This document shows positions 1 through 64,000 of a DNA stretch of 64,000 nt, in pieces. The translations under genes and the position numbers were made by a program. The notes under the pieces are model-generated. The model ran no database searches and was not told the DNA's origin. It was given only the letters and a program-made list of their open reading frames with translations. Position 1 is the first letter of the stretch, and each line of letters begins with the position of its first letter. This stretch comes from Candidatus Lustribacter sp. (GTDB lineage Bacteria; Vulcanimicrobiota; Vulcanimicrobiia; Vulcanimicrobiales; Vulcanimicrobiaceae), in NCBI GenBank assembly GCA_965277805.1, contig OZ255842.1, positions 3,520,001-3,584,000 on the forward strand, in the 5' to 3' direction.

Positions 1-2
1 CG

Positions 3-392
3 CGGGCTACAGCGATCGCGGCGGCTGCGGTGCTGGTGACGTCCGGTGCCGTATCGCGTCTGGCCCCGCATGACGAGATCGCCGGCCGCGGACAAGAGCA
101 GGGGCACAAGAAGGCACCACTGCGACCCGAGATCGCCGACCGCGGACAAGAGCAGCACCACAAGAACGCACCACTGCGACCCGAGATCGCCGACCGCGGA
201 CAAGAGCAGCACCACAAGAACGCACCACTGCGACCCGAGATCGCCGACCGCGGACAAGAGCAGCACCACAAGAACGCACCACTGCGACCCGAGATCGCCG
301 ACCGCGGACAAGAGCAGCACCACAAGAACGCACCACTGCGACCCGAGATCGCCGACCGCGGACAAGAGCAGCACCACAAGAACCGCGCCTAG
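3..392 (+). CDS. Repeat-rich small peptide, 5'-truncated by the window edge: hydrophobic signal-like stretch followed by about 6 copies of EIADRGQEQHHKNAPLRP; candidate precursor peptide
   Basis: Frame is open from position 3 (RATAIAAAAVLVTSGAVSRLAPHD) to TAG at 390-392; lies immediately upstream of a P4H/ATP-grasp gene. Confidence 0.6.
   Translation, partial: RATAIAAAAVLVTSGAVSRLAPHDEIAGRGQEQGHKKAPLRPEIADRGQEQHHKNAPLRPEIADRGQEQHHKNAPLRPEIADRGQEQHHKNAPLRPEIADRGQEQHHKNAPLRPEIADRGQEQHHKNRA
75..383 (+). repeat. Tandem repeat, 54-bp unit, about 5.7 copies (1 diverged, 4 identical, 1 truncated)
   Basis: Unit gagatcgccgaccgcggacaagagcagcaccacaagaacgcaccactgcgaccc read directly. Confidence 0.97.
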
Positions 393-405
393 CGCCGCCT
401 CTGCC

Positions 406-1869
406 CTGGACGTTCTCTCGGATAAGCCGCGCGTCTATCGTGCGGCGAAGTTTTGTTCGCCGCACGAATGTGCGCGGCTCATCGCCGTGGCGGCCAAGTA
501 TGTGCGCGAAGCCCCCGATCGGCGCGAGGATGAGACCGGCGAGTCGTGCGAGTTGCCGCTCGATGTCGATCCGCTCGTCGCAGAGATCTTCGCGCGTGTC
601 GAGCGCGTGCTCGGCATCGCGAATGCGTGCGGCGGCACGCTGCGCTACCGCCGCTACGAGCCGGGTACGTCGCACCCCGCTCACCTGGATGCGTACGAGA
701 TCAACGGCGCGCATCTCCTCGTTACGGCGATGCTGAACCTGACCGACACCGAGGACGGCGGCGAAACGGTCTTCCCCGACGCGGTCAAAGGCGCCCTTGC
801 GCTCCCCGCGCGCGCCGGCGAGCTCCTACTGTGGTTCACTCACCGTCCCGACGGTTCGCTTGACCCGACCTCGAAGCACGCCGCCCTCGCGGTGCGCCGC
901 GGAGAGAAGCTGACGCTGACGCAGTTTGTGTACGGGCCGCTCGCTGCAGCCGCGCTCGCCTACGATCCCCACCGCCAGCGCTTCGTCCTGCCGCCTTCCG
1001 CCTCCGGATGGTTCTGCTGCATTGACGACGGTTGTCCCGAAGCGTCAATTGAAACGCTGCGAGCCGCGTGCGCTGCGCGCGACGTCCCCTTCAAGGTCAT
1101 CGAAGCGTCGCAGTTCGATTGGGATCCCGCCCGGCGTCTCGCGCCCGGCGATATGCTCTTCCGCCCGGCCATCTCGATTGCCGCGGAGCGCGTGGAACGC
1201 TTCCTCCACGCCCCCGGCGTCTCCACATTCTACGACGATGGGCCCGACACGGTTTTCTTCACCCCGAACACGACGCCGCTCTTACTCGAGCGCGCTGGTC
1301 TGCCCGTCCCACGCACCGTGTACTGCTCGTCTGGCGACCGCGCACTGTTGCGCGCGTACGTCTCGCATCTCGGCGGCTTCCCAGTGGTCGTGAAATTCGA
1401 AGGCGGTTCGGGCGGCGTCGGCGTTCTGCGTGCTGACTCAGAGCCGGCGCTCTTCTCGCTGATCGACTTCGCGCTCGCGCTCGGCCGCCATCCGTTGCTC
1501 GCGGCGTACATACCGGACGCGGAACACTGGCGCGTCGTCGTCGTCGGCGACCGGCCGATCGCCGCATATCGCAACCCGCCAGACCCCGGCGACTTTCGGA
1601 CGTCAGGCACACAGCGTGCCGATGAGGTAACCGCAACGCCGCGTGAGCCGCTGGCGACGCTCGGGGTACGAGCCGTCCGCGCCGTGCGCAGCGCATTCGG
1701 CGGCGTCGACATTCTCCTGCACCCGAGCGGTCGCGCCTACGTGCTCGAGGTGAACGTTCCGTGTTACTTTCCGCACGCGCAGCTCGTTGGGGGCGTGGAC
1801 GTCGCTGGAGCGATGGTGGCGTACCTCGTCGAGCGCGCGAGCCAGTTGCGGATTATGTCACCACCGTAG
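406..1869 (+). CDS. 2OG-Fe(II) oxygenase (prolyl 4-hydroxylase-like) fused to RimK-like ATP-grasp ligase; start uncertain (CTG 406, or ATG 70/GTG 46 if the repeat is translated in this frame)
   Basis: P4H-like motifs VLSDKPRV..FCSPHEC, HLD, GGETVFP, HAALAVRRGEK; ATP-grasp motifs FPVVVKFEGGSGGVGV, FGGVDIL, YVLEVN. Confidence 0.85.
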   Translation: MDVLSDKPRVYRAAKFCSPHECARLIAVAAKYVREAPDRREDETGESCELPLDVDPLVAEIFARVERVLGIANACGGTLRYRRYEPGTSHPAHLDAYEINGAHLLVTAMLNLTDTEDGGETVFPDAVKGALALPARAGELLLWFTHRPDGSLDPTSKHAALAVRRGEKLTLTQFVYGPLAAAALAYDPHRQRFVLPPSASGWFCCIDDGCPEASIETLRAACAARDVPFKVIEASQFDWDPARRLAPGDMLFRPAISIAAERVERFLHAPGVSTFYDDGPDTVFFTPNTTPLLLERAGLPVPRTVYCSSGDRALLRAYVSHLGGFPVVVKFEGGSGGVGVLRADSEPALFSLIDFALALGRHPLLAAYIPDAEHWRVVVVGDRPIAAYRNPPDPGDFRTSGTQRADEVTATPREPLATLGVRAVRAVRSAFGGVDILLHPSGRAYVLEVNVPCYFPHAQLVGGVDVAGAMVAYLVERASQLRIMSPP

Positions 1870-1900
1870 TGATGTTATCGTATCAAATTGTGAGACGGTC

Positions 1901-2002
1901 TTACCATTCCACTTCGAGCGGCTTCGAATAAGCGTGATGCGCTTGAATCTTTTCGGAACCGCCGTGTTCGCACCAGGTCATAAAGAACTTTATATCGACC
2001 AT
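1901..2002 (-). pseudogene. Degenerate relic of the C-terminal domain of the adjacent HNH-like protein
   Basis: Hand translation MVDIKFFMTWCEHGGSEKIQAHHAYSKPLEVEW* aligns with CAVCGAEKVQAHHDDYTKPLEVTW of 2049..2582. Confidence 0.65.
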
Positions 2003-2048
2003 GCGATCTCAATCGCTATTCTCCGGGCCAATTTTCGTCAAGGCACCG

Positions 2049-2582
2049 TTACGAGGATGATTCGCAGCGAAACCTGTCTGCCAAAGGCAGTTCTTCGCTG
2101 GCTGTACGGTGGGCTAGGCCATGATGAATGGAGCATAACCATGTAACTTCGAGCGGTTTAGTATAGTCGTCGTGGTGCGCTTGGACCTTTTCGGCGCCAC
2201 AAACTGCACAAGGTGAACGCTGAATATGACCGCCCTTGAGCCCATACATGACCGCGAAATGCGCGGCAGCTTTTAGGGGATTACGCGCTCGCCAATCATC
2301 AATGCTCTTTCGCACGTGCTGAGCATTTCGCGAATACCAAGTTCGTCGATATGCCGCAACGTGATCCAAATTTTCTTGTCGCCATGCTTCAGTCTTCGCT
2401 CGTAAGCGATCGCTGTTCTTTGCATAGAATTCGTAGTAAGATTGTTTCGAGCAAACGATACAATGGCTCCGTCGACCGTCACTCGAAGACGGATTTGTAT
2501 AGAACTGCTCAGGCTGCTTAAGTTCGCCGCAACGATTGCACGTTTTGGCTGCACCCGGACTGAGTCGTCGCGGCGCTCCCAT
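2049..2582 (-). CDS. Phage-type zinc-finger/HNH-like endonuclease
   Basis: N-terminal CxxC...CxxC and C-terminal CAVCG..AHHDDYTKPLEVTWLCSIHH; AT-richer than flanks. Confidence 0.7.
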   Translation of the reverse strand: MGAPRRLSPGAAKTCNRCGELKQPEQFYTNPSSSDGRRSHCIVCSKQSYYEFYAKNSDRLRAKTEAWRQENLDHVAAYRRTWYSRNAQHVRKSIDDWRARNPLKAAAHFAVMYGLKGGHIQRSPCAVCGAEKVQAHHDDYTKPLEVTWLCSIHHGLAHRTASEELPLADRFRCESSS

Positions 2583-2590
2583 CTTTACCT

Positions 2591-2624
2591 AGCGTAAGCG
2601 ATGGCAGTGCCAACAGTATGGCAC
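2591..2624 (-). promoter_or_regulatory. Palindromic operator/promoter GTGCCA-N6-TGGCAC-N10-TACGCT, 8 nt before the HNH ATG
   Basis: Same architecture and spacing at 3202-3235 and 14650-14683. Confidence 0.7.
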
Positions 2625-2627
2625 ATA

Positions 2628-2657
2628 CAAAAGGCCTCGTATAAGCGAGGCCTTTTG
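2628..2657. terminator. Bidirectional-type intrinsic terminator downstream of ssb
   Basis: caaaaggcctcg-tataag-cgaggccttttg hairpin with A and T tails. Confidence 0.8.
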
Positions 2658-2698
2658 CTCTTAGTTGTTTATCAAGTTTGTACTTGACTGCTAGAACG

Positions 2699-3151
2699 CT
2701 AGAACGGAATCTCGTCTTCAAGTGCGGCGTCTTCGTCGAAGCCGGCGGACGCCGATGCACCGGTACGCGCGGGTGCGGCTGAGCGTTCGTACGGTTCGCT
2801 GACGTCGCCGTTCATGCTGCGGCCTCCGCCGCCGGCACGATCGAGCATCTGCATCGTGTTGCACACGACTTCCGTTGCTTTGCGCTTTTCGCCGTCTTTC
2901 GTTTCATAAGAACGAATCGACAGACGGCCCTCGACCAGGCACGACATGCCCTTCTTCAGATACGTGTTGCACGTTTCTGCGAGCTTGTCCCAAGCGACGA
3001 TGTCGATGAAATCCGTCTCTTCTTGCTGCTTCGAGCGGCGATTGACCGCGAGCGTGAATTTGGTGACAGCTGCGCCGGAGCCGACGTAGCGGATCTCCGG
3101 GTCGCGGGTCAGATTTCCGACCAAGATAATTTTGTTATAGGATCCAGCGAT
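2699..3151 (-). CDS. ssb: Single-stranded DNA-binding protein, apparent non-canonical ATC start
   Basis: (M)AGSYNKIILVGNLTRDPE...EDEIPF; GAGGT lies 8 nt before ATC; in-frame TAA three codons upstream. Confidence 0.95.
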   Translation of the reverse strand: MAGSYNKIILVGNLTRDPEIRYVGSGAAVTKFTLAVNRRSKQQEETDFIDIVAWDKLAETCNTYLKKGMSCLVEGRLSIRSYETKDGEKRKATEVVCNTMQMLDRAGGGGRSMNGDVSEPYERSAAPARTGASASAGFDEDAALEDEIPF

Positions 3152-3201
3152 GACACGTTACCTCACTTAGATGCGCTGCCTACCGGTCAGCGCGCAAACT
3201 C

Positions 3202-3235
3202 ACTATGCGGGACCACAGTGCCACCTGCCTGGCAC
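3202..3235 (-). promoter_or_regulatory. Palindromic operator/promoter GTGCCA-N6-TGGCAC-N10-CATAGT upstream of ssb
   Basis: Extended palindrome acagtgcca-N6-tggcactgt (3215-3238) in the rpsF-ssb spacer. Confidence 0.7.
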
Positions 3236-3256
3236 TGTTGTCCACTGATTTCTACA

Positions 3257-3553
3257 CTACTTTTCCAATTTAATGAACAGGGCGCGCATCACGTCTTCGT
3301 TGAGACGCATCTGGCGTTCGAGCTCTTTCGAAGCGACGGCTTCGCTCTTGAACTTCATCACGACGTAGTAGCCTTCGCGAACATCGTCGATCTCATAGGC
3401 CAGGCGGCGCTTGCCCAGCTTCTCGATCTCGCCGACAACTTCACCGCCCTGGCCCTTGATGGACTCGGCGATGGCCTCGACGCGGGCGTCCATGTCGGTC
3501 TCTTCGAGCGCGGGACGCAGAATATAGGTGACTTCGTAGTCGATTGCGGGCAC
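3257..3553 (-). CDS. rpsF: 30S ribosomal protein S6
   Basis: YEVTYILRP...LGKRRLAYEI...EGYYVVM; upstream of ssb. Confidence 0.97.
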   Translation of the reverse strand: MPAIDYEVTYILRPALEETDMDARVEAIAESIKGQGGEVVGEIEKLGKRRLAYEIDDVREGYYVVMKFKSEAVASKELERQMRLNEDVMRALFIKLEK

Positions 3554-3646
3554 GGGGGTTTCCCTCTGCGGACACCAGCGGAGCCGGTGGGTCGGACGGG
3601 CCGACCAGCGGGTAGCGGACGGGCAGTGCCCGGCCAGAACCCCGGA

Positions 3647-3655
3647 AGTATATCA
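3647..3655 (-). promoter_or_regulatory. Extended -10 promoter (TGATATACT) for rpsF
   Basis: TGnTATACT match about 95 nt upstream of the rpsF start. Confidence 0.55.
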
Positions 3656-3712
3656 CGCCGAGGCGACCAACGCCAAGGGCGGAGAGGTCCGTGCCGCCAA
3701 GCCGCCCCTTCG

Positions 3713-4519
3713 ATGAAGATCCTCGCCTCCGCCCTCGCCGCCACGATCGCCGCCGCCGCGCTCGTGATGACGGCCCCGCCGGCGCCGGCCCGCGCCAACG
3801 TCTTCTGCCCGGTCACGATCGCCGCCGTCACCGACCTCGCCATCCTCGGCCGCCAAGACACCTACGGCGTGTTGCTCGACTTCGACCCCGGAGATACTGC
3901 GAGCGTCCGCATGCGTGTCGACTCTGCGACCACGCACTACGCGGTCGACTTCAATGATATCGGCCCGATCGGGAACGCCGCTTCGAGCGGCCGGCGCTAT
4001 TTCGTGATGCCGCCGGGCGAACGGCTCGTAACCGCGTGGATCGAGAGCACCGGGCTCAGCCCTAATTCGCGCATGGAGTGCCCGATCACGCGGCCGTATG
4101 CCGCCGATGCACCCCGGCCGGTGAATCCGCGCACGATCGCCGCTCTCGACGCCGCGCGTCAGGCATTGCGCGACAACTTCTCCACGAGAACGCCGACCGT
4201 GCAGCCGACGAGTTTCGGTGCGGCAACCGTTGCATCGTGCAGTCAGCCCTACGCTCCGCCGCGCGCGATTTTGCCCGTGCAGCCGGACGACATTCCCGCC
4301 GCGCGCGCCGTCCACGCGACCGGGACGACGGTCGTGCGCGTCGATCTCGATGAGACGAGCACCGTCGTGGGTGCCGGGATCGTCCGTTCGAGCGGCTACG
4401 CGCCATTGGATCGCGCCGCGCTGGCTGCAGCGCAGAAGTCGTCGTACCGCACCGAATCGTTTGCGTGCCGCCCGGTGGCCAGCACGTATCAGTTCACGGT
4501 GACGTTCGGCGGGAGTTAA
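3713..4519 (+). CDS. Secreted protein with TonB C-terminal domain
   Basis: Signal peptide MKILASALAATIAAAAL..ARA; C-terminal GTTVVRVDLD..IVRSSGYAPLDRAALAAA. Confidence 0.75.
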   Translation: MKILASALAATIAAAALVMTAPPAPARANVFCPVTIAAVTDLAILGRQDTYGVLLDFDPGDTASVRMRVDSATTHYAVDFNDIGPIGNAASSGRRYFVMPPGERLVTAWIESTGLSPNSRMECPITRPYAADAPRPVNPRTIAALDAARQALRDNFSTRTPTVQPTSFGAATVASCSQPYAPPRAILPVQPDDIPAARAVHATGTTVVRVDLDETSTVVGAGIVRSSGYAPLDRAALAAAQKSSYRTESFACRPVASTYQFTVTFGGS

Positions 4520-5121
4520 TTGGCGCCAAAGTCAAAGCGGCAGCGTAAACGGGCCCCGAACGCGTCTCGCGTCGACGGCCCGCTAACAGAACGCGAGCGC
4601 GAAGAGCTGCGCGCATACTTGGCATCACGGCCTGCATCGGATGACTGCATGAGCATCACCATGCTTCACGGTTTTCTCTGCGCGATTCTCTCGGGCCCGA
4701 TGATAATGCCCAACGAGTGGCTACCCGAGATATGGGGTGAGGAAGGACCTCGCTTCGATAGCGAGGTCCAAATGGGGCGTATCGTCGGCCTACTGATGCG
4801 CTTCTACAATGGCGTTGCCGATGAACTGGCCCGCAACCCGTTGCGTTTCAAACCCTTGCTCGATGTCTCGCTACCGAACGACGCTGAGGCCTGGTGCGCC
4901 GGCTACGTCCATGGCATGGCGGCTCGGGAAGATGCGTGGAGCCCCTCATGAAGGACCCCGGGACGGTCATGTTTTTTTCCCCGATCGTGTCGCTCGGTAT
5001 GCGCGGAGCAAACCCGGAGAACGACGAGATGCTGGCAGACACCGAGGCCTACGAGACCAGCGTCTCTTCGATAGGCAAGTGCGCCGGCGTCATTTACATG
5101 CTTTGGCGCGACCGAACGTGA
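4520..5121 (+). pseudogene. YecA/UPF0149-family protein split by a frameshift near 4938
   Basis: MSITMLHGFLCAI..PNEWLPEIWG and AEAWCAGYVHG; continues in another frame as EPLMKDP...W after ...gcgtggagcccctc. Confidence 0.6.
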
Positions 5122-5138
5122 GTTCAATTGCCATGATC

Positions 5139-5169
5139 GTGGCGGTCCCTCGACAAGCTCGGGATGACA
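5139..5169. repeat. REP-like interspersed element, identical to 54597..54627
   Basis: gtggcggtccctcgacaagctcgggatgaca, 31 of 31 positions identical. Confidence 0.85.
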
Positions 5170-5173
5170 GCGG

Positions 5174-7339
5174 TTAGTTGGCGCTGACTCGGGCTTCGCG
5201 TTTGGTGACGCGGTAGACGGCACGTACTTCTTTGAGGTGTTCGAGCTTGTAGAGCAGTTTCTGCAAGTGCTCGATGTTCGTGATTTGCGCGGTTATCGAG
5301 ATGTTCGCCGCCTCTTTTTTCACGCGCGCGTTGACCGAGGAAACCGGGGTCTTCAACTCGGCGCAGACGCCCATCACGTCTTGCAGTAGGCCGGAGCGGT
5401 CATTGGCTTCGATCTCGATGTCGACCGCGTGCTGGATGTGGGTGACGTCGGCCCACGTTGCTTCGAGGATACGTTCGGGTGCGGCGTTCATGTACGCCAC
5501 GTTCGGACAGTCCGCGCGATGGACCGAAACGCCGCGGCCGATCGTGACGAAGCCCATGATCGGGTCGCCCGGGACGGGCGAACAACACTTCGAGAGCCGC
5601 ACGAGCACGTCGTCGACGCCGGCGATGCGGATGCCCGATGCGTTGCGCGCTACACGACGCGTCGAGGTCGGGCGCGGCAGCGTCTGGATGTCGACGACGT
5701 TGTCGGTCTTGAGTTCTTCGCGCAGGCGTTTGGCAACCGAGGCCGCGTTGGCGTCGCCAAAGCCGATCGCCGCGTAGAGGTCGTTGGCCGTGGCGTAGTT
5801 CAGCTTGCCGGCAATTTTCTCGATCACGTCGCCGCGCGCGGAGTCGATGCGCAAGCCGAGATGGACGAGCTCGCTCTCGAGCATCTCTTGCCCGAGCACC
5901 GCGTTCTCTTCTTTCTTCTCTTTACGGAACCACTGTTTGATCTTGTGCTTCGCGCCGGACGTCTTGACGATCGAGAGCCAATCCAGCGACGGGCGCGCGC
6001 TCGACTTGTTGACGAGCACCTCGACGATGTCGCCGTTCTTCAATCCGAAGTCGAGCGGCACGATCTTGCCGTTGACCTTCGCGCCCACGCAATGATTCCC
6101 GACGCCGGAGTGCACTTGGTAGGCGAAGTCGAGCGGCGTCGCGCTTGCAGGCAGCGAGAACACATCGCCCTTGGGCGAGAAGATGAACACCTGCGACTCG
6201 AACAAGTCGAGCTTGAGGTTCTCCATGAACATCCGCGAGTCGCGCATGTCGTTCTGCCACTCGAGCAGCGAACGCAGCCAGGTGAGCTTCTGCTCGAAGG
6301 TGTCGCCCTTGGCGCCTTCTTTGTATCGCCAGTGTGCGGCGATGCCGTACTCGCTCGTGCGGTGCATCTCGAGCGTGCGGATTTGCACTTCGAGCGGATC
6401 GCCGCCCGGCCCGACGACCGTCGTGTGCAAAGACTGGTACATGTTGGGCTTGGGCATCGCGATGTAATCTTTGAAGCGCCCCGGCAGCGGCTTCCAGATC
6501 GAGTGCACGACGCCCAACGCGCCGTAACAATCCTTGACCGAATCGACGATGATGCGGACGGCCGTCAAATCGTAGATGGTCGAGAAGTCGCGGCCCTTCT
6601 GCATCTTCTTGTGAATCGAGTAGAAGTGCTTGGGACGGCCGTTGACTTCCGCATGCAGACCGATCGCTTCGAACTGGCCCTTGAGCTCGTCGAGCACGCG
6701 TTGCACGGCGGCTTCGCGTTCGCCGCGTTTCTTCGCGACGCGTTCGGCGATATCGTGATACGCCGCCGGATCGAGGTAGCGCAGCGAGAGATCTTCGAGA
6801 TCCCACTTCATGCGCCAAATGCCCAAGCGATGCGCGATCGGGGCGTAGATCTCGATCGTCTCTTGGGCGATCGTCTGCTGCTTCGCCGGCGGGAGCGATC
6901 CCAGCGTGCGCATGTTGTGCAGCCGGTCGGCGAGCTTGATGATGATGACGCGGATGTCCTTAGCCATCGCCAGGAACATCTTGCGCAAGTTCTCGACCTG
7001 CGCGTCTTCCTTCGTCTGATACGGAATGCGCGTCAGCTTGGTGACGCCGTCGACGAGCGAGGCGATCTCCTCACCGAAGCGTTCGCCGACTTCTTCGCTC
7101 GTGATGACCGTGTCTTCGACGACGTCGTGCAGCAGCGCGGCGGCGATCGTCTGGCGGTCCATTTCGAGATCGGCCAGGATCGCGGCAACGGCCAGCGGGT
7201 GCTCGATGTACGATTCGCCCGAGGCCCGGCGCTGCTCGCGGTGCGCGCCCTCGGCAACAGCATATACGCTCTCGAGCCACGCGGGGTCGAGGGAGGGGTC
7301 ATAACGGCGAACATTAGCAACGAGATCCGCGATCGTCAT
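5174..7339 (-). CDS. relA: Bifunctional (p)ppGpp synthetase/hydrolase (Rel/RSH)
   Basis: HD motif LLHDVVED, IKLADRLHNMRTL, KPNMYQSLHTTV, TGS and ACT domains. Confidence 0.97.
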   Translation of the reverse strand: MTIADLVANVRRYDPSLDPAWLESVYAVAEGAHREQRRASGESYIEHPLAVAAILADLEMDRQTIAAALLHDVVEDTVITSEEVGERFGEEIASLVDGVTKLTRIPYQTKEDAQVENLRKMFLAMAKDIRVIIIKLADRLHNMRTLGSLPPAKQQTIAQETIEIYAPIAHRLGIWRMKWDLEDLSLRYLDPAAYHDIAERVAKKRGEREAAVQRVLDELKGQFEAIGLHAEVNGRPKHFYSIHKKMQKGRDFSTIYDLTAVRIIVDSVKDCYGALGVVHSIWKPLPGRFKDYIAMPKPNMYQSLHTTVVGPGGDPLEVQIRTLEMHRTSEYGIAAHWRYKEGAKGDTFEQKLTWLRSLLEWQNDMRDSRMFMENLKLDLFESQVFIFSPKGDVFSLPASATPLDFAYQVHSGVGNHCVGAKVNGKIVPLDFGLKNGDIVEVLVNKSSARPSLDWLSIVKTSGAKHKIKQWFRKEKKEENAVLGQEMLESELVHLGLRIDSARGDVIEKIAGKLNYATANDLYAAIGFGDANAASVAKRLREELKTDNVVDIQTLPRPTSTRRVARNASGIRIAGVDDVLVRLSKCCSPVPGDPIMGFVTIGRGVSVHRADCPNVAYMNAAPERILEATWADVTHIQHAVDIEIEANDRSGLLQDVMGVCAELKTPVSSVNARVKKEAANISITAQITNIEHLQKLLYKLEHLKEVRAVYRVTKREARVSAN

Positions 7340-7382
7340 AGGATCTAAGCCTTACAACCCGCCGCATGCCGCATAAGGTGCG

Positions 7383-7895
7383 TCAGTACGTGATGAACGA
7401 CGTGATATCCACGCCGGGCAGGGCCTTGCGGCCGTTGAGGTCAGCCAGCTCGATCAGCACGGCCACGCCGGCGATCTTGGCCTCGAGGCGCGCCAGCAGC
7501 CGCAGGGTGGCGGCCATGGTGCCACCGGTGGCAAGCAGGTCGTCGATCACAAGCACGCGCTTGCCCTTGGTCACGGCGTCGGCGTGGATCTCGATCGTGT
7601 TGGTGCCGTACTCGAGCTCGTATTCTTCGGTGAACTTCTCGCCGGGCAGTTTGCCGGGCTTGCGCACCGGCACGAAACCGGCATTCAGAGCATACGCGAC
7701 CGGCGCGCCGAGCATGTAGCCGCGAGCCTCGATGCCGACCACATATTCAATGCCTGCACCGCGGTATTTGTCGACAAACAGGTCGACCATCGCCTTGAAG
7801 CCGGCGGCGTCGCCGAGTAACGGTGTGATATCGCGGAAAAGAATCCCGGGAATGGGAAAATCCGGTATCGCGCGGATCAAAGCTTCGAGCTGCAC
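7383..7895 (-). CDS. apt: Adenine phosphoribosyltransferase
   Basis: IPDFPIPGILFRDITPLL, GIEARGY, VIDDLLATGGT; GTG at 7895. Confidence 0.96.
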   Translation of the reverse strand: MQLEALIRAIPDFPIPGILFRDITPLLGDAAGFKAMVDLFVDKYRGAGIEYVVGIEARGYMLGAPVAYALNAGFVPVRKPGKLPGEKFTEEYELEYGTNTIEIHADAVTKGKRVLVIDDLLATGGTMAATLRLLARLEAKIAGVAVLIELADLNGRKALPGVDITSFITY

Positions 7896-7958
7896 GCCCC
7901 GGCGTTCGCCCCATTCGAACGGGAACCCCGCGGCACGCTCGAATCGTTGTGCCTGCGC

Positions 7959-8765
7959 ATGAAGACAAAAGTCGGAGCACCGGCCTTCGACGATCCCGTC
8001 AGGCGCTTCGCCGTTGCCGTCCCGAGTGCCATCGTTATTACGGTGTTGTGCTTTGCGCTGGGCCGCTGCCAACCGGCTGAACGCTCGGTCACCGAAAGCG
8101 CGCCGCCCGCTACCGTGGTGCTCGAACGCCGGCCGCCGACCCCGACACCGGCCCCGCCAACCCCCACGCCGCGTCCGCCGACACCGCCGCCCACCTTACC
8201 GCCGGTCCCGCGCGTGACGCTCGCGCCGGTTCCCGAGCGCGCGGCGCCCCGTGCCGTCCATGCCTCGGGCGGCGGACACGCCGCGCCCAAGCCGCATCCG
8301 CAGGTCGTGATGCCGTCGGTGGTCGTCGCGGGGAGCGGTGGCGGCGCCGGGACGGGAACCGGCGATGGTGAGGGCGCAGGCAACGCCGGCGGCAGCGGCA
8401 ACGGCACGGGCGGCACCGGCAGCGGAACGGTCAATGCCGATGCGCCGTGCGGCAGCGTCGATCTGATCCCGGTCCAATCGCCCGATCATGCGGGCGCGCT
8501 CACCTACGAGCACATCCGCGCCACCGTGACGTTTCCGGACGGCCACACGCAGACGGACGAGTTTCCCTATCGCTGGGTCTACGCCAACCCGGCCGACGAT
8601 CCGTGGTCGACGCAAAACATGTCCAATGCGAACTTCATCACGCGTGTCCAGCAGCCGCCGTCCAGCGCCGACGTGAGCCGCTACCCGGAAACCATTCGCT
8701 ACATCCTCAACCACACGCGTTCCGACGGCACGACGATCCTCCAAGAGTGTCCGCAGCAGCATTAG
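7959..8765 (+). CDS. Membrane-anchored Pro/Gly-rich hypothetical protein (TonB-like architecture)
   Basis: One hydrophobic segment, PPTPTP linker, Gly-rich tract, small C-terminal domain. Confidence 0.6.
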   Translation: MKTKVGAPAFDDPVRRFAVAVPSAIVITVLCFALGRCQPAERSVTESAPPATVVLERRPPTPTPAPPTPTPRPPTPPPTLPPVPRVTLAPVPERAAPRAVHASGGGHAAPKPHPQVVMPSVVVAGSGGGAGTGTGDGEGAGNAGGSGNGTGGTGSGTVNADAPCGSVDLIPVQSPDHAGALTYEHIRATVTFPDGHTQTDEFPYRWVYANPADDPWSTQNMSNANFITRVQQPPSSADVSRYPETIRYILNHTRSDGTTILQECPQQH

Positions 8766-9946
8766 CGCTGCGCTAACGCTTCGAGCCGCGCGTAGAACGC
8801 GTCGATCGCGCTGCCATGTGCCGCCAGCGCGCGCTGCGCTCCGGCCACGCGATCCTCACGCTCGCCCGCGCTCGTTTCGAGTGCGTTGCGGATGGCGCCG
8901 AGCCAATCGTCGTCATCCGAAATGAACAGCGTCGCAGCGACGTCCGGCGGAAGACCCGTGACGCCGGCCGTCGTCGAAAGAACCGGAACGCCGGCGCCGA
9001 TGTAGTCGAGCATCTTCATATTGACGCCGCCGGTAAACCGCACCGGATTCACGGCCAGATCGGCCAGTGCCAAGAGCGCGGCGAGTTCATCGCCGGTAAC
9101 GATCCCGAGCACGCGCATGTTTTTCGGCCGGCTGCGACGATCGAGTTCACCCGCAACGTTGCCGGCTACGACGAACTCCATGTCCGGCGCGCGCACGGCA
9201 ACGCCGGCGAGTTCGCGTGCGGCAAGAACATTCGGCCAGTGCGAGCTCCCGACAAACAAGACGACCGGCCGGTCGCCGAAGCGTGAACGGCGGCGCGTGG
9301 TTCGCGCGTCAATCGACGGCGGCGCAAACTTGGCCGGGTCCCCAAACGGTGGAACGACGATCACATCGCGCAGACCGGGGTAGCGAGCGGTGAGCGCTCG
9401 CGCAACGTCATTGGAAATGGCAAACGTGAGTTGCGCGCGGCGCACGGCGCGCGTCTCGAGCGCGGCGACCTGCTGCAATAACGCGGCACCGCGCTCGTTA
9501 CTCGGCAAATGCGCCTCCATTAGCCGCACTTCGTCGTCCATCGCCTCGTATACAAGCGGCCCGTTCCACGCGTGTTCGATCGCAGATATGAGATATGGCC
9601 GGGAAGCAATCATAATATCGGCGTCGGCCGCGTTTGCGCGCAGCCGCTCGACATAGCCCGGCGTGAGGCGCGGCGTCTCGTCAGCTAACACGTCGTCGAC
9701 AACGACGCCCAGTGATTTTGATACGCTACCGTACGAACGTTGCTGCGCTTTGCTCGTGGCGAAGCGTTCTTCGACAATACCGGCGTACGGTCGACTTTTC
9801 TTGCTCGGGGTGTTGTAAGGCGTGAGCGCAACGATTACGATCTCAGCACCCGTGTCGGCAAGCGCACAATAAACATCTGCCATTCGCCGTTGACCGCCGC
9901 TCGTTGCTGGGAACACTGCAAACGTCGTGGCAACCACGATCCGCAT
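8762..9946 (-). CDS. Glycosyltransferase (GT4-like)
   Basis: LFVGSSHWPN, ADLAVNPVRFTGGVNMKMLDY. Confidence 0.85.
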   Translation of the reverse strand: MRIVVATTFAVFPATSGGQRRMADVYCALADTGAEIVIVALTPYNTPSKKSRPYAGIVEERFATSKAQQRSYGSVSKSLGVVVDDVLADETPRLTPGYVERLRANAADADIMIASRPYLISAIEHAWNGPLVYEAMDDEVRLMEAHLPSNERGAALLQQVAALETRAVRRAQLTFAISNDVARALTARYPGLRDVIVVPPFGDPAKFAPPSIDARTTRRRSRFGDRPVVLFVGSSHWPNVLAARELAGVAVRAPDMEFVVAGNVAGELDRRSRPKNMRVLGIVTGDELAALLALADLAVNPVRFTGGVNMKMLDYIGAGVPVLSTTAGVTGLPPDVAATLFISDDDDWLGAIRNALETSAGEREDRVAGAQRALAAHGSAIDAFYARLEALAQR

Positions 9947-9996
9947 CCGACTCGATTACCGCAGCGAATCGGCGCACCCTTTGGAGAAAATATCCG

Positions 9997-11025
9997 TTGA
10001 TCCGCGTTGGCATTGACGCGTGGAATCTACCGAACGATCTTCGTGGCATCGGCCGCTACGTTCGCGAAATGGTAAAGTGCTTGCGCAGCGAGCACGGCAG
10101 CGAAGTCGCGTGCACGCTCGTCATTCCGGAATGGCCACCGACGCTCGCAAGCAGGCGCTATCTGCGCGCAATCGGCGACGCAACGCTGCCGGTAGTGTCA
10201 CGTCGTGTCGCGCGGCAACGCCGTTTCGACTTGCTTTGGTTTCCGTTCAACGGACCCAGCTGGGACGATTTTCGCGGACCGTCGGTGGCGACGCTGCACG
10301 ACGCGCTCACATTTGCGCTGCCGGGTTTTTCCGACGAAGCGCGCGCTCCGTTCCGGCGCGCTGCCGAGCGCTGCGAACACATCGTCACGGACTCGGAGTT
10401 TTCGCGCACCGAACTGTTGCGCGTTTTGCCGCTGGAGCCCGAACGCATCAGCGTCGTCCTGCCGGGTGTCGCACCGCTGCCGGTGGGCACCCCGGCGATC
10501 GACATCGCTTCGCTGGGCTCGTATTTGCTCTTCGTCGGCGAAACCGATTCGCGCAAGGGCGTCGACCGGTTCATCGCTGCAGCGGAGTTGCTGCGGGCGC
10601 GGGGGATCGACGTCACCTGCGTGATTGCGGGCCGGGTCGTCGGCTCGTTGCCCGCGCCGGACGGCGTGAACGTGCGCGCGCTCGGATTTGTCGACGACGT
10701 CACCTTGCAGGCGCTCTACCGCGGCTGCAGCGCGTTCGTGTATCCGTCGCGCTACGAGGGCTTCGGGCTGCCGATCCTCGAGGCGCTGCTCGCCGGGGCT
10801 CCTGTCGTCGCGAGCGCGGGCTCGTCGCTCATCGAGGCGGGCGGGGATGCGGCACTCTACGCGCCGGCCGATGACACGGCCGCCTTCGCCGAGGCCGTGC
10901 AACGCATTTTCAGCGATGCGGCGCTCGCCGAGGCTCTGCGCCGGCGCGGCATCGAACGCGCCCGGACGATGAGCTGGTCACGGTCAGCCGGAGCGCTGGT
11001 CGACGTCTTCCGGAAAGTCGCCTAG
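9997..11025 (+). CDS. Glycosyltransferase family 4
   Basis: RGIGRYVRE, FVYPSRYEGFGLPILEA. Confidence 0.9.
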   Translation: MIRVGIDAWNLPNDLRGIGRYVREMVKCLRSEHGSEVACTLVIPEWPPTLASRRYLRAIGDATLPVVSRRVARQRRFDLLWFPFNGPSWDDFRGPSVATLHDALTFALPGFSDEARAPFRRAAERCEHIVTDSEFSRTELLRVLPLEPERISVVLPGVAPLPVGTPAIDIASLGSYLLFVGETDSRKGVDRFIAAAELLRARGIDVTCVIAGRVVGSLPAPDGVNVRALGFVDDVTLQALYRGCSAFVYPSRYEGFGLPILEALLAGAPVVASAGSSLIEAGGDAALYAPADDTAAFAEAVQRIFSDAALAEALRRRGIERARTMSWSRSAGALVDVFRKVA

Positions 11026-11076
11026 GCAACCGGCCGCACAAGGAGGTCGCGCCCGCAACGAAAAGGACGTTCGAGC

Positions 11077-12307
<1,231 letters not shown>

Positions 12308-12324
12308 GGGGTAGTTCGAACAAT

Positions 12325-13281
12325 ATGAAGGTCGTAGTGGCTGGCCAAGGTGCTTTTGGTCAGAAGCATCTCGATGGGATCGCGCGCATCGACGGCGTGG
12401 AAGTCGCCTCGCTCGTCGGCGGCAATCAGGAATCGACGAAGGCCGTAGCGGCGAAGTACGGCATCCCGCACTACACGGGCGATCTCGCCGAAGCGCTCGC
12501 GCAGCCCGGTGTCGAGGCCGCGATCCTCGCGACGCCGACGCAGATGCACGCGAAGCAGGGCGAACAAGTGATGCGCGCCGGCAAACACGTCGAGATCGAA
12601 ATTCCGGTCTCGGACACGCTGGCCGAAGCCGAACGTCTCGTGGCCGTCCAAAAGGAAACCGGCATGATCGGCATGGGCGGTCACACGCGCCGTTTCAACC
12701 CAAGCCATCAATACATCCACAACAAGATCAAGGCGGGCGAACTCACGGTACTGCAGATGGACGTGCAAACGTACTTCTTCCGCCGTACCAACATGAACGC
12801 CGCCGGCCAGCCGCGCAGTTGGACCGACCATCTTCTCTGGCACCATGCCTGTCACACGGTCGATCTCTTCCAGTACCAAACCGGCGGAACCGCAACCGTC
12901 GCGCATGCCGTCGAAGGCCCGATGGATCCGAACCTCAAGATCGCGATGGATATGGGCATCTTGATGAAGGTGCCGAGCGGCGCGATCTGCACGCTCTCGC
13001 TCTCGTTCAACAATGACGGCCCGTTCGGAACGTTTTTCCGCTACATCTGCGACAACGGCACGTACCTCGCCTATTACGACGATCTCAGCGACGGCAAGGG
13101 CAATAAGATCGATCTGACCGGCGTGGCCGTCTCGTTCGACGGCATCGAACTGCAAGACCGCGAGTTCTTCTCGGCGATCAAAGAAAAACGCGAACCCAAC
13201 GCCAGCTTCGCCCAAATCCTACCCGCCATGCAAACCCTCGACAAACTCGATAAAGACATGGGCGGCTCACCCCGCGCCTAA
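12325..13281 (+). CDS. ligC: 4-carboxy-2-hydroxymuconate-6-semialdehyde dehydrogenase (Gfo/Idh/MocA family)
   Basis: GHTRRFNPSHQ, RSWTDHLLWHHACHTVDLF; follows ligAB. Confidence 0.88.
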   Translation: MKVVVAGQGAFGQKHLDGIARIDGVEVASLVGGNQESTKAVAAKYGIPHYTGDLAEALAQPGVEAAILATPTQMHAKQGEQVMRAGKHVEIEIPVSDTLAEAERLVAVQKETGMIGMGGHTRRFNPSHQYIHNKIKAGELTVLQMDVQTYFFRRTNMNAAGQPRSWTDHLLWHHACHTVDLFQYQTGGTATVAHAVEGPMDPNLKIAMDMGILMKVPSGAICTLSLSFNNDGPFGTFFRYICDNGTYLAYYDDLSDGKGNKIDLTGVAVSFDGIELQDREFFSAIKEKREPNASFAQILPAMQTLDKLDKDMGGSPRA

Positions 13282-13283
13282 TC

Positions 13284-13955
13284 GTGCCTGACACGCCCTA
13301 CGGCATGCCGCCATACGTGATCGAACGCGTGATGGCGAAGCGCGGGCGATTGGCGGTCTTCGAGCGGTTTGACCCGCTCAAGACCGCGCTGCTGTGCATC
13401 GACATGCAGTATTTCTACGTCGGTGAGATCCCCTCGGTGCTCGCGATCATTCCGAACATCAACCGCATCGCGAAACGGCTCCGCGAACTCGGCGGCTTGA
13501 TCGTTTGGGTCGGGATGAGCGCCGGCGAAAACGGCGAGAGCCGCTGGCACGTCTATCACGACAACTTCTTCACCCCCGAACGGGGCGCCAATCACCGCGA
13601 CGGCCTCTCGCCCGGTCACCCCGCGCACGCGTTTCACGCCGATCTCGACATCCAACCGTCGGATGAGATCGTCTATAAATCGCGTTTCAGCCCGTTCATC
13701 GCGGGCGCATCGAACATTCAGGACGTCCTGCAGCCGCACGGAATCGAGAACCTCATCGTCGTTGGAACCGCCACGAATATGTGCTGCGAATCGGCGGCGC
13801 GCGACGCGATGATGCTCGATTACAAAGTCGTGATGGTCGCGGATGCCAACGGCGCGCGCTATGACGACGACCACCTGGCCGGATTGACGAGTTTCTATCA
13901 GAGTTTCGGTGACGTGCGCACGACCGCAGAGGTCACCGATTCGCTGCTAGCCTGA
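13284..13955 (+). CDS. Isochorismatase-family cysteine hydrolase
   Basis: ALLCIDMQ, KSRFSPF, GTATNMCCES. Confidence 0.85.
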   Translation: MPDTPYGMPPYVIERVMAKRGRLAVFERFDPLKTALLCIDMQYFYVGEIPSVLAIIPNINRIAKRLRELGGLIVWVGMSAGENGESRWHVYHDNFFTPERGANHRDGLSPGHPAHAFHADLDIQPSDEIVYKSRFSPFIAGASNIQDVLQPHGIENLIVVGTATNMCCESAARDAMMLDYKVVMVADANGARYDDDHLAGLTSFYQSFGDVRTTAEVTDSLLA

Positions 13956-13956
13956 G

Positions 13957-14544
13957 CTACGGCGCCGGCCGGTTCGTAACTACGTTCCACTGCAGTTTGG
14001 TGAGCGTGTCGCTCGTCAGCGGCTTGGTCGTATCGACCTTTGCCTGCTCGTAGGCAACTTGGGCGTAGTTGATATCGAAGGTGTCAACGAGCTTGCCCTT
14101 CGAGTTTGCGGTGATTTGCGACGATGTGATGTAGACATTTTTCATGATGAACAGCTGGTAGGGCACGACCTTGCCGCTGACGTTCTTGCCGATGACGAGC
14201 ACCAGTTCCGGAAGGTGCTTATCGCTGATGGCATCTTGCGTCAGTACGTTGGCGGCCTCGGAATCCGCTCCGGTGACGGTCATGGACTCCATCGTCGCTT
14301 TGCCGGCGCCCGCGCCGGTGGATTGGCTGCCGATATTTTCCGGATGACCGACGCCGATTGAGAAACTCGTGACTTTGTACATATCCGCCGGTTTTTGCGT
14401 AATCTCGCCCTTGGGCTCGGAACCCTCGATTTGACCGGGCGGAATTTTGAGATAGTACACGTCCGCGAACGCCGGCGCGGCGATTGCCGTTACGGCGAAG
14501 ACGGAGAGGGCGCCGGCGATTCGCGCAAACAAGGATGATTTCAT
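13957..14544 (-). CDS. Hcp (T6SS tube)-like protein with N-terminal signal peptide; orphan
   Basis: VTSFSIGV..IGSQSTGAGAGKAT, KNVYITSSQ, INYAQV, WNVVTN; signal ..AVTAIAAPAFA. Confidence 0.75.
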   Translation of the reverse strand: MKSSLFARIAGALSVFAVTAIAAPAFADVYYLKIPPGQIEGSEPKGEITQKPADMYKVTSFSIGVGHPENIGSQSTGAGAGKATMESMTVTGADSEAANVLTQDAISDKHLPELVLVIGKNVSGKVVPYQLFIMKNVYITSSQITANSKGKLVDTFDINYAQVAYEQAKVDTTKPLTSDTLTKLQWNVVTNRPAP

Positions 14545-14649
14545 AAAGGACTCCCATCAGAAGAACCAGGTGGCCGGTTGCGTCTTTGGCGCGGTGGGAA
14601 CCGTCCCATGGCAAGCGAGCCATTGCCCGCTGGGACGGCACGATTCGGA

Positions 14650-14683
14650 ATGCCACCCAGGTGGCACTAGCGGGCGCGATACT
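14650..14683 (+). promoter_or_regulatory. Palindromic operator/promoter ATGCCA-N6-TGGCAC-N10-GATACT, 7 nt before the exonuclease ATG
   Basis: Same architecture as the sites before ssb and the HNH gene. Confidence 0.7.
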
Positions 14684-14690
14684 GCGGCCT

Positions 14691-15284
14691 ATGTCCGCTT
14701 TGCCGATCCGGGCGGGTCGCTTCGCCTTCGTCGACGTCGAAACGACCGGTTTCGACCCGAGCAAGTGCGCGGTCGTCGAGGTGGCATGCCAAATCGTCGA
14801 GGCGGGTGAGATCGTCGCGACGTTCGAGTCGCTGGTCAACCCGCTGCGTGGCATCCCCTCGTTCGTGCAGGCGATCCACGGCATCCACGACGGCATGGTG
14901 TGGGGGCAGCCGCACATGCGCGAGCTCGTCCCCACCCTGCGCCGGCTCTGCCGCGGCGCCGTGATCGTGGCGCACAACGCCGATTTCGACCGCCGCTTTC
15001 TGCCGTTCTTGGCCGCGCAGCCCTCGGCGTGCTCGTGGCGGCTCGCCTCGCTCGTGGTGCCTGAAGCGCCGAATCACAAGAATCAGACGCTCGGCAACTT
15101 TTTCGGCGTGGACGATCCGCAGTTGGACGGCCGCCGGCCGCACCGCGCGCTCGCCGACGTGATCGTCACGCGGCACGTGTTCTTCCACTGCATCGAACGC
15201 TACGTCGCGGCAGGCAACGGCGATAACCTCGAAGCGCTGTTCGACTTTCTGCAGCCGAAGTATCTGCGCGACCAACCGGCGTAA
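14691..15284 (+). CDS. DEDDh 3'-5' exonuclease (DnaQ-like)
   Basis: FVDVETTG, VAHNADFD, HRALAD. Confidence 0.9.
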   Translation: MSALPIRAGRFAFVDVETTGFDPSKCAVVEVACQIVEAGEIVATFESLVNPLRGIPSFVQAIHGIHDGMVWGQPHMRELVPTLRRLCRGAVIVAHNADFDRRFLPFLAAQPSACSWRLASLVVPEAPNHKNQTLGNFFGVDDPQLDGRRPHRALADVIVTRHVFFHCIERYVAAGNGDNLEALFDFLQPKYLRDQPA

Positions 15285-15293
15285 ACTCTCATC

Positions 15294-18200
15294 GTGCAGC
15301 GGGTTGAAGGCGGGTTCATCTATTCGGCGTCGGATCTCAACAACGATCTGGAGTGCCGCCGCTTAACCTGGCTCGAGAACCAACTCGCGTCGGGGCTGTG
15401 GGTGCGGCCGGAAACGGGTGCGGCCGTCGAGCTCATCGCCGGCAAAGGCGACGCGCACGAAGCGCGCTACTTCGACGATCTGCGGCGGCTGCACGGCGAC
15501 GCGATGATCGTGTTCGAAACGCGGCTCAAGGATTACACGCTCGCGGAGATGGCGGCGGCGGAAGCGGAGACGCTCGCCGCAATGGCCAGCGGCGCGCCCG
15601 TGATCTATCAAGCGACGTTCTTCGACGGCACGTTTCTCGGCCGCACCGACTTTCTGCGGCGCGTCGAGACGCCGAGCGAACGCTGGGCGTGGAGCTACGA
15701 GGTCATCGACACCAAACTCGCGCTGCACGCCAAAGCGCACTTTCTCTTGCAGTTATGCAACTACAGCGAACACGTCGCGCGGCTGCAAGGCACGATGCCG
15801 GCCTACGGCTATCTCGTGCTCGGTTCGGGCGCGGAAGCACGCTTCCGCATCGATGACTACCTCGCATACTACCGCCACCAGAAGCGCAGTTTTCTTGCGC
15901 GCGCGGCGCAGCCGGTGGAAGCGTATCCGGCGGAGATCGGCCACTGCACCGTCTGCCGCTGGGCCGATTCGTGCAACGCGCAGCGCGAAGCCGATGACTA
16001 CCTCGGTATCGTTGCCTTGATGCGCCAGAGCCAGATCGATAAGCTCAGCGCGAACGGCATCACGACGATCGGCGCGCTCGGCGCCGCGGACGACGAGCAG
16101 CGCCCGTTCGGCATGATCGAAACGACGTTCAACACGCTGCGCGCGCAAGCGCGGCTCCAGCACATTCAGCGCACCGAAGATCGCCTGCTGCACGAACTGC
16201 TCGAACACGAGGAGCGCCGCGGCTTCTCGCTCTTGCCGCCGCCGGCCGAGGGCGACGTCTACTTCGATATGGAAGGCGATCCGCTCTACACGCCCGAGCG
16301 CGGGCTCGAATACCTCTTCGGCGTGCACCTCGGCGCGAGCGATGAGTACCGGGCGTTCTGGGCACGCGATTTGAGCGCAGAGCGCGCGGCGTTCGAGCAG
16401 TTCATCGACTTCATCGTCGAGCGGCGGCAGCGCTATCCCGACATGCACGTCTATCACTACGCGCCGTACGAAACGACCGCGCTGCGGCGGCTGATGGGCG
16501 TCTACGGCACGCGCGAGGCGGAACTCGACACGCTGCTGCGCGGCCAGGTCTTCGTCGACCTGTATGCGGTCGTGCGCCAGTCGGTGCGCATCTCGCAGCC
16601 GAGCTACTCGATCAAGAAGCTCGAACCGTTCTACGGCATGGTGCGCAACACCGACGTCAAGCGCGGCGACGATTCGATCGTGCAGTTCGAGACCTGGCTC
16701 GCCAACGGCGACGAGGAGATTCTCCAGGACATCGAGCGTTACAACGAAGACGACTGCCGCTCGACGTGGCTCTTGCATCGCTGGCTCCTCGAGCGGCGCG
16801 CAGAACTCGAGCGCACGCTCGACGCGGAAGTGCCGTGGCGTGAGCCGCCTACGCCGCCGAAACCGGATGAACCGGCGCCCGGCGACGAGCTTGCTGCCCG
16901 GCTGCTGGCCGATCTGCCGGAGCTGCGCACCAATGCCGACTTGCGCGCGGCGGACGAAAGCGCTCGCGCGCGCTGGCTGCTCGGCCATCTCTTGCAGTAT
17001 CACCGCCGCGAAGCGAAGCCCGGCTGGTGGAAGATTCACGATCGTCACGAGAATGCCGATCGCTTGATGGAATTCGATCATGAAGCGATCGGCGAGCTTT
17101 CATGGTGCGCCGACGTCAAGCCGTACAAGGCCAAGGCGAACGATCGGAACCTCGTCCACACCTACACATTTCCGGATCAGCTGTACAATCTCGGCCGTGG
17201 CAGCGTCTTCTGCCCCTACACCAAACAAGGTGCCGGCGAGCTGATCAAGATCGACGACGACGCGAACCGTCTCGAGATCAAGCTGTCCAGCAAGATCGCG
17301 CCGCTCGAGCTGATCGCCCTGATCCCGGGACCGCCGATCCGCACGCACGTGCTCGAAGATGCCTTGCACCGCATCGCATCCGCGTACGAAAATGGGACGA
17401 TCGGCGAACGCTTCCCCGCAGCATTGGACATTCTGCTGCGCCGGACGCCGCGCTTGACGAACATCACCCCCGGCGCGCCGTTGCAGCCGCCCGAGATCAC
17501 GGGCGATGCGGTCGCCGCGCTCGTCGGCGCGCTCGACGGCAGCTATCTGTTCGTGCAAGGACCGCCCGGCAGCGGCAAGAGCACGACCGGCGGCGATGCG
17601 ATCGCGGCACTGCTCGGTGCGGGCAAGCGCGTCGGAATCGTTTCGCGCGGCTATGCCGCGATCGGCAACCTGCTCGACAAAGTCGAAGAGTCGGCCGTCA
17701 AACGCGGCGTCACGTTTGTGGGCGTGCACAAACACTCGGGCGACGAGCACGCGTACAAATCGGATTTGCCAGAACCGATGATCGTGAGCACCGGCGACAA
17801 CAACGCCTTCGTCAGTCAGGAGCACCAGCTCGCCGCCGGCACGCCCTGGCTCTTCGCACGCGAAGAACTCACCGGCAAATACGACGTGCTGTTCATCGAT
17901 GAGGCCGGACAGCTTTCGCTCGCCGACGCGCTCGCCTGCGCCGGCGCGGCGCGCAACGTCGTGCTGCTCGGCGATCCGCTCCAGCTCGCGCAAGTTTCGC
18001 AAGGCTCGCACCCGCTCGGCAGCGGACCGTCCGTGCTCGAGCATTTGCTCGGCGAGGATCATACCGTGCCGCCCGAACGCGGCGTGTTCCTCAACATCTC
18101 CTACCGCATGCATCCGGAGATCTGTGCGTTTATCTCGCGCACCGTCTACGACGGACGCCTGCGTTCGGCCGCCGTCACCGCGAACAACCGCGTTATCTCG

Positions 18201-18695
18201 CCCAGGCTGCACGGCGCGGGACTGCGCTATCTGCCGGTTGAGCACCGCGGCAACAGCCGCGAGTCGCCCGAAGAGGCCGAGCTGATCGCGACCGAAATCG
18301 ACGCACTCCTGAGCGGCAGCGTGGTGGCCGGTGCGAAACCCGAGCGGCCGATGACCGTCGAAGACATCCTGGTCGTCACGCCGTACAACGCGCAGCGCCA
18401 GCGCATTTCGCGCGCGCTCGCGGCGCGTGGTCACGCCGGCGTGCGCGTCGGGACGGTCGACAAGTTTCAGGGCCAGGAAGCGCCCGTCGTCTTTTATTCT
18501 ATGGCGACATCGAGCGGCGAGGACATGCCGCGCGACATGAGCTTTCTCTTCGAGAAGAACCGCTTCAACGTCGCGATCTCGCGCGCGCAATGTCTGTCGG
18601 TGCTGGTTTGCTCGCCGCAGCTGCTCGAAGTCCGTTGCCGGACGCCCTACGAGATGATGCTGGCCAGCCTGCTCTGCGCTTTCGTCCAATCCTAG
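15294..18695 (+). CDS. TM0106-family RecB-like nuclease with RNase H-like domain and SF1 (Dna2/Upf1-like) helicase
   Basis: GRTDFL..VIDTK, CxxCxxxxxC, YFDMEGDP, QGPPGSGKS, IDEAGQ, GDPLQL, TVDKFQGQE. Confidence 0.9.
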   Translation: MQRVEGGFIYSASDLNNDLECRRLTWLENQLASGLWVRPETGAAVELIAGKGDAHEARYFDDLRRLHGDAMIVFETRLKDYTLAEMAAAEAETLAAMASGAPVIYQATFFDGTFLGRTDFLRRVETPSERWAWSYEVIDTKLALHAKAHFLLQLCNYSEHVARLQGTMPAYGYLVLGSGAEARFRIDDYLAYYRHQKRSFLARAAQPVEAYPAEIGHCTVCRWADSCNAQREADDYLGIVALMRQSQIDKLSANGITTIGALGAADDEQRPFGMIETTFNTLRAQARLQHIQRTEDRLLHELLEHEERRGFSLLPPPAEGDVYFDMEGDPLYTPERGLEYLFGVHLGASDEYRAFWARDLSAERAAFEQFIDFIVERRQRYPDMHVYHYAPYETTALRRLMGVYGTREAELDTLLRGQVFVDLYAVVRQSVRISQPSYSIKKLEPFYGMVRNTDVKRGDDSIVQFETWLANGDEEILQDIERYNEDDCRSTWLLHRWLLERRAELERTLDAEVPWREPPTPPKPDEPAPGDELAARLLADLPELRTNADLRAADESARARWLLGHLLQYHRREAKPGWWKIHDRHENADRLMEFDHEAIGELSWCADVKPYKAKANDRNLVHTYTFPDQLYNLGRGSVFCPYTKQGAGELIKIDDDANRLEIKLSSKIAPLELIALIPGPPIRTHVLEDALHRIASAYENGTIGERFPAALDILLRRTPRLTNITPGAPLQPPEITGDAVAALVGALDGSYLFVQGPPGSGKSTTGGDAIAALLGAGKRVGIVSRGYAAIGNLLDKVEESAVKRGVTFVGVHKHSGDEHAYKSDLPEPMIVSTGDNNAFVSQEHQLAAGTPWLFAREELTGKYDVLFIDEAGQLSLADALACAGAARNVVLLGDPLQLAQVSQGSHPLGSGPSVLEHLLGEDHTVPPERGVFLNISYRMHPEICAFISRTVYDGRLRSAAVTANNRVISPRLHGAGLRYLPVEHRGNSRESPEEAELIATEIDALLSGSVVAGAKPERPMTVEDILVVTPYNAQRQRISRALAARGHAGVRVGTVDKFQGQEAPVVFYSMATSSGEDMPRDMSFLFEKNRFNVAISRAQCLSVLVCSPQLLEVRCRTPYEMMLASLLCAFVQS

Positions 18696-18727
18696 GACCC
18701 CGAAACGAGGGCGCCAAAGACCAAGCG

Positions 18728-19723
18728 GTGAGCCTGCGCAACATTCACCTGTCGATCGCGACAACCGATTACGACCATTTCCGGGACTTCCGTACCGGCG
18801 TCGTCAACGCGGAGGGCATCGACCACACCTGGTCGATGCACGGGCACCATGAGGTCTTCGCCCGCTTCACGCTTAACCGCGAGTGGGACGTCAGCGAATT
18901 GTCCTTCGCTAAGTTCGCGGCCCAAGTCAGCCGTGAAGATAGCGACATCATCGGGCTACCGGTGATCTGCTCGCGCCTCTTCCGCTTCAGCTCGTTCTAC
19001 ATCAACAAGAACAGCGGCATCAAGAAAGTCGAAGATCTGCGCGGCAAGAAAATCGGGTCGCCCGAGTGGGCGCATTCGGCCGCCGTATACATGCGCGGTT
19101 GGATGATGAATGACATCGGGATCCCGCTGCAGGACGTGCACTGGTATCAAGCCGGCGCCAACGCCCCCGGCCGCGAGGAGAAAGTCGAGCTCGATCTGCC
19201 CAAGGGCACGAAGCTCACGCGCATCGCCGATAAGTCACTGAGTGAAATGCTGGCGTCGGGCGAGATCGATTGTGCGATCATCGCGCGCCCGCCGACGTGC
19301 TTCCTCGAAGGCCACCCCGATGTCGTGCGCCTCTATCCCGACTATCTCGAGATGGAAGAAGACTACTACAAGCGCACGCACATTTGGCCGATCATGCACA
19401 TCATTGCGATGCAGAAGCACATCCTCGCCGACAACCCGTGGATCGCGCGCAGCCTCTACAACGCGTTCCTCGAATCGAAGCGCCGCAGCATCGAGCGCTT
19501 CATGGATCCGGCCGTTTCGCGCTATCCGCTGGCCTGGCTGCCGACGTACGCGCGCAAGATGCGCGACATCTTCGACGGCGATCCGTTCCCGTTCGGCATC
19601 GATGAAAACCGCACGACGCTCGAAGCGCTCACGCTCTACACGTTCCAGCAAGGGATCGCCCATCGCAAGATGGACCCGGAGGACATGTTTCCCAAAGGGG
19701 TCATGACGAAGGTCATTATTTGA
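18728..19723 (+). CDS. 4,5-dihydroxyphthalate decarboxylase-like protein
   Basis: WDVSELS, SRLFRFSS, WPIMHII, DPFPFGI. Confidence 0.75.
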   Translation: MSLRNIHLSIATTDYDHFRDFRTGVVNAEGIDHTWSMHGHHEVFARFTLNREWDVSELSFAKFAAQVSREDSDIIGLPVICSRLFRFSSFYINKNSGIKKVEDLRGKKIGSPEWAHSAAVYMRGWMMNDIGIPLQDVHWYQAGANAPGREEKVELDLPKGTKLTRIADKSLSEMLASGEIDCAIIARPPTCFLEGHPDVVRLYPDYLEMEEDYYKRTHIWPIMHIIAMQKHILADNPWIARSLYNAFLESKRRSIERFMDPAVSRYPLAWLPTYARKMRDIFDGDPFPFGIDENRTTLEALTLYTFQQGIAHRKMDPEDMFPKGVMTKVII

Positions 19724-20583
19724 TGCGTTTGGCGAGTTTTATCGCTAACGAACACCACAGCTATGGCGCCGTGTGGGATAACGGCGTCACCGATCTGGGC
19801 CAGCGCATCGGCGCAACGTACCCGACCCTGAAAGCCCTGATCGCCGCCGGCGCACCCGGACTCGCTGCGGCGCGCGCCGCCGGCGCCCCCGTCGATCTGC
19901 GACTTGGCGAGATCGAATACGTGCCGCCGGTTCCGGGCACGGAGAAAATCATCTGCGTCGGCATCAATTATCCCGAGCGCGCCGATGAGTACAAAGACGG
20001 TCGCGAAAAACCCAAATACCCGAACCTATTCGTGCGCTTTCCGGGCTCGTTCGTCGGCCACGACATGCCGATCGTGCGCCCCAAGCATTCGGATAAGTTC
20101 GATTACGAGGGCGAGATCGTCATCGTGATCGGCAAGAGCGGACGCAACGTTCCGCGCGAGAAAACGCGAGACATGGTGTTCGGCCTAACGCTCGGAAACG
20201 AAGGCAGCCTGCGCGATTGGATCCGGCACGGCACGCTCAACGTCACGCAGGGCAAGAATTTCGACCGTTCGGGCAGCATCGGTCCGTGGATCGTGCCGGC
20301 CGGCGAGGTTCCGCCGTTTCAACCATTGCACCTCACCACCTACGTGAACGGCGAACTGCGCCAAGACGATACCACCGACCGCCTCACCTGGGATTTCGCG
20401 GAGCTAATCCGCTACATCACGATGTTCGCCACGCTAAACCCGGGCGACCTGATCTTCACCGGCACGCCCGTGGGTGCGGGCGGCCACCAGAAACCGCCGA
20501 AGTGGCTCGTACCCGGTGACGTCGTCGAAGTGTCGGTGCCGCAGATCGGCACCTTGCGCAACGCCGTCATCGACGAAGCCTGA
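19723..20583 (+). CDS. Fumarylacetoacetate hydrolase family protein
   Basis: ICVGINY, FDYEGE, GKNF, TGTPVG. Confidence 0.9.
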   Translation: MRLASFIANEHHSYGAVWDNGVTDLGQRIGATYPTLKALIAAGAPGLAAARAAGAPVDLRLGEIEYVPPVPGTEKIICVGINYPERADEYKDGREKPKYPNLFVRFPGSFVGHDMPIVRPKHSDKFDYEGEIVIVIGKSGRNVPREKTRDMVFGLTLGNEGSLRDWIRHGTLNVTQGKNFDRSGSIGPWIVPAGEVPPFQPLHLTTYVNGELRQDDTTDRLTWDFAELIRYITMFATLNPGDLIFTGTPVGAGGHQKPPKWLVPGDVVEVSVPQIGTLRNAVIDEA

Positions 20584-20618
20584 TCTCTCCTCACCTTCTT
20601 TCCGGAGCACGCATTGTT

Positions 20619-21371
20619 ATGAACGCCGTCGACCAAGCCCTCAACGATCTCATTATCGCCAACCGCATTCTCTCGAATGAAAACGTGGTCGACGCCTACG
20701 GACACATCAGCGTGCGCCACCCCGAGAATCCCAACCGCTACTTCCTCGCACGTTCGCTGGCACCGGATCTCGTGCAAAAGGACGACATCCTCGAGTTCGA
20801 CCTCGAGAGCAACGTCCAAAACGGCGACAAGCGGCCGCCGTATCTGGAACGCTTCATTCACGGCGCCATCTACGAAGCGCGGCCGGAGATCATGTCGGTC
20901 GTGCACGCGCATGCCGAAGAAACGTTGCCGTTCGGGATCACCAAAGACAACAAGACGCCCATCCGGCCGGTCATTCACTCCGGCAGCTTCCTCGGCGCGA
21001 ACATTCCGATCTGGGACATCCACGATCATTTCGGCGACACCAACTTGCTCGTCGGCAACGTCGCGCAAGGCCGCAGTCTCGCGAAACACTTGGGCGACGG
21101 CAACGTCGCGCTGATGGCGTGCCACGGCTTCGCCGCCGCGGGCCGCTCGATTATCGAAGTCGTGCGCATCTCGGTGTACTTGCCGCGTAACGCGCGCGTG
21201 ATGCTCAACGCGCGCCAACTCGGCACCGACCTGCGCTACCTCACCGACGGCGAAATCGCCGCGCGCAACAGCGGCTACAGCCCGTACTCGAGCGAGACGT
21301 GGCGCGCGTGGGAGTACTGGGCGAATCAAGCCGGCGTCGGCAAGATGCTCCACAAACCCGACGGCGTCTAG
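20619..21371 (+). CDS. Class II aldolase/adducin family protein (possible decarboxylase)
   Basis: DAYGHISVR, ERFIHGAIY, VVHAHA, CHG. Confidence 0.85.
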   Translation: MNAVDQALNDLIIANRILSNENVVDAYGHISVRHPENPNRYFLARSLAPDLVQKDDILEFDLESNVQNGDKRPPYLERFIHGAIYEARPEIMSVVHAHAEETLPFGITKDNKTPIRPVIHSGSFLGANIPIWDIHDHFGDTNLLVGNVAQGRSLAKHLGDGNVALMACHGFAAAGRSIIEVVRISVYLPRNARVMLNARQLGTDLRYLTDGEIAARNSGYSPYSSETWRAWEYWANQAGVGKMLHKPDGV

Positions 21372-21377
21372 CGCGCG

Positions 21378-22214
21378 ATGAAACTTGCAAGCTACGTCGC
21401 CGACGGCGTGCCGTCGTTCGGCGCCGTAACCGGCGACGGCGTCGTCACGCTGAACCGCCGCCTCAAACAGCGTTACGCTTCGCTGCGCGAGGCGCTCGCC
21501 GGCGGCGCACTCGACGAAATCCGCGCGGTCGCGAAGAGCGCCGCCCCGGACCGCGATTTCGCCGGACTCGAAATGTTACCGGTGATCCCGCATCCCGGCA
21601 AGACGCTTTGCGTCGGCATCAATTACGGCTCGCACGCCGCCGAGCACGGCGGTGCGAAAGCCAACATCTTCACCAAATTCGATGACGTCCTCATCGGCCA
21701 TAACGGCACCATGATCCGTCCGAAAGCATCCATCCAGTTCGACTACGAAGGCGAGTTGGTCGTCGTCATGGGGCGCGGCGGTCGCGCAATTCCGGCGGCG
21801 AAGGCACTAGAATACGTTGCCGGCTACAGTTGCGGCTGCGACACCTCGGTACGCGACTTCATCGCGGCATCGCTTATTACGGGCAAGAACTTCCCGCAGA
21901 GTTCACCGGTCGGGCCATGGATGGTCACCACCGATGAGATTCCGGATCCCTCGAAGCTCACGTTGATGACACGCCTGAACGGTCAGGAAGTGCAGCGCAC
22001 CGGCGTCGACTTGCTGATCTACGACGTGCCGATGCTCATCGAGTACGTCTCAGCCTTCACGCCGCTGGCTCCGGGTGACATCATCTTCACCGGCACACCC
22101 GAAGGCATCGGCGCCAAACGAAAGCCGCCCCTCTGGATGAAGGACGGCGACGTACTAGAGGTCGAGATCACGAGCATCGGCACCCTAAGCGCGAGAGTAG
22201 CCGACGAACGCTAA
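21378..22214 (+). CDS. Fumarylacetoacetate hydrolase family protein
   Basis: CVGINY, FDYEGEL, TGTPEG. Confidence 0.9.
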   Translation: MKLASYVADGVPSFGAVTGDGVVTLNRRLKQRYASLREALAGGALDEIRAVAKSAAPDRDFAGLEMLPVIPHPGKTLCVGINYGSHAAEHGGAKANIFTKFDDVLIGHNGTMIRPKASIQFDYEGELVVVMGRGGRAIPAAKALEYVAGYSCGCDTSVRDFIAASLITGKNFPQSSPVGPWMVTTDEIPDPSKLTLMTRLNGQEVQRTGVDLLIYDVPMLIEYVSAFTPLAPGDIIFTGTPEGIGAKRKPPLWMKDGDVLEVEITSIGTLSARVADER

Positions 22215-22229
22215 CTTTTTTTGTGGCGG

Positions 22230-23447
22230 TTAGGCTACGATTTGCTCGATCGTGCCGTCGGGCAGTTTGCCCTGGGCGCGGTATTGGCCGATGTGTTTGA
22301 GGACTTCGGAGTCGGTGACGGTGTAGAGCACCGCATCGGTCGCGCCGGTCGCGACGTGCTTGCGCCACGTGAACGGGGGCACGACCATGATGTCGTTGGG
22401 CTTCCAGTCGAAGCGCTCGCCACCGATTTCGCTGTAGCCTTCCCCGTCCATCACCACGATGAACGTGCCGCAGGTTTCGCGCTTATAGCGCAGCTCTTCA
22501 CCCGAACGGATCAGTTGCGCCGAGTAGTTCATCGTCGGGAACACCGCAGCGCCGGTGATCGGGTTGACGAACTGCATGATGATGCCTTCGTATGGATCGC
22601 CCGATTCGACGCGCAGTTTGTCGAGCGTCGCGCGCACGTCTTCACCGCGATAGTGGAACAGCGGCGCGGCCTTCTGTCCCCAGCCGCGCTGATGCGAAAC
22701 GAATGCCGGCTTCAGGCCGCCCGTGCCGTAGAGATTGTGCGAGTAGCCGCACGGAACGGTTTCCAGTTGCGAGGTGGCGCCGGGGCGATTGATATCCTCA
22801 TACGCCTGGTCGACCCACGCGCAGTCGAACATCTCCATCAACGGCCAATCGAGCATGTCGATCCAGATGACGGGCGTCGTGCCTTCGTTGCCGTGATCGT
22901 GCCAGGTGCCGTTGGGCGTCAGGATGAGGTCGCCGCGGCTGGCTTCGCAGCGCTCGCCCTCGATGTTCGTGTAACCGCCGTTGTCGGAAAGAATCGTGCG
23001 GCTGGCGTTGGGGCTATGGATATGCGCCGGCGCGATGTCGCCCGGATTGTAGATCGAGATCGCGCAGCGTATCGTGTTCGTCACTTGCAGACGGCCGCCG
23101 AGACCGGGATTGCAAAGCAGAATGCTCTGACGGTCGGCAAACTCGATCGGCGGAATGTCGGCCTTCGCCGCGATCTGCGAGATGCGGTCGAGGTAGGGAC
23201 CGTAGTCGGCCCACTTCCAGCGATACGGCAGCGCCTTGAGCTGGTTGGTTGCGACGCGGCCGGAGGTCTTCGCACCCGCGCCGCTCGTGTCGGAGAACCA
23301 TGCCTTTTGAGCCGGCGCGTTCATCTCCGTGCGCAGCCAGAAGTTGTGTTCCGCAGCTTCGAGATTGAGCTGCTCCATCAACTCGCGGGCTTTGACGGGA
23401 ACGACCTTGCGGCCGGTTCCCTCTTTCGGATCGATGACGGTGGCCAT
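22230..23447 (-). CDS. Gentisate 1,2-dioxygenase-like bicupin
   Basis: APAHIHSPNASR, LTPNGTWHDH, WIDMLDWPL. Confidence 0.8.
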   Translation of the reverse strand: MATVIDPKEGTGRKVVPVKARELMEQLNLEAAEHNFWLRTEMNAPAQKAWFSDTSGAGAKTSGRVATNQLKALPYRWKWADYGPYLDRISQIAAKADIPPIEFADRQSILLCNPGLGGRLQVTNTIRCAISIYNPGDIAPAHIHSPNASRTILSDNGGYTNIEGERCEASRGDLILTPNGTWHDHGNEGTTPVIWIDMLDWPLMEMFDCAWVDQAYEDINRPGATSQLETVPCGYSHNLYGTGGLKPAFVSHQRGWGQKAAPLFHYRGEDVRATLDKLRVESGDPYEGIIMQFVNPITGAAVFPTMNYSAQLIRSGEELRYKRETCGTFIVVMDGEGYSEIGGERFDWKPNDIMVVPPFTWRKHVATGATDAVLYTVTDSEVLKHIGQYRAQGKLPDGTIEQIVA

Positions 23448-24232
23448 TATTGTGCTCCTTGCATGAACGTTTCGAGTGCGCGGTTGTACTCGTCCGGCCG
23501 GTCGAGGTTCGAAAGGTGCCCGGCGCCCTCCAGCTCGACGATCGTCGACCTGGGGACATCGGCGTGGATCTGACGGGACCCGGCCAGCATTGCATCTTTC
23601 GTTCCCACAATCACCAACACCGGCCGCTTTACCGCGGCCAAGCCGGGCTGATAGTTGAAGTTGGCGAGCGCCCCACAGCAGCCGGCGAACCCGGCGGGCG
23701 GGGTAGAGAGGATCATCTCCCGGACCTTGGGGATGAAGGGTGGCGCCTCAGGGGTGAGGGCGGTCGGGAACCAGCGGGTGAGCGTGGAGTCGACCAGGGC
23801 CGTCATCCCGGACTGCTGGGCGATCGCGATCCGCTCTTCCCACTGCTGGGTTGAGGCCGGCGTCGAGGCCGACGAGCAGTCGCAGGGCGCGACGCCGATG
23901 ACCCGGTCCGGATGCTGCTCGACGAGCCCGAGGGCCGTCATGCCGCCCATCGAGACGCCGGCAAAGTACGCCTTGTCGATCTCGAGCGCATCGAAGAGCC
24001 CGATGACGTCGGCCACCAGCAAATCGAACGTGTACGGCCCGGGCGTGACCTCGGTGCCGCCGTGACCGCGCTGATCGTAGCGCAGCACGCGGTACTTCGA
24101 TTTGAAGTACGCCGCTTGCGCATCCCACATGCCGACGTTCGTCGCAAGCGAATTGCTGAACGCAATCCACGGCGCGCCTTCGGGCCCGTCGACTTCGACG
24201 TTGAACGTAATGCCGTTCGCTTTGATCTTCAT
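23447..24232 (-). CDS. pcaD: 3-oxoadipate enol-lactonase-like alpha/beta hydrolase
   Basis: FSNSLAT, RYDQRGHG, GVSMGG, TRWF, AGHLSN. Confidence 0.7.
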   Translation of the reverse strand: MKIKANGITFNVEVDGPEGAPWIAFSNSLATNVGMWDAQAAYFKSKYRVLRYDQRGHGGTEVTPGPYTFDLLVADVIGLFDALEIDKAYFAGVSMGGMTALGLVEQHPDRVIGVAPCDCSSASTPASTQQWEERIAIAQQSGMTALVDSTLTRWFPTALTPEAPPFIPKVREMILSTPPAGFAGCCGALANFNYQPGLAAVKRPVLVIVGTKDAMLAGSRQIHADVPRSTIVELEGAGHLSNLDRPDEYNRALETFMQGAQ

Positions 24233-24249
24233 TCGTTACCTTAAACGTC

Positions 24250-25029
24250 TCAGCGCGGCAGAAAGTTGAGCAGAAGCGCGAGCAGCCCGCTCGGATTGGT
24301 CGACGGCATGAAATGTCCGGCGTCGATCGCTTCGAAACGCGCGCCCGGAATTTGCGCCGCGATCGCTTCCGACCCCGCGACCGGACGCACGACGTCTTGA
24401 TTACCGCCGACCACCATCGCGGGACACGCGACCTTGCCGAGCGAGCCGCGTTTGTCGGTCGTCGCCAACAGCCGGAACGCGAGCGCGAAGCCGACCGGAT
24501 CGTTGCCCAGATAGCGGCCGCGATAATTTTCGTACGTCTCGCGGTCGGAAAGTTCGGGCGGGTATGAGCGGTCGAGCATCTGCGGCAACACGCCGCGAAT
24601 GCCCTCGCGTTCGGCTTGCGACGCGATTTTCTCGAGCGCTTCAGCGCGTGACGCATCGACGCCGGGCGCCGGATTGCAGAACACGAGCGACGCGACGTTC
24701 TTCGGATCGCGCTCCATGAACAGCAGCGCCTGCATGCTCGAGGCGGCGATCGACACCACGTTATACGGACCGGCAAGTTTCAGTGCACCGAGGAGCGCTT
24801 GCAGATCGTCGACGAGCGTGTCGAGCGTGTATTGCGCGCGCACTTTTTCGGACAATCCGAAACCGCGCTGATCGTAGCGGAAAACGCGATAGTTTTTGGT
24901 CAGCCCGGGGACGACGCCGTCCCAGCTGTCGAGCGTTCCGCCGAGTTCGTGCAGCAAGATCACGACCGGTCCGGCACTGCCCTCGAGCTTGTAGTAGAAA
25001 CTGGTTCCGTTGACTTCAATCCAGGGCAT
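24250..25029 (-). CDS. Alpha/beta hydrolase fold protein with atypical nucleophile elbow
   Basis: LLHELGG, YDQRGFG, DAGHF; VSIAAS in place of GxSxG. Confidence 0.8.
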   Translation of the reverse strand: MPWIEVNGTSFYYKLEGSAGPVVILLHELGGTLDSWDGVVPGLTKNYRVFRYDQRGFGLSEKVRAQYTLDTLVDDLQALLGALKLAGPYNVVSIAASSMQALLFMERDPKNVASLVFCNPAPGVDASRAEALEKIASQAEREGIRGVLPQMLDRSYPPELSDRETYENYRGRYLGNDPVGFALAFRLLATTDKRGSLGKVACPAMVVGGNQDVVRPVAGSEAIAAQIPGARFEAIDAGHFMPSTNPSGLLALLLNFLPR

Positions 25030-25072
25030 AGGCGTACAGGATGGCGATGTGCATTCTCATAAGGTGAATATC

Positions 25073-26023
25073 GTGCTTGCGCGACGGATCGACCTTCATC
25101 ACCACTATTGTTCGCCCGAGTGGTTCGCGTACCTCACCGAACACCACGAAAAGAGCTATCCGTTTCCCGGGAACAAACGGTTGAGCACGTGGTCGGCGGC
25201 TGCGGGCGTCGAGGCGATGGACGAAGCCGGCGTGCAGACCGCGGTGCTTTCGACGACCACGCCGGGCGTCTGGTTCGGCAACGACGCCGATGCGCGGCGA
25301 ATGGCGCGCAACATGAACGACTTCGGCGCCAACATCGTGCGCGAGTATAGGGGACGCTACGGTCTCTTCGGCTGCTTACCGCTGCCCGACATCGAAGCGA
25401 GCCTGCTCGAGATTCCCTACGTGATGGATACGCTGAAGGCCGACGGCATCGGCGTGCTCTCGAGCTATGGCACGAAGTGGCTCGGGGATCCGTCGTTCGG
25501 TCCGGTGTGGAGCGAGCTCAACCGGCGCAAGGCCGTCGTGTTCAGCCACGCGACCGCGCCCGAGTGCTGCCGCACGGTCATGCCGGGATTCGATCCGACC
25601 ACGATCGAGTTCAACACCGATACCGCGCGCACGATCATCAACCTAATCGAAACCGGCACCGCCGAACGCTATCCCGACATCCGCTTCATCTTCTCGCACG
25701 CCGGCGGAACGATCGCCGCGCTTGCCGGCCGCTATTTGGGCACGCAGGTGGCACGCGCGACGCTCGCATCTGATGTGCCGCTTAACACGAAGCTCGGTCA
25801 GCTGCGCCGTTTCTATTACGACACGGCGGGTTCAGCGAACGCCGTCAACATGCAGGCACTCAAGATGATCGTACCGCCGTCGCAAATCGTGCTCGGCACC
25901 GACTTCCCATGGTTTACCCCGGCGACGATTCTGGCCGGCCTCGCCGATGCGGGATTGTCGGCGGATGAACTGCGCGGCATCGACTACGAAAACGCGCTGC
26001 GCATCTTACCCCAATACCGCTGA
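25073..26023 (+). CDS. Amidohydrolase family protein (aromatic acid decarboxylase-like)
   Basis: IDLHHH, SHAGG, YYDTA, LGTDFPW. Confidence 0.85.
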   Translation: MLARRIDLHHHYCSPEWFAYLTEHHEKSYPFPGNKRLSTWSAAAGVEAMDEAGVQTAVLSTTTPGVWFGNDADARRMARNMNDFGANIVREYRGRYGLFGCLPLPDIEASLLEIPYVMDTLKADGIGVLSSYGTKWLGDPSFGPVWSELNRRKAVVFSHATAPECCRTVMPGFDPTTIEFNTDTARTIINLIETGTAERYPDIRFIFSHAGGTIAALAGRYLGTQVARATLASDVPLNTKLGQLRRFYYDTAGSANAVNMQALKMIVPPSQIVLGTDFPWFTPATILAGLADAGLSADELRGIDYENALRILPQYR

Positions 26024-26041
26024 CCGAGGTATACTAGAACA

Positions 26042-27337
26042 ATGCTGACCCATGAAGAAAACGAGCTGCTGTGTCGCGTCGGGCCCGGTACCGCGATGGG
26101 CAAGATGATCCGCAGCTACTGGATCCCGGCGCTGCTGAGCGCCGACTTGGAAGCCGGCGGCGACCCGAAGCGCGTGCGACTGCTGGGCGAGGATCTGGTC
26201 GCGTTCCGCACCCACGATGGACGCGTCGGGCTGCTCGATGAGTTGTGTCCGCATCGGCGCGCGTCGCTCGCGCTCGGGCGAAATGAGAACGGCGCGCTCG
26301 AATGCCTCTATCACGGCTGGCGCGTCGACTGCGCCGGGCGCATCTTGGACGCACCGGTGGAACCCGAAGAATCGACCTTCAAGGATCGCATTCGCGCTAC
26401 GGCCTACTCCGTCTATGAATCCGGCGGCGTCGTCTGGGCCTACATGGGCGAGCCCGGTCAGGAACCGCCTCCGGTCGATCTTCCGTTCACGCAAGTGCCG
26501 CAGGAAAACGTGTTGACGGTGCGCGTGAACATCAACGCCAACTGGGCCCAGGGGCTCGAGGGCGTGATCGATTCATCGCACACGAACCTTTTGCATCGCC
26601 ACGGCGTGCGTCCGAGCGCCGACGTGACGACGACGACGCTCGATACCGGCATCGTTGCCAAGCGGCCGTCGAACGATACGCGCCCGCGCATGGAAGTGCA
26701 AGATACGCCGTATGGTTTTCGCTATGCCGCGATTCGCAAACCGCTCACGAATCCGGAAACGCAGAAGTATGTCCGCGTGTCGCTCTTCATCGCGCCGATC
26801 TTCGCGATGTTTCCCCCGCCGAAGGGCTGGATTTTTCTGCAAGCGTTCACGCCGATCGACGACGAGCACACGATGTTCTTCTTCTGGCAAGTTTCCGAGA
26901 CGGCGCTCGATGAGAAGCGCCGCGCGGAACTGCTCGAATCGATGTGCTTGCGGCCCGGAGTCGAGCTCGACGATGAGTTCCGCCTGAACCGCAACCGTGC
27001 GAACAACTGGCTGCAAGATCGCGGCGCGATGCGGCGCGGCGAAAGCCACACCGGTATGGGCGGCGGCGTGAGTCCGGAAGACATCGCAGTCCAGGAAAGC
27101 ATGGGGCCGATCCTCGACCGTAGCAAGGAACATCTCGGCGTGAGCGACACCGCGGTGATTCGCTTCCGTCGCATGATGCTCGATGCGGTCAAGCAATTCA
27201 CCGAGCGCGGCGCAACGCCGGTGGGCCTGGGCCAATCGATTCCCTACGCGGATTTGCGCGCGGAAGAGCGCATGCTGCCGATCGATGAATCGTGGCATGC
27301 GGTGAGCGCGGCCGGCGTGGAGCCCGTGCCGGCCTAG
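26042..27337 (+). CDS. Rieske non-heme iron oxygenase (phthalate 4,5-dioxygenase/LigXa-like)
   Basis: CPHRRASL..CLYHGW, EGVIDSSHTNLLH, EDIAVQESMG. Confidence 0.88.
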   Translation: MLTHEENELLCRVGPGTAMGKMIRSYWIPALLSADLEAGGDPKRVRLLGEDLVAFRTHDGRVGLLDELCPHRRASLALGRNENGALECLYHGWRVDCAGRILDAPVEPEESTFKDRIRATAYSVYESGGVVWAYMGEPGQEPPPVDLPFTQVPQENVLTVRVNINANWAQGLEGVIDSSHTNLLHRHGVRPSADVTTTTLDTGIVAKRPSNDTRPRMEVQDTPYGFRYAAIRKPLTNPETQKYVRVSLFIAPIFAMFPPPKGWIFLQAFTPIDDEHTMFFFWQVSETALDEKRRAELLESMCLRPGVELDDEFRLNRNRANNWLQDRGAMRRGESHTGMGGGVSPEDIAVQESMGPILDRSKEHLGVSDTAVIRFRRMMLDAVKQFTERGATPVGLGQSIPYADLRAEERMLPIDESWHAVSAAGVEPVPA

Positions 27338-28260
27338 GTCGCGAGCAGCTCCTCGACGGCAACCGCGCGGCTGATCGAGCCGAACTTGAGCCCGGCCGCG
27401 AGCGCGAGGCGGATCGACTGCAGCTGGGCATCCGGCGCGTAGAACGACCGGTGCTGCTTCGCAGCGCGCGCGACATCCTGATGCGTTGCGGTGGCGAGCG
27501 CGGTTGCGGTTTCGGTCGGATGATCGTTGGCCCAGCGCGCGACTTTATATATTGCCGACGTTAGTTGGCGCGCGACGGCGGCATTCTGCTTGAGCCAGGA
27601 CTCCGTTGCAAACCAGACGCTGGTGGCGTAATCGGCTTGGTACGGATTGGCAAAAATGCGCACGGTCGGCGGTAACTCCGAGATGTAGGGTTCACCCATC
27701 GTTGCCGCGGCGATCGTACCGCGCTCGAGCGCCGCGGCCATTGTCGAGTACGGCATCTCCACGAAGTGAATGGTCGTGAGATCGGCTCCGTTAGCGGCGA
27801 GCCACGCCTTCGTCATGACGAACGACATCGACGATTGCAGCGTGACGACCCCGAGCGATGCACCGTTGAGTTCTTTCGCAGTTTTGATCGGCGATGATTG
27901 CGCCACGCAGACATACGACGTCGCTGTTGTAGGCGTGTACACGGCTCCGGTCGCAAAGATGCGGAACGGGATACCGTGAATGACGCCGTTCGCGATCGCG
28001 AGCGGATCGGCAACGCCTGCATCGAGCGCACCGGAGACGACCGCTGCGGCCGTCGCCGTGCTGCTCGAGAACAGGCTGACGTCCAGCGTGATGCCGGTCT
28101 TGAGCGCCGGCTCGGCGGGCGCAAAGAACAGCGGCTCGGCATACGATCCCGACGGTGAGGTTCCAACCCGCAAGCTCGCGGTTTGCGCGCGCAACGGCGA
28201 TGCCGCCGCAGCCAGCGACAGCGCAGCACCAGAAGCGATGATTTCGCGACGCGTGATCAT
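27334..28260 (-). CDS. ABC substrate-binding protein (SsuA/THI5-like) with Tat-like signal
   Basis: MITRREIIASGAAL; FVEMPYSTMAAALERG..EPY. Confidence 0.8.
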   Translation of the reverse strand: MITRREIIASGAALSLAAAASPLRAQTASLRVGTSPSGSYAEPLFFAPAEPALKTGITLDVSLFSSSTATAAAVVSGALDAGVADPLAIANGVIHGIPFRIFATGAVYTPTTATSYVCVAQSSPIKTAKELNGASLGVVTLQSSMSFVMTKAWLAANGADLTTIHFVEMPYSTMAAALERGTIAAATMGEPYISELPPTVRIFANPYQADYATSVWFATESWLKQNAAVARQLTSAIYKVARWANDHPTETATALATATHQDVARAAKQHRSFYAPDAQLQSIRLALAAGLKFGSISRAVAVEELLAT

Positions 28261-28793
28261 TCGGCGGATCCACCTTCCTTTGGAGAGTCGTTGCGCACGG
28301 AGAGAAACGCCATCGCGACCACCATGCCGCCGGCGATGGCCAGCGTCGTGAAGACCGGATTGCGCAGCGGCTTGCGCGTGCCGAGCATTGCGTCCATCGA
28401 GACGTTGCCGTAGTCGGTTCCGACGAGCGATAGCGCGACCGCTGCGTAGAGCATCGGCACTTCCATCGATCCCGGCTGCGCGAAGAAGCCGTACTTCAAC
28501 CGCACGCAGCCTTGAGTGACGATCATGAATGAGATGAGCATCGACGAGCCGGCCGGGCCGCCGAAGCCGAGCGCGATCAGCGCGCCCGTGGCGATTTCCG
28601 TCCAGGCCGCAATTGCGGCATACCTTTCCGGCGGATGGAAGCCGAAGCCGTCCATGATCTTCGCGGCGCCTTGCGGACCGGGCCCGCCGAACCAGCCAAG
28701 AGCTTTTTGCGCACCGTGTGCGGCGATGCCGCCGCCCACCGCGAGTCGCGCGCCGAGAACAGTCAGATCGCGTATCATTTCGTTCTGCTTCAC
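28257..28793 (-). CDS. DoxX family membrane protein
   Basis: AHGAQKALGWFGGPG. Confidence 0.85.
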   Translation of the reverse strand: MKQNEMIRDLTVLGARLAVGGGIAAHGAQKALGWFGGPGPQGAAKIMDGFGFHPPERYAAIAAWTEIATGALIALGFGGPAGSSMLISFMIVTQGCVRLKYGFFAQPGSMEVPMLYAAVALSLVGTDYGNVSMDAMLGTRKPLRNPVFTTLAIAGGMVVAMAFLSVRNDSPKEGGSAE

Positions 28794-28851
28794 TCCCTAT
28801 GGCCAATTACATGCGCAGGCTGCGCTGAAAACCGGCGCTAACGTATCACTC

Positions 28852-29790
28852 GTGCATCGTTACCAATTCCTTGCCTCAATGAGCGCGACGGCGGCCTTCG
28901 GCGCCTCGACGATACGACGCGCGTCGGCGCAAACCACGCTCACGTCCATTCGCATCGGCTCCACGGCATCGGAGGCGACCGGACAGGCGTTCTATGCCGC
29001 CGATCAAGGCTTTTTCCACAGTCACGGCCTCGACGCGCAAATCACGGCGCTGACATCCGGCCCGGCCGGTGCGGCGGCAATGGTCGCGGGAGATCTCGAC
29101 GTTGTCGAAGTCGATACCGTGACGCTCGCCAAAGCCTACGATCACGATCAGCCGTTCGTCTTCATCGCTGCGGGACTGCTCCACACGCCCAAGGCTCCGA
29201 CGCTCGGCATCATCTTGCGCGATGCCAGCGCGCCGAGCAGCTACAACGGGAAAACGTTTGCCGTAAATGCGCTGCAAAACATCGCCGTCGTCTTGGGCGA
29301 CGCGTGGATCGACCGCAACGGCGGCGACGCAAAAACCCTAAAGTGGGTTGAGATGCCGTTCCCGGCTATGACCGCGGCGCTGCAACGCGGGATCATCGAT
29401 GGCTATCCCGCACCGGAACCGTTTCTCAGCCAAGCCGTAAAAGCCGGACTTCACGTGGATTACTTGGTGAAAAATCCGCTCGCCCCGGCAATCATGCAGG
29501 GCGGCTGGATCGTAACGCGCGACTGGGTGGCGAAGAATGGCGCCACCGCGCGCGCCTTCGCCGCGGCGATGCGCGACGCGGGTAACTGGGCGAACCACGA
29601 TCGCACGGACTCCGGTAACATCCTCGTCAAATATAGTAAGATGGCGCCCGACGTCATCGCCGGCATGGGTCGCGGGGACTACGAGGATCGACTGGATCCC
29701 GCAACGATTCAGCCCCTGATCGATGCGAGCGCGCACTACGGAATCATCTCGAAGAGTTTCCCCGCGCGGAACATCATCGTCACACTCTGA
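28852..29790 (+). CDS. ABC substrate-binding protein (SsuA/THI5-like)
   Basis: YAADQGFF..GLD, VEMPFPAMTAALQRG..EPF. Confidence 0.8.
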   Translation: MHRYQFLASMSATAAFGASTIRRASAQTTLTSIRIGSTASEATGQAFYAADQGFFHSHGLDAQITALTSGPAGAAAMVAGDLDVVEVDTVTLAKAYDHDQPFVFIAAGLLHTPKAPTLGIILRDASAPSSYNGKTFAVNALQNIAVVLGDAWIDRNGGDAKTLKWVEMPFPAMTAALQRGIIDGYPAPEPFLSQAVKAGLHVDYLVKNPLAPAIMQGGWIVTRDWVAKNGATARAFAAAMRDAGNWANHDRTDSGNILVKYSKMAPDVIAGMGRGDYEDRLDPATIQPLIDASAHYGIISKSFPARNIIVTL

Positions 29791-29828
29791 GGCCTTGCCG
29801 CCCGTGATGCTCGTCGCAGTGGGCGGGC

Positions 29829-31037
29829 ATGAACATCACCGCTCTGCAATTCGGCCTTTATCGCGACGGCGATAATAACCTCGATACGGTTCAGTCACCG
29901 GTCATCGATCAAGCCTTCCGCGTCAGCGCCGCCGACGCCCAAATCGCCGTCACGGTCGAAGATACGACCGCACGGCGCGACTTCGTTCAAGACGGCGGCC
30001 GGCGCACCGAGTCCTACGATCTGCGCGGCGGCGAGATCGACGGTCCGGTGCAGGTCGACGCGCCGCACGACCCATCCTCGCGCGAGAACCTCGCGCGCTT
30101 CGTCGCCCGCACGCTCGATGCGGCGCAGCATAACAATGCCAAACAAACCTGGATCGACCTCGTCGATCACGGCGGCGGCGACGGCGGCGGCCTCGAAAGC
30201 GACAGCCACCACGGGATCATGTCATCGACCGATATGGCCGGCGCGATCGCCGACGGCATCGCACTGCACGCGCAAGCGCATCCCGAAGATGCCGGCCGCA
30301 CGATCGATGGCGTTGTCGCAAACCAATGTCTGATGTCGACGCTGGGGTTTGCCGACGCGCTCAGTCAGGACGGCGTGAAGTATCTCGCGGCATCGCCGGA
30401 GACGATGCTCGCACCGGGCACGCCGACCAGCGTGGCCGAAGACATCGCCAGTCACATCGATGATCCAGCCGCGATGGCGAAGGCGATCGTGAAGGATACG
30501 ATGCACACGAAGTACGGCATGCCCGGCATGGGCTCGTACACGCCGGCCGCCGCAATGGACGTGCTCGATCTCGACGCAACGAAGATCGGCGCGATGCGTT
30601 CGGCAGTGAAGACGCTCGATAGCGCTCTCACGACCGCGGCCAAGAGCAGCGACCCGGCGCGAGCCGCCATTCTCGACGATGCCCGCTCGGTCGATGGCAT
30701 GGTGCGCTTCGACGACGGCAAACTGCCCTGGCACGCCGATCGCCCGGCGATCGCCCTCTACGACACGTTCGCGCGAGACACGCGTCTTTCGAACGACGTT
30801 CGTAGCGCCGCTGCGGCCGCTTCGAAGGCAGTCGGCGACATCGTGCTCGCGCACAAGGAGAGCAAGGATTTCGCCGCCTTCGGCGGAGCCGACTACCGCG
30901 ATGCCGTTGGACCGACCGTGCACTTCGCGACCAATCGCGGCCAACTCGACCCGTGGGCGCCGAAGGTCAGCGAAACGCGCACCGCCTTTTACAAAGAAGT
31001 CGGCGCCGCCAAATTGGACAAAGCCCTGCTTGCCTGA
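29829..31037 (+). CDS. Clostripain-like (C11) cysteine peptidase, no evident signal peptide
   Basis: DGDNNL, DHGGG, CLMS, LAASPE. Confidence 0.75.
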   Translation: MNITALQFGLYRDGDNNLDTVQSPVIDQAFRVSAADAQIAVTVEDTTARRDFVQDGGRRTESYDLRGGEIDGPVQVDAPHDPSSRENLARFVARTLDAAQHNNAKQTWIDLVDHGGGDGGGLESDSHHGIMSSTDMAGAIADGIALHAQAHPEDAGRTIDGVVANQCLMSTLGFADALSQDGVKYLAASPETMLAPGTPTSVAEDIASHIDDPAAMAKAIVKDTMHTKYGMPGMGSYTPAAAMDVLDLDATKIGAMRSAVKTLDSALTTAAKSSDPARAAILDDARSVDGMVRFDDGKLPWHADRPAIALYDTFARDTRLSNDVRSAAAAASKAVGDIVLAHKESKDFAAFGGADYRDAVGPTVHFATNRGQLDPWAPKVSETRTAFYKEVGAAKLDKALLA

Positions 31038-31040
31038 GCC

Positions 31041-31076
31041 TTGTACGGCATTCGCCTGAGTAGTACAATGTTCTAC
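31041..31076 (+). promoter_or_regulatory. Sigma70-type promoter TTGTAC-N17-TACAAT with overlapping imperfect palindrome (likely TA autoregulatory operator)
   Basis: -35 at 31041, -10 at 31064; gtagtacaatgttctac at 31060-31076; ATG 7 nt after -10. Confidence 0.65.
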
Positions 31077-31334
31077 ATGCGATCGGTCATTCGCCGGCTC
31101 GGCAACTCCCAGGGCGTCTCAATTCCAAAAAGCATGCTCGACGAAGCCGGCCTAGCAATTGATTCGCCGATCGATATCGCGGTCGACGGCACGACGATCG
31201 TGCTGCGTAAGGTCGCGGTTCATCCCCGTGAGGGGTGGGAAGCGGACGCCGCACTCGTCACCTATGACGCTGAGGACCGCGATTGGCTCGAAGCCGATCT
31301 CGACGCAAAAGCTCGCGCCGGGCACACGTGGTAG
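31077..31334 (+). CDS. mazE: AbrB/MazE-family antitoxin
   Basis: IRRLGNSQGVSIPK, PREGW. Confidence 0.85.
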   Translation: MRSVIRRLGNSQGVSIPKSMLDEAGLAIDSPIDIAVDGTTIVLRKVAVHPREGWEADAALVTYDAEDRDWLEADLDAKARAGHTW

Positions 31335-31651
31335 CCCGGCGCAGCGAGGTCTATTGGGTCAGCCTCGATCCCGCAGTAGGCACCGAGATACGTAAGACAC
31401 GGCCGTGCGTTATCGTCTCACCCGACGAACTAAATTCGCGTCTGCAACATGTCATCGTCGCTCCGCTGACGGGCACGATTCGTCCATATCAGTTTCGGGT
31501 GACAACGAGCGTTGCCGGGCGGCCATCTTCCGTCGTTCTCGATCAACTGCGAACGGTTGATACTGCGCGTCTCGGGGAGCGCGTTGGAAAAGTCGACACG
31601 CGGACGATGCGAGACATCCTTGGCAAACTCCAAGCAATGTTCGCCGAGTGA
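31328..31651 (+). CDS. mazF: PemK/MazF-family endoribonuclease toxin
   Basis: LDPAVGTEIRKTRPCVIVS, LDQLRTVD. Confidence 0.9.
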   Translation: MVARRSEVYWVSLDPAVGTEIRKTRPCVIVSPDELNSRLQHVIVAPLTGTIRPYQFRVTTSVAGRPSSVVLDQLRTVDTARLGERVGKVDTRTMRDILGKLQAMFAE

Positions 31652-31781
31652 GTGCTCTGAGCTAGGCTTCTGCGGCGGGCATTGCGCTTGTAATGCCCGG
31701 TGAACGTCCGATCGGGCGTGCGTTCGACCTCGTGTATCCGGTCCGGCCGTTGACTCACACCGGGCACGCGGATACGCTATC

Positions 31782-32099
31782 GTGGATACGATGTCGGATA
31801 TCAGGCAAGCTCGCAGCGCGCTCGCGGCGCGTCTTCTTGACGGGCCGGGTACGGCCTCGTCCGCACAGCGCCGCGCAGCGTTCGACAATGCAGCGCCTCC
31901 CGGCGATCTAGGCCGCCTGATCGACAAGGTGGCGAATGACGCCGGCGCGGTCGGAGATGCGGACGTCGGGGCGGTTTTAGCTGCGGGACTCAGCGAAGAC
32001 GAGGTCTTTGAGCTCGGCGTTTGCGCGGCAGCCGGAGCGGCGACGCGCCAATATGAAGTGGCGCTCACGGCCCTCGACGCCGCGACCCAAGGCGCTTGA
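31782..32099 (+). CDS. Hypothetical protein (AhpD-like partner)
   Basis: Ala-rich ORF coupled to the downstream AhpD-like gene; AGLSEDEVFEL. Confidence 0.6.
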   Translation: MDTMSDIRQARSALAARLLDGPGTASSAQRRAAFDNAAPPGDLGRLIDKVANDAGAVGDADVGAVLAAGLSEDEVFELGVCAAAGAATRQYEVALTALDAATQGA

Positions 32100-32101
32100 C
32101 C

Positions 32102-32683
32102 ATGCGCTTGACGGTCCTCGAACGCGGCCACGCTTTCGGTACCAAGGCGTTCTTTGCGTTTATTCGCACGGTGTCGCGGCAACCGGTCCCCGACATCCTC
32201 AAGCTGCTGGCGTATCGCCCCGAATTCTTCGGAAATAACATGAAAGCCATTACGCACGAGGCGATGCGCGGGCCGTCGGCGTGGTCAGTCGGCGACCGCG
32301 AGCTGATGGCCGCGACGGTTTCTACCGTGAACGCCAGCGAATATTGCATCAAGGCCCACACCGCGACGTCGGCGCTGGCCTACCAGGATTCGGCGAAGAC
32401 GCGCGCAGCACTCGAGGATATCGACAACGCAAACATCGGCGAACCGCTCCGCGCGACGCTGCGTCTGCTGCGTAAACTCACCCGAGACAACTCCGTAAGC
32501 GCAGACGACGTGCGCGCGGCGCTGGCTGCCGGCGTCTCGCGCGCGCAGATCGAGGACGCGCTTGCCGTTGCCTTCGCATTCAACATCATCAATCGTTTGG
32601 CCGACACGTTCGAATTCGATGTGCCGGGTGCCGAGACGTTTAAAGCCGGTGCGAAGTACCTGCTCGCGCGCGGTTACCGCTGA
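32102..32683 (+). CDS. AhpD/carboxymuconolactone decarboxylase-like protein
   Basis: WSVGDRELMA, YCIKAH, FNIINRLAD. Confidence 0.8.
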   Translation: MRLTVLERGHAFGTKAFFAFIRTVSRQPVPDILKLLAYRPEFFGNNMKAITHEAMRGPSAWSVGDRELMAATVSTVNASEYCIKAHTATSALAYQDSAKTRAALEDIDNANIGEPLRATLRLLRKLTRDNSVSADDVRAALAAGVSRAQIEDALAVAFAFNIINRLADTFEFDVPGAETFKAGAKYLLARGYR

Positions 32684-32724
32684 GTAACAAACGAAAGGCG
32701 GCGGCCGGCGTCGAAGGCCTCCGG

Positions 32725-33093
32725 ATGCAATTCGTTCCGCACATCGACCCGGCGCTGCCGTTCTCCACCGCCGTCATCGTGGACGGCATCGCCTACATGT
32801 CGGGCAACATCGGGATCTTGCCGGATGGCTCGGTACCGCCCGGACTCGAGCGGCAATCGCGGCTCGCGCTCGACAACATGATCGCAGCGCTGAAGCTCGC
32901 CGGGTGCGCGCTCGAAGACGTCTTCAAGTGCACGGTGATGCTCGCCGACATGAACGACTGGCCCGCGTTCAACAAAATCTACCTCGAGTATTTTCCGGCG
33001 AGCCGTCTCCCGGCGCGCAGCGCGTTCGGAACGACCGGGCTTGCGCTCGGCGCCCTCGTCGAGATCGAGTGCCTGGCGAAAGTGCCGTCCTAG
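32725..33093 (+). CDS. RidA/YjgF family protein
   Basis: LPARSAFG..LALGALVEIE. Confidence 0.9.
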   Translation: MQFVPHIDPALPFSTAVIVDGIAYMSGNIGILPDGSVPPGLERQSRLALDNMIAALKLAGCALEDVFKCTVMLADMNDWPAFNKIYLEYFPASRLPARSAFGTTGLALGALVEIECLAKVPS

Positions 33094-33147
33094 ACGCAGC
33101 CGCGCCCGCCGGAGGCCGCCCGGCCAGTCCGTGCGAACGGGTTTGGG

Positions 33148-33912
33148 ATGCAGCTTGATAGCCGGTCCCTGTCAGAGCGCGCCGACGAGCTCGAAACCGC
33201 CATGGCGCTCGCGCTCGAGAACGTCACCCCGGTGAAGTCGGTCATCTACATGTCCGGCGAACGCGATCCGCGCGACGGTCCGCTGGTGAAGTCGCGCGAC
33301 CCCAAGTTTCAGGGCAAACTCAAGCTGATGGGACCGGATCCGCGCCTCGCGCCGATGCCGGCCAAACCGACGCTGATCGACTTCTTCAAGCTGCGCTTCG
33401 CGGGGATGCACATGCTGCAGTCGGCGCGGCTGGCGCGCGCGAACGGACTCGAAGACAAAGTCGTGCTCGCATGCCTGCTCCACGACATCGCGGTTGCCGG
33501 CTTCATTCAAGGCGACCACGGTTACTGGGGCGCGCAGATGATCGAGCCGTATGTCGATGAAGAGATCACCTGGGCCGTGCGCGCGCACCAAGCGTTGCGT
33601 TTCTATCCCGATCCCGACGTCGGCTACGAGTATCCGGAAGTGTACATCACGAACTTCGGCGCCGACTACAAACCCGACCCGCACATCCAGCGCGAGTACG
33701 AACGCGCGCGCAAACACAAGTGGTATATGACCTCGCGCATGATCACGGTTTGGGACATCTATTCGTTCGACAAAGACGTCACGGTCGACATCGACGATTT
33801 CACCGACCTCATCGCGGAACATTTCCGGACGCCCGAAGAGGGCTTGGGCTTCGACGATTCGCCGAGCGCGCACATGTGGCGCACGATGAACATGCCCACG
33901 CGGATGCTCTAA
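33148..33912 (+). CDS. HD-domain protein of unknown function
   Basis: HMLQSA, ACLLHDI, DHGYWGAQ, AHQALRF. Confidence 0.7.
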   Translation: MQLDSRSLSERADELETAMALALENVTPVKSVIYMSGERDPRDGPLVKSRDPKFQGKLKLMGPDPRLAPMPAKPTLIDFFKLRFAGMHMLQSARLARANGLEDKVVLACLLHDIAVAGFIQGDHGYWGAQMIEPYVDEEITWAVRAHQALRFYPDPDVGYEYPEVYITNFGADYKPDPHIQREYERARKHKWYMTSRMITVWDIYSFDKDVTVDIDDFTDLIAEHFRTPEEGLGFDDSPSAHMWRTMNMPTRML

Positions 33913-33916
33913 CTCG

Positions 33917-34612
33917 ATGTCGCAGACGATCCGCATCCAAGCCGATGACGGCGGTTCGTTCGACGCCTACCTTGCGTTGCCGCAAGAACGGCCGGCGCCT
34001 GCGCTGATCGTGGTCTCGTCGATCTACGGCGTCAACCGCGGCCTCAAGCAAACGATCGAGCGCTACGCTCGACGCGGGTACATCGTCGTTGCGCCGGATA
34101 TCTTCTGGCGCACGCACCCCGGACCGATCGAGAGCAACGAGCGGGCCGAAGCGATGGCACGCCTCAACGCCTATCAGATCGGCCCGGGCATGGATGATCT
34201 ACGCGCGACGCGCGACGCGCTCCAGCAGCTTCCGGAATGGAACGGCAAGTTCGCCGTTGTCGGCTTCTGCTTCGGCGGCCAGCATGCGTTCCTCGGGCTC
34301 ACCCGGCTCGGCGCCGACGCCGGCGTGTCGTACCACGGCACGAGCATCGAGAACTATCTCGACGAAGCGCCGCGCGTGACGAAGCCGTTCAGCTTTCACT
34401 TCGGCAGCGAAGACGATCTCGTTCCGCCCGCGGCGCTCGAAGCGATCCGGACCGCCTTAGCCGGCAAGACGGGCGATATCGTGGTGCACGACGGTGCCGG
34501 TCACGGTTTCGCGCGCGAAGATTCCGCCGGGTACGTCGAGGCCGTCGCGCACGCGTCGGAAGAACAGGCGTTCATCATGCTCGACGAGCTGAAAACCGTC
34601 GCGGTCGTCTAA
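33917..34612 (+). CDS. Dienelactone hydrolase family protein
   Basis: GFCFGG, SYHG, AGHGF. Confidence 0.9.
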   Translation: MSQTIRIQADDGGSFDAYLALPQERPAPALIVVSSIYGVNRGLKQTIERYARRGYIVVAPDIFWRTHPGPIESNERAEAMARLNAYQIGPGMDDLRATRDALQQLPEWNGKFAVVGFCFGGQHAFLGLTRLGADAGVSYHGTSIENYLDEAPRVTKPFSFHFGSEDDLVPPAALEAIRTALAGKTGDIVVHDGAGHGFAREDSAGYVEAVAHASEEQAFIMLDELKTVAVV

Positions 34613-35559
34613 GTCCAGAACAGGTCTTTCGCGCTGACCGGCTTGTCGAGGAGTTTGTAGGCAAACGCCTTGTCGAGCAGCGGCTGCGCGTAGCGCGCTT
34701 CGAGCGCGGTTCCAAACGGAATGCGCGTCTGGCTGAGCAACGAGCTCAGATCGCGCTTCGACATCTTCGCAAAAAGCGCGGCCGCATCGGCCTTGTGCGT
34801 GTTGGCCCACGTCGCGGTCTGATATAACGTTGCAACGAGCTTGCGCGCGAGCGGGCCGTGCGTCGCGAGATACGATCGGCGCGCGACCCACACGCCCGTA
34901 TAGAACGCCGGCGCGATCGCCGCATACGGGTAGCCGATCGCGCGCGTGTCGGCCGCGTACTGACTCGTGAACGGCTCACCGAGCAAACCGGCCGCAACGG
35001 TCCCGCGCGCGAGCGCCGGCCCGACTTGCGCGAACGGGATCTCGAAAATCTTCACCCGGCTCGGATCGGCCCCGCCGGCCTTCAGCCATTCCGAGACGGC
35101 GATGCCCTCGGTGCCTTGCAGGTTGGTGACGCTGACGGTCTTGTCTTCCAGGTCTTTTGCGTTCTGGATCGCGCTGCTCTTGGCGACGCACAGCGGAATC
35201 GTCGTTTGATCCGAGGTGAACATCCCGCCCGCGGCGATCATCGTGACGTCGACGCCGCGGTTGAACGCACTGGCCAACTGAATCAGATTGGCCGTGCCGA
35301 TGTCGAGCGCGTTGCCGACAACCGCTTGCAGCGTGATCGACGCGTTCGGGAAGATTTGGATGTTCGGGTTCAACCCGGCGCGCTTGAAATAGCCGAGGCT
35401 GTCGGCGTAGTACGGCTCCATGTACGGCTCGGCCAGCACCACGCCGATGCTGATGTCGGCCGGCGGCGTCTGCGCACGTGCCGCGGCGGGGAACCCGAGC
35501 GCGGAGGCAGCGCCGATGGCAGCGAGCGCCGCAGATCGTGACATTCCATGGGAGGCCAT
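34609..35559 (-). CDS. ABC substrate-binding protein (SsuA/THI5-like)
   Basis: YYADSLGYFKRAGL, EIPFAQV..EPF; signal peptide. Confidence 0.8.
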   Translation of the reverse strand: MASHGMSRSAALAAIGAASALGFPAAARAQTPPADISIGVVLAEPYMEPYYADSLGYFKRAGLNPNIQIFPNASITLQAVVGNALDIGTANLIQLASAFNRGVDVTMIAAGGMFTSDQTTIPLCVAKSSAIQNAKDLEDKTVSVTNLQGTEGIAVSEWLKAGGADPSRVKIFEIPFAQVGPALARGTVAAGLLGEPFTSQYAADTRAIGYPYAAIAPAFYTGVWVARRSYLATHGPLARKLVATLYQTATWANTHKADAAALFAKMSKRDLSSLLSQTRIPFGTALEARYAQPLLDKAFAYKLLDKPVSAKDLFWT

Positions 35560-35634
35560 GCCGCCACATGTGTCGCTCGCCGCATCCTCTCCTGTGTTGA
35601 AAGAACGGCCGAAATTGGGCAAGAAAGCCCGGCG

Positions 35635-36675
35635 ATGCTCAAGCCGCCCATCCCGCCCGACGAAACCGCCCGGCTCGCGACACTGAAGAACTTGGGCATC
35701 TTGTACACTCCGGCCGAGGAGCGCTATGACCGCATCACGCGCCTCGCGTCGCGGCTGCTCGGCACCCCGATCGCGCTCGTATCGCTGGTCGCGGAGCGCA
35801 CCAAGTGGTTCAAGTCGGCGCAGGGGCTCGACGCCGCCGAAACCTCGCGCGAGGTCTCGTTCTGCGGTCATGCGATTCTCGGCAGCGATACGCTCGTGGT
35901 CAACGACGCCACGCACGACGAGCGTTTTGCCGACAACCCGCTCGTCACCGGATCCCCCGACATCCGCTTCTACGCCGGCCATCCGATCCACGCCGCCGAC
36001 GGCATGCCGATCGGCACGCTGTGCGTCATCGACCGTAAGCCGCATGAGTTCGAAGAGTCCGATCGCGCCACGTTGCGCGACCTCGCGGCCCTGGTCGAAG
36101 CCGAATTGCAGCGCGAAGAACTGACCGATTCACAGCGCAAGTGGCTGGTCGAACGCGACGAGTTGCTGGAGAAATCGTCGGTGGATAGTTTGACGCATGC
36201 CTGGAACCGCGGCGCGATCATGGAACTGCTGGCCGGCGAAGTGACCCGCGCCGAGCGCGGCACGCCGCTGAGCGTCGCCATGGTCGACATCGATCACTTC
36301 AAGAACGTCAACGACACGTACGGTCATCAAACGGGCGACGCTGTCCTGACCGAGGTCGCGTCCCGGCTCGCGAGCGCCGTTCGCGACTTCGATCGCATCG
36401 GCCGTTACGGCGGCGAAGAATTTCTCGTCGTGCTCAGCAATTGCGGCGACGGCGAAGCCGATACGGTCTGCGAACGCATGCGGGCGAAGATCGCCGGCGA
36501 GCCGATCCAGGCTCGCGACGGCACGGCCGTTGCGGTGACGGCCAGCATCGGCGTCACCACGTTCCGCAGCGGCATCGCGAGCGGCGACGAACTGATCGCG
36601 GCTGCCGATCAAGCCCTGTATGCAGCGAAGGATTCCGGCCGCAACCGCGTCGTGCGCGGGCCGGCTCGACCTTAG
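35635..36675 (+). CDS. GAF-GGDEF diguanylate cyclase
   Basis: SFCGHAI, FYAGHP, DIDHFKNVNDTYGH, RYGGEEF. Confidence 0.93.
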   Translation: MLKPPIPPDETARLATLKNLGILYTPAEERYDRITRLASRLLGTPIALVSLVAERTKWFKSAQGLDAAETSREVSFCGHAILGSDTLVVNDATHDERFADNPLVTGSPDIRFYAGHPIHAADGMPIGTLCVIDRKPHEFEESDRATLRDLAALVEAELQREELTDSQRKWLVERDELLEKSSVDSLTHAWNRGAIMELLAGEVTRAERGTPLSVAMVDIDHFKNVNDTYGHQTGDAVLTEVASRLASAVRDFDRIGRYGGEEFLVVLSNCGDGEADTVCERMRAKIAGEPIQARDGTAVAVTASIGVTTFRSGIASGDELIAAADQALYAAKDSGRNRVVRGPARP

Positions 36676-36734
36676 CCGCCCGAGCCGGCGCGCTCTCGCC
36701 GCATGAGTTGCGTGACGAGCTGCCGTGCTTTGAT
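36672..36734 (-). pseudogene. Probable C-terminal remnant of the interrupted Rieske oxygenase
   Basis: High-GC IKARQLVTQLMRRERAGSGG*; stop overlaps the convergent GGDEF stop. Confidence 0.45.
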
Positions 36735-36796
36735 TTCCTCATCGTTATACTGCATCATCTGTAGTGATGATGTCGGTCACTTCAGTGTTCATGTTA

Positions 36797-36988
36797 TTAT
36801 TTCTTCCACTTACTGCTGAGTCGTGACATTATTTGAGGCCATTTAACCCATGCTATTCCTGCTAAGAAAGCGAGCGCGGTTGGCCATATATACTTTTTGA
36901 GTTTTGCTTTCTTTGCGAAAAAGGCTCTAACTTCAGGGCCAAAGTTATCATACATGTTCGATTTGTACCCTAGAGGGATTGATGGCAA
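36797..36988 (-). CDS. Small hypothetical membrane peptide
   Basis: 63-aa ORF with one hydrophobic segment flanked by Lys; inside the AT-rich insert. Confidence 0.3.
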   Translation of the reverse strand: MPSIPLGYKSNMYDNFGPEVRAFFAKKAKLKKYIWPTALAFLAGIAWVKWPQIMSRLSSKWKK

Positions 36989-37007
36989 CCTTTCTTGATA
37001 ACTGGTA

Positions 37008-37730
37008 ATGCGCCGTGAAGATTGGATGCCCGCGTTACCAGGCTTTGGTTATCTAACATTTGTCTTTGTCGTCGTCATCTGCGCCGTCTTTGGTCCACAT
37101 TGGTTAGCACAGTTGAACTTTCCTGAGCGCATTGACTTTTGGGTCAATCTAGGCGTTTCAATCGGTACACTCGCACTAGCTGGCGTTACGGCGTGGAACG
37201 TGCTGCAAACACGCGATGTGATTTCCAGCGAAGAACGTCGTCACCAGCGTGAGTATGCACCGTTGCTTGAAATGGGTATGAGGGTATCTACTGGGCGAGA
37301 CGAGATGTGGCACAACTACATGATTCGAAACATCGGACGGGGGATTGCACTCAACGTTCAAATCTTCATAGTCGCCTCCAGTAAAATCGGGCGTTACGTT
37401 TATGACCCTGAAGGCGAGATTGATTATGAAGAAAATCCGTTCGCTTATTCTGACCCGACGATTATTCCGCAAAAATACGTTTACGATTGGATTGAGCCAA
37501 AAATTGAACAATTCATATCTGCCATTGCTGCGGGTGTTGAGGATAGACCAATAGATAAACTTTTCTATGAAAAGGTCGATGTGTTATCGCGTGAATATCC
37601 AATATGCAAAGCAGTCTATTACGACATGTTTGGCAACAAATATGAAACTATCTACGACAAATCCATGGACCGCTACCACTGGGAACAGCCGAAAGTGCTC
37701 AAATTTCGCAATTCACTGAAAGACGATTAG
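37008..37730 (+). CDS. Hypothetical membrane protein (two N-terminal TM segments)
   Basis: 240-aa ORF in the AT-rich insert; IRNIGRGIALNV and YYDMFGNKY motifs. Confidence 0.65.
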   Translation: MRREDWMPALPGFGYLTFVFVVVICAVFGPHWLAQLNFPERIDFWVNLGVSIGTLALAGVTAWNVLQTRDVISSEERRHQREYAPLLEMGMRVSTGRDEMWHNYMIRNIGRGIALNVQIFIVASSKIGRYVYDPEGEIDYEENPFAYSDPTIIPQKYVYDWIEPKIEQFISAIAAGVEDRPIDKLFYEKVDVLSREYPICKAVYYDMFGNKYETIYDKSMDRYHWEQPKVLKFRNSLKDD

Positions 37731-38263
37731 TACGGCGTTGGACTTGGAAGGGGATAAGTGGATGGGCAGAACTGCAGGTTCTCGTGAATGAGTTCCGACC
37801 GGCAGCGAAAGCGGATCGTGCCGCCGATCGACATGTGAAACTGCGCATTGACGAGGCCCAACTCGCTGACGTCGGGCAATAGCGCGTCATCGGCCGCAGC
37901 GTCTTCGCCCATCCAAATCCACACGGCGCCGCCACGCTCGCGCGTCGGATAACGCCGCACCGCATATGCCGGCGGAACGCGCGCTTGCGACGGGATCGCA
38001 ACGCACCGGCCGTCCGAATCGTACGTGAAGCCATGATAACCGCAGACAATCCGCTCTCCGTCTACCGCACCGAGCGAGAGCGGATAGCCGCGATGGATGC
38101 AGCGGTCGGCCAACGCCACGACTTCGCCACTGCCGGTGCGGTAAAGCACGACCGGTTCGTCAAGAAAACGATTCGCCGACGGCGTCCCCCCAACGCCGGA
38201 TGACCAGGCCGCGACGTACCACGCATTGCGGACGAAATCGACGTGATCCTTGAACGGATACAT
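37727..38263 (-). pseudogene. Truncated Rieske oxygenase (VanA-like), N-terminal half only
   Basis: NAWYVAAWS, CIHRGYPL..CGYHG; ends just after HENL, before the mononuclear-iron ligands. Confidence 0.8.
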
Positions 38264-38265
38264 CG

Positions 38266-39228
38266 TTAGCCGCTCGCGGCCCGGACGACGTTTGAGAGTG
38301 TGCCTACGCCTTCGACCGTGATGTCCACGACGTCGCCGGGTCGCAAGAAGACTTGCGGCGTGCGGCCGAAGCCGGTGCCGGCCGGCGAGCCGGTCGTCAA
38401 CACGTCGCCCGGCTCGAAGGGATACCAGCGCGAAAAAAACGCGATCAGCGCCGGGACGGTGAAGATCAAATCGGAGGTGTGCGCCGATTGCATCAGCTGC
38501 CCGTTCAGCGTCGACGAAACCGAGATGTTGTGCGGATCGGGGATCTCGTCTTTGGTGGCGATGACGGGGCCCATCGGGCAAAACGTGGGCAACTGCTTGC
38601 CCATGCGGTTCATGTCGCGATCGCCCGGCCATTCGGACTTGCGCGATACCAGCACCCAATCGCGCGCCGACACGTCGTTGACAATCGTGTAGCCCATGAT
38701 GTAATCCATCGCTTCGGCCTCGGTGACGTTGCAGCACGGCTTGCCGAACACGACCGAGAACTCCGCTTCGAAGTCGACCATGTCGGGACACTGCGGCGGC
38801 AAGATGATGGGGTCGTCCGTGCCGATGATCGAGCCCGTGTTCTTGATGAAGGCCACCGGCGTATCGCCGGTCGGGGCAACTTCTCCGCGCCGCATCTCGC
38901 CGCGATGGCTTGCGTATGCGCGTCCGTGCGAGAGGACCATGTTCGGCCGCGGGATGGGCGCAAGCAACCGGACAGCGGAACGCGGCCGCAACGCTTGCGA
39001 CGCGCGCAGGGCCGCGAGTTCGGATTCGCTTGCATCGCGCACGCGGTCCACGATGCTGCGCACGAGCTCGAGCGCCGGCTCGCCCGCGACGAGCAGTTCG
39101 CGCATATCGGTAGGCACCCAGTCCGCCATCGGAATACGCGCGCCGGCAGCCGCAAACTCAAGAACCTCATCTCCGATGAGCGCGCCCGTTTTTCCGGACG
39201 GCGGCGCGTATATGCTGACGAGCTTCAT
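38266..39228 (-). CDS. Fumarylacetoacetate hydrolase family protein
   Basis: DFEAE, NDVSARD, TTGSPAG. Confidence 0.9.
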   Translation of the reverse strand: MKLVSIYAPPSGKTGALIGDEVLEFAAAGARIPMADWVPTDMRELLVAGEPALELVRSIVDRVRDASESELAALRASQALRPRSAVRLLAPIPRPNMVLSHGRAYASHRGEMRRGEVAPTGDTPVAFIKNTGSIIGTDDPIILPPQCPDMVDFEAEFSVVFGKPCCNVTEAEAMDYIMGYTIVNDVSARDWVLVSRKSEWPGDRDMNRMGKQLPTFCPMGPVIATKDEIPDPHNISVSSTLNGQLMQSAHTSDLIFTVPALIAFFSRWYPFEPGDVLTTGSPAGTGFGRTPQVFLRPGDVVDITVEGVGTLSNVVRAASG

Positions 39229-39328
39229 ATCCGCGGCCGGTTTTCTGCGCAATGGTTTTCCGCCTCCAATGAAGCCCGCCGGAAGCGGATGCCAGGAAAG
39301 GGCGGCTTTCCCGACGAGTCAAGCCAAC

Positions 39329-40258
39329 ATGCGTAACGCCTTTATTGCGATTCTCAGCCTCATGTTGCTCGCGGGTAACGTTGCGCCGGCCCGGGCGCAG
39401 ATCGCCAAGGTTAGCATTCTGCTGCCGCCGGTCGACTCGGCGGGGGAGATCTACTTTGCTCAAGACCTCGGCTTCTTTGCGAAGGAAGGCCTCGACGTCG
39501 AGATGGAGCCCGGCTCGAACGGTAGCGCAATCGCTGCGGCCGTCTCGAGCGACGCGGTCGACATCGGCTACTCCGACCTCGTGACGCTTGCCAAAGGGTA
39601 TCTTAAGGGCATTCCGTTCGTCGCTATCGCGCCGGCGGCGATCTGGACATCGGCGGCACCTACGGCCGCGATCGTCGTTCCGATGAACTCGCCGGTAAAG
39701 AGCGCGAAAGACCTCGCCGGTAAAGTCATCGCGATTCCGGGCTTGGCAACGCTCGCCGAATACAGCCCGCGCGCGTGGATCGATCAGAACGGCGGCGACT
39801 CGACGACGGCCAAATTCACCGAGTTGAATTACTCGGCGATGCCCGCAGCGCTCGATGCGGGCCGCATCGATGCCGCCTATATTTCGGAACCGTACCTCGC
39901 GGTCGTCAAGAAGACGACGCGCATTATCGGCTACTCACACAACGCCGTTGCGAAACAGTTTCTACAGAGCGCTTGGTTTACCACGCCGCAGTGGGCGAAG
40001 GATCATGCCGACATCGTACGCCGCTTTGCAGCCGCGATGCGCGAGACGGCGATTTGGGCCAACCAAAAATCGAATCAAGAGAAAAGCGCTGAGATCCTCT
40101 CCAAATATACGAAGGTCGACTTAGGCACGATTCAAGCGATGGAGCGTGTGCGCTTCGGAGAAACGCTGTCGGCGGCGCTGATCCAACCGGCCATCGACGT
40201 TACCGGGAAATATGGAAACTTCCAGCCGTTTCCGGCCGACCGTCTCATCTTCCACTAG
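39329..40258 (+). CDS. ABC substrate-binding protein (SsuA/THI5-like)
   Basis: YFAQDLGFFAKEGLDV, DAAYISEPY; signal peptide. Confidence 0.85.
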   Translation: MRNAFIAILSLMLLAGNVAPARAQIAKVSILLPPVDSAGEIYFAQDLGFFAKEGLDVEMEPGSNGSAIAAAVSSDAVDIGYSDLVTLAKGYLKGIPFVAIAPAAIWTSAAPTAAIVVPMNSPVKSAKDLAGKVIAIPGLATLAEYSPRAWIDQNGGDSTTAKFTELNYSAMPAALDAGRIDAAYISEPYLAVVKKTTRIIGYSHNAVAKQFLQSAWFTTPQWAKDHADIVRRFAAAMRETAIWANQKSNQEKSAEILSKYTKVDLGTIQAMERVRFGETLSAALIQPAIDVTGKYGNFQPFPADRLIFH

Positions 40259-40281
40259 ATCACGCTGCGAGGGAGTTTCGC

Positions 40282-41247
40282 ATGAAGCATGTATCTCGTC
40301 GCGCCTTTACCGGCGCGCTCATCGGCACCGGCGCCGCGCTCGCGCTGCCGAAGCGAGCCGCCGCGCAAACGCTGGTGCCGGTGAAGGGCGCGATCACGTC
40401 GGTCTACTACGATGCGACTCCAATTCTTTGGGCGCAGAAAACCGGCATGTTCTCGAAAGCCGGGATCGATCTCGATCTCGGCCGCCTGCCTACCGGTGCT
40501 GCGGTGACCGCCGCGGTTGCCGGCGGCAGCCTCAACATCGGCAAGTCGACGTTCTTTGCGGTCGTCGCCGCGTTTGCGCACGGCGTGCCGATCGTCGTGA
40601 TTGCTCCGGGCGTCGTGTACGACAGCAAGTTCCCCAACGGCGCGCTCATCGTGCCCAAGGACTCACCGATCCAGAAGGCGGCCGACCTCACGGGCAAAGT
40701 CATCTCCGTCAACAACCTGAGCGAACCGACGCGCCCGGCAACCGAACTCTGGCTGCAAAAGAACAACGTCGCCAAAGATGTGGTGAAGTTCGTCGAGGTG
40801 CCGATGTCCGCGATGTCGGCGGCGCTCGACGCTAAACGGGTCGACATCGCGTTTCTCACCGTGCCGGTGATGGATGAAGTGCTGGCCACCGGCAAGTACC
40901 GGATTCTCGATCCCGTCTTGAACGAGATCGCGCCGCGCTGGTGGTTCTCCGCGATCATCGCTTCAAAAGATTGGGCCGTTGCGAACCGCGATGCGGTCAA
41001 GAAAGTCGCGAGCGTCATCGAGGCATCGGCCGCGTACACCAACGCGCATCACGGCGAACTCTCGGCGCAGATCGCCGAAATGGTGGGCGCAACGCCATCG
41101 TCCATCGCGAACATGACGTGGCCGCAAGGCGGCACCGCGATCAACCCCGCGGAGATGCAGCCGGTCATCGATCTCTCGGTCAGGGCGGGCTTTATTCCCA
41201 AGGGCTTCGATGCGCGCGACATGATCTTCGATCCGAGCAAAGGCTGA
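40282..41247 (+). CDS. ABC substrate-binding protein (SsuA/THI5-like) with Tat signal
   Basis: SRRAF; FVEVPMSAMSAALDAKRVD. Confidence 0.85.
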   Translation: MKHVSRRAFTGALIGTGAALALPKRAAAQTLVPVKGAITSVYYDATPILWAQKTGMFSKAGIDLDLGRLPTGAAVTAAVAGGSLNIGKSTFFAVVAAFAHGVPIVVIAPGVVYDSKFPNGALIVPKDSPIQKAADLTGKVISVNNLSEPTRPATELWLQKNNVAKDVVKFVEVPMSAMSAALDAKRVDIAFLTVPVMDEVLATGKYRILDPVLNEIAPRWWFSAIIASKDWAVANRDAVKKVASVIEASAAYTNAHHGELSAQIAEMVGATPSSIANMTWPQGGTAINPAEMQPVIDLSVRAGFIPKGFDARDMIFDPSKG

Positions 41248-41250
41248 CCG

Positions 41251-42381
41251 ATGCCGCGGATGGGGATGACTACGGGGAACAAGCTCAAGCTTGGTCTGTT
41301 CGGTGCGAACTGCTCGGGCGGACGGGCGCTGACGCGCGTGCCCGAACGCTGGAAGGCTGACTGGGACGAAATCGCCGAGATGGGGCAGATGGCCGATGAC
41401 TGCGGCATCGATTTTCTCTTGCCGATCGCGCGCTGGAAAGGCTACGGCGGCGAGACGGATTGGCAAGGCACGAGCTTCGAGACGATCACGTGGGCAACGG
41501 GCCTGCTCGCGTTGACGAAACAGATCACCGTCTTCGGCACCGTGCACGTGCCGCTGTTCCATCCGATCAGCGCGGCGAAACAAATGGTGACCGCCGATCA
41601 CGTCGGTCACGGCCGGTTCGGTCTCAACATCGTCGCCGGCTGGAATACGGAAGAGTTCGACATGTTCGGCGTCGACCGCAAAGACCGGCCCGAACGCTAC
41701 GAAGAAGCGCAAGAGTGGATCGACGCGGTATCGCGGATTTGGAGCGAAGACGACTTCACCTTCAACGGCAAAGTCTTTCAGCTACGCGACGTGCGCGTGA
41801 AGCCGAAACCGTACGGCGGCACGCGTCCCGTCATCATGAACGCCGGCGCATCGGGCGACGGCCAAGCGTTTGCGATCCGCAACTGTGATGCGTACTTCAC
41901 CGGCGTGCGCATGTCGTCGTTCGACGAAGCTACCGGTGTGATGACGCCGGCGGTCGATCAAGCCCGCGCGCACGTCGATGAAGTGCGCAAAAAGGCCGCG
42001 GCGATCGGTCGCGAGATCGGCGTATTCACGCGCGCCGACATCACCTGTCTCCCGACGCAGAAAGAAGCCGCGGAGTACTACCACTACTGGGTGGAAGAGA
42101 TGGCCGACTGGGATGCCGTCGACCATCAGATGCAGATCAGCGATCGCACGCCGATCAAGGCCGGTATGCCCGGTTTCCTCGAAGCGCGCAAGCAGCACAT
42201 CCATGGTTTCCCGCTCGTCGGCGATCCCGACCGCGTCGCCTCGATGCTGGCGACGCTGAGCGAAGCCGGTTTCGACGGCGTCGGCCTTTCGTTCGTGAAC
42301 TACCTCAACGAGTTGCCCTTCTTCCGCGACGAAGTGCTCCCGCGGCTCGAACGGAAGGGCCTCCGCACTTCGGCGCGCTAG
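41251..42381 (+). CDS. LLM-class flavin-dependent monooxygenase
   Basis: LPIARWKGYGG, GRFGLNIVAGW, MNAGASG. Confidence 0.88.
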   Translation: MPRMGMTTGNKLKLGLFGANCSGGRALTRVPERWKADWDEIAEMGQMADDCGIDFLLPIARWKGYGGETDWQGTSFETITWATGLLALTKQITVFGTVHVPLFHPISAAKQMVTADHVGHGRFGLNIVAGWNTEEFDMFGVDRKDRPERYEEAQEWIDAVSRIWSEDDFTFNGKVFQLRDVRVKPKPYGGTRPVIMNAGASGDGQAFAIRNCDAYFTGVRMSSFDEATGVMTPAVDQARAHVDEVRKKAAAIGREIGVFTRADITCLPTQKEAAEYYHYWVEEMADWDAVDHQMQISDRTPIKAGMPGFLEARKQHIHGFPLVGDPDRVASMLATLSEAGFDGVGLSFVNYLNELPFFRDEVLPRLERKGLRTSAR

Positions 42382-42407
42382 GGTAGCAGCATAGCGAGGA
42401 GGTCGTC

Positions 42408-43592
42408 ATGATGATGCCCCTACCGGCCCGCGTTCGAGCGCTCGCGGCAGCGCTCTTGACCGCGACCCTTCTGTGCCCGGTGCCCGCACGCTGCGAGGAC
42501 CCGTTCACGATCAATGCGATCTACTCCATGACGGGGTACGCCGCATTTATCGGGCAGGGCAGCGCGGTGGCGCTGCGCGTCGTGGAAGACGAGGTGAACC
42601 GGACAGGCGGCATCCAAGGCCGGCCCGTTCACTTCGAGATCGTCGACGATCAGTCGAATCCGGCGACGGCGCTTACCCTCGCCAATCAAATCATTGCAAA
42701 GGGCGCTGCGGTCATTTTGGGCCCGGTGCTGACCAGCAACTGCGAAGCCGTCTTCCCGCAAATCATCCAGAACGGACCGGTGGATTATTGCGGATCGCCG
42801 TCGGTTTTCCCGAAAGCGGGCACGTACGCATTCGGCCTTGGTCCGTCATTTCGCGACTTGAGTGTCGCGATGGTGCGCTATCTGCGCGCGAAGGGCTGGA
42901 AGCGCGTGGCGATCCTCGCGACCACCGATGCCTCGGGACAGGTAGCGGAACGCGAGGGCCAGAGTGCGCTAGAATTGCCGGAAAATAAGGGTATGACGCT
43001 CGTCGCGACCGAGCACTTCGCTGTTGCCGACGTCGGCATCGGCGCGCAAGTCGCGCGCATTCGAAGCGCAAACCCCGACGCAATCCTGGCCGAAGTCACG
43101 GGAACCCCGCTTGGAACCGTGCTTCACGGCTTGCACGATGCCGGTATCGACATCCCGGTCATCACGAACGCCGGCAACATCAACCCGAACCAAATCGCGA
43201 GCTACGCTTCGTTCTTGCCGGCGACCATGCTCTTTTCAGGCTTTGGTTTCATGGCTCCCAATCTACAGGGCGATCAACGCGTCCGTGCGCTGCAGCAGCA
43301 GTTTGTTGCCGACGTAACAGCGCTCAAGGCGGAGCCGGCGGGACCAACTGCATCGACGTACGATCCGGCTCGCGTGGTCGTCGATGCGTTTCGCAAGCTC
43401 GGCACGAAGGCGACGGCTGCCCAGATCAAAGACTATATCGAACACGTCAAAGGCTATCCCTCGATCAACGGGCTGATGGATTTTACCAACGGCAATCAGC
43501 GCGGCATGGACGAACGGGGCGTGGTGATCGTGCAGTGGGATGGTTCGAAGCGCGCGTTCACGCCGGTCAGCAAATACGGCGGAGCACCGTAA
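42408..43592 (+). CDS. ABC substrate-binding protein (Leu/Ile/Val-binding family)
   Basis: NRTGGIQGRPV..VDDQSNP; signal peptide. Confidence 0.85.
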   Translation: MMMPLPARVRALAAALLTATLLCPVPARCEDPFTINAIYSMTGYAAFIGQGSAVALRVVEDEVNRTGGIQGRPVHFEIVDDQSNPATALTLANQIIAKGAAVILGPVLTSNCEAVFPQIIQNGPVDYCGSPSVFPKAGTYAFGLGPSFRDLSVAMVRYLRAKGWKRVAILATTDASGQVAEREGQSALELPENKGMTLVATEHFAVADVGIGAQVARIRSANPDAILAEVTGTPLGTVLHGLHDAGIDIPVITNAGNINPNQIASYASFLPATMLFSGFGFMAPNLQGDQRVRALQQQFVADVTALKAEPAGPTASTYDPARVVVDAFRKLGTKATAAQIKDYIEHVKGYPSINGLMDFTNGNQRGMDERGVVIVQWDGSKRAFTPVSKYGGAP

Positions 43593-43603
43593 CGCGGTAG
43601 TGC

Positions 43604-44530
43604 CTACGGTTCGATCAGAATCTTGGCGTGATCGGGACGTTTGCTCGATTCCCACGCCTGCGTCACGTCGTTGAGAGACCGAACGTCGACCGTGGCCCGG
43701 AGCGTTCCACGCGCGATGTTCTCGAGAATCTTCCGATAGGTTTGTTTGCGGACGTCCGGCGGTGCGGAGAAATTCGCATAGCCGGCGATCGTCAGCGACT
43801 TCGGCACGAGCGTCGCGGGAACGGTAAAGCCTTCGCCGCTCGCGCGGCCGATTTGCACGAACCGCGCGCCGGGTCGCGCCGCGTTGAGTGCGCACTGGGC
43901 GATGGTTCCGGAGACCGGATCGAAGATCACGTTCGGACCGCCGTTCGTGGCATCGGCGAAGGCTTCGGTCAGGCGATCTTTTTCGTCCGCCACGTTGACG
44001 ACGGCATCGGCGCCGGCGACCCGCGCCCGCTCGAGACCGGCAGCGCTTCGTCCGGCCGCGACAACGCGTTTGGCGCCGAGAATCTTCGCGATCTGCACCG
44101 CCGTTGACCCGACGAGTCCGGTCGCACCCAGGATCAGAACGGTATCGCCAGGTTGCAGTTTAGCCGTCCACTCGAGCGCCATCCACGCCGTAATTCCGGT
44201 ACTGCCGCCGAGGCCGGCAGCTTGCCGCGCGTCGATCGCCGCGGGAATCTCGACGACGAAGTCGCTCTCGGCGAGCGCGATCCGTTCGGCACAGGCACCA
44301 CCCTTCATCGGCGTCACCTCAAAGTACGCGCGCGTCCCGCCGATCTCGGCCACGCCTTCCTTGCCGGTGACGAACGGCAGCGCGATCTTGCCCCACGCGC
44401 CGCTCGCAACAACGTGATCGACCGGCGTGATCGCCGCGACGAGCACGTTGCCGATGCGTCCGCCCGACGGTTCGGGAACGTCGGTAAGCGCGGGCGCGCG
44501 ACCCAGTTCGCTGATGACGCCGGCGCGCAT
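43604..44530 (-). CDS. MDR-family quinone oxidoreductase-like protein
   Basis: LILGATGLVGSTAVQIAKILGA. Confidence 0.85.
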   Translation of the reverse strand: MRAGVISELGRAPALTDVPEPSGGRIGNVLVAAITPVDHVVASGAWGKIALPFVTGKEGVAEIGGTRAYFEVTPMKGGACAERIALAESDFVVEIPAAIDARQAAGLGGSTGITAWMALEWTAKLQPGDTVLILGATGLVGSTAVQIAKILGAKRVVAAGRSAAGLERARVAGADAVVNVADEKDRLTEAFADATNGGPNVIFDPVSGTIAQCALNAARPGARFVQIGRASGEGFTVPATLVPKSLTIAGYANFSAPPDVRKQTYRKILENIARGTLRATVDVRSLNDVTQAWESSKRPDHAKILIEP

Positions 44531-45108
44531 CAGGCGTTCCTCGCGGGCGCTTCGAATGTCTTGACCACCTCGTACATTGCCGACGACGTGCGCGGCTTGA
44601 CGCGGGCGAAGTGCGCTTGCGAACTCGGCTTCGCGGCCATCGCCGACAGCGCGGCCTGATCGCGCCACTGAATGTATTCGGCTAAGCGCGTGCCGTCCAG
44701 CGAGCGATGAATCGTGCACGAGATGAAACCGTCGTTGACGCTATGTTCCTGCGCGATGCCGATCAGGTAGCTCACGAGTTCGTCTTGCTCGTGGGGCTCG
44801 CACGTGAACACGACGATGAGCGTCAGCGGCGAACTGCCCGCGACGATGAACGGTTCGTCGCCGGCGCGTTCGACGTGAGCAACGGTGTAGATCGTGCCCG
44901 AGACATCGGCTGGGTTGCGCCACTGGGCGTAGTTCGCCACGCGCGTGCCGTCCTTACTGCGGTGCAGGTTGGCCGAAACGAAACCGGGCCGTCGCATCGC
45001 CGTCGTGGCCTCTTCACTGAGCTGTGCAAGAAGCGCGTCAGCTCCGCCCGGCTCGACCGCAAGCACGTCGATCACAACCGCACCGGCGACGTCTTTGGAG
45101 ATGATCAT
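44530..45108 (-). CDS. Tandem ABM (antibiotic biosynthesis monooxygenase) domain protein
   Basis: Two copies of GFxSxxxHRSxDGTRxAxYxQW. Confidence 0.8.
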   Translation of the reverse strand: MIISKDVAGAVVIDVLAVEPGGADALLAQLSEEATTAMRRPGFVSANLHRSKDGTRVANYAQWRNPADVSGTIYTVAHVERAGDEPFIVAGSSPLTLIVVFTCEPHEQDELVSYLIGIAQEHSVNDGFISCTIHRSLDGTRLAEYIQWRDQAALSAMAAKPSSQAHFARVKPRTSSAMYEVVKTFEAPARNA

Positions 45109-45188
45109 CGGCCCAGCCAATGGGCGCGGGACGCTTCGTCGGGCGTTCCGAATTGTAGGGGCATGAAAAACTCCTCAGGACGGATCGC

Positions 45189-46160
45189 ATGACGCGGCGG
45201 GCGGGCGTGGTCGGGGTGCATTCCCTGGATCACTTCAGCTTGGTCGTTCCCGACCTCGATGAGGCGGCGACATTCTACCAGCGCTTTGGACTCGACATGA
45301 GGCCGGCCGGCGACACGCTCGAGATGTACACCACCGGGAATCCGCATCGCTGGGGACGTTATCATGCCGGGCCTTCGAAAGTGCTCGACTATCTTTCGTT
45401 CGGCATATATGCAGACGACGTGCCGGCGTTTCGCAAGCGGCTCGCCGAGCGCAACGTGGCCATCGCGGCCGCGCCGCCGCACGCGCTCGATGACTCCGGA
45501 ATGTGGTTTCGCGACGATGACGGAAACCTGATCGAGCTGCGCGTCGCAGAGAAGAGCTCGCCCGACAGCAAGGCGAGCGCCTCCAATCCGAGTACGCCCG
45601 AGGGCGTCGTTGCGATGCCGCTGCGTGCCGATGCGCCGTTCGTGCGGCCGCGACGGCTCTCGCACATCTTGATCTTCTCGACCGACGTGCCGCGGTCGGT
45701 GGATTTCTACTCGGCCATCGTGGGCCTGGAACTCTCGGATGCGGCCGCGGACGTCATCGCCTTCATGCACGGCGTTCATGGCAGCGATCACCACCTCGTC
45801 GCTTTCGCGAAATCCGATTATCGCGGCTTCCATCACTGCAGTTGGGACGTGGGTTCGGTCAACGACGTCGGCCTCGGCGCGATGCAGATGGCCGATGCCG
45901 GTCACGTTCGCGGCTGGGGATTCGGACGGCATGTGCTGGGCTCCAACTACTTTCACTACATTCGCGATCCGTGGGGCAGCTATTGCGAATACTCCCACGA
46001 CATCGATTACGTACCGGCGAACGGCAACTGGGAAGCGCGTCGCGTAAGTCCGGAAAACGGCTTTTATCTCTGGGGTCCGGTACCGCCCGAGGACTTTGCC
46101 TTCAACTACGAGTCGCCGGCCGCGAGCTTGACGAAGGATCTGCTCTCAAGCACCACGTGA
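45189..46160 (+). CDS. VOC-family extradiol dioxygenase (catechol 2,3-dioxygenase-like)
   Basis: SDHHLVAF, HHCSW, GRHVLGSNYFHY, CEY. Confidence 0.85.
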   Translation: MTRRAGVVGVHSLDHFSLVVPDLDEAATFYQRFGLDMRPAGDTLEMYTTGNPHRWGRYHAGPSKVLDYLSFGIYADDVPAFRKRLAERNVAIAAAPPHALDDSGMWFRDDDGNLIELRVAEKSSPDSKASASNPSTPEGVVAMPLRADAPFVRPRRLSHILIFSTDVPRSVDFYSAIVGLELSDAAADVIAFMHGVHGSDHHLVAFAKSDYRGFHHCSWDVGSVNDVGLGAMQMADAGHVRGWGFGRHVLGSNYFHYIRDPWGSYCEYSHDIDYVPANGNWEARRVSPENGFYLWGPVPPEDFAFNYESPAASLTKDLLSSTT

Positions 46161-46165
46161 CTCGT

Positions 46166-46642
46166 TCACACGCGAACGTACTCGACTCGCCCCGGTAGAC
46201 TTCGGCGCTGCACGCCGGCCGGCACCCCGATGCGGGCCGGCCCGGGACCGGCGAGTTCGTCCTTGCAATAGGCGACGCGCCGCTCTAAGAGCGCACGTTG
46301 TGCCATCAGCTTGCGGAGTTCGGTGTCGATGAAGGCGATGTGGCGCTCGTAGACGGTACACGCGGGAATCATCGTGCTGCGCGCTTGATCGGGATCCGGT
46401 TCGCGCTCGAGGGGCGTGACCGACGCGAAGATCTCCCCGACTTCCGAGAGCGAGAGACCGAGCGAAAGCGCCGCGCCGAAGACACGGATCGGATGCTGCA
46501 GGCTCGCGTCGTAATAGCGGTAGCCGTTCGAGCTGCGATACAGCGGCTTGATCAGCCCGCGCCGTTCGTACACGCGCAGCGTACATACGGTGACGCCGCT
46601 CAGTTCTGCGAGTTTTCCGATGAGCACGGTTTGGTCGTCCAT
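46166..46642 (-). CDS. MerR-family transcriptional regulator
   Basis: IGKLAELSGVTVCTLRVYERRGLI..NGYRYY. Confidence 0.85.
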   Translation of the reverse strand: MDDQTVLIGKLAELSGVTVCTLRVYERRGLIKPLYRSSNGYRYYDASLQHPIRVFGAALSLGLSLSEVGEIFASVTPLEREPDPDQARSTMIPACTVYERHIAFIDTELRKLMAQRALLERRVAYCKDELAGPGPARIGVPAGVQRRSLPGRVEYVRV

Positions 46643-46723
46643 CTGAACTCCTCGATGATGTCTCGGCTGCATGGTGGCAGAACGACAAGGTGCTGTCAAC
46701 ATCGATTCGCAAGGAACACCCTC

Positions 46724-47173
46724 GTGGCGAACCATACCGCAGCGGCGAAAGCATTCACCCAACTCGTGCTGGCGGTATTTCGCTTGAACAGCGCGCTGGT
46801 TGCGTCGGGCGACCGGATGACCAAAGATCTGCAACTCACGAGCGCCCGTTGGCAGATCATGGGCGCACTTGCGCAGGAGCCGCTTACGGCCTCGCAGATC
46901 GCGCGCAACATGGGCCTCTATCGCCAGACGGTGCAGCCGCTCGTCGACGCGCTCGCCGCCGACAAGCTGCTCGAATTCATCCCGAATCCGAACCACCGCC
47001 GGGCGCGCCTCATTCGCATGACGCCGAGCGGCCGCGCCGCCTACGAGGAAGCCTTAGCGCGCCAGATCACGTGGTCGAACGAGATCTCGCGCCGCCTCTC
47101 CGTCGAGAGCTTTGACGCCGCGACGGAACTGGCGCGCGAGCTCACAAAGCGGCTCGACGACCGCGCTACCTGA
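46724..47173 (+). CDS. MarR-family transcriptional regulator
   Basis: LTSARWQIMG, QIARNMGLYRQTVQ, NPNHRRARL. Confidence 0.85.
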   Translation: MANHTAAAKAFTQLVLAVFRLNSALVASGDRMTKDLQLTSARWQIMGALAQEPLTASQIARNMGLYRQTVQPLVDALAADKLLEFIPNPNHRRARLIRMTPSGRAAYEEALARQITWSNEISRRLSVESFDAATELARELTKRLDDRAT

Positions 47174-49187
47174 TCGCTCTTTCCACGTCCGCAAGGTTCG
47201 CGGCGGTGAACGGAACGCGCTGCGCGTAGGCGATGTTGCCGCTGCCGTCGGTCACCACGACGCCGGCGGTCTTCTTATCACCCGGCGGCACGAGCGTGAG
47301 CCAGCCCGTCCCATCGAACGTGACGAGCACGTTGGAGTTGATCTGATCCTTCGTACCGACCGCGGCGCCCTCGACCATCTGCCGGATGTGGCGGCGCGAG
47401 ATAAACGCCGTCTTCGCCGCAACGACCACGACGTACACCACGGCATCGTGCGCCAGATGATCCGCCAGCAGCCGGCGTGACCATGCCTTCAGGTCGGGTT
47501 CGGACTCCGGCGTGTAGGCGAGCAACAGCACGAGCGGTTTCCCCGCGGCATCGGTGGGCAGCACGACATGATTTCCGCCGAGCGCATCCGCTTCCAGACG
47601 CGGAAGGCTCGCGGCCGAGGCCGGTAACGCAACGGAACCGGCGAACGCGAACACGAGCACGGCGGCAATCGTGCGCGCCGCGCCGGCCGCCCGGCACAAG
47701 AACGGACACAAGAGCAGCGAGAGCGCGAGCAGCGCGCCGATCACGAACCAGGCTTCGTTGAAGGCAATGGTCGCCGCCGCGCGCGCGATGATCGGCTTGA
47801 CGAACGCGATATCGCCCGGATCCGCATGCGCGAGATTGACGCCCGCGAGCAAATCCTTCGGAATGCCGACGAACGCGGCGGTTGCAGCGCTGCCCTTCAC
47901 GAGGTCGGCCAGCAAGCGCGTGGCGATGGCCGGCGGGCGCAGGTTGACGATCGTGTCGACGACGCCGATGCCCACCGCGCCGCCCATGTTGCGCATGAAA
48001 TTCAGCAGCCCGCTCGCGTTCGAGAGCGCATCAGCCGGTAACTCGTCCAGCGCGACGTTCGTGATCGGAACGATGCAGAACAACAGCGCGGCGCCGCGCA
48101 GAATCTGCGGGACGAGGAGTCCGGCGAAGTCCGTCTTCGGCGTTTCAAATGCGTTGGCGAACGATCCCGCGGCAAAGAGGCCGAAGCCGATCGCCACGAC
48201 CCAGCGCGCAGGCAGCCGGCGGTCGGCCAGCGTCGCCAGCGGTGCGGCCAGTAACTGCGAGGCACCCATCACGGTGATGATCTCTCCGATCTCGAGCGGG
48301 GTATGAAAGCGCACGAAGCCCAAAAACAGCGGCAAGACGTAGAGCGAAGCGAACAGGGCGAAACCCAAAATGAAGTTGTAAGCGCAGGCGACGCAAAATC
48401 CCGGCACGCGCAGCGGGGCGAAGTCGACCAGCGCTTCGCCCGTGTTCGTGCAGCGGCGAATGAACAACGCGCCGGTGACCACGGTCAGTAGCAGCAAACC
48501 GATGTCGCGCGGGCTTGTCCAGCGATCCTCGGGACCGACCTTGAGCATGATCTGCAGCGCGGCCAGACACACGGTGAGCGCGGCGAACGCGACCGCATCG
48601 ATGCTGCGCCACGCCGTGCGGTCGGGGCGATCGACGTCGACGACTGCAGCGGTGATCGCCGCGATCGCGAGCCCGATCGGAATGTTGATGAAAAAGAGCC
48701 AGTTCCACGACAAGTTCTGGGCCACGTAGCCGCCGATGTACGGTCCCACCGACGGCGCCAACATCGCGAGCGCGCCGGCGACCAGGATCGCGCGGGCATG
48801 CAATGCTTTCGGGAACATCTTGTAGCCGGCGGCGAAGACCGTCGGCACCATCGTACCGGCGCACAGGCCCTGCAGCGTGCGGAAGACGATCAGCGTGACG
48901 TAGTCGTGCGCGAGGCCGCACCCGAGGCTCGTCACGACGAAGCCGAAGGCGGCGCCGGCGAAGAGCCAGCGAGTCGACATCGCGCGCGCGAGGCGGCCGC
49001 TGAGCGCGATCGCGATGACCTCGGTGATCAGATACGACGTCTGGATCCAGCTTAACTCGTCGAGCGGCGTATGCAGCGAGGTCGCGATCCGCGGCAGTGC
49101 GGCGGCGACGATTTGGATATCCAAGATGGCCATGAAGAGGCCCATGCACATCGTCGTGAAGCCGAGCCACAACCGGCGATCTTCCAT
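47166..49187 (-). CDS. DHA2/EmrB-type MFS transporter fused to a C-terminal thioredoxin-fold-like domain
   Basis: MAILDIQIV, WIQTSYL, WLFFINIPIG; tail of about 150 aa LPRLEADALGGNHVVLP.. preceded by a signal-like segment. Confidence 0.8.
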   Translation of the reverse strand: MEDRRLWLGFTTMCMGLFMAILDIQIVAAALPRIATSLHTPLDELSWIQTSYLITEVIAIALSGRLARAMSTRWLFAGAAFGFVVTSLGCGLAHDYVTLIVFRTLQGLCAGTMVPTVFAAGYKMFPKALHARAILVAGALAMLAPSVGPYIGGYVAQNLSWNWLFFINIPIGLAIAAITAAVVDVDRPDRTAWRSIDAVAFAALTVCLAALQIMLKVGPEDRWTSPRDIGLLLLTVVTGALFIRRCTNTGEALVDFAPLRVPGFCVACAYNFILGFALFASLYVLPLFLGFVRFHTPLEIGEIITVMGASQLLAAPLATLADRRLPARWVVAIGFGLFAAGSFANAFETPKTDFAGLLVPQILRGAALLFCIVPITNVALDELPADALSNASGLLNFMRNMGGAVGIGVVDTIVNLRPPAIATRLLADLVKGSAATAAFVGIPKDLLAGVNLAHADPGDIAFVKPIIARAAATIAFNEAWFVIGALLALSLLLCPFLCRAAGAARTIAAVLVFAFAGSVALPASAASLPRLEADALGGNHVVLPTDAAGKPLVLLLAYTPESEPDLKAWSRRLLADHLAHDAVVYVVVVAAKTAFISRRHIRQMVEGAAVGTKDQINSNVLVTFDGTGWLTLVPPGDKKTAGVVVTDGSGNIAYAQRVPFTAANLADVERAIR

Positions 49188-49304
49188 GTTCGGCGTTTCA
49201 CGTACGCGGCCTCGCAAGTCCTGGGCAATGCACTTTCAGTCTTTTTTCAAGCTGTTGCCGCTTTGCGGCATGAGCGCGCGAGGCCGGCGTTCAATGGCGC
49301 AAGC

Positions 49305-50066
49305 ATGAACTCGCTCGAAATCCAGCGCGATGGCGAGATCGCGATCGTTCACCTCGCGCGCGTGGCCAAACGCAACGCCCTCGACGACGAGACCGTGCAC
49401 GGCATCGAGCAATTCTTCAGCGAGCCGGGCGAGGGTGTGCGGGCGGTCGTGATTTCGGCGCGCGGCGAGCATTTTTCGGCCGGGCTCGATCTCTCGTCGC
49501 TGACCGATACCAACCCGCTCGATTCGCTGCGCCGCTCGCAGCTCTGGTATCGCGCGTTCGAACGCATCGAATTCGGCAACGTGCCCGTGGTCGCGGCGCT
49601 GCACGGCGCCGTTATCGGCGGCGGCCTCGAGATGGCGGCCGCCGCCCATATCCGCGTCGCCGATGCGACGACGTACTATGCGCTGCCCGAAGCGCAGCGC
49701 GGCATCTTCGTCGGCGGCGGCGGCTCGGTTCGCATCTCGCGCATCATCGGGCCGCATCGCATGATGGATCTGATGTTCACCGGCCGCATCTACAGCGCGC
49801 AGGAAGGACACACGCTGGGGCTGAGCCAGTACCTCGTCGAGGCGGGCGAAGCCGAAGCGAAAGCGATCGCGCTGGCCAAGCAGATCGCGACCGTGCCGCC
49901 GCTGAGCGCTTACGGCATCATGCACGCCGTACCGCGCAACGCCGAAGCCGACCCCGCGACCGGCTACGTGCTCGAAGGCCTGATGGCGGCCATGGCGGCG
50001 GGCGATCCGGTGGCGCAAGAACGCATCGCCGCCTTTCTCGCCGGGCGCGCCGCGAAGGTCAAGTGA
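49305..50066 (+). CDS. Enoyl-CoA hydratase/crotonase family protein
   Basis: FSAGLDL, GGGLE, LPEAQRG. Confidence 0.88.
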   Translation: MNSLEIQRDGEIAIVHLARVAKRNALDDETVHGIEQFFSEPGEGVRAVVISARGEHFSAGLDLSSLTDTNPLDSLRRSQLWYRAFERIEFGNVPVVAALHGAVIGGGLEMAAAAHIRVADATTYYALPEAQRGIFVGGGGSVRISRIIGPHRMMDLMFTGRIYSAQEGHTLGLSQYLVEAGEAEAKAIALAKQIATVPPLSAYGIMHAVPRNAEADPATGYVLEGLMAAMAAGDPVAQERIAAFLAGRAAKVK

Positions 50067-51847
50067 GTCAGCGGCGCGTCAACCTCGGACCGCACGATCT
50101 CGCGGTGACGCCGCTGCGAGGCGGCGGCTATCACGTGGTCTCGCCGCACGCACTGCAACCGTATCCGCGCACGATGACCGACCGCCTCGAGCGCTGGGCC
50201 GCCGAGCGGCCGCAGCAGGTCTACCTAGCCGAACGCGACGGCGACGGCTGGCGCACGCTCACATACGCTGCCGCGCTCGATGCGACGCGCCGCATCGCGC
50301 AAGCGCTGCTCGATCGTGGTTGCACGGCCAGCGCCGGCGTTGCGATCCTCTCCGAAAACGGGATCGATCACGCGCTGCTCGCGCTGGCGACGCAATATGT
50401 CGGAATCCCTTACGTGCCGGTGTCGCCGCCGTACTCACTGCTCTCCACCGATTTTGCGAAGCTCCGCCACGTGCTTTCGGTGTTTGGTCCGGGCTTGATC
50501 TACGCACGTGACGAGCGCTATGCACGCGTGTTCGCAAGCGACGTCATCGCGCCCGGCCTTCCGGTGGTCGTGTCGGACGGCGCGATCGCCGGCCGCGCGA
50601 GCGAACGGTTCGCGCAGCTGCTCGAAGCGAACGTTTCGCCGGCCGTGGCCGAGGCCAACGCGCTGGTCACGAACGACACGGTCGCGAAGATTCTCTTCAC
50701 CTCGGGCTCGACCGGACTGCCGAAGGGCGTGATCAACACGCAGCGTATGCTGTGTTCGAACCAGCAGATGAACGTGCAAGCGTTTCCGTTCTTCGCCGAA
50801 GAGATGGTGATGCTCGACTGGTCCCCGTGGAATCACACGGCCGGCTCCAATCAGGTTTTCAACATGGTGCTCTTCAACGGCGGCACGCTCTACATCGACG
50901 ACGGCAAGCCGACGCCGGCCGAGTTCGGCAAGTCGCTGCGCAATTTACGCGACGTGTCACCGACCGTGTACTTCAACGTGCCGCGCGGCTACGAAGAGCT
51001 CGCCAAGGTGCTCGATGACGACGCCGAACTGCGCGCGACGTTCTTCCGCAAACTCAAGATGATGTGGTATGCGGGCGCCGCGCTCTCGGGACCGGTGTTC
51101 GAACACATGCGGCAGCTCGGAATCCGGGCCTGCGGCGAAGAGATCATGATGACCAGCGGCATCGGGTCGACGGAAACCGCGCCGTCGGCGACCTTCGCGA
51201 ACTGGTATTCGCACGTGAGCGGCAACATCGGCGTGCCGTTGCCCGGCCTCGAGATAAAGCTCGTTCCGGCGGGTGCAAAACTCGAAATGCGCTTGCGCGG
51301 CCCGAGCATCACGCCCGGCTATCTGCACCGCGACGATCTCACACGCGCGGCGTTCGATGAGGACGGTTACTACAAGATGGGCGACGGGCTCAAACCGGTC
51401 GATCCCGACGATTTCAGCGCGGGCTTTCTCTTCGATGGGCGCATCGGCGAGGACTTCAAGCTTTCCACCGGTACGTGGGTGAGCGTCGGGCCGTTGCGCA
51501 CGGCGCTGCTCGCGCAGCTTGCACCGGCGGTGAAAGATCTCGTGATCTGCGGACAGGACCAACCCTATCTCGCATTGCTCCTAATCGCCGACGCGGGGGT
51601 CGATCCGGTCGATCCGGCGGTGCGCGCGTTCGTGCTCGAGCGGCTCGCGGCGATCGCCGCAGCCAATCCCGGCAGCTCGACCCACGCCGCACGTGCCATC
51701 TTCCTCGACCAGCCGCCGTCCATCGACGCCGGCGAGATCACCGACAAAGGCTCGCTCAACGATGCTATCATTCGCGAACGGCGCCGTGAATTTGTCGAAC
51801 ACCTCTACTCTAGCTTGGAGCATCCGCTCGTGATTGCAATCGCCTGA
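50063..51847 (+). CDS. fcs: Feruloyl-CoA synthetase-like acyl-CoA ligase
   Basis: FTSGSTGLPKGVINTQRM, LYIDDGKP, FDGRIGEDFKL. Confidence 0.8.
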   Translation: MSQRRVNLGPHDLAVTPLRGGGYHVVSPHALQPYPRTMTDRLERWAAERPQQVYLAERDGDGWRTLTYAAALDATRRIAQALLDRGCTASAGVAILSENGIDHALLALATQYVGIPYVPVSPPYSLLSTDFAKLRHVLSVFGPGLIYARDERYARVFASDVIAPGLPVVVSDGAIAGRASERFAQLLEANVSPAVAEANALVTNDTVAKILFTSGSTGLPKGVINTQRMLCSNQQMNVQAFPFFAEEMVMLDWSPWNHTAGSNQVFNMVLFNGGTLYIDDGKPTPAEFGKSLRNLRDVSPTVYFNVPRGYEELAKVLDDDAELRATFFRKLKMMWYAGAALSGPVFEHMRQLGIRACGEEIMMTSGIGSTETAPSATFANWYSHVSGNIGVPLPGLEIKLVPAGAKLEMRLRGPSITPGYLHRDDLTRAAFDEDGYYKMGDGLKPVDPDDFSAGFLFDGRIGEDFKLSTGTWVSVGPLRTALLAQLAPAVKDLVICGQDQPYLALLLIADAGVDPVDPAVRAFVLERLAAIAAANPGSSTHAARAIFLDQPPSIDAGEITDKGSLNDAIIRERRREFVEHLYSSLEHPLVIAIA

Positions 51848-52605
51848 TGAACGTCCACAACCACGCGGCCATCATTACCGGCGGTGCCTCCGGACTCGGT
51901 GCCGCAACGGCCCGGGCGCTCGCCGGACGCGGCGCGCGCGTTACGATCCTCGACCGCAACCTCGAGGGCGCGCGTGCGATCGCCGACGAGATCGGCGGGA
52001 TCGCAGCCAAGTGCGACGTCACGAACGAAGCGGCGGTGCTCGCCGGAATCGCGCTCTCGCGCGAGGCACATGGCCCGCTGCGCATCGTCGTGCATTGTGC
52101 CGGCGTCGCCACCGCCGCCCGCATCGTCGGCCGCGACGGCCCGATGTCACAAGACGCTTTCGAGCGCAACGTCGGCGTGAATTTGTTCGGCACGTTCAAC
52201 GTCATGCGGCTGACCGCACGCGAGATGTCGCTCACCGAACCCGTCGGCGAAGAGCGCGGCGTATTCATCGCGACCGCGTCGGTCGCAGCATTTGAAGGCC
52301 AGCTCGGTCAGGCGGCCTACGCCGCAGCGAAGGGCGGGATCGTCGCGCTCGTCTTACCGGCCGCGCGCGAGTTCGCGCAGTTCGGCATCCGCGTGATGGC
52401 GATCGCGCCGGGATTTTTCGAAACGCCGCTGATGAACGCGCTGCCGCCCGAAGCCGTGCAGAAACTCGTGCGCGAGATCCCGTTCCCCGCCCGCTTCGGC
52501 AAACCCGAAGAGTACGCGCACCTCGCGCTCGCAATCATCGAAAACCCCTCGCTCAACGGCGAAACAATCCGCCTAGACGGCGCCCTCCGCCTCCCCCCAA
52601 AATAA
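51847..52605 (+). CDS. SDR (type II 3-hydroxyacyl-CoA dehydrogenase-like)
   Basis: TGGASGLG, YAAAKGG, IRLDGALR. Confidence 0.88.
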   Translation: MNVHNHAAIITGGASGLGAATARALAGRGARVTILDRNLEGARAIADEIGGIAAKCDVTNEAAVLAGIALSREAHGPLRIVVHCAGVATAARIVGRDGPMSQDAFERNVGVNLFGTFNVMRLTAREMSLTEPVGEERGVFIATASVAAFEGQLGQAAYAAAKGGIVALVLPAAREFAQFGIRVMAIAPGFFETPLMNALPPEAVQKLVREIPFPARFGKPEEYAHLALAIIENPSLNGETIRLDGALRLPPK

Positions 52606-52616
52606 CCTACCCCCCC

Positions 52617-52740
52617 GTCATTCCGAGCGGAGCGCGAAGGCGCGCAGACGAGGAACCCGAGAGCATCTTTCTTATTCGCGCGGCGACCGCGAAGGCGGGA
52701 GCAGTGCGGCACGCACCTGCGGTGCTTCGCTCGGGATGAC
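52617..52740. repeat. REP/MITE-like palindromic element between convergent genes
   Basis: Terminal inverted repeats gtcattccgagcg...cgctcgggatgac; end shared with the 31-bp repeat. Confidence 0.7.
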
Positions 52741-52749
52741 AGTGGGGGG

Positions 52750-53604
52750 TTATTCGAGGCCGAAGAGGCGGACGGCGTTTTCTTTTAGGATGAGGGGGCG
52801 GACGTCGTCTTTGATTGGGAGCTGGGCGAAGTCGCGCAGCCAGCGGTCGGGGGTGAGTACCGGATAGTCGGAGCCAAAGAGCATCTTGTGCTTGAGCTGC
52901 GTGTTTGCGTACTGCACGAGGTTGGCCGGAAAGTATTTCGGTGACCAGCCCGAGAGATCGATGTAGACCTGCGGTTTGTGCAGGCAGACCGAGAGCGCTT
53001 CATCTTGCCACGGGAACGACGGGTGCGCGATGATGATCGGCATGTCGGGGAAATCGACCGCGACATCGTCGAGCAGCATCGGGTTGCCGTATTTCAACCG
53101 AATGCCGCCGCCGCCGCGCATCCCCGTGCCCATGCCGCTATGGCCGCTGTGCACGATGATCGGTAGCTTCGCCGCCTCGATCACTTCGTAGAACGGATAG
53201 AACGCCGGGTCGTTCGCGTAGAAGGCTTGGGTTTGCGGGTGCAGCTTGAAGCCGCGCACTTGGCCGGTTTCGATCAGCCGTTCGGCCTCGCGCACGCCGG
53301 CGGTTCCACGTGTGGGATCGACGCTGACGAACGGGATCACGATGTCGTCGTTGCGTTCGGCGAAGGCCAGGACTTCGTCGTTGGTGACGTGGGCGCGCGT
53401 CTGATTCTTGCCGTCGACCGTGAACACGACGCACGCCATGCGCCGCTCGCGATAGTAGTTCGCCATCTCATCGAGCGTCGCAGGCGCCTTGACGTCGCCG
53501 AAATACTTCGTGGCTTGCACGAGCATCGGGTCTTCTTCCGCAGCACCCGGCGCCCACGCGTGCACGTGAACGTCGATCGCGTCGATCTGGGCGAGATCGA
53601 TCAC
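52750..53604 (-). CDS. Amidohydrolase (CouO-like beta-ketoacyl-CoA hydrolase)
   Basis: IDVHVH, AHPSFPWQDE, DLSGWSPKYF, FGSDYP. Confidence 0.8.
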   Translation of the reverse strand: MIDLAQIDAIDVHVHAWAPGAAEEDPMLVQATKYFGDVKAPATLDEMANYYRERRMACVVFTVDGKNQTRAHVTNDEVLAFAERNDDIVIPFVSVDPTRGTAGVREAERLIETGQVRGFKLHPQTQAFYANDPAFYPFYEVIEAAKLPIIVHSGHSGMGTGMRGGGGIRLKYGNPMLLDDVAVDFPDMPIIIAHPSFPWQDEALSVCLHKPQVYIDLSGWSPKYFPANLVQYANTQLKHKMLFGSDYPVLTPDRWLRDFAQLPIKDDVRPLILKENAVRLFGLE

Positions 53605-54596
53605 GGCTTCGGCTCGTGCGCGAGCTTGTCGGGCGTGACCGTACTGAGGATTTGCCGCACCGGCGTGCCTCCAAGCCACCCTTCGATGTCTTCCAGCATC
53701 TGGCTGTAGAACACGGCGTAGCTCGCCTTCGAGACGTAACCGATGTGCGGCGTGAGCACCGTGTTCGGCAAGCGGCGCAACGGATGATCGGCCGGCAACG
53801 GCTCGACGTCAAACACGTCGAGTCCCGCGCCGGCGATGCGTTTCTGCTGCAGCGCGTCGATCAGCGTGGCCTCGTCGACGATCGGGCCGCGTGAGGTGTT
53901 GATCAGGTACGCCGTCGGCTTCATCAGCGCGAGTTCGCGCTTACCGAGCAGCCCGCGCGAGCGGTCGCCGAGCACGAGATGGATGCTGACGTAATCGGCT
54001 TGCGCCAGGAGCTCGTCGCGCGTGACGAGCTTCGCGCCCGCGGCCGTCGCGCGTTCGGCCGTCATATTGCTGCTCCACGCGATCACGTTCATGTCGAATG
54101 CCGCCGCGGCGCGCGCAACCTTGCCGCCGACGCGGCCGAGCCCGATGAGGCCCAATGTCTTGCCGGCGAGCTCATCGCCGACCCCGGTTTGCCAGCGGCC
54201 TTCGCGAACGTCGCGGTCGACGACCGTGATCTGCTGGGCGAGGGCAAAGATCAATGCCCACGTGACTTGCGCGGTTCCCCCGCCGCCGGTTTGCGTTCCG
54301 CAGACCACGATGCCGCGTTCTTCGCACGCCGCGAGATCGACCGACGCGTTCCACATGCCGCTGGTCGTGATGAGTTTGAGGTTCGGCAACCGTTCGAGCA
54401 CGCGGCGCGGAAACGGCGTGCGCTCGCGCATCAGCACCACGGCATCGAACGGCTCCAGCCGTTTGACCAAGACGTCTTCATCAGCAAGATGGTCGGTGAA
54501 GACCGTGACGTCGGCACGCCCCTTGAGGCGGTCCCAATCGGCGTACGTCAGGGCGACGTTTTGGTAATCATCGAGAATCGCGATGCGTGTACTCAT
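53601..54596 (-). CDS. D-2-hydroxyacid dehydrogenase family protein
   Basis: AILDDYQ, GLGRVG, INTSRG, TPHIGY. Confidence 0.9.
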   Translation of the reverse strand: MSTRIAILDDYQNVALTYADWDRLKGRADVTVFTDHLADEDVLVKRLEPFDAVVLMRERTPFPRRVLERLPNLKLITTSGMWNASVDLAACEERGIVVCGTQTGGGGTAQVTWALIFALAQQITVVDRDVREGRWQTGVGDELAGKTLGLIGLGRVGGKVARAAAAFDMNVIAWSSNMTAERATAAGAKLVTRDELLAQADYVSIHLVLGDRSRGLLGKRELALMKPTAYLINTSRGPIVDEATLIDALQQKRIAGAGLDVFDVEPLPADHPLRRLPNTVLTPHIGYVSKASYAVFYSQMLEDIEGWLGGTPVRQILSTVTPDKLAHEPKP

Positions 54597-54627
54597 GTGG
54601 CGGTCCCTCGACAAGCTCGGGATGACA
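54597..54627. repeat. REP-like interspersed element, identical to 5139..5169
   Basis: gtggcggtccctcgacaagctcgggatgaca. Confidence 0.85.
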
Positions 54628-54633
54628 TTCTCA

Positions 54634-56583
54634 TCAGCGGAGGTGGGGGACGTTCGAGGGGTAGATGGGGCGGTTGATGATCGTTTGCAGCACTTCGGGT
54701 TGGGCTTTGAGCACGAGTTCACAGAATGCCTTGAAGCTCTCGCGTTCGGCTTCGCCTTCGGCGAAGCGCTCGTTTTGGGTGAGATCTACTTTCCCGTCGA
54801 CTTCGAGAAAACGCACGTAGCGGCCGTCGTCGTCTTCGCCGAGTTCGAGCAGTCCCGCATCGGCGAAGATGCGCACGGCAGACCCGATCGTCTTGTCCGC
54901 AACCTTATCGCCGAGGTCGATCGCTGAGGCGATGTCCGCGTACGTCATCCGGATCGTGCCGGCGGCCGCGATTTTCTTCATCTCGCGGTAGATGTTGCGC
55001 AGGGTGTGCAAGGTCGGCGCGTCGCGTTCGAGGATGAAGTCGTTGATGTTGCGGTCGCGCTCGCCGAAGAGCAGGTGGATGTGCGCCGCTTCGCCGTCGC
55101 GGCCGGCACGGCCCGACTGCTGGTTGAACTCGGTGTGATCGAAGTTGAGGTGATAGAGAAACACGTCGCGCACGTCGGGCAGGTCGACGCCTTCGCCGAA
55201 CGCCGACGTTGCCACGATCACGCGAATCGTACCGGCGCGAAAGAACTGCTCGACTTGCAAACGCTCGGCCGAACCGACGCCCGCGTGATAGAACGCCACG
55301 ATATCGCCGAGATTGGTACGCAGCTTCTCGGCCACTTTGGTCGCCTCGGTACGCGAGTTGCAGTACACGATCGCCTTGCCCTCGGGATCGATGTTACGGC
55401 GGATGTAGTCGACCTTGTTGGTGATGCCGCGCGCTTCGGTTACCGTAAGGTTCTCGCGGATCGTCGGATCGATCACCCACGCCTCGATCTCGAGCTCGCG
55501 CCGGATGCCCGCGAACACCTCGTCATCGGCGGTGGCCGTCAGGGCCAGCACCTTCGGCGAACCGAGTTTCCGAATGACGTCGGCCACGCGGCGGTACGCC
55601 GGCCGGTGCGTGCTCTCGATCAGATGATGCGCTTCGTCAACGACCACCAGCGACGGCCGGCTTTTCTCGTTGTCAAAGCGATCGGCGTGGAAGTGCATGA
55701 ACTCGGGCGTCGTGCAGATGATATCCCAGCCGCCCGTTTCGAGCGCGTTCATCAGCGCCGCGCGTTCGGCGGCGTCGATCGCACCGTTGGCGCGCAGGAT
55801 GCGCACCCCGAGCGGCTCGAGCCGGCGCACCAGCGCCTCATATTGATCGTTCGCCAACGCGCGCAACGGATAGAGTACGACCGTCTTCGCGCCACGCTCG
55901 AGCGCGCCGGTGGCCGCGGGCAGCTGAAAGCACAGCGACTTGCCGCGGCCCGTGCCCATCACCGCGAGCGTGTTCTTACCGGCCGTCACCCGTTCGATCA
56001 CGGCGCGCTGCGCGTCGCGCAACGGCCGATCGCCGAGCAGCGCCCGCTGTACGTCGGCGGCCTGCGCTCGCACGCCGGTCTTTTCCGGCGCAACGACGAC
56101 GCGTTCGCGCGACACCCAAATGTTCACGCCGACGCTGCGCGTGCCGCCGCCGGTAATGTGACGAACCTCGGCCCGATAGCGTTCGCCCGCATCGATGTTC
56201 GGCGCGATCCGCGCCGCAATCGGCTTGCGCACGAAGCCGAGCTGCAAGCGCCCGAAGTGCACGGCCACGGCGTTCGCATCGAACTGGTTCTCGGGCTGCC
56301 GGACGAGCTCGAGCTCCTGGCCCGGCTGCAAGCCGGCGATCAAGTCTTGCCGGCCCTCGAAGGTGACGCCGACGATCTTCGTGTTGAAACCGAACGAATC
56401 GCCGATCGACGCGTACGGATCGCGATCAAGGAACTCATCGCGCTTGGCGTAGAGCTCGTCGAGAAAGGCCGTCGCGGGCGACTCGACGCGCGGTTTACCG
56501 AACGACCCGATCAGCCGTTCGAACGCCGCCTCCGAGGGTGTCGGAGGCGGCAGCGGCGCGTCAGTTCTTGTGCGGGGTTTCAT
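54634..56583 (-). CDS. HIRAN domain fused to RecQ-like SF2 helicase
   Basis: KIVGVTFEGRQ..RQPENQFDANAV..LGFV; GTGRGKS, DEAH, TAT, QQSGRAGRDG. Confidence 0.85.
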   Translation of the reverse strand: MKPRTRTDAPLPPPTPSEAAFERLIGSFGKPRVESPATAFLDELYAKRDEFLDRDPYASIGDSFGFNTKIVGVTFEGRQDLIAGLQPGQELELVRQPENQFDANAVAVHFGRLQLGFVRKPIAARIAPNIDAGERYRAEVRHITGGGTRSVGVNIWVSRERVVVAPEKTGVRAQAADVQRALLGDRPLRDAQRAVIERVTAGKNTLAVMGTGRGKSLCFQLPAATGALERGAKTVVLYPLRALANDQYEALVRRLEPLGVRILRANGAIDAAERAALMNALETGGWDIICTTPEFMHFHADRFDNEKSRPSLVVVDEAHHLIESTHRPAYRRVADVIRKLGSPKVLALTATADDEVFAGIRRELEIEAWVIDPTIRENLTVTEARGITNKVDYIRRNIDPEGKAIVYCNSRTEATKVAEKLRTNLGDIVAFYHAGVGSAERLQVEQFFRAGTIRVIVATSAFGEGVDLPDVRDVFLYHLNFDHTEFNQQSGRAGRDGEAAHIHLLFGERDRNINDFILERDAPTLHTLRNIYREMKKIAAAGTIRMTYADIASAIDLGDKVADKTIGSAVRIFADAGLLELGEDDDGRYVRFLEVDGKVDLTQNERFAEGEAERESFKAFCELVLKAQPEVLQTIINRPIYPSNVPHLR

Positions 56584-57889
56584 CGGCCGCGTCGAGATTC
56601 AGGTGAATCTCTTCGTGCCCGAGGTCGTAATCGCGCTCGTGATGGCCGAGCGCTTGCGCGTCGAGCGGATCGAGGCGGTCGGCCTCGAGCGTCTCGCGCT
56701 CGAGATCGACCTCGTCGTACTCCTCATCGGTGAAGCTATGATCACGATCGTGCTGGACCTCGCCGAAGACGGCGGTGTCGGTCGACGTTTCGATCCGGCG
56801 GCGCTTGTACTTCGGCGGGGCACCCGGCGCGCGCCGCGGCGATTGGCGTTCGCGTTCGCGACGCGCTTTGCGCGCTGCAAGGATCTCGGCGCGATCGGCG
56901 TCGGTGCGGGCTTGCGCGCGCGCTTCGGCCACCGTGCGCGGCTGCGCGTCGAGCGATGCCCGGCGCAGTGCCGCGCGCGCGCCGATCGTCTTCTGGAACG
57001 ACGCCACGAGCGGCGCGGAGTAAAAGATCGAGTGGTAGCCGCCCGAGCAAATGCCGACCAGCAGCGCGAAGGCGAAATTCTGCAGCGACGCGCCGCCGAA
57101 GGCCAAGAGCGCGACGAGCGTGATGACCACGGTCGCAAGCGTGTTGACCGAGCGCGTCATCGTTTGCAAGATCGACGTGTTCACGATCTTGTCGAACGGT
57201 TCGCCCGCCATGATCTTCGTGTTCTCGCGAATCCGGTCGAGGATCACGATCGTGTCCATGACCGAATACCCGATGACCGTCAGCACGGCGGCCAGGAACG
57301 CATCGTCGACGCGCTTGTCGGCCAGTGAGTAGATGCCGATCATCATCGCCGAGTCGCGCACGAGCGCGATGATCGTGACCAGACCGAAGATGTAGTTCCA
57401 GCCGAAGCGGAACGCGATGTAGAGGAACTGGATCGCGATCGCAATGACCAGCGCTTTGAGCGCGTTGATCAGGTACTCGGTCGCAAGCGACGGCCCCACG
57501 GTCGAGATCGATGACGACGCACGATCGACCGGAGCCACGCTGCCCAGCGCCTTCCACAGCGGATCGGTCACGTTGCCGAAGTCGGTTTGCGTTTCGATCG
57601 TATAGCGCTCGCCCGGCGTTTCGCCGGGTTTGCTCAGCGTGTTGATCTGCGCGTCGGTGACCTTGATGCCGGCCAGCGCTTTGACGATCGCATCACGATC
57701 GACGGGGCGCGTGAACTTCGCGGTGACGTCGGTACCGCCGGTGAACGAGAGGCCCAGACGCAGCGGCGTACCGGTCGTGACCCAGTGATAGATCATCGAT
57801 GCGATGCCGAGCGCGATGATCGCATACGAGATGATCGAGACGGTGCGCAGCCAGCCGACGACGTTCCAATTCAGGCGGCGAAAAAACAT
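56561..57889 (-). CDS. secF: Protein translocase subunit SecF with long charged C-terminal extension
   Basis: LGLSFTGGT, VGPS, IGYSVMDTIVILDRIREN. Confidence 0.93.
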   Translation of the reverse strand: MFFRRLNWNVVGWLRTVSIISYAIIALGIASMIYHWVTTGTPLRLGLSFTGGTDVTAKFTRPVDRDAIVKALAGIKVTDAQINTLSKPGETPGERYTIETQTDFGNVTDPLWKALGSVAPVDRASSSISTVGPSLATEYLINALKALVIAIAIQFLYIAFRFGWNYIFGLVTIIALVRDSAMMIGIYSLADKRVDDAFLAAVLTVIGYSVMDTIVILDRIRENTKIMAGEPFDKIVNTSILQTMTRSVNTLATVVITLVALLAFGGASLQNFAFALLVGICSGGYHSIFYSAPLVASFQKTIGARAALRRASLDAQPRTVAEARAQARTDADRAEILAARKARRERERQSPRRAPGAPPKYKRRRIETSTDTAVFGEVQHDRDHSFTDEEYDEVDLERETLEADRLDPLDAQALGHHERDYDLGHEEIHLNLDAADETPHKN

Positions 57890-57890
57890 C

Positions 57891-59165
57891 TTATGCGCCG
57901 TACGCCTTCTGATCGTTTACGAGGTTGTTCTCCACGACGAGGTCGACGAAGAACCGCGTAACGAACACGGCGGTGAAGAGCGAGAAGGCGGTACCCCAGA
58001 ACAGCGTATAGGCGAAGCCCTTCACCGTACCGGTACCGAGCAAGAACAGGACGCCCGCGCCGACGATCGTCGTGACGTGGCTATCGAACACCGACGTGAA
58101 CGCGCGGCGGAAGCCGATCTTCACGGCCGAGCGCAGCGACTTGCCGGCCCACAGTTCTTCTTTGAGACGCTCGAAGATCAGGACGTTCGCGTCGACCGCC
58201 ATGCCGATCGAGAGCACGAAGCCGGCGATGCCGGGCAGCGTGAGCACGGCGTGCGCGGCCGAGAGCAGCGCCAACAGCGCCAGCACGTACACGACCAGCG
58301 CGACGTCGGCGAGCAAGCCCGGCAGACGGTACATCACGGCCATGAAGATCAGCACGAGGCCGAGACCGACCATCGATGCGTACAGCGATTTCGTCAGATC
58401 TTCGGCGCCGAGCACCGGTCCGACGTCGTCCTTCGAAATAATGACGGTCGGGACGGGCAATGCGCCGGCGTTGAGTTCGTTTGCGAGCAGCGCGACTTGC
58501 TCTTCGGTGAACTGTCCCGTGATCTGACCCGAATCGGTGATGATGCCCTGGATCGTCGCGTCTTGGACGAACTTCTTGTCGAGGAACGTGCCGAGCTGTT
58601 TACCGAGATTGTTCTTGGTCAGCTGGCCGAATTTGTTAGAGTCCTTCAACTGGAAGTTGATCTGCGGCGCGCCGGACTGGCCGAAGGCGGCTTGCGCGCC
58701 CTTCAGCTCGGAGCCGCTATAGACGACCGGCCCCGAATCCTTGTATGCGCCGTTGGGATCGTTGGCGTACTTCGTATCGGAATTCGCCTTCGCGCTGACC
58801 TGCGGCGGCACGATCTTGAATTCGAGCACGGCCTCTTGCTTGAGGAGTTGCTCGGCTTCGTCGGCGTTCTTGACCGCGGGCAGCTCGACCAGCAAACGGT
58901 TCGTGCCTTCCTTGGAAATCACGGGTTCCGAGACGCCCAGGCCGTTGACGCGATTTTGCACGACGGTTTCGACCTGGTTTTGCACGTCGGAGGTGATCAC
59001 CGGGACTTCTTTGGTCGGCTGTAACTCGAGGAGCACGCGTGCTCCGCCTTGCAGGTCGAGACCGAGGTGGATCTTCTGCTGGATCGGGAGGATCGCCCAG
59101 ATGCACAGCCCTACCACGGCCAGGAGGAGGACCGCTTGAAGCGGCCTCTTGAGCTTATTCCACAT
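57891..59165 (-). CDS. secD: Protein translocase subunit SecD
   Basis: LGLDLQGG, GMAVDANVLIFER, VKGFAYTL. Confidence 0.96.
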   Translation of the reverse strand: MWNKLKRPLQAVLLLAVVGLCIWAILPIQQKIHLGLDLQGGARVLLELQPTKEVPVITSDVQNQVETVVQNRVNGLGVSEPVISKEGTNRLLVELPAVKNADEAEQLLKQEAVLEFKIVPPQVSAKANSDTKYANDPNGAYKDSGPVVYSGSELKGAQAAFGQSGAPQINFQLKDSNKFGQLTKNNLGKQLGTFLDKKFVQDATIQGIITDSGQITGQFTEEQVALLANELNAGALPVPTVIISKDDVGPVLGAEDLTKSLYASMVGLGLVLIFMAVMYRLPGLLADVALVVYVLALLALLSAAHAVLTLPGIAGFVLSIGMAVDANVLIFERLKEELWAGKSLRSAVKIGFRRAFTSVFDSHVTTIVGAGVLFLLGTGTVKGFAYTLFWGTAFSLFTAVFVTRFFVDLVVENNLVNDQKAYGA

Positions 59166-59256
59166 ACCGTTGTTTCGGGGAAGGGGAGAACCCCGGAATC
59201 GTAGCAGGTCCGGGAAAGAGCGTCAAACCACCAATGCCTTCGTTTGAAGGAGGGCC

Positions 59257-59691
59257 GTGCAGGATACCAAGGGCGTCGATGCAGGACTCCTGCAGTCGCG
59301 GTACCGGCTGACCAAGCAGCGCGCGGCAATTTTGCGTGCCCTGGAAGACGGGCGGCACCTCAGCGCCGAGGAGATCCTCGAGCGCGTACGGGCGCAATTG
59401 TCCGGCGTCAGTCTGGGAACGATCTACCGCACGCTCGATATTCTCCGCAGCATCGGACTCGTGCAGATCTTCTCCCACGCCGGCGCCGCCGCCAAATACG
59501 AAGCGGCGCTCGAGAAGCATCACCACCTGGTGTGCACGCAGTGCGGCGAGGTGATCAACGTGAGCGTCAACGAGGCGCTCGCGCTCTCACAAACGATCGC
59601 GCAAGAACACGGCTTCAACAACGTCGATTGCGCGCTGGTGGTGACCGGACGCTGCGCGCGCTGTTCCGACACTCCCCCCGGCGCGAACTAG
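59257..59691 (+). CDS. Fur-family transcriptional regulator
   Basis: RLTKQR, HLSAEE, TIYRTL, HHHLVCTQCG, CxxC. Confidence 0.9.
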   Translation: MQDTKGVDAGLLQSRYRLTKQRAAILRALEDGRHLSAEEILERVRAQLSGVSLGTIYRTLDILRSIGLVQIFSHAGAAAKYEAALEKHHHLVCTQCGEVINVSVNEALALSQTIAQEHGFNNVDCALVVTGRCARCSDTPPGAN

Positions 59692-59693
59692 AT

Positions 59694-60239
59694 ATGCAAC
59701 GACTCCCGAATCTCGACCCGGCCAAGCTGACGCCAGAACAAAAACGCGCCTACGACGAAGTCGCCGCCGCCCATACGGGCAACGTGCGCGGACCGTGGGC
59801 CATCGCATTGCGCGATCCCGAACTTCTGTATCACGCGCACAAACTCTACGACCGGTTGTGCGTTGGAACGAAACTCGGCGAACGATTGTTCGAGCTGATG
59901 GTGCTGACCGTCGCGCGCCACTGGACCTCGCAGTTCGAATGGGCGACGCACGAACGCAAGGCGCGCGAGGTCGGCGTTCCGCCCGCCGTGATCGAGGCGA
60001 TTCGCCACAACCGCGTGCCGCACTTCGAGCGTGAAGACGAACAGATCGTGTACGACACCGTGATCGAGCTCGAGCAAACGACCCAGCTGGGCACGCAATC
60101 CTACGAGCGGGCGCGCGCGTTCTTCGGCGAGGATCTGCTGGTCGAGCTGATCTCCGCCGCCGGTCTGTACACGATGATCGCGATGCTGCTCAACGCCTTC
60201 AATGCACCAATCCCCGCGACCGCGGAGCCGCTGCAGTGA
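59694..60239 (+). CDS. Carboxymuconolactone decarboxylase family protein
   Basis: RGPW, QFEWATH. Confidence 0.8.
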   Translation: MQRLPNLDPAKLTPEQKRAYDEVAAAHTGNVRGPWAIALRDPELLYHAHKLYDRLCVGTKLGERLFELMVLTVARHWTSQFEWATHERKAREVGVPPAVIEAIRHNRVPHFEREDEQIVYDTVIELEQTTQLGTQSYERARAFFGEDLLVELISAAGLYTMIAMLLNAFNAPIPATAEPLQ

Positions 60240-60712
60240 ACCCCGTACGGCGCGTTGTAACGGGCCACGCCGTGGACGGCGAAGCGAAAGTGCTCTTCGA
60301 TAACGCGATCACCGAAGTGAAGCGCGGCAAGTCGGGCTTGCTCACGCATCTCTGGAACACCAAAGCGACGCCGGCGGACATTGCGATCGGCGAAACCATC
60401 GACGATCCGGGCAAAGAGCCGCACATCACGGCACCGCCGGCCGGCGGTTCGCGCTTCGTCATCATCGACTACCCGCCGGGCAACAGCGGCACGATGCACC
60501 GTACCGAAACGATCGACTACATCGTGGTGCTCGCCGGCGAGATCGATATGGACATGGACGACTCGAGCGTGCACTTGAAAGCCGGCGACGTGATGGTGCA
60601 GCGCGGCACGAACCACGCTTGGTTCAACCGCGGTATCGAAAACGCGCGCGTCGCCTTCGTCCTGATCGACGCCGAACCGCTCGGCATCGGACACCCCCGC
60701 CTCCACGAATAA
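60236..60712 (+). CDS. Cupin domain protein
   Basis: MHRTETIDY, VQRGTNHAW. Confidence 0.85.
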   Translation: MNPVRRVVTGHAVDGEAKVLFDNAITEVKRGKSGLLTHLWNTKATPADIAIGETIDDPGKEPHITAPPAGGSRFVIIDYPPGNSGTMHRTETIDYIVVLAGEIDMDMDDSSVHLKAGDVMVQRGTNHAWFNRGIENARVAFVLIDAEPLGIGHPRLHE

Positions 60713-60763
60713 CCACCCTGGTCGGTGCATCCGGATCGACGAGCAGCGGGTCTTAGATAAGCT

Positions 60764-61768
60764 ATGCCTGCGCTTTCATTCCTCGACCTGGTCCGTATCC
60801 GTAAGGATGATGCATCCCCGCGCGAAGCGCTAAATCGTGCGGCTGACCTCGCCAAGTACGCGGAGCAGCTCGGGTTCGAGCGCTATTGGGTGGCCGAGCA
60901 CCACAATATGCGCGGGATCGGCAGTGCCGCGACCTCGATCGTGATCGCGCACATCGCGGAAGCCACGTCGACGATCCGCATCGGCTCGGGCGGGATCATG
61001 CTGCCCAATCACTCGCCGCTGGTGATCGCCGAACAATTCGGTACGCTGGCCGCCCTCTACGGCGATCGCATCGACCTGGGCCTCGGCCGCGCGCCCGGAA
61101 CCGACGGCTACGCATCGCGCGCGCTGCGCCGCGGTGGCGAAGCGGCGGAGCGCTTCCCGCAAGACGTTTTGGAACTGCAGCAACTGCTCGACGATCCGAT
61201 ACCGAACCAGGCGGTCATTGCGACACCCGGCGCCGGCACGCACGTGCCGATCTGGATCCTCGGATCGAGCCTCTTCGGTGCGCGGCTCGCAGCCGAACTC
61301 GGCCTGCCGTTCGGTTTCGCATCGCACTTCGCGCCGCAGGGCCTCGACGCCGCGCTCAACGTCTACCGCAGCAACTTCAAACCGTCGGAACAACTCGCCG
61401 CGCCGTACGCGCTGATCGGCGTCATCGCCGTCGCCGCCGACACGGACGCCGAAGCGAAGCGCCTCGCGACGACCGCGCAGATGGCATCGACCAACATTCT
61501 GCGTGACGCGCGCAACTTGAGTCTGCCGCCGATCGACGACATCGACGACTACTGGACGCCGCAAGAGAAGCCGCACGTGCTCGAGCGCATGACGTGCAGC
61601 GCAATCGGCAGCCCCGAGACCGTACGCGATCGCCTCGCAGCGATCGCGGAACGTACGCAGGCCGACGAGTTCATGATCGTCTCCGACATCTACGATCACG
61701 ATGCCCGCAAACATTCCCTCGAACTAACCCTCGCCGCGACGAAAGGCTTGATCGCCGCGAAGGTGTAG
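60764..61768 (+). CDS. Luciferase-like LLM oxidoreductase (YhbW-like)
   Basis: [31 protein letters not shown]. Confidence 0.9.
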
Positions 61769-61769
61769 C

Positions 61770-63788
61770 CTATGCGAGGACCGCGGCCGGCTCGAGTTCG
61801 ACGCCGGGCGGGATTTCGCTGAAGGCGTAGACTTCGACGCGTGGGCCCACGCGGTCGAAGAACTCCGCAAGCAGCGGGCGCAGCGACGCGGTGACGACCA
61901 CGGCATGCGGCGCGAACGATGGATCGGCGAGAAACTGCTCGACGCCTTCGCGGACGCGACGGGCGGTGTGCGGGTCGGGGGCAAGGCCGGTTTCGCAGTT
62001 CCACATCCGCGCGAGCTCCGCGTCGAACTCCGGCGCTAGGATCAATGGGCGTATGCGGGTGACGGAATCGCGGCGGAATTGCTGCGGCACGATGATGCGG
62101 CGTACGGCTTCGGCCAGATCGCGTGGTTCACGTGCGTGCGGTGCGGCATCGAGCATCGCCTCGAAGACCGCGATCGGATCGCGCGGCCAGGCGCGCTCTC
62201 GAAGCAGCAACGCGACGGCGCGATGCGCGGTGACGATCGGCAACGCGTCCGAGCCGACGTCTTTTACGATCGACGGCACCTGCGCGCGCAAGTGCTCGAG
62301 CAGCGTCTGGAATTCTTGGCGGCCGAAAAGCTCCGCCGCGTTCGCACGGACGATTTCGGAGAGATGCGAGCCGATGATCGAGATCGCATCGAACGCCAGT
62401 GCTCCCGCCGCTTGCGCGAGGTCGCGCGCTTCAGGCAGAATCGATTTCGCCGTGAGCCCGTAGACGGGTTCGAGACACGGTTCGCCTTCGATGTGCGCGA
62501 GCACGGGTTCCGGTGCGACGGCGAGGAGGCGGTCGAGCCGGAGTCGTCCTTCGCCGGCGATGCGATCGCGCACGCGGATCGCGTAGGTGTCGGGTGCGCG
62601 CAAGCCGTCGTCGCGCAAACGCACACCCGGGATGACGATGCCCGTCTCCGCGGCAAGCGCGCGGCGCACGTCGCCGATGCGGTCGAGCAGCGCGTCGGCG
62701 TTCGGCGGCGCGAGCAATCCGTAGAGGTCGGTGCCGACGTCGATCGAGAGCGCGTCGACGCCGACCAGCGCAAACGCCGACTCAGGCCGGCGCACCGCGT
62801 CTTTGCGGCGCCGCTCGGCGGCCGCCCGGAGCGCGTCGTCGGCCCGCTTGCGGCGGGCGCCCGAGACCGATGCCCCGCCGAACGCGGCGAGTGCGAGCGC
62901 GCCGAACACCGGCGCCGGCAATGCCGGCACGAACGCCAGCACCGCCATCAGCACACCGGCCGTGCGCAGCGCGTCGGGGCGCGCGATCAGTTGCGCCGCG
63001 AGGTCGACCGCCAGCGCGCCTTCGCCCGCGACGCGCGTCACCATCAGCCCCATCGACGTGGAGATGAGGAACGCGGGCAGCGTGGTGACGAGCGCGTTGC
63101 CGATCGAAAGAATGGCGAACGTCTGCAGCGCGTCGAGCGGTCCCATGCCGTGGTAGAACACGCCGACCACCAGGCCACCGGCGAGGTTGAGCGCGACGAT
63201 CACCAGCGCCGCGATTGCATCGCCCTTGACGAACTTACCCGCGCCGTCCATCGCCGCGTAAAAGTCGGCCTCCCGCTGCACGCGCGCGCGTTTGCGGCGC
63301 GCGCCGTCGGCGTCGACCACGCCCGCGTGCACGTCGGCATCAATCGCCATTTGTTTTCCGGGCATCGCATCGAGCGTGAACCGCGCGGAGACTTCGGCGA
63401 CGCGCTGCGCGCCGCTCGCGATCACGATGAACTGGATCGTGATCAGAATAGCGAACACGATCAGACCGACGACGATGTTTCCGCGCACGACGAACGCGCC
63501 GAACGCCGGAATGATCGCGCCCACGCCGTCCGCCAGGTGGCCTTGCGTAAGGATGAGGCGCGTCGCGCTCACGTCGAGCGACAAGCGGAACAGCGTCGCA
63601 AGCAGCAACGCCGGCGGGAACGACGAGAATTCCAAGGGCTCTTCGACGCGCAAGCTCAGCAGCAGGATCAGCGCCGACCCGAAGATGTTCAGCGCCAGCA
63701 GCGCATCGAGCACGGCCGGCGGCAGCGGAACGATGAGGATTGCGACGATCGAGAGCACCGCCGCCGCGAACACGGCGTTCGGCTTCAT
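61770..63788 (-). CDS. flhA: Flagellar export apparatus protein FlhA
   Basis: RVAEVSARFTLDAMPGKQMAIDAD, MDGAGKFVKGDAIA. Confidence 0.9.
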   Translation of the reverse strand: MKPNAVFAAAVLSIVAILIVPLPPAVLDALLALNIFGSALILLLSLRVEEPLEFSSFPPALLLATLFRLSLDVSATRLILTQGHLADGVGAIIPAFGAFVVRGNIVVGLIVFAILITIQFIVIASGAQRVAEVSARFTLDAMPGKQMAIDADVHAGVVDADGARRKRARVQREADFYAAMDGAGKFVKGDAIAALVIVALNLAGGLVVGVFYHGMGPLDALQTFAILSIGNALVTTLPAFLISTSMGLMVTRVAGEGALAVDLAAQLIARPDALRTAGVLMAVLAFVPALPAPVFGALALAAFGGASVSGARRKRADDALRAAAERRRKDAVRRPESAFALVGVDALSIDVGTDLYGLLAPPNADALLDRIGDVRRALAAETGIVIPGVRLRDDGLRAPDTYAIRVRDRIAGEGRLRLDRLLAVAPEPVLAHIEGEPCLEPVYGLTAKSILPEARDLAQAAGALAFDAISIIGSHLSEIVRANAAELFGRQEFQTLLEHLRAQVPSIVKDVGSDALPIVTAHRAVALLLRERAWPRDPIAVFEAMLDAAPHAREPRDLAEAVRRIIVPQQFRRDSVTRIRPLILAPEFDAELARMWNCETGLAPDPHTARRVREGVEQFLADPSFAPHAVVVTASLRPLLAEFFDRVGPRVEVYAFSEIPPGVELEPAAVLA

Positions 63789-64000
63789 GCGGCGAGCACG
63801 CCGGCGCGGATGAGCGCCGAGATGGCCGTGGCGACCGCGACGAACGATTCGGCCGGAATCGGACGTCCCGCCTCGCCGCAGCGCCACAAGAGCCGCGCGA
63901 GTGCGATGTCCTCGACAACCGGAATGCGCGCGCGGTCGGCGATGGCGCGCACGTCGAGCGCAACCGCATCGGCCGCGCGCACGAGGATCTCGGGCACCGG
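63785..64000 (-). CDS. flhB: Flagellar export protein FlhB, C-terminal part
   Basis: IPVVEDIALARLL..IP..FVAVA; directly upstream of flhA. Confidence 0.75.
   Translation of the reverse strand, partial: PVPEILVRAADAVALDVRAIADRARIPVVEDIALARLLWRCGEAGRPIPAESFVAVATAISALIRAGVLAA

Follow-up and report, generated by a model that had tools for sequence, protein, structure and literature searches.

Within a 64,000-nucleotide stretch of a Candidatus Lustribacter genome (contig OZ255842.1, positions 3,520,001 to 3,584,000; referred to below as the window), a gene that ends in a near-perfect tandem repeat is followed by a gene encoding a P4H-type 2-oxoglutarate (2OG) oxygenase fused to a RimK-like ATP-grasp ligase, and the same pairing of genes recurs beside homologous enzymes in many phyla. 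On balance, sequence comparison inclines us, with modest confidence, to the view that the two genes form a module for cross-linking the side chains of a repeat protein and hydroxylating it. The product of the first gene would be the substrate, in which an RRE-like N-terminal domain serves as a built-in leader or docking unit and is followed by a hydrophobic signal or anchor and then by the repeat tail, each repeat of which carries one Glu-x-x-x-Lys. The ATP-grasp half of the second gene product would turn the Glu side chain into an acyl phosphate, and attack by the Lys four residues downstream would close a small lactam ring in each repeat through a Glu(i)-Lys(i+4) isopeptide bond. The oxygenase half, an Fe/2OG domain of P4H type, would then hydroxylate the ring at one position, for which analogy with corallotide points most strongly to the Lys of the cross-link, and the modified tail would then cross the membrane.

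The gene pair, its repeat array and its conservation

The presumed substrate, here called the partner, is a 214-residue protein whose gene is delimited by its ORF, ribosome binding site, start codon and conservation in the family, with the 3′ part of the gene lying at positions 1 to 392 of the window on the forward strand. The sequence-only reading had advised looking upstream for the true start, and it is indeed found there, outside the window: an ATG preceded by GGAGGA lies 252 nt upstream (window -252, genome 3519749; 11748 in locus sequence L001). The TAG stop at 390-392 precedes by 13 nt the codon at 406, where homology to the enzyme family starts, in agreement with the spacing first reported. 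Tandem Repeats Finder returns a single array on the forward strand (positions 74 to 383; period 54 nt, 5.7 copies, 98% matches, score 585). In frame 3 it is translated as six 18-residue units (75-128, 129-182, 183-236, 237-290, 291-344 and 345-389, forward strand), which bears out the original count of about six copies. The units form the C-terminal end of the partner, the first differing at three residues and the last shortened to 15. The motif picked out by family-wide enrichment occurs first as EQGHK (96-110) and then five times as EQHHK (150-164, 204-218, 258-272, 312-326 and 366-380), all on the forward strand, and six of the seven Lys in the protein have Glu at position -4.

The possibility that the array would collapse when reads were mapped had been raised against it, and the read data speak to this in part. 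Short-read contigs from three runs, probably of the source sample, match both flanks of the array without difference; none of them bridges the array, and contigs break inside it. In X1 the contigs made of the repeat unit have depths of 54.8 and 44 compared with 8.7 and 10.8 for the flanks, a several-fold excess that is a rough sign of several copies. An independent metagenome contains an 87%-identical protein (P0122, 150 aa) with three copies of the unit instead of six, in the same frame and with the same motif and kind of end; its units have accumulated several substitutions, yet E-Q-x-x-K is kept. Because of the read depth and this three-copy relative, the array is taken to be real and its copy number variable. 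Tandem repeats are present in 17 of 42 partner genes across the family, and 16 of these are in frame.

The sequence-only reading was to be given up if homologous enzymes had no repeat peptide beside them, and that objection fails. A search with an N-domain profile identifies a partner adjoining the enzyme in 51 of 80 homologous loci, a further 11 have an adjacent ExxxK-rich ORF that lacks the N-domain, and 18 of the 80 have no partner-like ORF nearby; large ORFs with 4-6 E...K among 24-40 Lys in L002, L004 and L005 were not counted as partners. The loci span Myxococcota, Hydrogenedentota, Planctomycetota, Chloroflexota, Proteobacteria, Bacillota-labelled MAGs and others, and the partner usually lies within 15-300 nt of the enzyme, either upstream on the same strand (17 loci) or convergent downstream (29 loci). 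Clustering of all ORFs in the loci revealed nothing else conserved near the pair, neither a regulator or protease of the sort that the earlier reading had advised looking for nor any other small ORF. In the fusions either domain may come first (P0019 is among the examples), and in other loci the ligase occurs alone; the partner is of the same type in all three cases, and this arrangement argues that the two domains are functionally linked. ExxxK partners accompany the ligase in 17 of 32 loci with an ATP-grasp only, which points to ligation as the central reaction.

The Glu-x-x-x-Lys motif and the proposed chemistry

The partner tails differ in length and sequence, and ExxxK is the single feature common to them. 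In 41 tails comprising 8775 residues, E...K is observed 416 times versus 82.0 +/- 8.2 in shuffled sequences, compared with 127 versus 84 for E..K, 83 versus 83 for E....K and 126 versus 84 for the reverse direction, K...E. Glu stands at position -4 for 455 of 836 tail Lys versus 488 of 5319 Lys in other ORFs of the same loci, and this control value of 9.2% is an overestimate because the control set holds some partner ORFs missed by clustering. Three Nannocystis partners have Glu at -4 of every Lys (15/15, 14/14 and 14/14). The earlier proposal that the repeats are cores for an ATP-grasp enzyme is strengthened accordingly by a conserved acid/amine pair of the expected kind, and the features by which graspetide precursors are recognized, a gene beside the ligase gene and an acceptor and donor at fixed spacing, are both present. 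Pairs of the E(i)-K(i+4) type are also favored as salt bridges in charged helices, and so part of the enrichment could be structural.

The enzyme gene occupies positions 406 to 1869 on the forward strand (487 aa from CTG 406), and its product is the fusion of a P4H-like oxygenase and a RimK-like ATP-grasp that was originally described. The Pfam 2OG-FeII_Oxy_3 model (PF13640; 30.9 bits, cut-off 27) covers the oxygenase core at 646-933, which contains the invariant columns, and the RimK ATP-grasp model (PF08443; 54.2 bits, cut-off 21) matches the ligase domain at 1282-1827, which is also delimited by RimK 4iwx and by Foldseek. H93, D95, H158 and K168 are invariant or nearly so in the family and align with the HxD, H and K of the Chlamydomonas P4H 2jig, which makes the codons at 682-684, 688-690, 877-879 and 907-909 (forward strand) those of the putative Fe/2OG ligands. 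P4H chains match this half with E 1.3e-17, and the enzyme combines an HxD...H triad and a 2OG-binding Lys with a P4H-like fold. With these residues intact and an AF2 model of pLDDT 91, the enzyme looks competent. Pro hydroxylation, the reaction first suggested for the oxygenase half, is unlikely as the conserved reaction of the family because Pro is not conserved in the family motif: it occurs in the unit of the window but is rare in most tails (1-4 in many) and is absent from the motif profile of fused-enzyme partners.

The relationships of the ligase half are less straightforward. It matches RimK 4iwx with E 4.2e-30 versus 8.6e-11 for PsnB and 0.0088 for an MvdD-like chain, and Foldseek retrieves RimK, ArgX, LysX and PsnB (PsnB E 1.3e-15); these nearest solved ATP-grasps are all ligases acting on proteins or peptides. 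The graspetide synthetase model TIGR04187 gives 26.7 bits versus a cut-off of 350, and the scores for the RimK family models are likewise below threshold (TIGR00768, 80.4 versus 143.4 bits; NF007764, 61.6 versus 331 bits). RimK, an enzyme that adds free glutamate, is nevertheless a closer relative of the ligase than the known graspetide synthetases are, and this counts against the lactam reading. The competing explanation that survives best builds on this relationship: the partner would still be the substrate, with the ATP-grasp acting like RimK or TTLL. It would attach an amine or a free amino acid such as glutamate, either at the motif Glu or at the C-terminus, or else acylate Lys with a free acid, and ExxxK would be a recognition element and not a pair to be cross-linked. 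RimK and LysX/ArgX, the nearest relatives, do join a protein carboxylate to a free amino acid, and many tails end 1-3 residues beyond the final ExxxK, as would suit such a reaction. We consider this explanation unlikely, though one to be taken seriously, since an acid and an amine held at one exact spacing and in one direction, for up to 100% of Lys, are the signature of a reacting pair. The tails moreover end in variable residues (A, Y, P, G, Q, R, K), whereas S6 and LysW have Glu-rich ends, and the corallotide precedent is an i/i+4 lactam (PMC13097080).

It is quite possible, if somewhat less likely than not, that the family as a whole constitutes a widespread and hitherto undescribed class of modification of ribosomally made proteins. 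In such a class RimK-clade ligases, often fused to a P4H domain, would staple secreted repeat proteins with dozens of Glu(i)-Lys(i+4) lactams and add hydroxyls, and each substrate would carry its own RRE-like leader before a Tat-type signal. The cross-links would be made in the cytoplasm and the stapled protein would then take the Tat route to the cell surface. Chemists staple helices with just such an i/i+4 Glu-Lys lactam, and a stapling class would therefore be its natural counterpart.

Expression, putative leader domain and possible export

The start of the enzyme gene bears on whether the module operates in this particular genome. The enzyme frame is open from position 40 and contains ATG, GTG or TTG only at 46, 70 and 487, with none between 70 and 487, and homologues have an ATG 10-14 codons ahead of a conserved Pro-Arg. 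CTG 406 aligns with a Leu position at which some homologues have TTG or ATG; translation could begin there, perhaps by coupling to termination 13 nt earlier. If 487 were the start, the protein would lose its first 27 residues, which are confidently placed in the predicted fold (pLDDT 93-97); the gene for the 92%-identical enzyme P0001 was also called from the equivalent internal GTG. A further option, initiation at ATG 70 with the repeats read in the enzyme frame as well, is unlikely because the GC content by codon position in the array fits the partner frame (.83,.40,.74) and not the enzyme frame (.40,.74,.82), real genes being near.70,.50,.78. An N-terminal extension of that kind is also absent from the enzyme homologues.

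The missing canonical start and the confident fold that a start at 487 would truncate, together with a single Arg in the partner and the failure to find the module in 7 same-genus and 33 more distant relatives searched, could be explained by a module that is genuine in the family at large yet silent here or in decay, the near-perfect array then being a recent neutral expansion. We regard decay as unlikely and a minor contender, since both frames are intact (214 and 487 codons), no catalytic residue has been lost, both genes have been retained in a second lineage (P0001 at 92% and P0122 at 87% identity) and CTG 406 offers a usable start. As the module was not found in the 40 relatives searched, nothing ties it to the core biology of the host, and a metagenome scan for close relatives of the enzyme found only five loci, at 30-33% identity. 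Since the enzyme lacks a canonical start and the partner has one Arg, the copy in the window may be poorly expressed or may not be Tat-exported.

The hydrophobic stretch that the sequence-only reading took for a signal-like N-terminus proves to be internal once the complete partner is considered. It comprises residues 87-102 (positions 6 to 53, forward strand, placed by alignment with relatives) and is preceded by a folded N-terminal domain of about 85 residues. Its position is that of the Tat-like "SRR + hydrophobic + AxA" segment of relatives; RR followed by a hydrophobic stretch is found in 35 of 51 partners, always C-terminal to the N-domain, and the Pfam TAT_signal model matches 3 of 37 family members. 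With a single Arg and an internal segment, the partner in the window departs from a standard Tat signal peptide. The L042 partner passes the PEP-CTERM model (18.4 bits, cut-off 16), and the host genome encodes TatC. From these signals export of the partner tail is plausible.

The N-domain itself appears to be PqqD/RRE-like. Pfam PqqD (PF05402) matches 25 of 37 family members at E<=1, with a best value of 4.3e-8; the partner in the window has no Pfam PqqD match at E<=0.1, only MarR_2 and HTH_47. Its AF2 model is a beta-beta-helix-helix-helix fold of two strands and three helices with pLDDT >90 for residues 11-70, where the winged helix of PqqD and other RREs has three strands and three helices. 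Its best match in the PDB is TbiB1, an RRE from lasso-peptide biosynthesis (probability 0.98, though with E 0.054), and no PDB fold reached E<=0.001. Predictions of a complex between the enzyme and the N-terminal part of the partner diverged from run to run (scores 0.01, 0.64 and 0.01). Elsewhere in the window a weak match to the N-domain profile at 59257-59691 was set aside as winged-helix likeness only, the product being presumably a Fur-like regulator from its sequence pattern. Literature searches returned no description of an RRE-fold domain inside a presumed substrate ahead of a signal segment. PqqD-like domains usually occur on enzymes or as free-standing chaperones, where their ligand is the leader of a distinct precursor. 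By that logic the partner could be an RRE adaptor or chaperone, anchored in the membrane, whose role is to present some other peptide that has escaped notice. This is improbable: there is no other small conserved ORF in the loci, the sole conserved feature of the tail is a multi-copy reactive acid/amine motif, and 11 loci have motif-rich neighbors without the RRE domain.

Two further explanations fare worse. The gene for ribosomal protein S6, rpsF, lies 1.4 kb from the enzyme (window 3257-3553, reverse strand), and with RimK as the best sequence match the ATP-grasp might be thought to glutamylate S6. In E. coli the acidic C-terminal tail of S6 is extended by RimK; the S6 encoded in the window ends ...KLEK, without an acidic tail, the score of 80.4 bits falls short of the 143.4 that the RimK family model demands, and the S6 gene is not conserved near the enzyme in 80 other loci, all of which makes this assignment very improbable. 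Release of the repeats as secreted Phr-like signaling peptides, an alternative that the repeated units and the hydrophobic segment upstream would suit, is scarcely credible, given that the stretch likened to Phr, IA|DRGQE, already differs in the 87%-identical relative (D to G) and only ExxxK is conserved, and that the loci share neither a regulator, Rap-like or otherwise, nor a protease.

Relation to known systems

Cross-linking followed by hydroxylation, the reading that we prefer, has a precedent, and the module is to that extent less isolated than it seemed when neither the fusion nor the core could be assigned to a known class. Corallotide (CorA/CorB/CorC(/CorD); graspetide group 15, Corallococcus; ACS Chem Biol 2026) pairs an ATP-grasp with a PF13640 oxygenase on a repeat precursor of ~22 kDa with an N-terminal binding domain. 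Five KxxxD repeats each receive a Lys-Asp (i, i+4) isopeptide from the ATP-grasp, the oxygenase hydroxylates the Lys delta-carbon after cross-linking, and the two enzymes form a complex (PMC13097080). Corallotide is the closest precedent, sharing with the family described here a large repeat precursor, an N-terminal domain, one acid and one Lys four residues apart in each repeat, and the association of an ATP-grasp with a PF13640-type oxygenase, by complex formation there and by fusion here. They differ in the clade of the ligase, in the motif, in the fusion of the enzymes and in the leader. The motif is ExxxK rather than KxxxD, and the ligase belongs to a RimK-like clade and not to TIGR04187, a separation drawn from the model score of 26.7 bits versus 350. 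Oxygenase and ligase share one polypeptide, with either domain first, or the ligase occurs by itself, whereas CorB and CorC are separate; the leader is PqqD/RRE-like whereas that of corallotide is described as all-helical. No beta-lactamase-like CorD is conserved in the present family, most members of which have a Tat-like signal and some a PEP-CTERM end, and which occurs in many phyla compared with the one genus reported for corallotide.

If the proposed chemistry is correct, the corallotide logic of isopeptide ring formation followed by hydroxylation would be one case of a broader strategy and not the oddity of a single genus. The strategy would be extended by another ligase clade, a reversed motif, enzyme fusions, an RRE-fold leader within the substrate, and built-in secretion or anchoring signals. 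The pair of genes is compact and lends itself to testing; E-x-x-x-K would then be a minimal five-residue tag that could serve enzymatic peptide stapling, and the family would point to bacterial surface or matrix proteins with properties set by hidden cross-links.

Comparison with better-known families places each part of the module. As in the multi-core graspetides (plesiocin/PsnB, thuringinin and the omega-amides of the microviridin type), an ATP-grasp would cross-link the repeated cores of a precursor encoded next to it. Those systems join Thr, Ser or Lys to Asp or Glu in hairpin-like rings, and the synthetase recognizes a short linear leader; the family described here would form one minimal ring per repeat, in tails of up to ~400 residues that carry a folded leader and secretion signals. 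RimK and LysX/ArgX, the closest relatives of the ligase half in sequence and structure, also act on protein substrates, joining a free amino acid to the C-terminal carboxylate of S6 or LysW, whereas the partner in the window has no acidic C-terminus. The oxygenase half shares its fold and Fe/2OG-binding residues with prolyl 4-hydroxylases (Chlamydomonas, Bacillus anthracis, human C-P4H) but faces a motif without conserved Pro, and the residue it hydroxylates is probably not Pro. The predicted fold of the N-domain resembles that of the PqqD-type RREs (TbiB1, PqqD, the LynD N-domain), and Pfam PqqD matches most members of the family; those RREs sit in an enzyme or chaperone, whereas the present domain sits in the presumed substrate, ahead of the signal segment.

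The repeat protein and its companion enzyme

The genome is a single 5.53-Mb contig (the window being G000:C1:3520001-3584000) and encodes one copy of the module. Tandem Repeats Finder reports one array, on the forward strand at window 74-383 (period 54, 5.7 copies, 98% matches, score 585), which in frame 3 encodes six 18-aa units before a TAG stop at 390-392. The approximately six copies described in the sequence-only reading, and the end of their ORF 13 nt before the fusion-enzyme region, were thus reproduced by repeat finding and translation. The window edge truncates this ORF, and inspection of the upstream sequence, which that reading had advised, places the true start at an ATG at window -252 (counted upstream of the window start), preceded by GGAGGA. 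The complete partner has 214 aa in three parts, an N-domain of about 85 aa followed by a hydrophobic stretch at residues 87-102 and then by the repeats; the supposed signal-like N-terminus is therefore internal, lying behind the N-domain. Codon-position GC of the array agrees with the partner frame and disagrees with the enzyme frame. No short-read contig bridges the array, and contigs of the repeat unit from the probable source runs are covered several-fold more deeply than the flanks, a rough indication only. Better evidence for a real array is a close relative from an independent metagenome (P0122), which has an N-domain 87% identical and three units in the same frame, each with several substitutions; E-Q-x-x-K is retained and its end is of a similar kind. 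Copy number therefore varies among close relatives, with frame and motif kept.

The enzyme region comprises 487 aa in frame 1, its first codon 13 nt past the partner stop, and matches PF13640 (2OG-FeII_Oxy_3, 30.9 bits) and PF08443 (RimK ATP-grasp, 54.2 bits). Among proteins of solved structure, RimK is the nearest in sequence to the ligase half (4.2e-30), followed by LysX/ArgX and, behind these, PsnB, a graspetide synthetase (8.6e-11); the oxygenase half most resembles prolyl 4-hydroxylases (1.3e-17). The AF2 model is confident (mean pLDDT 91.1), and Foldseek returns an identical set of relatives. His93, Asp95, His158 and Lys168 (forward strand, window 682-684, 688-690, 877-879 and 907-909), invariant or almost invariant among family members, align with the HxD/H/K residues of Chlamydomonas P4H.

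Homologues are 470-530 aa long and start 10-14 (sometimes 22) codons ahead of a conserved Pro-Arg. The corresponding stretch of the enzyme frame contains no ATG, GTG or TTG; the frame has these codons at 46, 70 and 487 only. Initiation at 46 or 70 would add 112 aa by translating the repeats in a second frame, an extension seen in no homologue, and initiation at 487 would drop 27 residues that are modelled with confidence as part of the fold (pLDDT 93-97). The codon at 406 is CTG and is the likeliest start, possibly coupled to the partner stop 13 nt upstream. A rival that remains is a silent or decaying copy in this genome; the gene of a 92%-identical enzyme relative (P0001) is likewise called from an internal GTG. 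An assembly indel is unlikely, because short-read contigs show zero differences across window 354-900 and the upstream flank.

Conservation of the pair and its surroundings

The enzyme family comprises 265 matches at E<=0.001 among 8000 scored candidates (90%-clustered set) and, out of 1.84 billion 50%-clusters, 513 representatives at E<=1e-30, named in databases only as '2OG-Fe(II) oxygenase', 'ATP-grasp domain-containing protein' or 'hypothetical'. Scanning genomes confirmed 265 places, and analyses refer to the best 80 of these 265 loci, in which the enzyme is a fusion in 47, has swapped order in 1 and is an ATP-grasp alone in 32. The profile of the partner N-part (alignment A3) matches in 51 of the 80 loci (33/47 fused, 1/1 swapped, 17/32 ligase-only), usually 15-300 nt from the enzyme, with 29 partners convergent downstream and 17 upstream on the same strand. 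A motif-rich adjacent ORF lacking the N-domain occurs in 11 of the remaining 29 loci, one (L060) ending at the contig end, and 18 of the 80 have nothing comparable. The expectation that homologous enzymes would adjoin repeat peptides is thus borne out. Clustering all ORFs of the loci revealed no conserved gene beyond these two, be it for a protease, a transporter or a regulator, and the lack of a conserved regulator counts against the alternative of Phr-like signalling peptides. The module was not found in seven genomes of the same genus or 33 further relatives, which gave weak ATP-grasp matches only.

Upstream of the window, divergent on the minus strand of this genome's locus (L001), are genes for a patatin-like protein (6830-8827), an FAD-dependent oxidoreductase (PF12831; 8728-10692) and a 327-aa membrane protein without a Pfam match (10539-11522); they are conserved in none of the other loci and are outside the module. 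The downstream genes described next are also on the minus strand. A 177-aa ORF (window 2049-2582) that contains Cys pairs and shows an HH...H pattern has only weak, sub-threshold Pfam matches and presumably resembles an HNH-type nuclease. GC across window 1870-2700 is 0.52-0.55, lower than in the genome (0.64) or the module (0.66-0.68), and this stretch, which separates the module from the ssb and rpsF genes, may represent a small insertion of foreign DNA. These two genes, recognised from their translations, encode single-strand-binding protein (window 2699-3124) and ribosomal protein S6 (3257-3553); proximity of S6 to a RimK-like enzyme is judged a coincidence, because S6 is unconserved in the other 80 loci. 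A 721-aa ORF at window 5174-7339, by its translation like RelA/SpoT-type (p)ppGpp synthetase/hydrolases, is ordinary.

Partner architecture and the Glu-x-x-x-Lys motif

Partner tails span 40-400 aa, and their sole conserved sequence feature is Glu-x-x-x-Lys. Across 41 tails (8775 aa) E...K occurs 416 times versus 82.0 +/- 8.2 expected from composition-preserving shuffles, whereas other spacings (E..K, 127 vs 84; E....K, 83 vs 83) and the reverse order (K...E, 126 vs 84) are near expectation. A set of 43 tails contains 836 Lys, of which 455 have Glu at -4; the background frequency of Glu is 10.5%. At the position next to the motif Glu, 24% have Gln and 16% have Glu. Other ORFs of the same loci, a control that includes a few missed partners, show Glu at -4 for 488 of 5319 Lys. 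Three Nannocystis proteins have it for every Lys (15/15, 14/14, 14/14), and this genome's partner for 6 of 7. The profile is identical for partners of fused and ligase-only enzymes. Among 42 partner genes, 17 contain tandem repeats, and in 16 of these the period is a multiple of three; tails grow via in-frame tandem duplication.

The N-domain ends in a strongly conserved LD-x-LAD-x-GLL…R-x-x-PP. Of 37 members, 25 match Pfam PqqD at E<=1 (best 4.3e-8), and this genome's N-domain matches MarR_2/HTH_47 only, at 1e-3. Its AF2 model has two strands and three helices (pLDDT >90 over residues 11-70), and the closest fold in the PDB is that of TbiB1, a lasso-peptide RRE (probability 0.98, target TM 0.59, E 0.054); other RREs (LynD, TruD, McbB, PqqD, PbtF) are interspersed with winged-helix regulators, with no fold match at E<=0.001. 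An Atlas look-up gave PqqD clusters at 0.86, a lead only. Directly behind the N-domain, 35 of 51 partners carry a twin-Arg and hydrophobic stretch, often with AxA; this genome's partner has a single Arg there, and the genome encodes TatC. Four tails have PEP-CTERM-like ends, that of L042 passing TIGR02595 (18.4 bits, cut-off 16).

Variants of this architecture were also observed. Locus L081 (6982-9183, Myxococcota) has two tandem partner genes, each with N-domain, twin-Arg segment and a tail running on into a non-repetitive C-terminal domain; the locus also has a gene for the ligase alone and, at the contig end, another copy of the enzyme. Some Myxococcota partners (L023, 716-1606; L030, 4604-5989) have no hydrophobic segment behind the N-domain; a classical-looking signal peptide precedes it instead, and such partners may be exported whole, leader domain included. 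In three ligase-only Planctomycetota loci (L051, L062, L068), adjacent Gln/Glu/Lys-rich proteins with 15-23 ExxxK motifs have neither N-domain nor hydrophobic segment and resemble a version of the system that lacks the leader and is probably cytoplasmic.

Proposed modification and relation to described systems

The central idea of the sequence-only reading, a repeat precursor that the adjacent fusion enzyme would modify, is well supported by comparative evidence, namely the conserved pair and the ExxxK tails. ATP-grasp enzymes activate a carboxylate and join it to an amine or hydroxyl. The exact, directional Glu/Lys spacing in many repeats beside such an enzyme is best explained by one intramolecular Glu(i)-Lys(i+4) isopeptide per motif, which the ligase half would install. 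Ligase-only loci share the partner type, which indicates that cross-linking would be the core reaction and hydroxylation by the oxygenase half an added step. The prolyl target originally suggested has no support from the motif profile, in which neither partner class shows Pro. Conservation within the motif is limited to Glu, Lys and the Gln/Glu position, so hydroxylation probably falls on one of these and, by analogy, on the Lys of the cross-link. No signal is present on the enzyme, ATP is cytoplasmic, and the tail lies past the Tat-like or anchor segment, sometimes with a PEP-CTERM end, which argues that the tail would be modified in the cytoplasm and exported afterwards. Tat transports folded or cofactor-loaded proteins and would suit a cross-linked cargo.

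No description of this system was found in full-text literature on ATP-grasp, RimK, 2OG/prolyl 4-hydroxylase, graspetide and PqqD themes, and the accessible text of Makarova et al. 2022 (PMC8939145) yielded no mention of 2OG or oxygenase. The ligase half falls outside the graspetide-synthetase family, scoring 26.7 bits versus 350 for TIGR04187, with RimK far closer. The closest described system is corallotide (PMC13097080), which is restricted to Corallococcus. Its precursor of ~22 kDa has five KxxxD repeats and an N-terminal domain that binds the enzymes; CorB (TIGR04187) makes Lys-Asp isopeptides, and CorC (PF13640) next hydroxylates the Lys delta-carbon in complex with CorB, which it activates. 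Fused enzymes, RimK and signal peptides are unmentioned in its main text. Compared by description, the two systems are alike in outline, but membership tests place the present family outside the corallotide group, from which it differs in its reversed motif with Glu as the acid, its fused enzymes, its RRE-like leader, the presence of signals and its distribution across many phyla.

Follow-up and report, generated by a model that had tools for sequence, protein, structure and literature searches.

A palindromic promoter element of DNA repair genes in one order of Eremiobacterota and its candidate WYL-domain regulator

WYL-domain regulators of DNA damage genes

Among the described bacterial regulators, the homodimeric DriD of Caulobacter crescentus is the closest published parallel to the system reported here, and a better fit than the heterodimeric PafBC. 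DriD is an SOS-independent activator built as wHTH-3HB-WYL-WCX, a fold and domain order shared by WYL1, the candidate regulator described below. According to passages of the DriD literature (PMC13004042), DriD binds a pseudo-palindrome that covers the -35 position of promoters without a -35 and always stands equally far from the -10. The present palindrome has been matched with these text passages: it, too, occupies the -35 position, its promoters have no -35, and the -10 follows at a constant interval. In both systems the targets comprise DNA-handling genes together with a cell-division-related gene (didA in Caulobacter, a LysM gene here). Nonetheless, WYL1 is only about 18% identical to DriD, the DriD site reads ATACGAC-N7-GTCGTAT as opposed to TGCCA-N6-TGGCA, recA and ssb are among the predicted targets here, and the present system is known from sequence alone.

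PafBC of Actinobacteria, which acts by sigma adaptation on a -26 element, provides in PafB the best sequence and fold match of WYL1. Passages of PMC8635444 place the PafB contacts at -23 to -28, where the promoter-proximal half-site of the present palindrome also falls; a canonical -10 without a -35, and coexistence with a LexA/Cheo-box regulon, are further likenesses. PafBC is, however, a heterodimer encoded by adjacent genes and bound to a non-palindromic element, whereas a single gene and a two-fold symmetric site are involved here. A further WYL activator, DdaA of Moraxellaceae, was found through the same comparative route, and according to passages of its description (PMC12392091) its palindrome CGWCA-N5-TGWCG (5-N5-5) precedes recA, ssb and repair genes; the present system differs in that its site is promoter-internal and LexA is retained. 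The wHTH-WYL-WCX fold and binding as homodimers to inverted repeats also characterize CapW and BrxR, which differ in being repressors whose genes adjoin the one operon that they control and in their weaker fold match to WYL1 (1e-9 and 8e-9 vs 4e-15).

Soils, bogs and polar deserts harbor abundant Eremiobacterota (WPS-2), nearly all of them uncultured. A literature search pairing Eremiobacterota with LexA found nothing on the damage response of this group, and one pairing WYL with TGGCA returned nothing relevant. Here, an 18-base palindrome standing 10 bases before the -10 is described, which marks a few repair promoters in one order of Eremiobacterota and whose reader is most likely a DriD/PafBC-like WYL regulator. 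For Eremiobacterota, this offers a regulon open to testing, a candidate for its regulator and a precise grammar of its promoters. Actinobacteria, Caulobacter and Moraxellaceae would be joined by this order as a fourth lineage with a WYL factor predicted to act on recA and ssb beside LexA or in its place, which would support the view that a WYL factor replacing the -35 box is a general bacterial solution.

Three promoters in the window

The window is the whole stretch of DNA analysed, 64,000 nucleotides of Candidatus Lustribacter sp. (contig OZ255842.1, positions 3,520,001 to 3,584,000). An earlier reading of its letters without database searches, referred to below as the sequence-only reading, had proposed one palindromic promoter shared by three DNA-metabolism loci, and its interpretation is supported in all the parts that could be checked by sequence analysis. 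The three sites are present with exactly the letters that had been given, and all of them (2607-2624, 3218-3235 and 14650-14667) are indeed intergenic. TGCCA-N6-TGGCA occurs 3 times in the window vs a mean of 0.01 in shuffled sequence, with 0 of 100 shuffles reaching 3. The features of the three loci are listed here.

2049..2582, minus strand: Cys-rich gene of 177 aa, HNH-like by a weak motif match only
2591..2596, minus strand: -10 hexamer TACGCT, at N10 after the palindrome 2607-2624 with the spacer tgccatcgct between them (supported by the spacing statistics below)
2607..2624, minus strand: palindrome GTGCCA-tactgt-TGGCAC in the promoter of the HNH-like gene, putative WYL-regulator site (PWM 29.8 bits)
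2629..2660, minus strand: GC-rich hairpin and T-run immediately 3' of ssb (read by eye, unscored)
2699..3151, minus strand: ssb (Pfam SSB 6e-33)
3202..3207, minus strand: -10 hexamer CATAGT of the ssb promoter, at N10 (spacer tgtggtcccg)
3218..3235, minus strand: palindrome GTGCCA-ggcagg-TGGCAC between rpsF and ssb (PWM 30.7 bits)
3257..3553, minus strand: rpsF (ribosomal protein S6), 5' of the ssb promoter
14650..14667, plus strand: palindrome ATGCCA-cccagg-TGGCAC of the exonuclease/TM0106 operon (PWM 30.4 bits)
14678..14683, plus strand: -10 hexamer GATACT at N10 (spacer tagcgggcgc), 7 nt 5' of the ATG at 14691
14691..15284, plus strand: DEDD (DnaQ/RNase T-like) 3'-5' exonuclease, 197 aa
15294..18695, plus strand: TM0106-family RecB-like nuclease fused to an SF1 helicase, 1133 aa

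That the sites precede DNA-handling genes was confirmed for ssb and for the exonuclease/TM0106 operon. The HNH label of the remaining gene fared less well: Pfam and NCBIfam searches with the gene at 2049-2582 give no family, and a C-x2-C...HH...C-x2-HH stretch aligns with an HNH_3-positive relative at E 0.03. Its ATG (2580-2582) stands 8 nt past the hexamer TACGCT on the minus strand, a gap that suggests a leaderless transcript, and the 7 nt separating hexamer and ATG in the exonuclease/TM0106 operon promoter suggest the same arrangement there. In three relatives (L110, L112 and L187) the TM0106 gene lies directly behind the same promoter type. At ssb, the codon matching the ATG of relatives is ATC (3149-3151), and the first canonical start is a TTG at 3124. 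The hairpin at 2629-2660 is likely the ssb terminator, parting ssb from the promoter of the HNH-like gene.

Genome-wide distribution and promoter geometry

Across the 5.53-Mb genome, TGCCA-N6-TGGCA was found 11 times at spacing 6 vs 0-3 times at each other spacing (0-14). The longer form GTGCCA-N6-TGGCAC gave 6 copies without mismatch at spacing 6 vs 0-1 at spacings 2-10, and 11 vs 2-5 when one mismatch was allowed. A PWM trained on 67 sites from relatives only, and used with a threshold of at least 20 bits, yielded 10 matches in this genome and 0 in the reversed genome that served as control. The composite promoter, present 10 times, reads (A/T)RTGCCA-nnCAGT-TGGCAC-N10-TAnnnT and is often followed by a start codon 6-8 nt past the hexamer, which suggests leaderless transcripts. 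In nine RNA runs only 0.05-0.07 of the sampled words occurred, as small contig fragments, which cannot show transcription starts.

A genome scan had been suggested as a check by the sequence-only reading, and it places the motif before recA and further DNA-handling genes. The 10 PWM matches lie before recA and ssb, before the DEDD exonuclease/TM0106 operon, before a nuclease gene of the PD-(D/E)XK type (PDDEXK_5, 1.9e-31), before three HNH-like genes (one of them frameshifted) that are not close paralogues, and before three small genes, of which one encodes a LysM protein and is divergent from lexA, one a zinc-ribbon protein of 53 aa and one a protein of 152 aa without known function. The 10 promoters make up a regulon of DNA repair and replication genes, as is characteristic of WYL-type damage activators.

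The N10 gap to the -10 hexamer, read at first from the three sites of the window, proved to be strongly phased in the sites of relatives. Among 34 sites from 5 relatives, taken as 68 oriented tails, TAnnnT stands at offset 10 in 16 tails vs 0-2 at every other offset, and the relaxed nAnnnT in 27 vs at most 8 elsewhere. A start codon (ORF of at least 45 aa) lies 6-10 nt past the hexamer in 18/33 rows from relatives, and a logo of 76 sites has no -35-like consensus. The palindrome covers the -35 position, no -35 box is present, and a canonical -10 follows at a set distance; this is the geometry of WYL-type damage activator regulons, and the recA and ssb promoters of relatives share it.

Conservation among relatives

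The motif and its promoter geometry are kept before recA, before ssb and in the lexA/LysM region throughout the window's family and order, and were not found at these places in the sister family or in other Eremiobacterota. The recA site, with at most one core mismatch, occurs in 22/23 f1/f2 genomes vs 0/6 f3 genomes (f1 to f3 designate families) and in 19 of 20 further WYL1-positive f1 genomes. The ssb site is kept in 18/24 genomes, and the site of the lexA/LysM region in 48/55 Eremiobacterota loci vs 0/11 loci of other phyla. Counted by genome, the exact 18-mer was present in 197/296 of f1, 5/5 of f2, 3/30 of f3 and 7/69 of the others.

The candidate regulator WYL1

The sequence-only reading had considered a WYL-type activator possible and had noted that no such regulator is encoded in the window. 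A PafB/DriD-like protein that co-occurs with the motif, WYL1, is in fact encoded outside the window (G000:C1:2551780-2552835, about 326 aa). It carries the wHTH, WYL and WCX domains of the WYL-type damage activators, with Pfam matches to WYL (2.8e-19) and WCX (1.4e-13). Its best matches among PDB sequences are PafB (5e-10), PafBC (2e-9) and DriD (2e-8); with Foldseek, the model aligns over its full length with PafB (4e-15) and DriD (about 1e-14), vs 1e-9 for CapW and 8e-9 for BrxR. The model has an N-terminal winged helix and a part of low confidence, the three-helix bundle. The recognition helix PSTRSLRRYL is invariant, and together with TGCCA it offers a candidate new pair of half-site and recognition helix for the DNA specificity of WYL proteins. 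The only hint of a response to ssDNA or DNA damage comes from R198 and R202 of A1, two invariant arginines of the WYL strand region that line up with arginines in PafB.

WYL1 orthologues are present in 21/22 f1, 1/1 f2 and 0/22 f3 genomes, and none was detected at E 1e-25 in 69 genomes of other families, where the best matches are 25-30% identical. Two genomes, G077 and G280, are without WYL1, without the recA site and without any composite site, and they cluster in a RecA tree with 90/82 support, the branch of G077 being long. Regulator and motif thus co-occur across genomes with two exceptions: WYL1 was not found in G129 (94% complete, 210 contigs), which carries 4 composite sites and the recA site, and G079 has WYL1 with a degenerate recA site. 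This co-occurrence amounts to about two independent events, a gain at the root of the order and a loss in G077 plus G280, and therefore any order-specific gene would correlate equally well.

Proposed mechanism and alternative readings

We hold with moderate confidence, by analogy with the described systems, that the order-specific WYL1 acts as a homodimer that would bind the palindrome and activate repair genes upon damage, independently of LexA; binding, activation and damage as the signal are what we infer. The half-sites would straddle the place of the -35, at about -40 to -35 and -28 to -23, with no -35 box, and transcription would probably start 6-8 nt past the hexamer, often at the start codon. 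As with DriD, PafBC and DdaA, ssDNA made by damage would bind the WYL domain and free the wHTH domains of WYL1 for the palindrome, after which the bound regulator would recruit the housekeeping RNA polymerase. Through this series of steps, recA, ssb, the exonuclease/nuclease-helicase operon, the PD-(D/E)XK nuclease, the HNH-like genes and the LysM gene would be turned on, and LexA would run its separate Cheo-box regulon within the same cell.

The same protein and site might also work with the opposite sign, WYL1 being a repressor released upon binding ssDNA, which we regard as unlikely. CapW and BrxR share the WYL1 fold, and PMC11662680 describes CapW as an ssDNA-sensing repressor. With its centre at about -31.5, the palindrome overlaps the footprint of the polymerase, and the site in the lexA leader lies beside the ribosome-binding site, a position typical of repression. 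However, exact N10 phasing in unrelated promoters together with the absence of a -35 is the signature of DriD/PafBC-type activation, and neither is needed by a repressor; the site of the lexA region, moreover, is directed at the divergent LysM gene and is followed at N10 by a conserved hexamer. WYL1 is also nearer to PafB and DriD than to CapW and BrxR, regulators of the kind that stand beside a single target and regulate themselves. Unlike theirs, its gene adjoins no target: the targets are dispersed, and no clear site lies within 300 nt of WYL1. Its own promoter in this genome and 20 orthologue loci gave no convincing autoregulatory site, only 2/20 of the latter having one at up to 1 mismatch.

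It is distinctly improbable that another transcription factor of the same taxonomic range binds the palindrome and that WYL1 is a bystander. In favor of this reading, three candidates were profiled (WYL1, WYL2 and an ArsR-type protein), the association comprises about two events, and sites persist in G129. The other two candidates do not track the motif: the second WYL protein, WYL2 (L012), is present in 8/22 f1, 0/1 f2 and 18/22 f3 genomes, and close orthologues of the ArsR-type HTH protein divergent from recA are sporadic and absent from the same-genus G145. A DdrO-like circuit was also considered, and no IrrE/ImmA-type protease (Peptidase_M78) was found in the genome, where the second S24 match is a signal peptidase (S26). 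The family of WYL1, on the other hand, is the one known to run exactly this architecture for DNA damage genes, which argues for WYL1 as the reader.

Relation to the LexA regulon

LexA is present in this genome with its own Gram-positive-type boxes (TCGAACATACGTTCGA) before lexA, imuA, imuB, dnaE2 and alkB. Simple mismatch counts of Cheo-box enrichment are uninformative in this GC-rich genome, and a stricter pattern was used. Two copies of the Cheo box lie 5' of lexA in 55/55 loci, and boxes also precede dnaE2-like, imuB-like, imuA-like and alkB-like genes. Since LexA has these boxes of its own, from which the palindrome is distinct, the latter is, as far as sequence can tell, a second, LexA-independent circuit. 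The two share a physiological theme and in this genome both stand before recA and in the lexA region, yet the Cheo box (CGAAC-N4-GTTCG) has a variable position relative to the promoter, a far wider taxonomic range and a different gene set (imuA, imuB, dnaE2 and alkB).

A second or divergent LexA box, which would make the whole set an SOS regulon, is for these reasons a very improbable identity for the palindrome, even though one copy lies 5' of lexA and recA carries another. LexA, 50-59% identical to the LexA of Firmicutes and Actinobacteria, already has conserved Cheo boxes, and relatives beyond the order retain lexA and these boxes without the palindrome, which is absent at 7/55 Eremiobacterota loci and 11/11 loci of other phyla that keep lexA; it follows neither the taxonomic range of LexA nor the autoregulatory pattern of its boxes. 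The recA gene of this genome has both a Cheo box and the palindrome, and that of most relatives the palindrome only. The lexA-proximal palindrome lies within the 5' leader of lexA, where the Cheo-box promoter precedes it and the ribosome-binding site adjoins it on the other side, and is oriented away from lexA.

From this position a tentative and rather doubtful extension of the WYL1 model can be drawn, in which the site would be a two-way switch and selfish elements would have captured the same damage promoter. WYL1 loaded with ssDNA would start the LysM gene, a YneA/ChiZ-like division inhibitor, by way of the N10 hexamer of the opposite strand, and at the same time physically block re-synthesis of LexA at the lexA leader, hard-wiring both damage circuits together. 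The TnpB/IS605 genes (up to 19 copies) and HNH nucleases would fire only upon breakage of the host genome, a predicted case of mobile genes that use a damage promoter of their host.

Mobile elements, sigma factors and RNA structure

An origin of the palindrome as a non-regulatory feature of mobile elements, such as an IS200/IS605 end hairpin or a REP-like repeat, is extremely unlikely: TnpB and HNH genes are often found downstream of the site, and in G105, the only case resembling such a repeat, 19/21 exact sites are an identical 18-mer in a repeat of about 200 bp adjoining TnpB, but the recA, ssb and lexA/LysM sites are fixed in position across genera with unrelated flanks, the roughly 10 copies per genome all lie in promoters, and the HNH-like genes of this genome are, as noted, no close paralogues. 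TGGCAC equals the sigma-54 -24 consensus. A sigma-54 promoter (GG-N10-GC with rpoN) or that of another alternative sigma factor is nevertheless barely credible, given that no Sigma54_DBD or rpoN was found in the genome, that the -12 GC is missing by eye in 4/5 sites, that the left half-site would be unexplained and that 10 nt leave too little room for -35/-10 recognition. An RNA hairpin was also rejected, with the palindrome lying upstream of the start in leaderless promoters and the lexA-region copy retaining an uncompensated T·T mismatch.

Palindromic Promoter Sites in the Window and Genome

Inspection of the sequence found the three palindromic promoter sites exactly as the sequence-only reading had written them. 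Their core, TGCCA-N6-TGGCA, occurs three times in the window against an expectation of 0.01. The source genome, Candidatus Lustribacter sp., is a single contig of 5.53 Mb with 64% G+C (the window being G000:C1:3520001-3584000), in which the core is found 11 times at a spacing of 6 and only 0-3 times at each other spacing from 0 to 14. For GTGCCA...TGGCAC (12 specified bases), six occurrences without mismatch were detected genome-wide at spacing 6, compared with 0-1 at spacings 2-10. The claim that all three sites precede DNA-handling genes held for ssb, with rpsF upstream, and for a DEDD exonuclease gene followed by that of a 1133-aa TM0106 RecB-like nuclease/SF1 helicase; at the third site, the HNH label of the 177-aa Cys-rich protein is weak. 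Other features of the window around these sites are as follows.

3149-3151, minus strand: ATC codon at the ssb start position
3124: TTG, first canonical ssb start
5174-7339, minus strand: full-length RelA/SpoT gene near the exonuclease promoter, without the motif
13957-14544, minus strand: Hcp-like gene (type VI secretion), oriented divergently from the exonuclease promoter and lacking the motif

The ssb genes of all 26 relatives' loci have ATG (M-A-G-S-Y/F-N...) where the window has ATC, with a GAGGT Shine-Dalgarno sequence 9 nt upstream, while use of the TTG would remove nine conserved residues. The ATC is either a rare start codon or an assembly error.

Promoter Architecture

The composite promoter (palindrome, N10 and a -10 hexamer) was assessed in 34 sites of relatives, read as 68 oriented tails. 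TAnnnT lies at offset 10 after TGGCAC in 16 of the 68 tails and in 0-2 at any other offset; for nAnnnT the corresponding numbers are 27 and at most 8. The hexamer is usually present in one orientation of the palindrome only, and a start codon follows 6-10 nt past it in 18/33 rows from relatives and 5/12 from the source genome, the arrangement that would be expected for leaderless mRNAs. A logo of 76 unique oriented sites gives (A/T)RTGCCA-nnCAGT-TGGCAC-(T/A)C-N8-TAnnnT, with an asymmetric spacer and nothing similar to a -35 box; the LexA-controlled lexA promoter, judged by eye, does carry one (TTGCAT-N17/18-TAGGAT). With the hexamer placed at -12 to -7, the half-sites would fall at -40 to -35 and -28 to -23.

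Members of the Proposed Regulon

A weight matrix was built from 67 sites of relatives only. At a cut-off of at least 20 bits, it gave 10 matches in the source genome, against zero in the reversed control. The matches lie before the following.

recA, with a perfect palindrome upstream
ssb
exonuclease/TM0106 operon
lexA region
PD-(D/E)XK nuclease gene (PDDEXK_5, 1.9e-31)
three HNH-like genes, two among seven tRNA genes and one frameshifted
53-aa zinc-ribbon gene
gene of a 152-aa protein of no assigned family, which has a Cheo box (CGAAC-N4-GTTCG, the Gram-positive-type LexA box) as well

In five relatives, the composite promoter precedes recA and the genes of TM0106 nucleases, HNH/HNH_3 proteins, TnpB (OrfB_IS605) and small proteins. 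The seven tRNA genes of the source genome are interleaved with HNH-like genes in a low-GC island (G000:C1:1599300-1602300; positions 2300-5300 of extracted locus L004), where two of the HNH-like genes have perfect palindrome promoters. In the frameshifted gene (L004, about 3330-3622, minus strand), the N-terminal zinc ribbon and the DH...N...CANCH part lie in different frames.

In one relative, G105, the same 18-mer palindrome occurs 19 times within a repeat roughly 200 bp long, two copies of which are 95.6% identical (about 1458-1660 in each of loci L099 and L109). In L109, a leaderless TnpB (OrfB_IS605) gene begins within the repeat, which also forms its promoter. It seems that a host damage promoter was taken up by a mobile element, or the reverse.

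Conservation and the Candidate Regulator WYL1

The distribution was followed in families f1 and f2 and in a sister family, f3. A recA site with at most one core mismatch occurs in 22 of 23 f1/f2 genomes and in none of six f3 genomes, always 262-298 nt upstream of the P-loop codons; a Cheo box precedes recA in only six genomes of this survey. The ssb site was found in 18 of 24 genomes. In genus g4, all 10 ssb loci (including L256-L258, L269-L272, L274 and L275) have a fixed right half TGACAC, not TGGCAC, a variant that reads as a conserved weaker half-site rather than as decay. Exact 18-mers occur in 197/296 f1, 5/5 f2, 3/30 f3 and 7/69 genomes of other families, and the reversed control pattern mostly gave 0-1.

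Two WYL proteins are encoded in the source genome. WYL1 (G000:C1:2551780-2552835, outside the window) has WYL and WCX domains, and its true start is probably a GTG giving 326 aa. Orthologues occur in 21/22 f1, 1/1 f2 and 0/22 f3 genomes; none was found to E 1e-25 in 69 genomes of other families, the best matches being only 25-30% identical. Public annotations of the orthologues go no further than "WYL domain-containing protein", "YafY" or "proteasome accessory factor B". In 20 further WYL1-positive f1 genomes, the recA site is present in 19. Among 24 f1 genomes selected for absence of exact 18-mers, 21 have WYL1. Two of the others, G077 and G280, lack the recA site and have no composite promoters; they group together in the RecA tree, and the loss of WYL1 and motif was thus probably one event. 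In the third, G129 (94% complete, 210 contigs), no WYL1 was detected and both recA site and composite promoters are present. The RecA of G077 (L167) has a very long branch (0.58, median 0.046), and its gene has a Cheo box in place of the palindrome.

The second WYL protein, WYL2, and an ArsR-type neighbour of recA were also considered as readers of the palindrome and rejected, the distribution of neither following the motif. Neither an IrrE-like protease nor sigma-54 was found in the source genome. Tallies including those of exact 18-mers, the ArsR-type protein, WYL1 in the 24 f1 genomes and WYL2 take in unpublished genomes (G248, G231, G264, G238, G329, G246, G330, G360, G345, G128, G233 and G276), and excluding them would shift counts by at most those genomes. 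Only G276 was used individually; it has WYL1 and a recA site with one mismatch.

Comparison with Published Systems

By sequence, the best solved relatives of WYL1 are PafB, PafBC and DriD; by fold, its model (mean pLDDT 72.7) matches PafB (4e-15) and DriD (about 1e-14), with CapW and BrxR ranking behind. PafBC is described as adapting the housekeeping holoenzyme to promoters with a -10 and an element at -23 to -28 and without a -35 (PMC8635444). DriD is presented as a homodimer whose site, ATACGAC-N7-GTCGTAT, lies over the -35 position; the promoters treated there all lack a -35 and keep an identical distance from site to -10 (PMC13004042). For DdaA, a binding site CGWCA-N5-TGWCG is reported upstream of recA, of ssb and of repair genes (PMC12392091). 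The palindrome is rather probably read by WYL1 acting as a DriD/PafBC-like activator, and the damage regulon with a possibly WYL-type activator, as proposed from the window sequence, is supported. It is unlikely that WYL1 reads the palindrome as a repressor, the activity ascribed to the ssDNA-sensing CapW (PMC11662680). What probability remains is divided among a different factor, LexA, an alternative sigma factor and a feature of mobile elements.

A Separate LexA Circuit

The source genome has lexA, with a one-mismatch palindrome and two Cheo boxes upstream. The nearest relatives of its LexA, at 92-94% identity, come from MAGs that carry the names Candidatus Lustribacter, Vulcanimicrobiota, Eremiobacteraeota or WPS-2; Firmicutes and Actinobacteria come next (50-59%). 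At Eremiobacterota lexA, at least one Cheo box with no more than one mismatch is present in 55/55 loci and a second in 54/55; the palindrome is found in 48/55, compared with 0/11 examined loci from other phyla. Judged from these sequences, the palindrome is not the LexA box. A literature term search found no paper treating Eremiobacterota together with LexA.

With a strict Cheo pattern, a clear family of intergenic boxes, TCGAACATACGTTCGA, emerges in the source genome. These boxes precede the genes for a dnaE2-like polymerase, for imuB-like and imuA-like proteins, for an AlkB-like oxygenase and for a class II ribonucleotide reductase, a classical SOS set. The dnaE2-like, imuB-like and imuA-like genes (L246, L247 and L248; G000:C1, about 4.37, 4.40 and 4.55 Mb) are spread over about 180 kb, not in the usual cassette, each with its own perfect Cheo box. 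The 1559-aa ribonucleotide reductase (L244 367-5046; G000:C1:1457866-1462545, minus strand) carries an intein that includes a LAGLIDADG domain, and its Cheo box lies upstream at 1462603.

Toward lexA, the palindrome lies directly against the ribosome-binding site, with no hexamer after it. Read on the opposite strand, it has the spacer of the oriented consensus (ccCAGT) and is followed at N10 by a conserved hexamer, nACGCT, so that it points away from lexA, toward a divergent LysM gene (L008 1932-2219; G000:C1:3634279-3634566, plus strand). This gene encodes a 95-aa protein with a signal peptide and has two Cheo boxes in its leader. The damage-induced LysM-type division inhibitors yneA of B. 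subtilis and chiZ of M. tuberculosis are likewise divergent from lexA, and this shared layout makes the LysM gene a candidate damage-induced division inhibitor.
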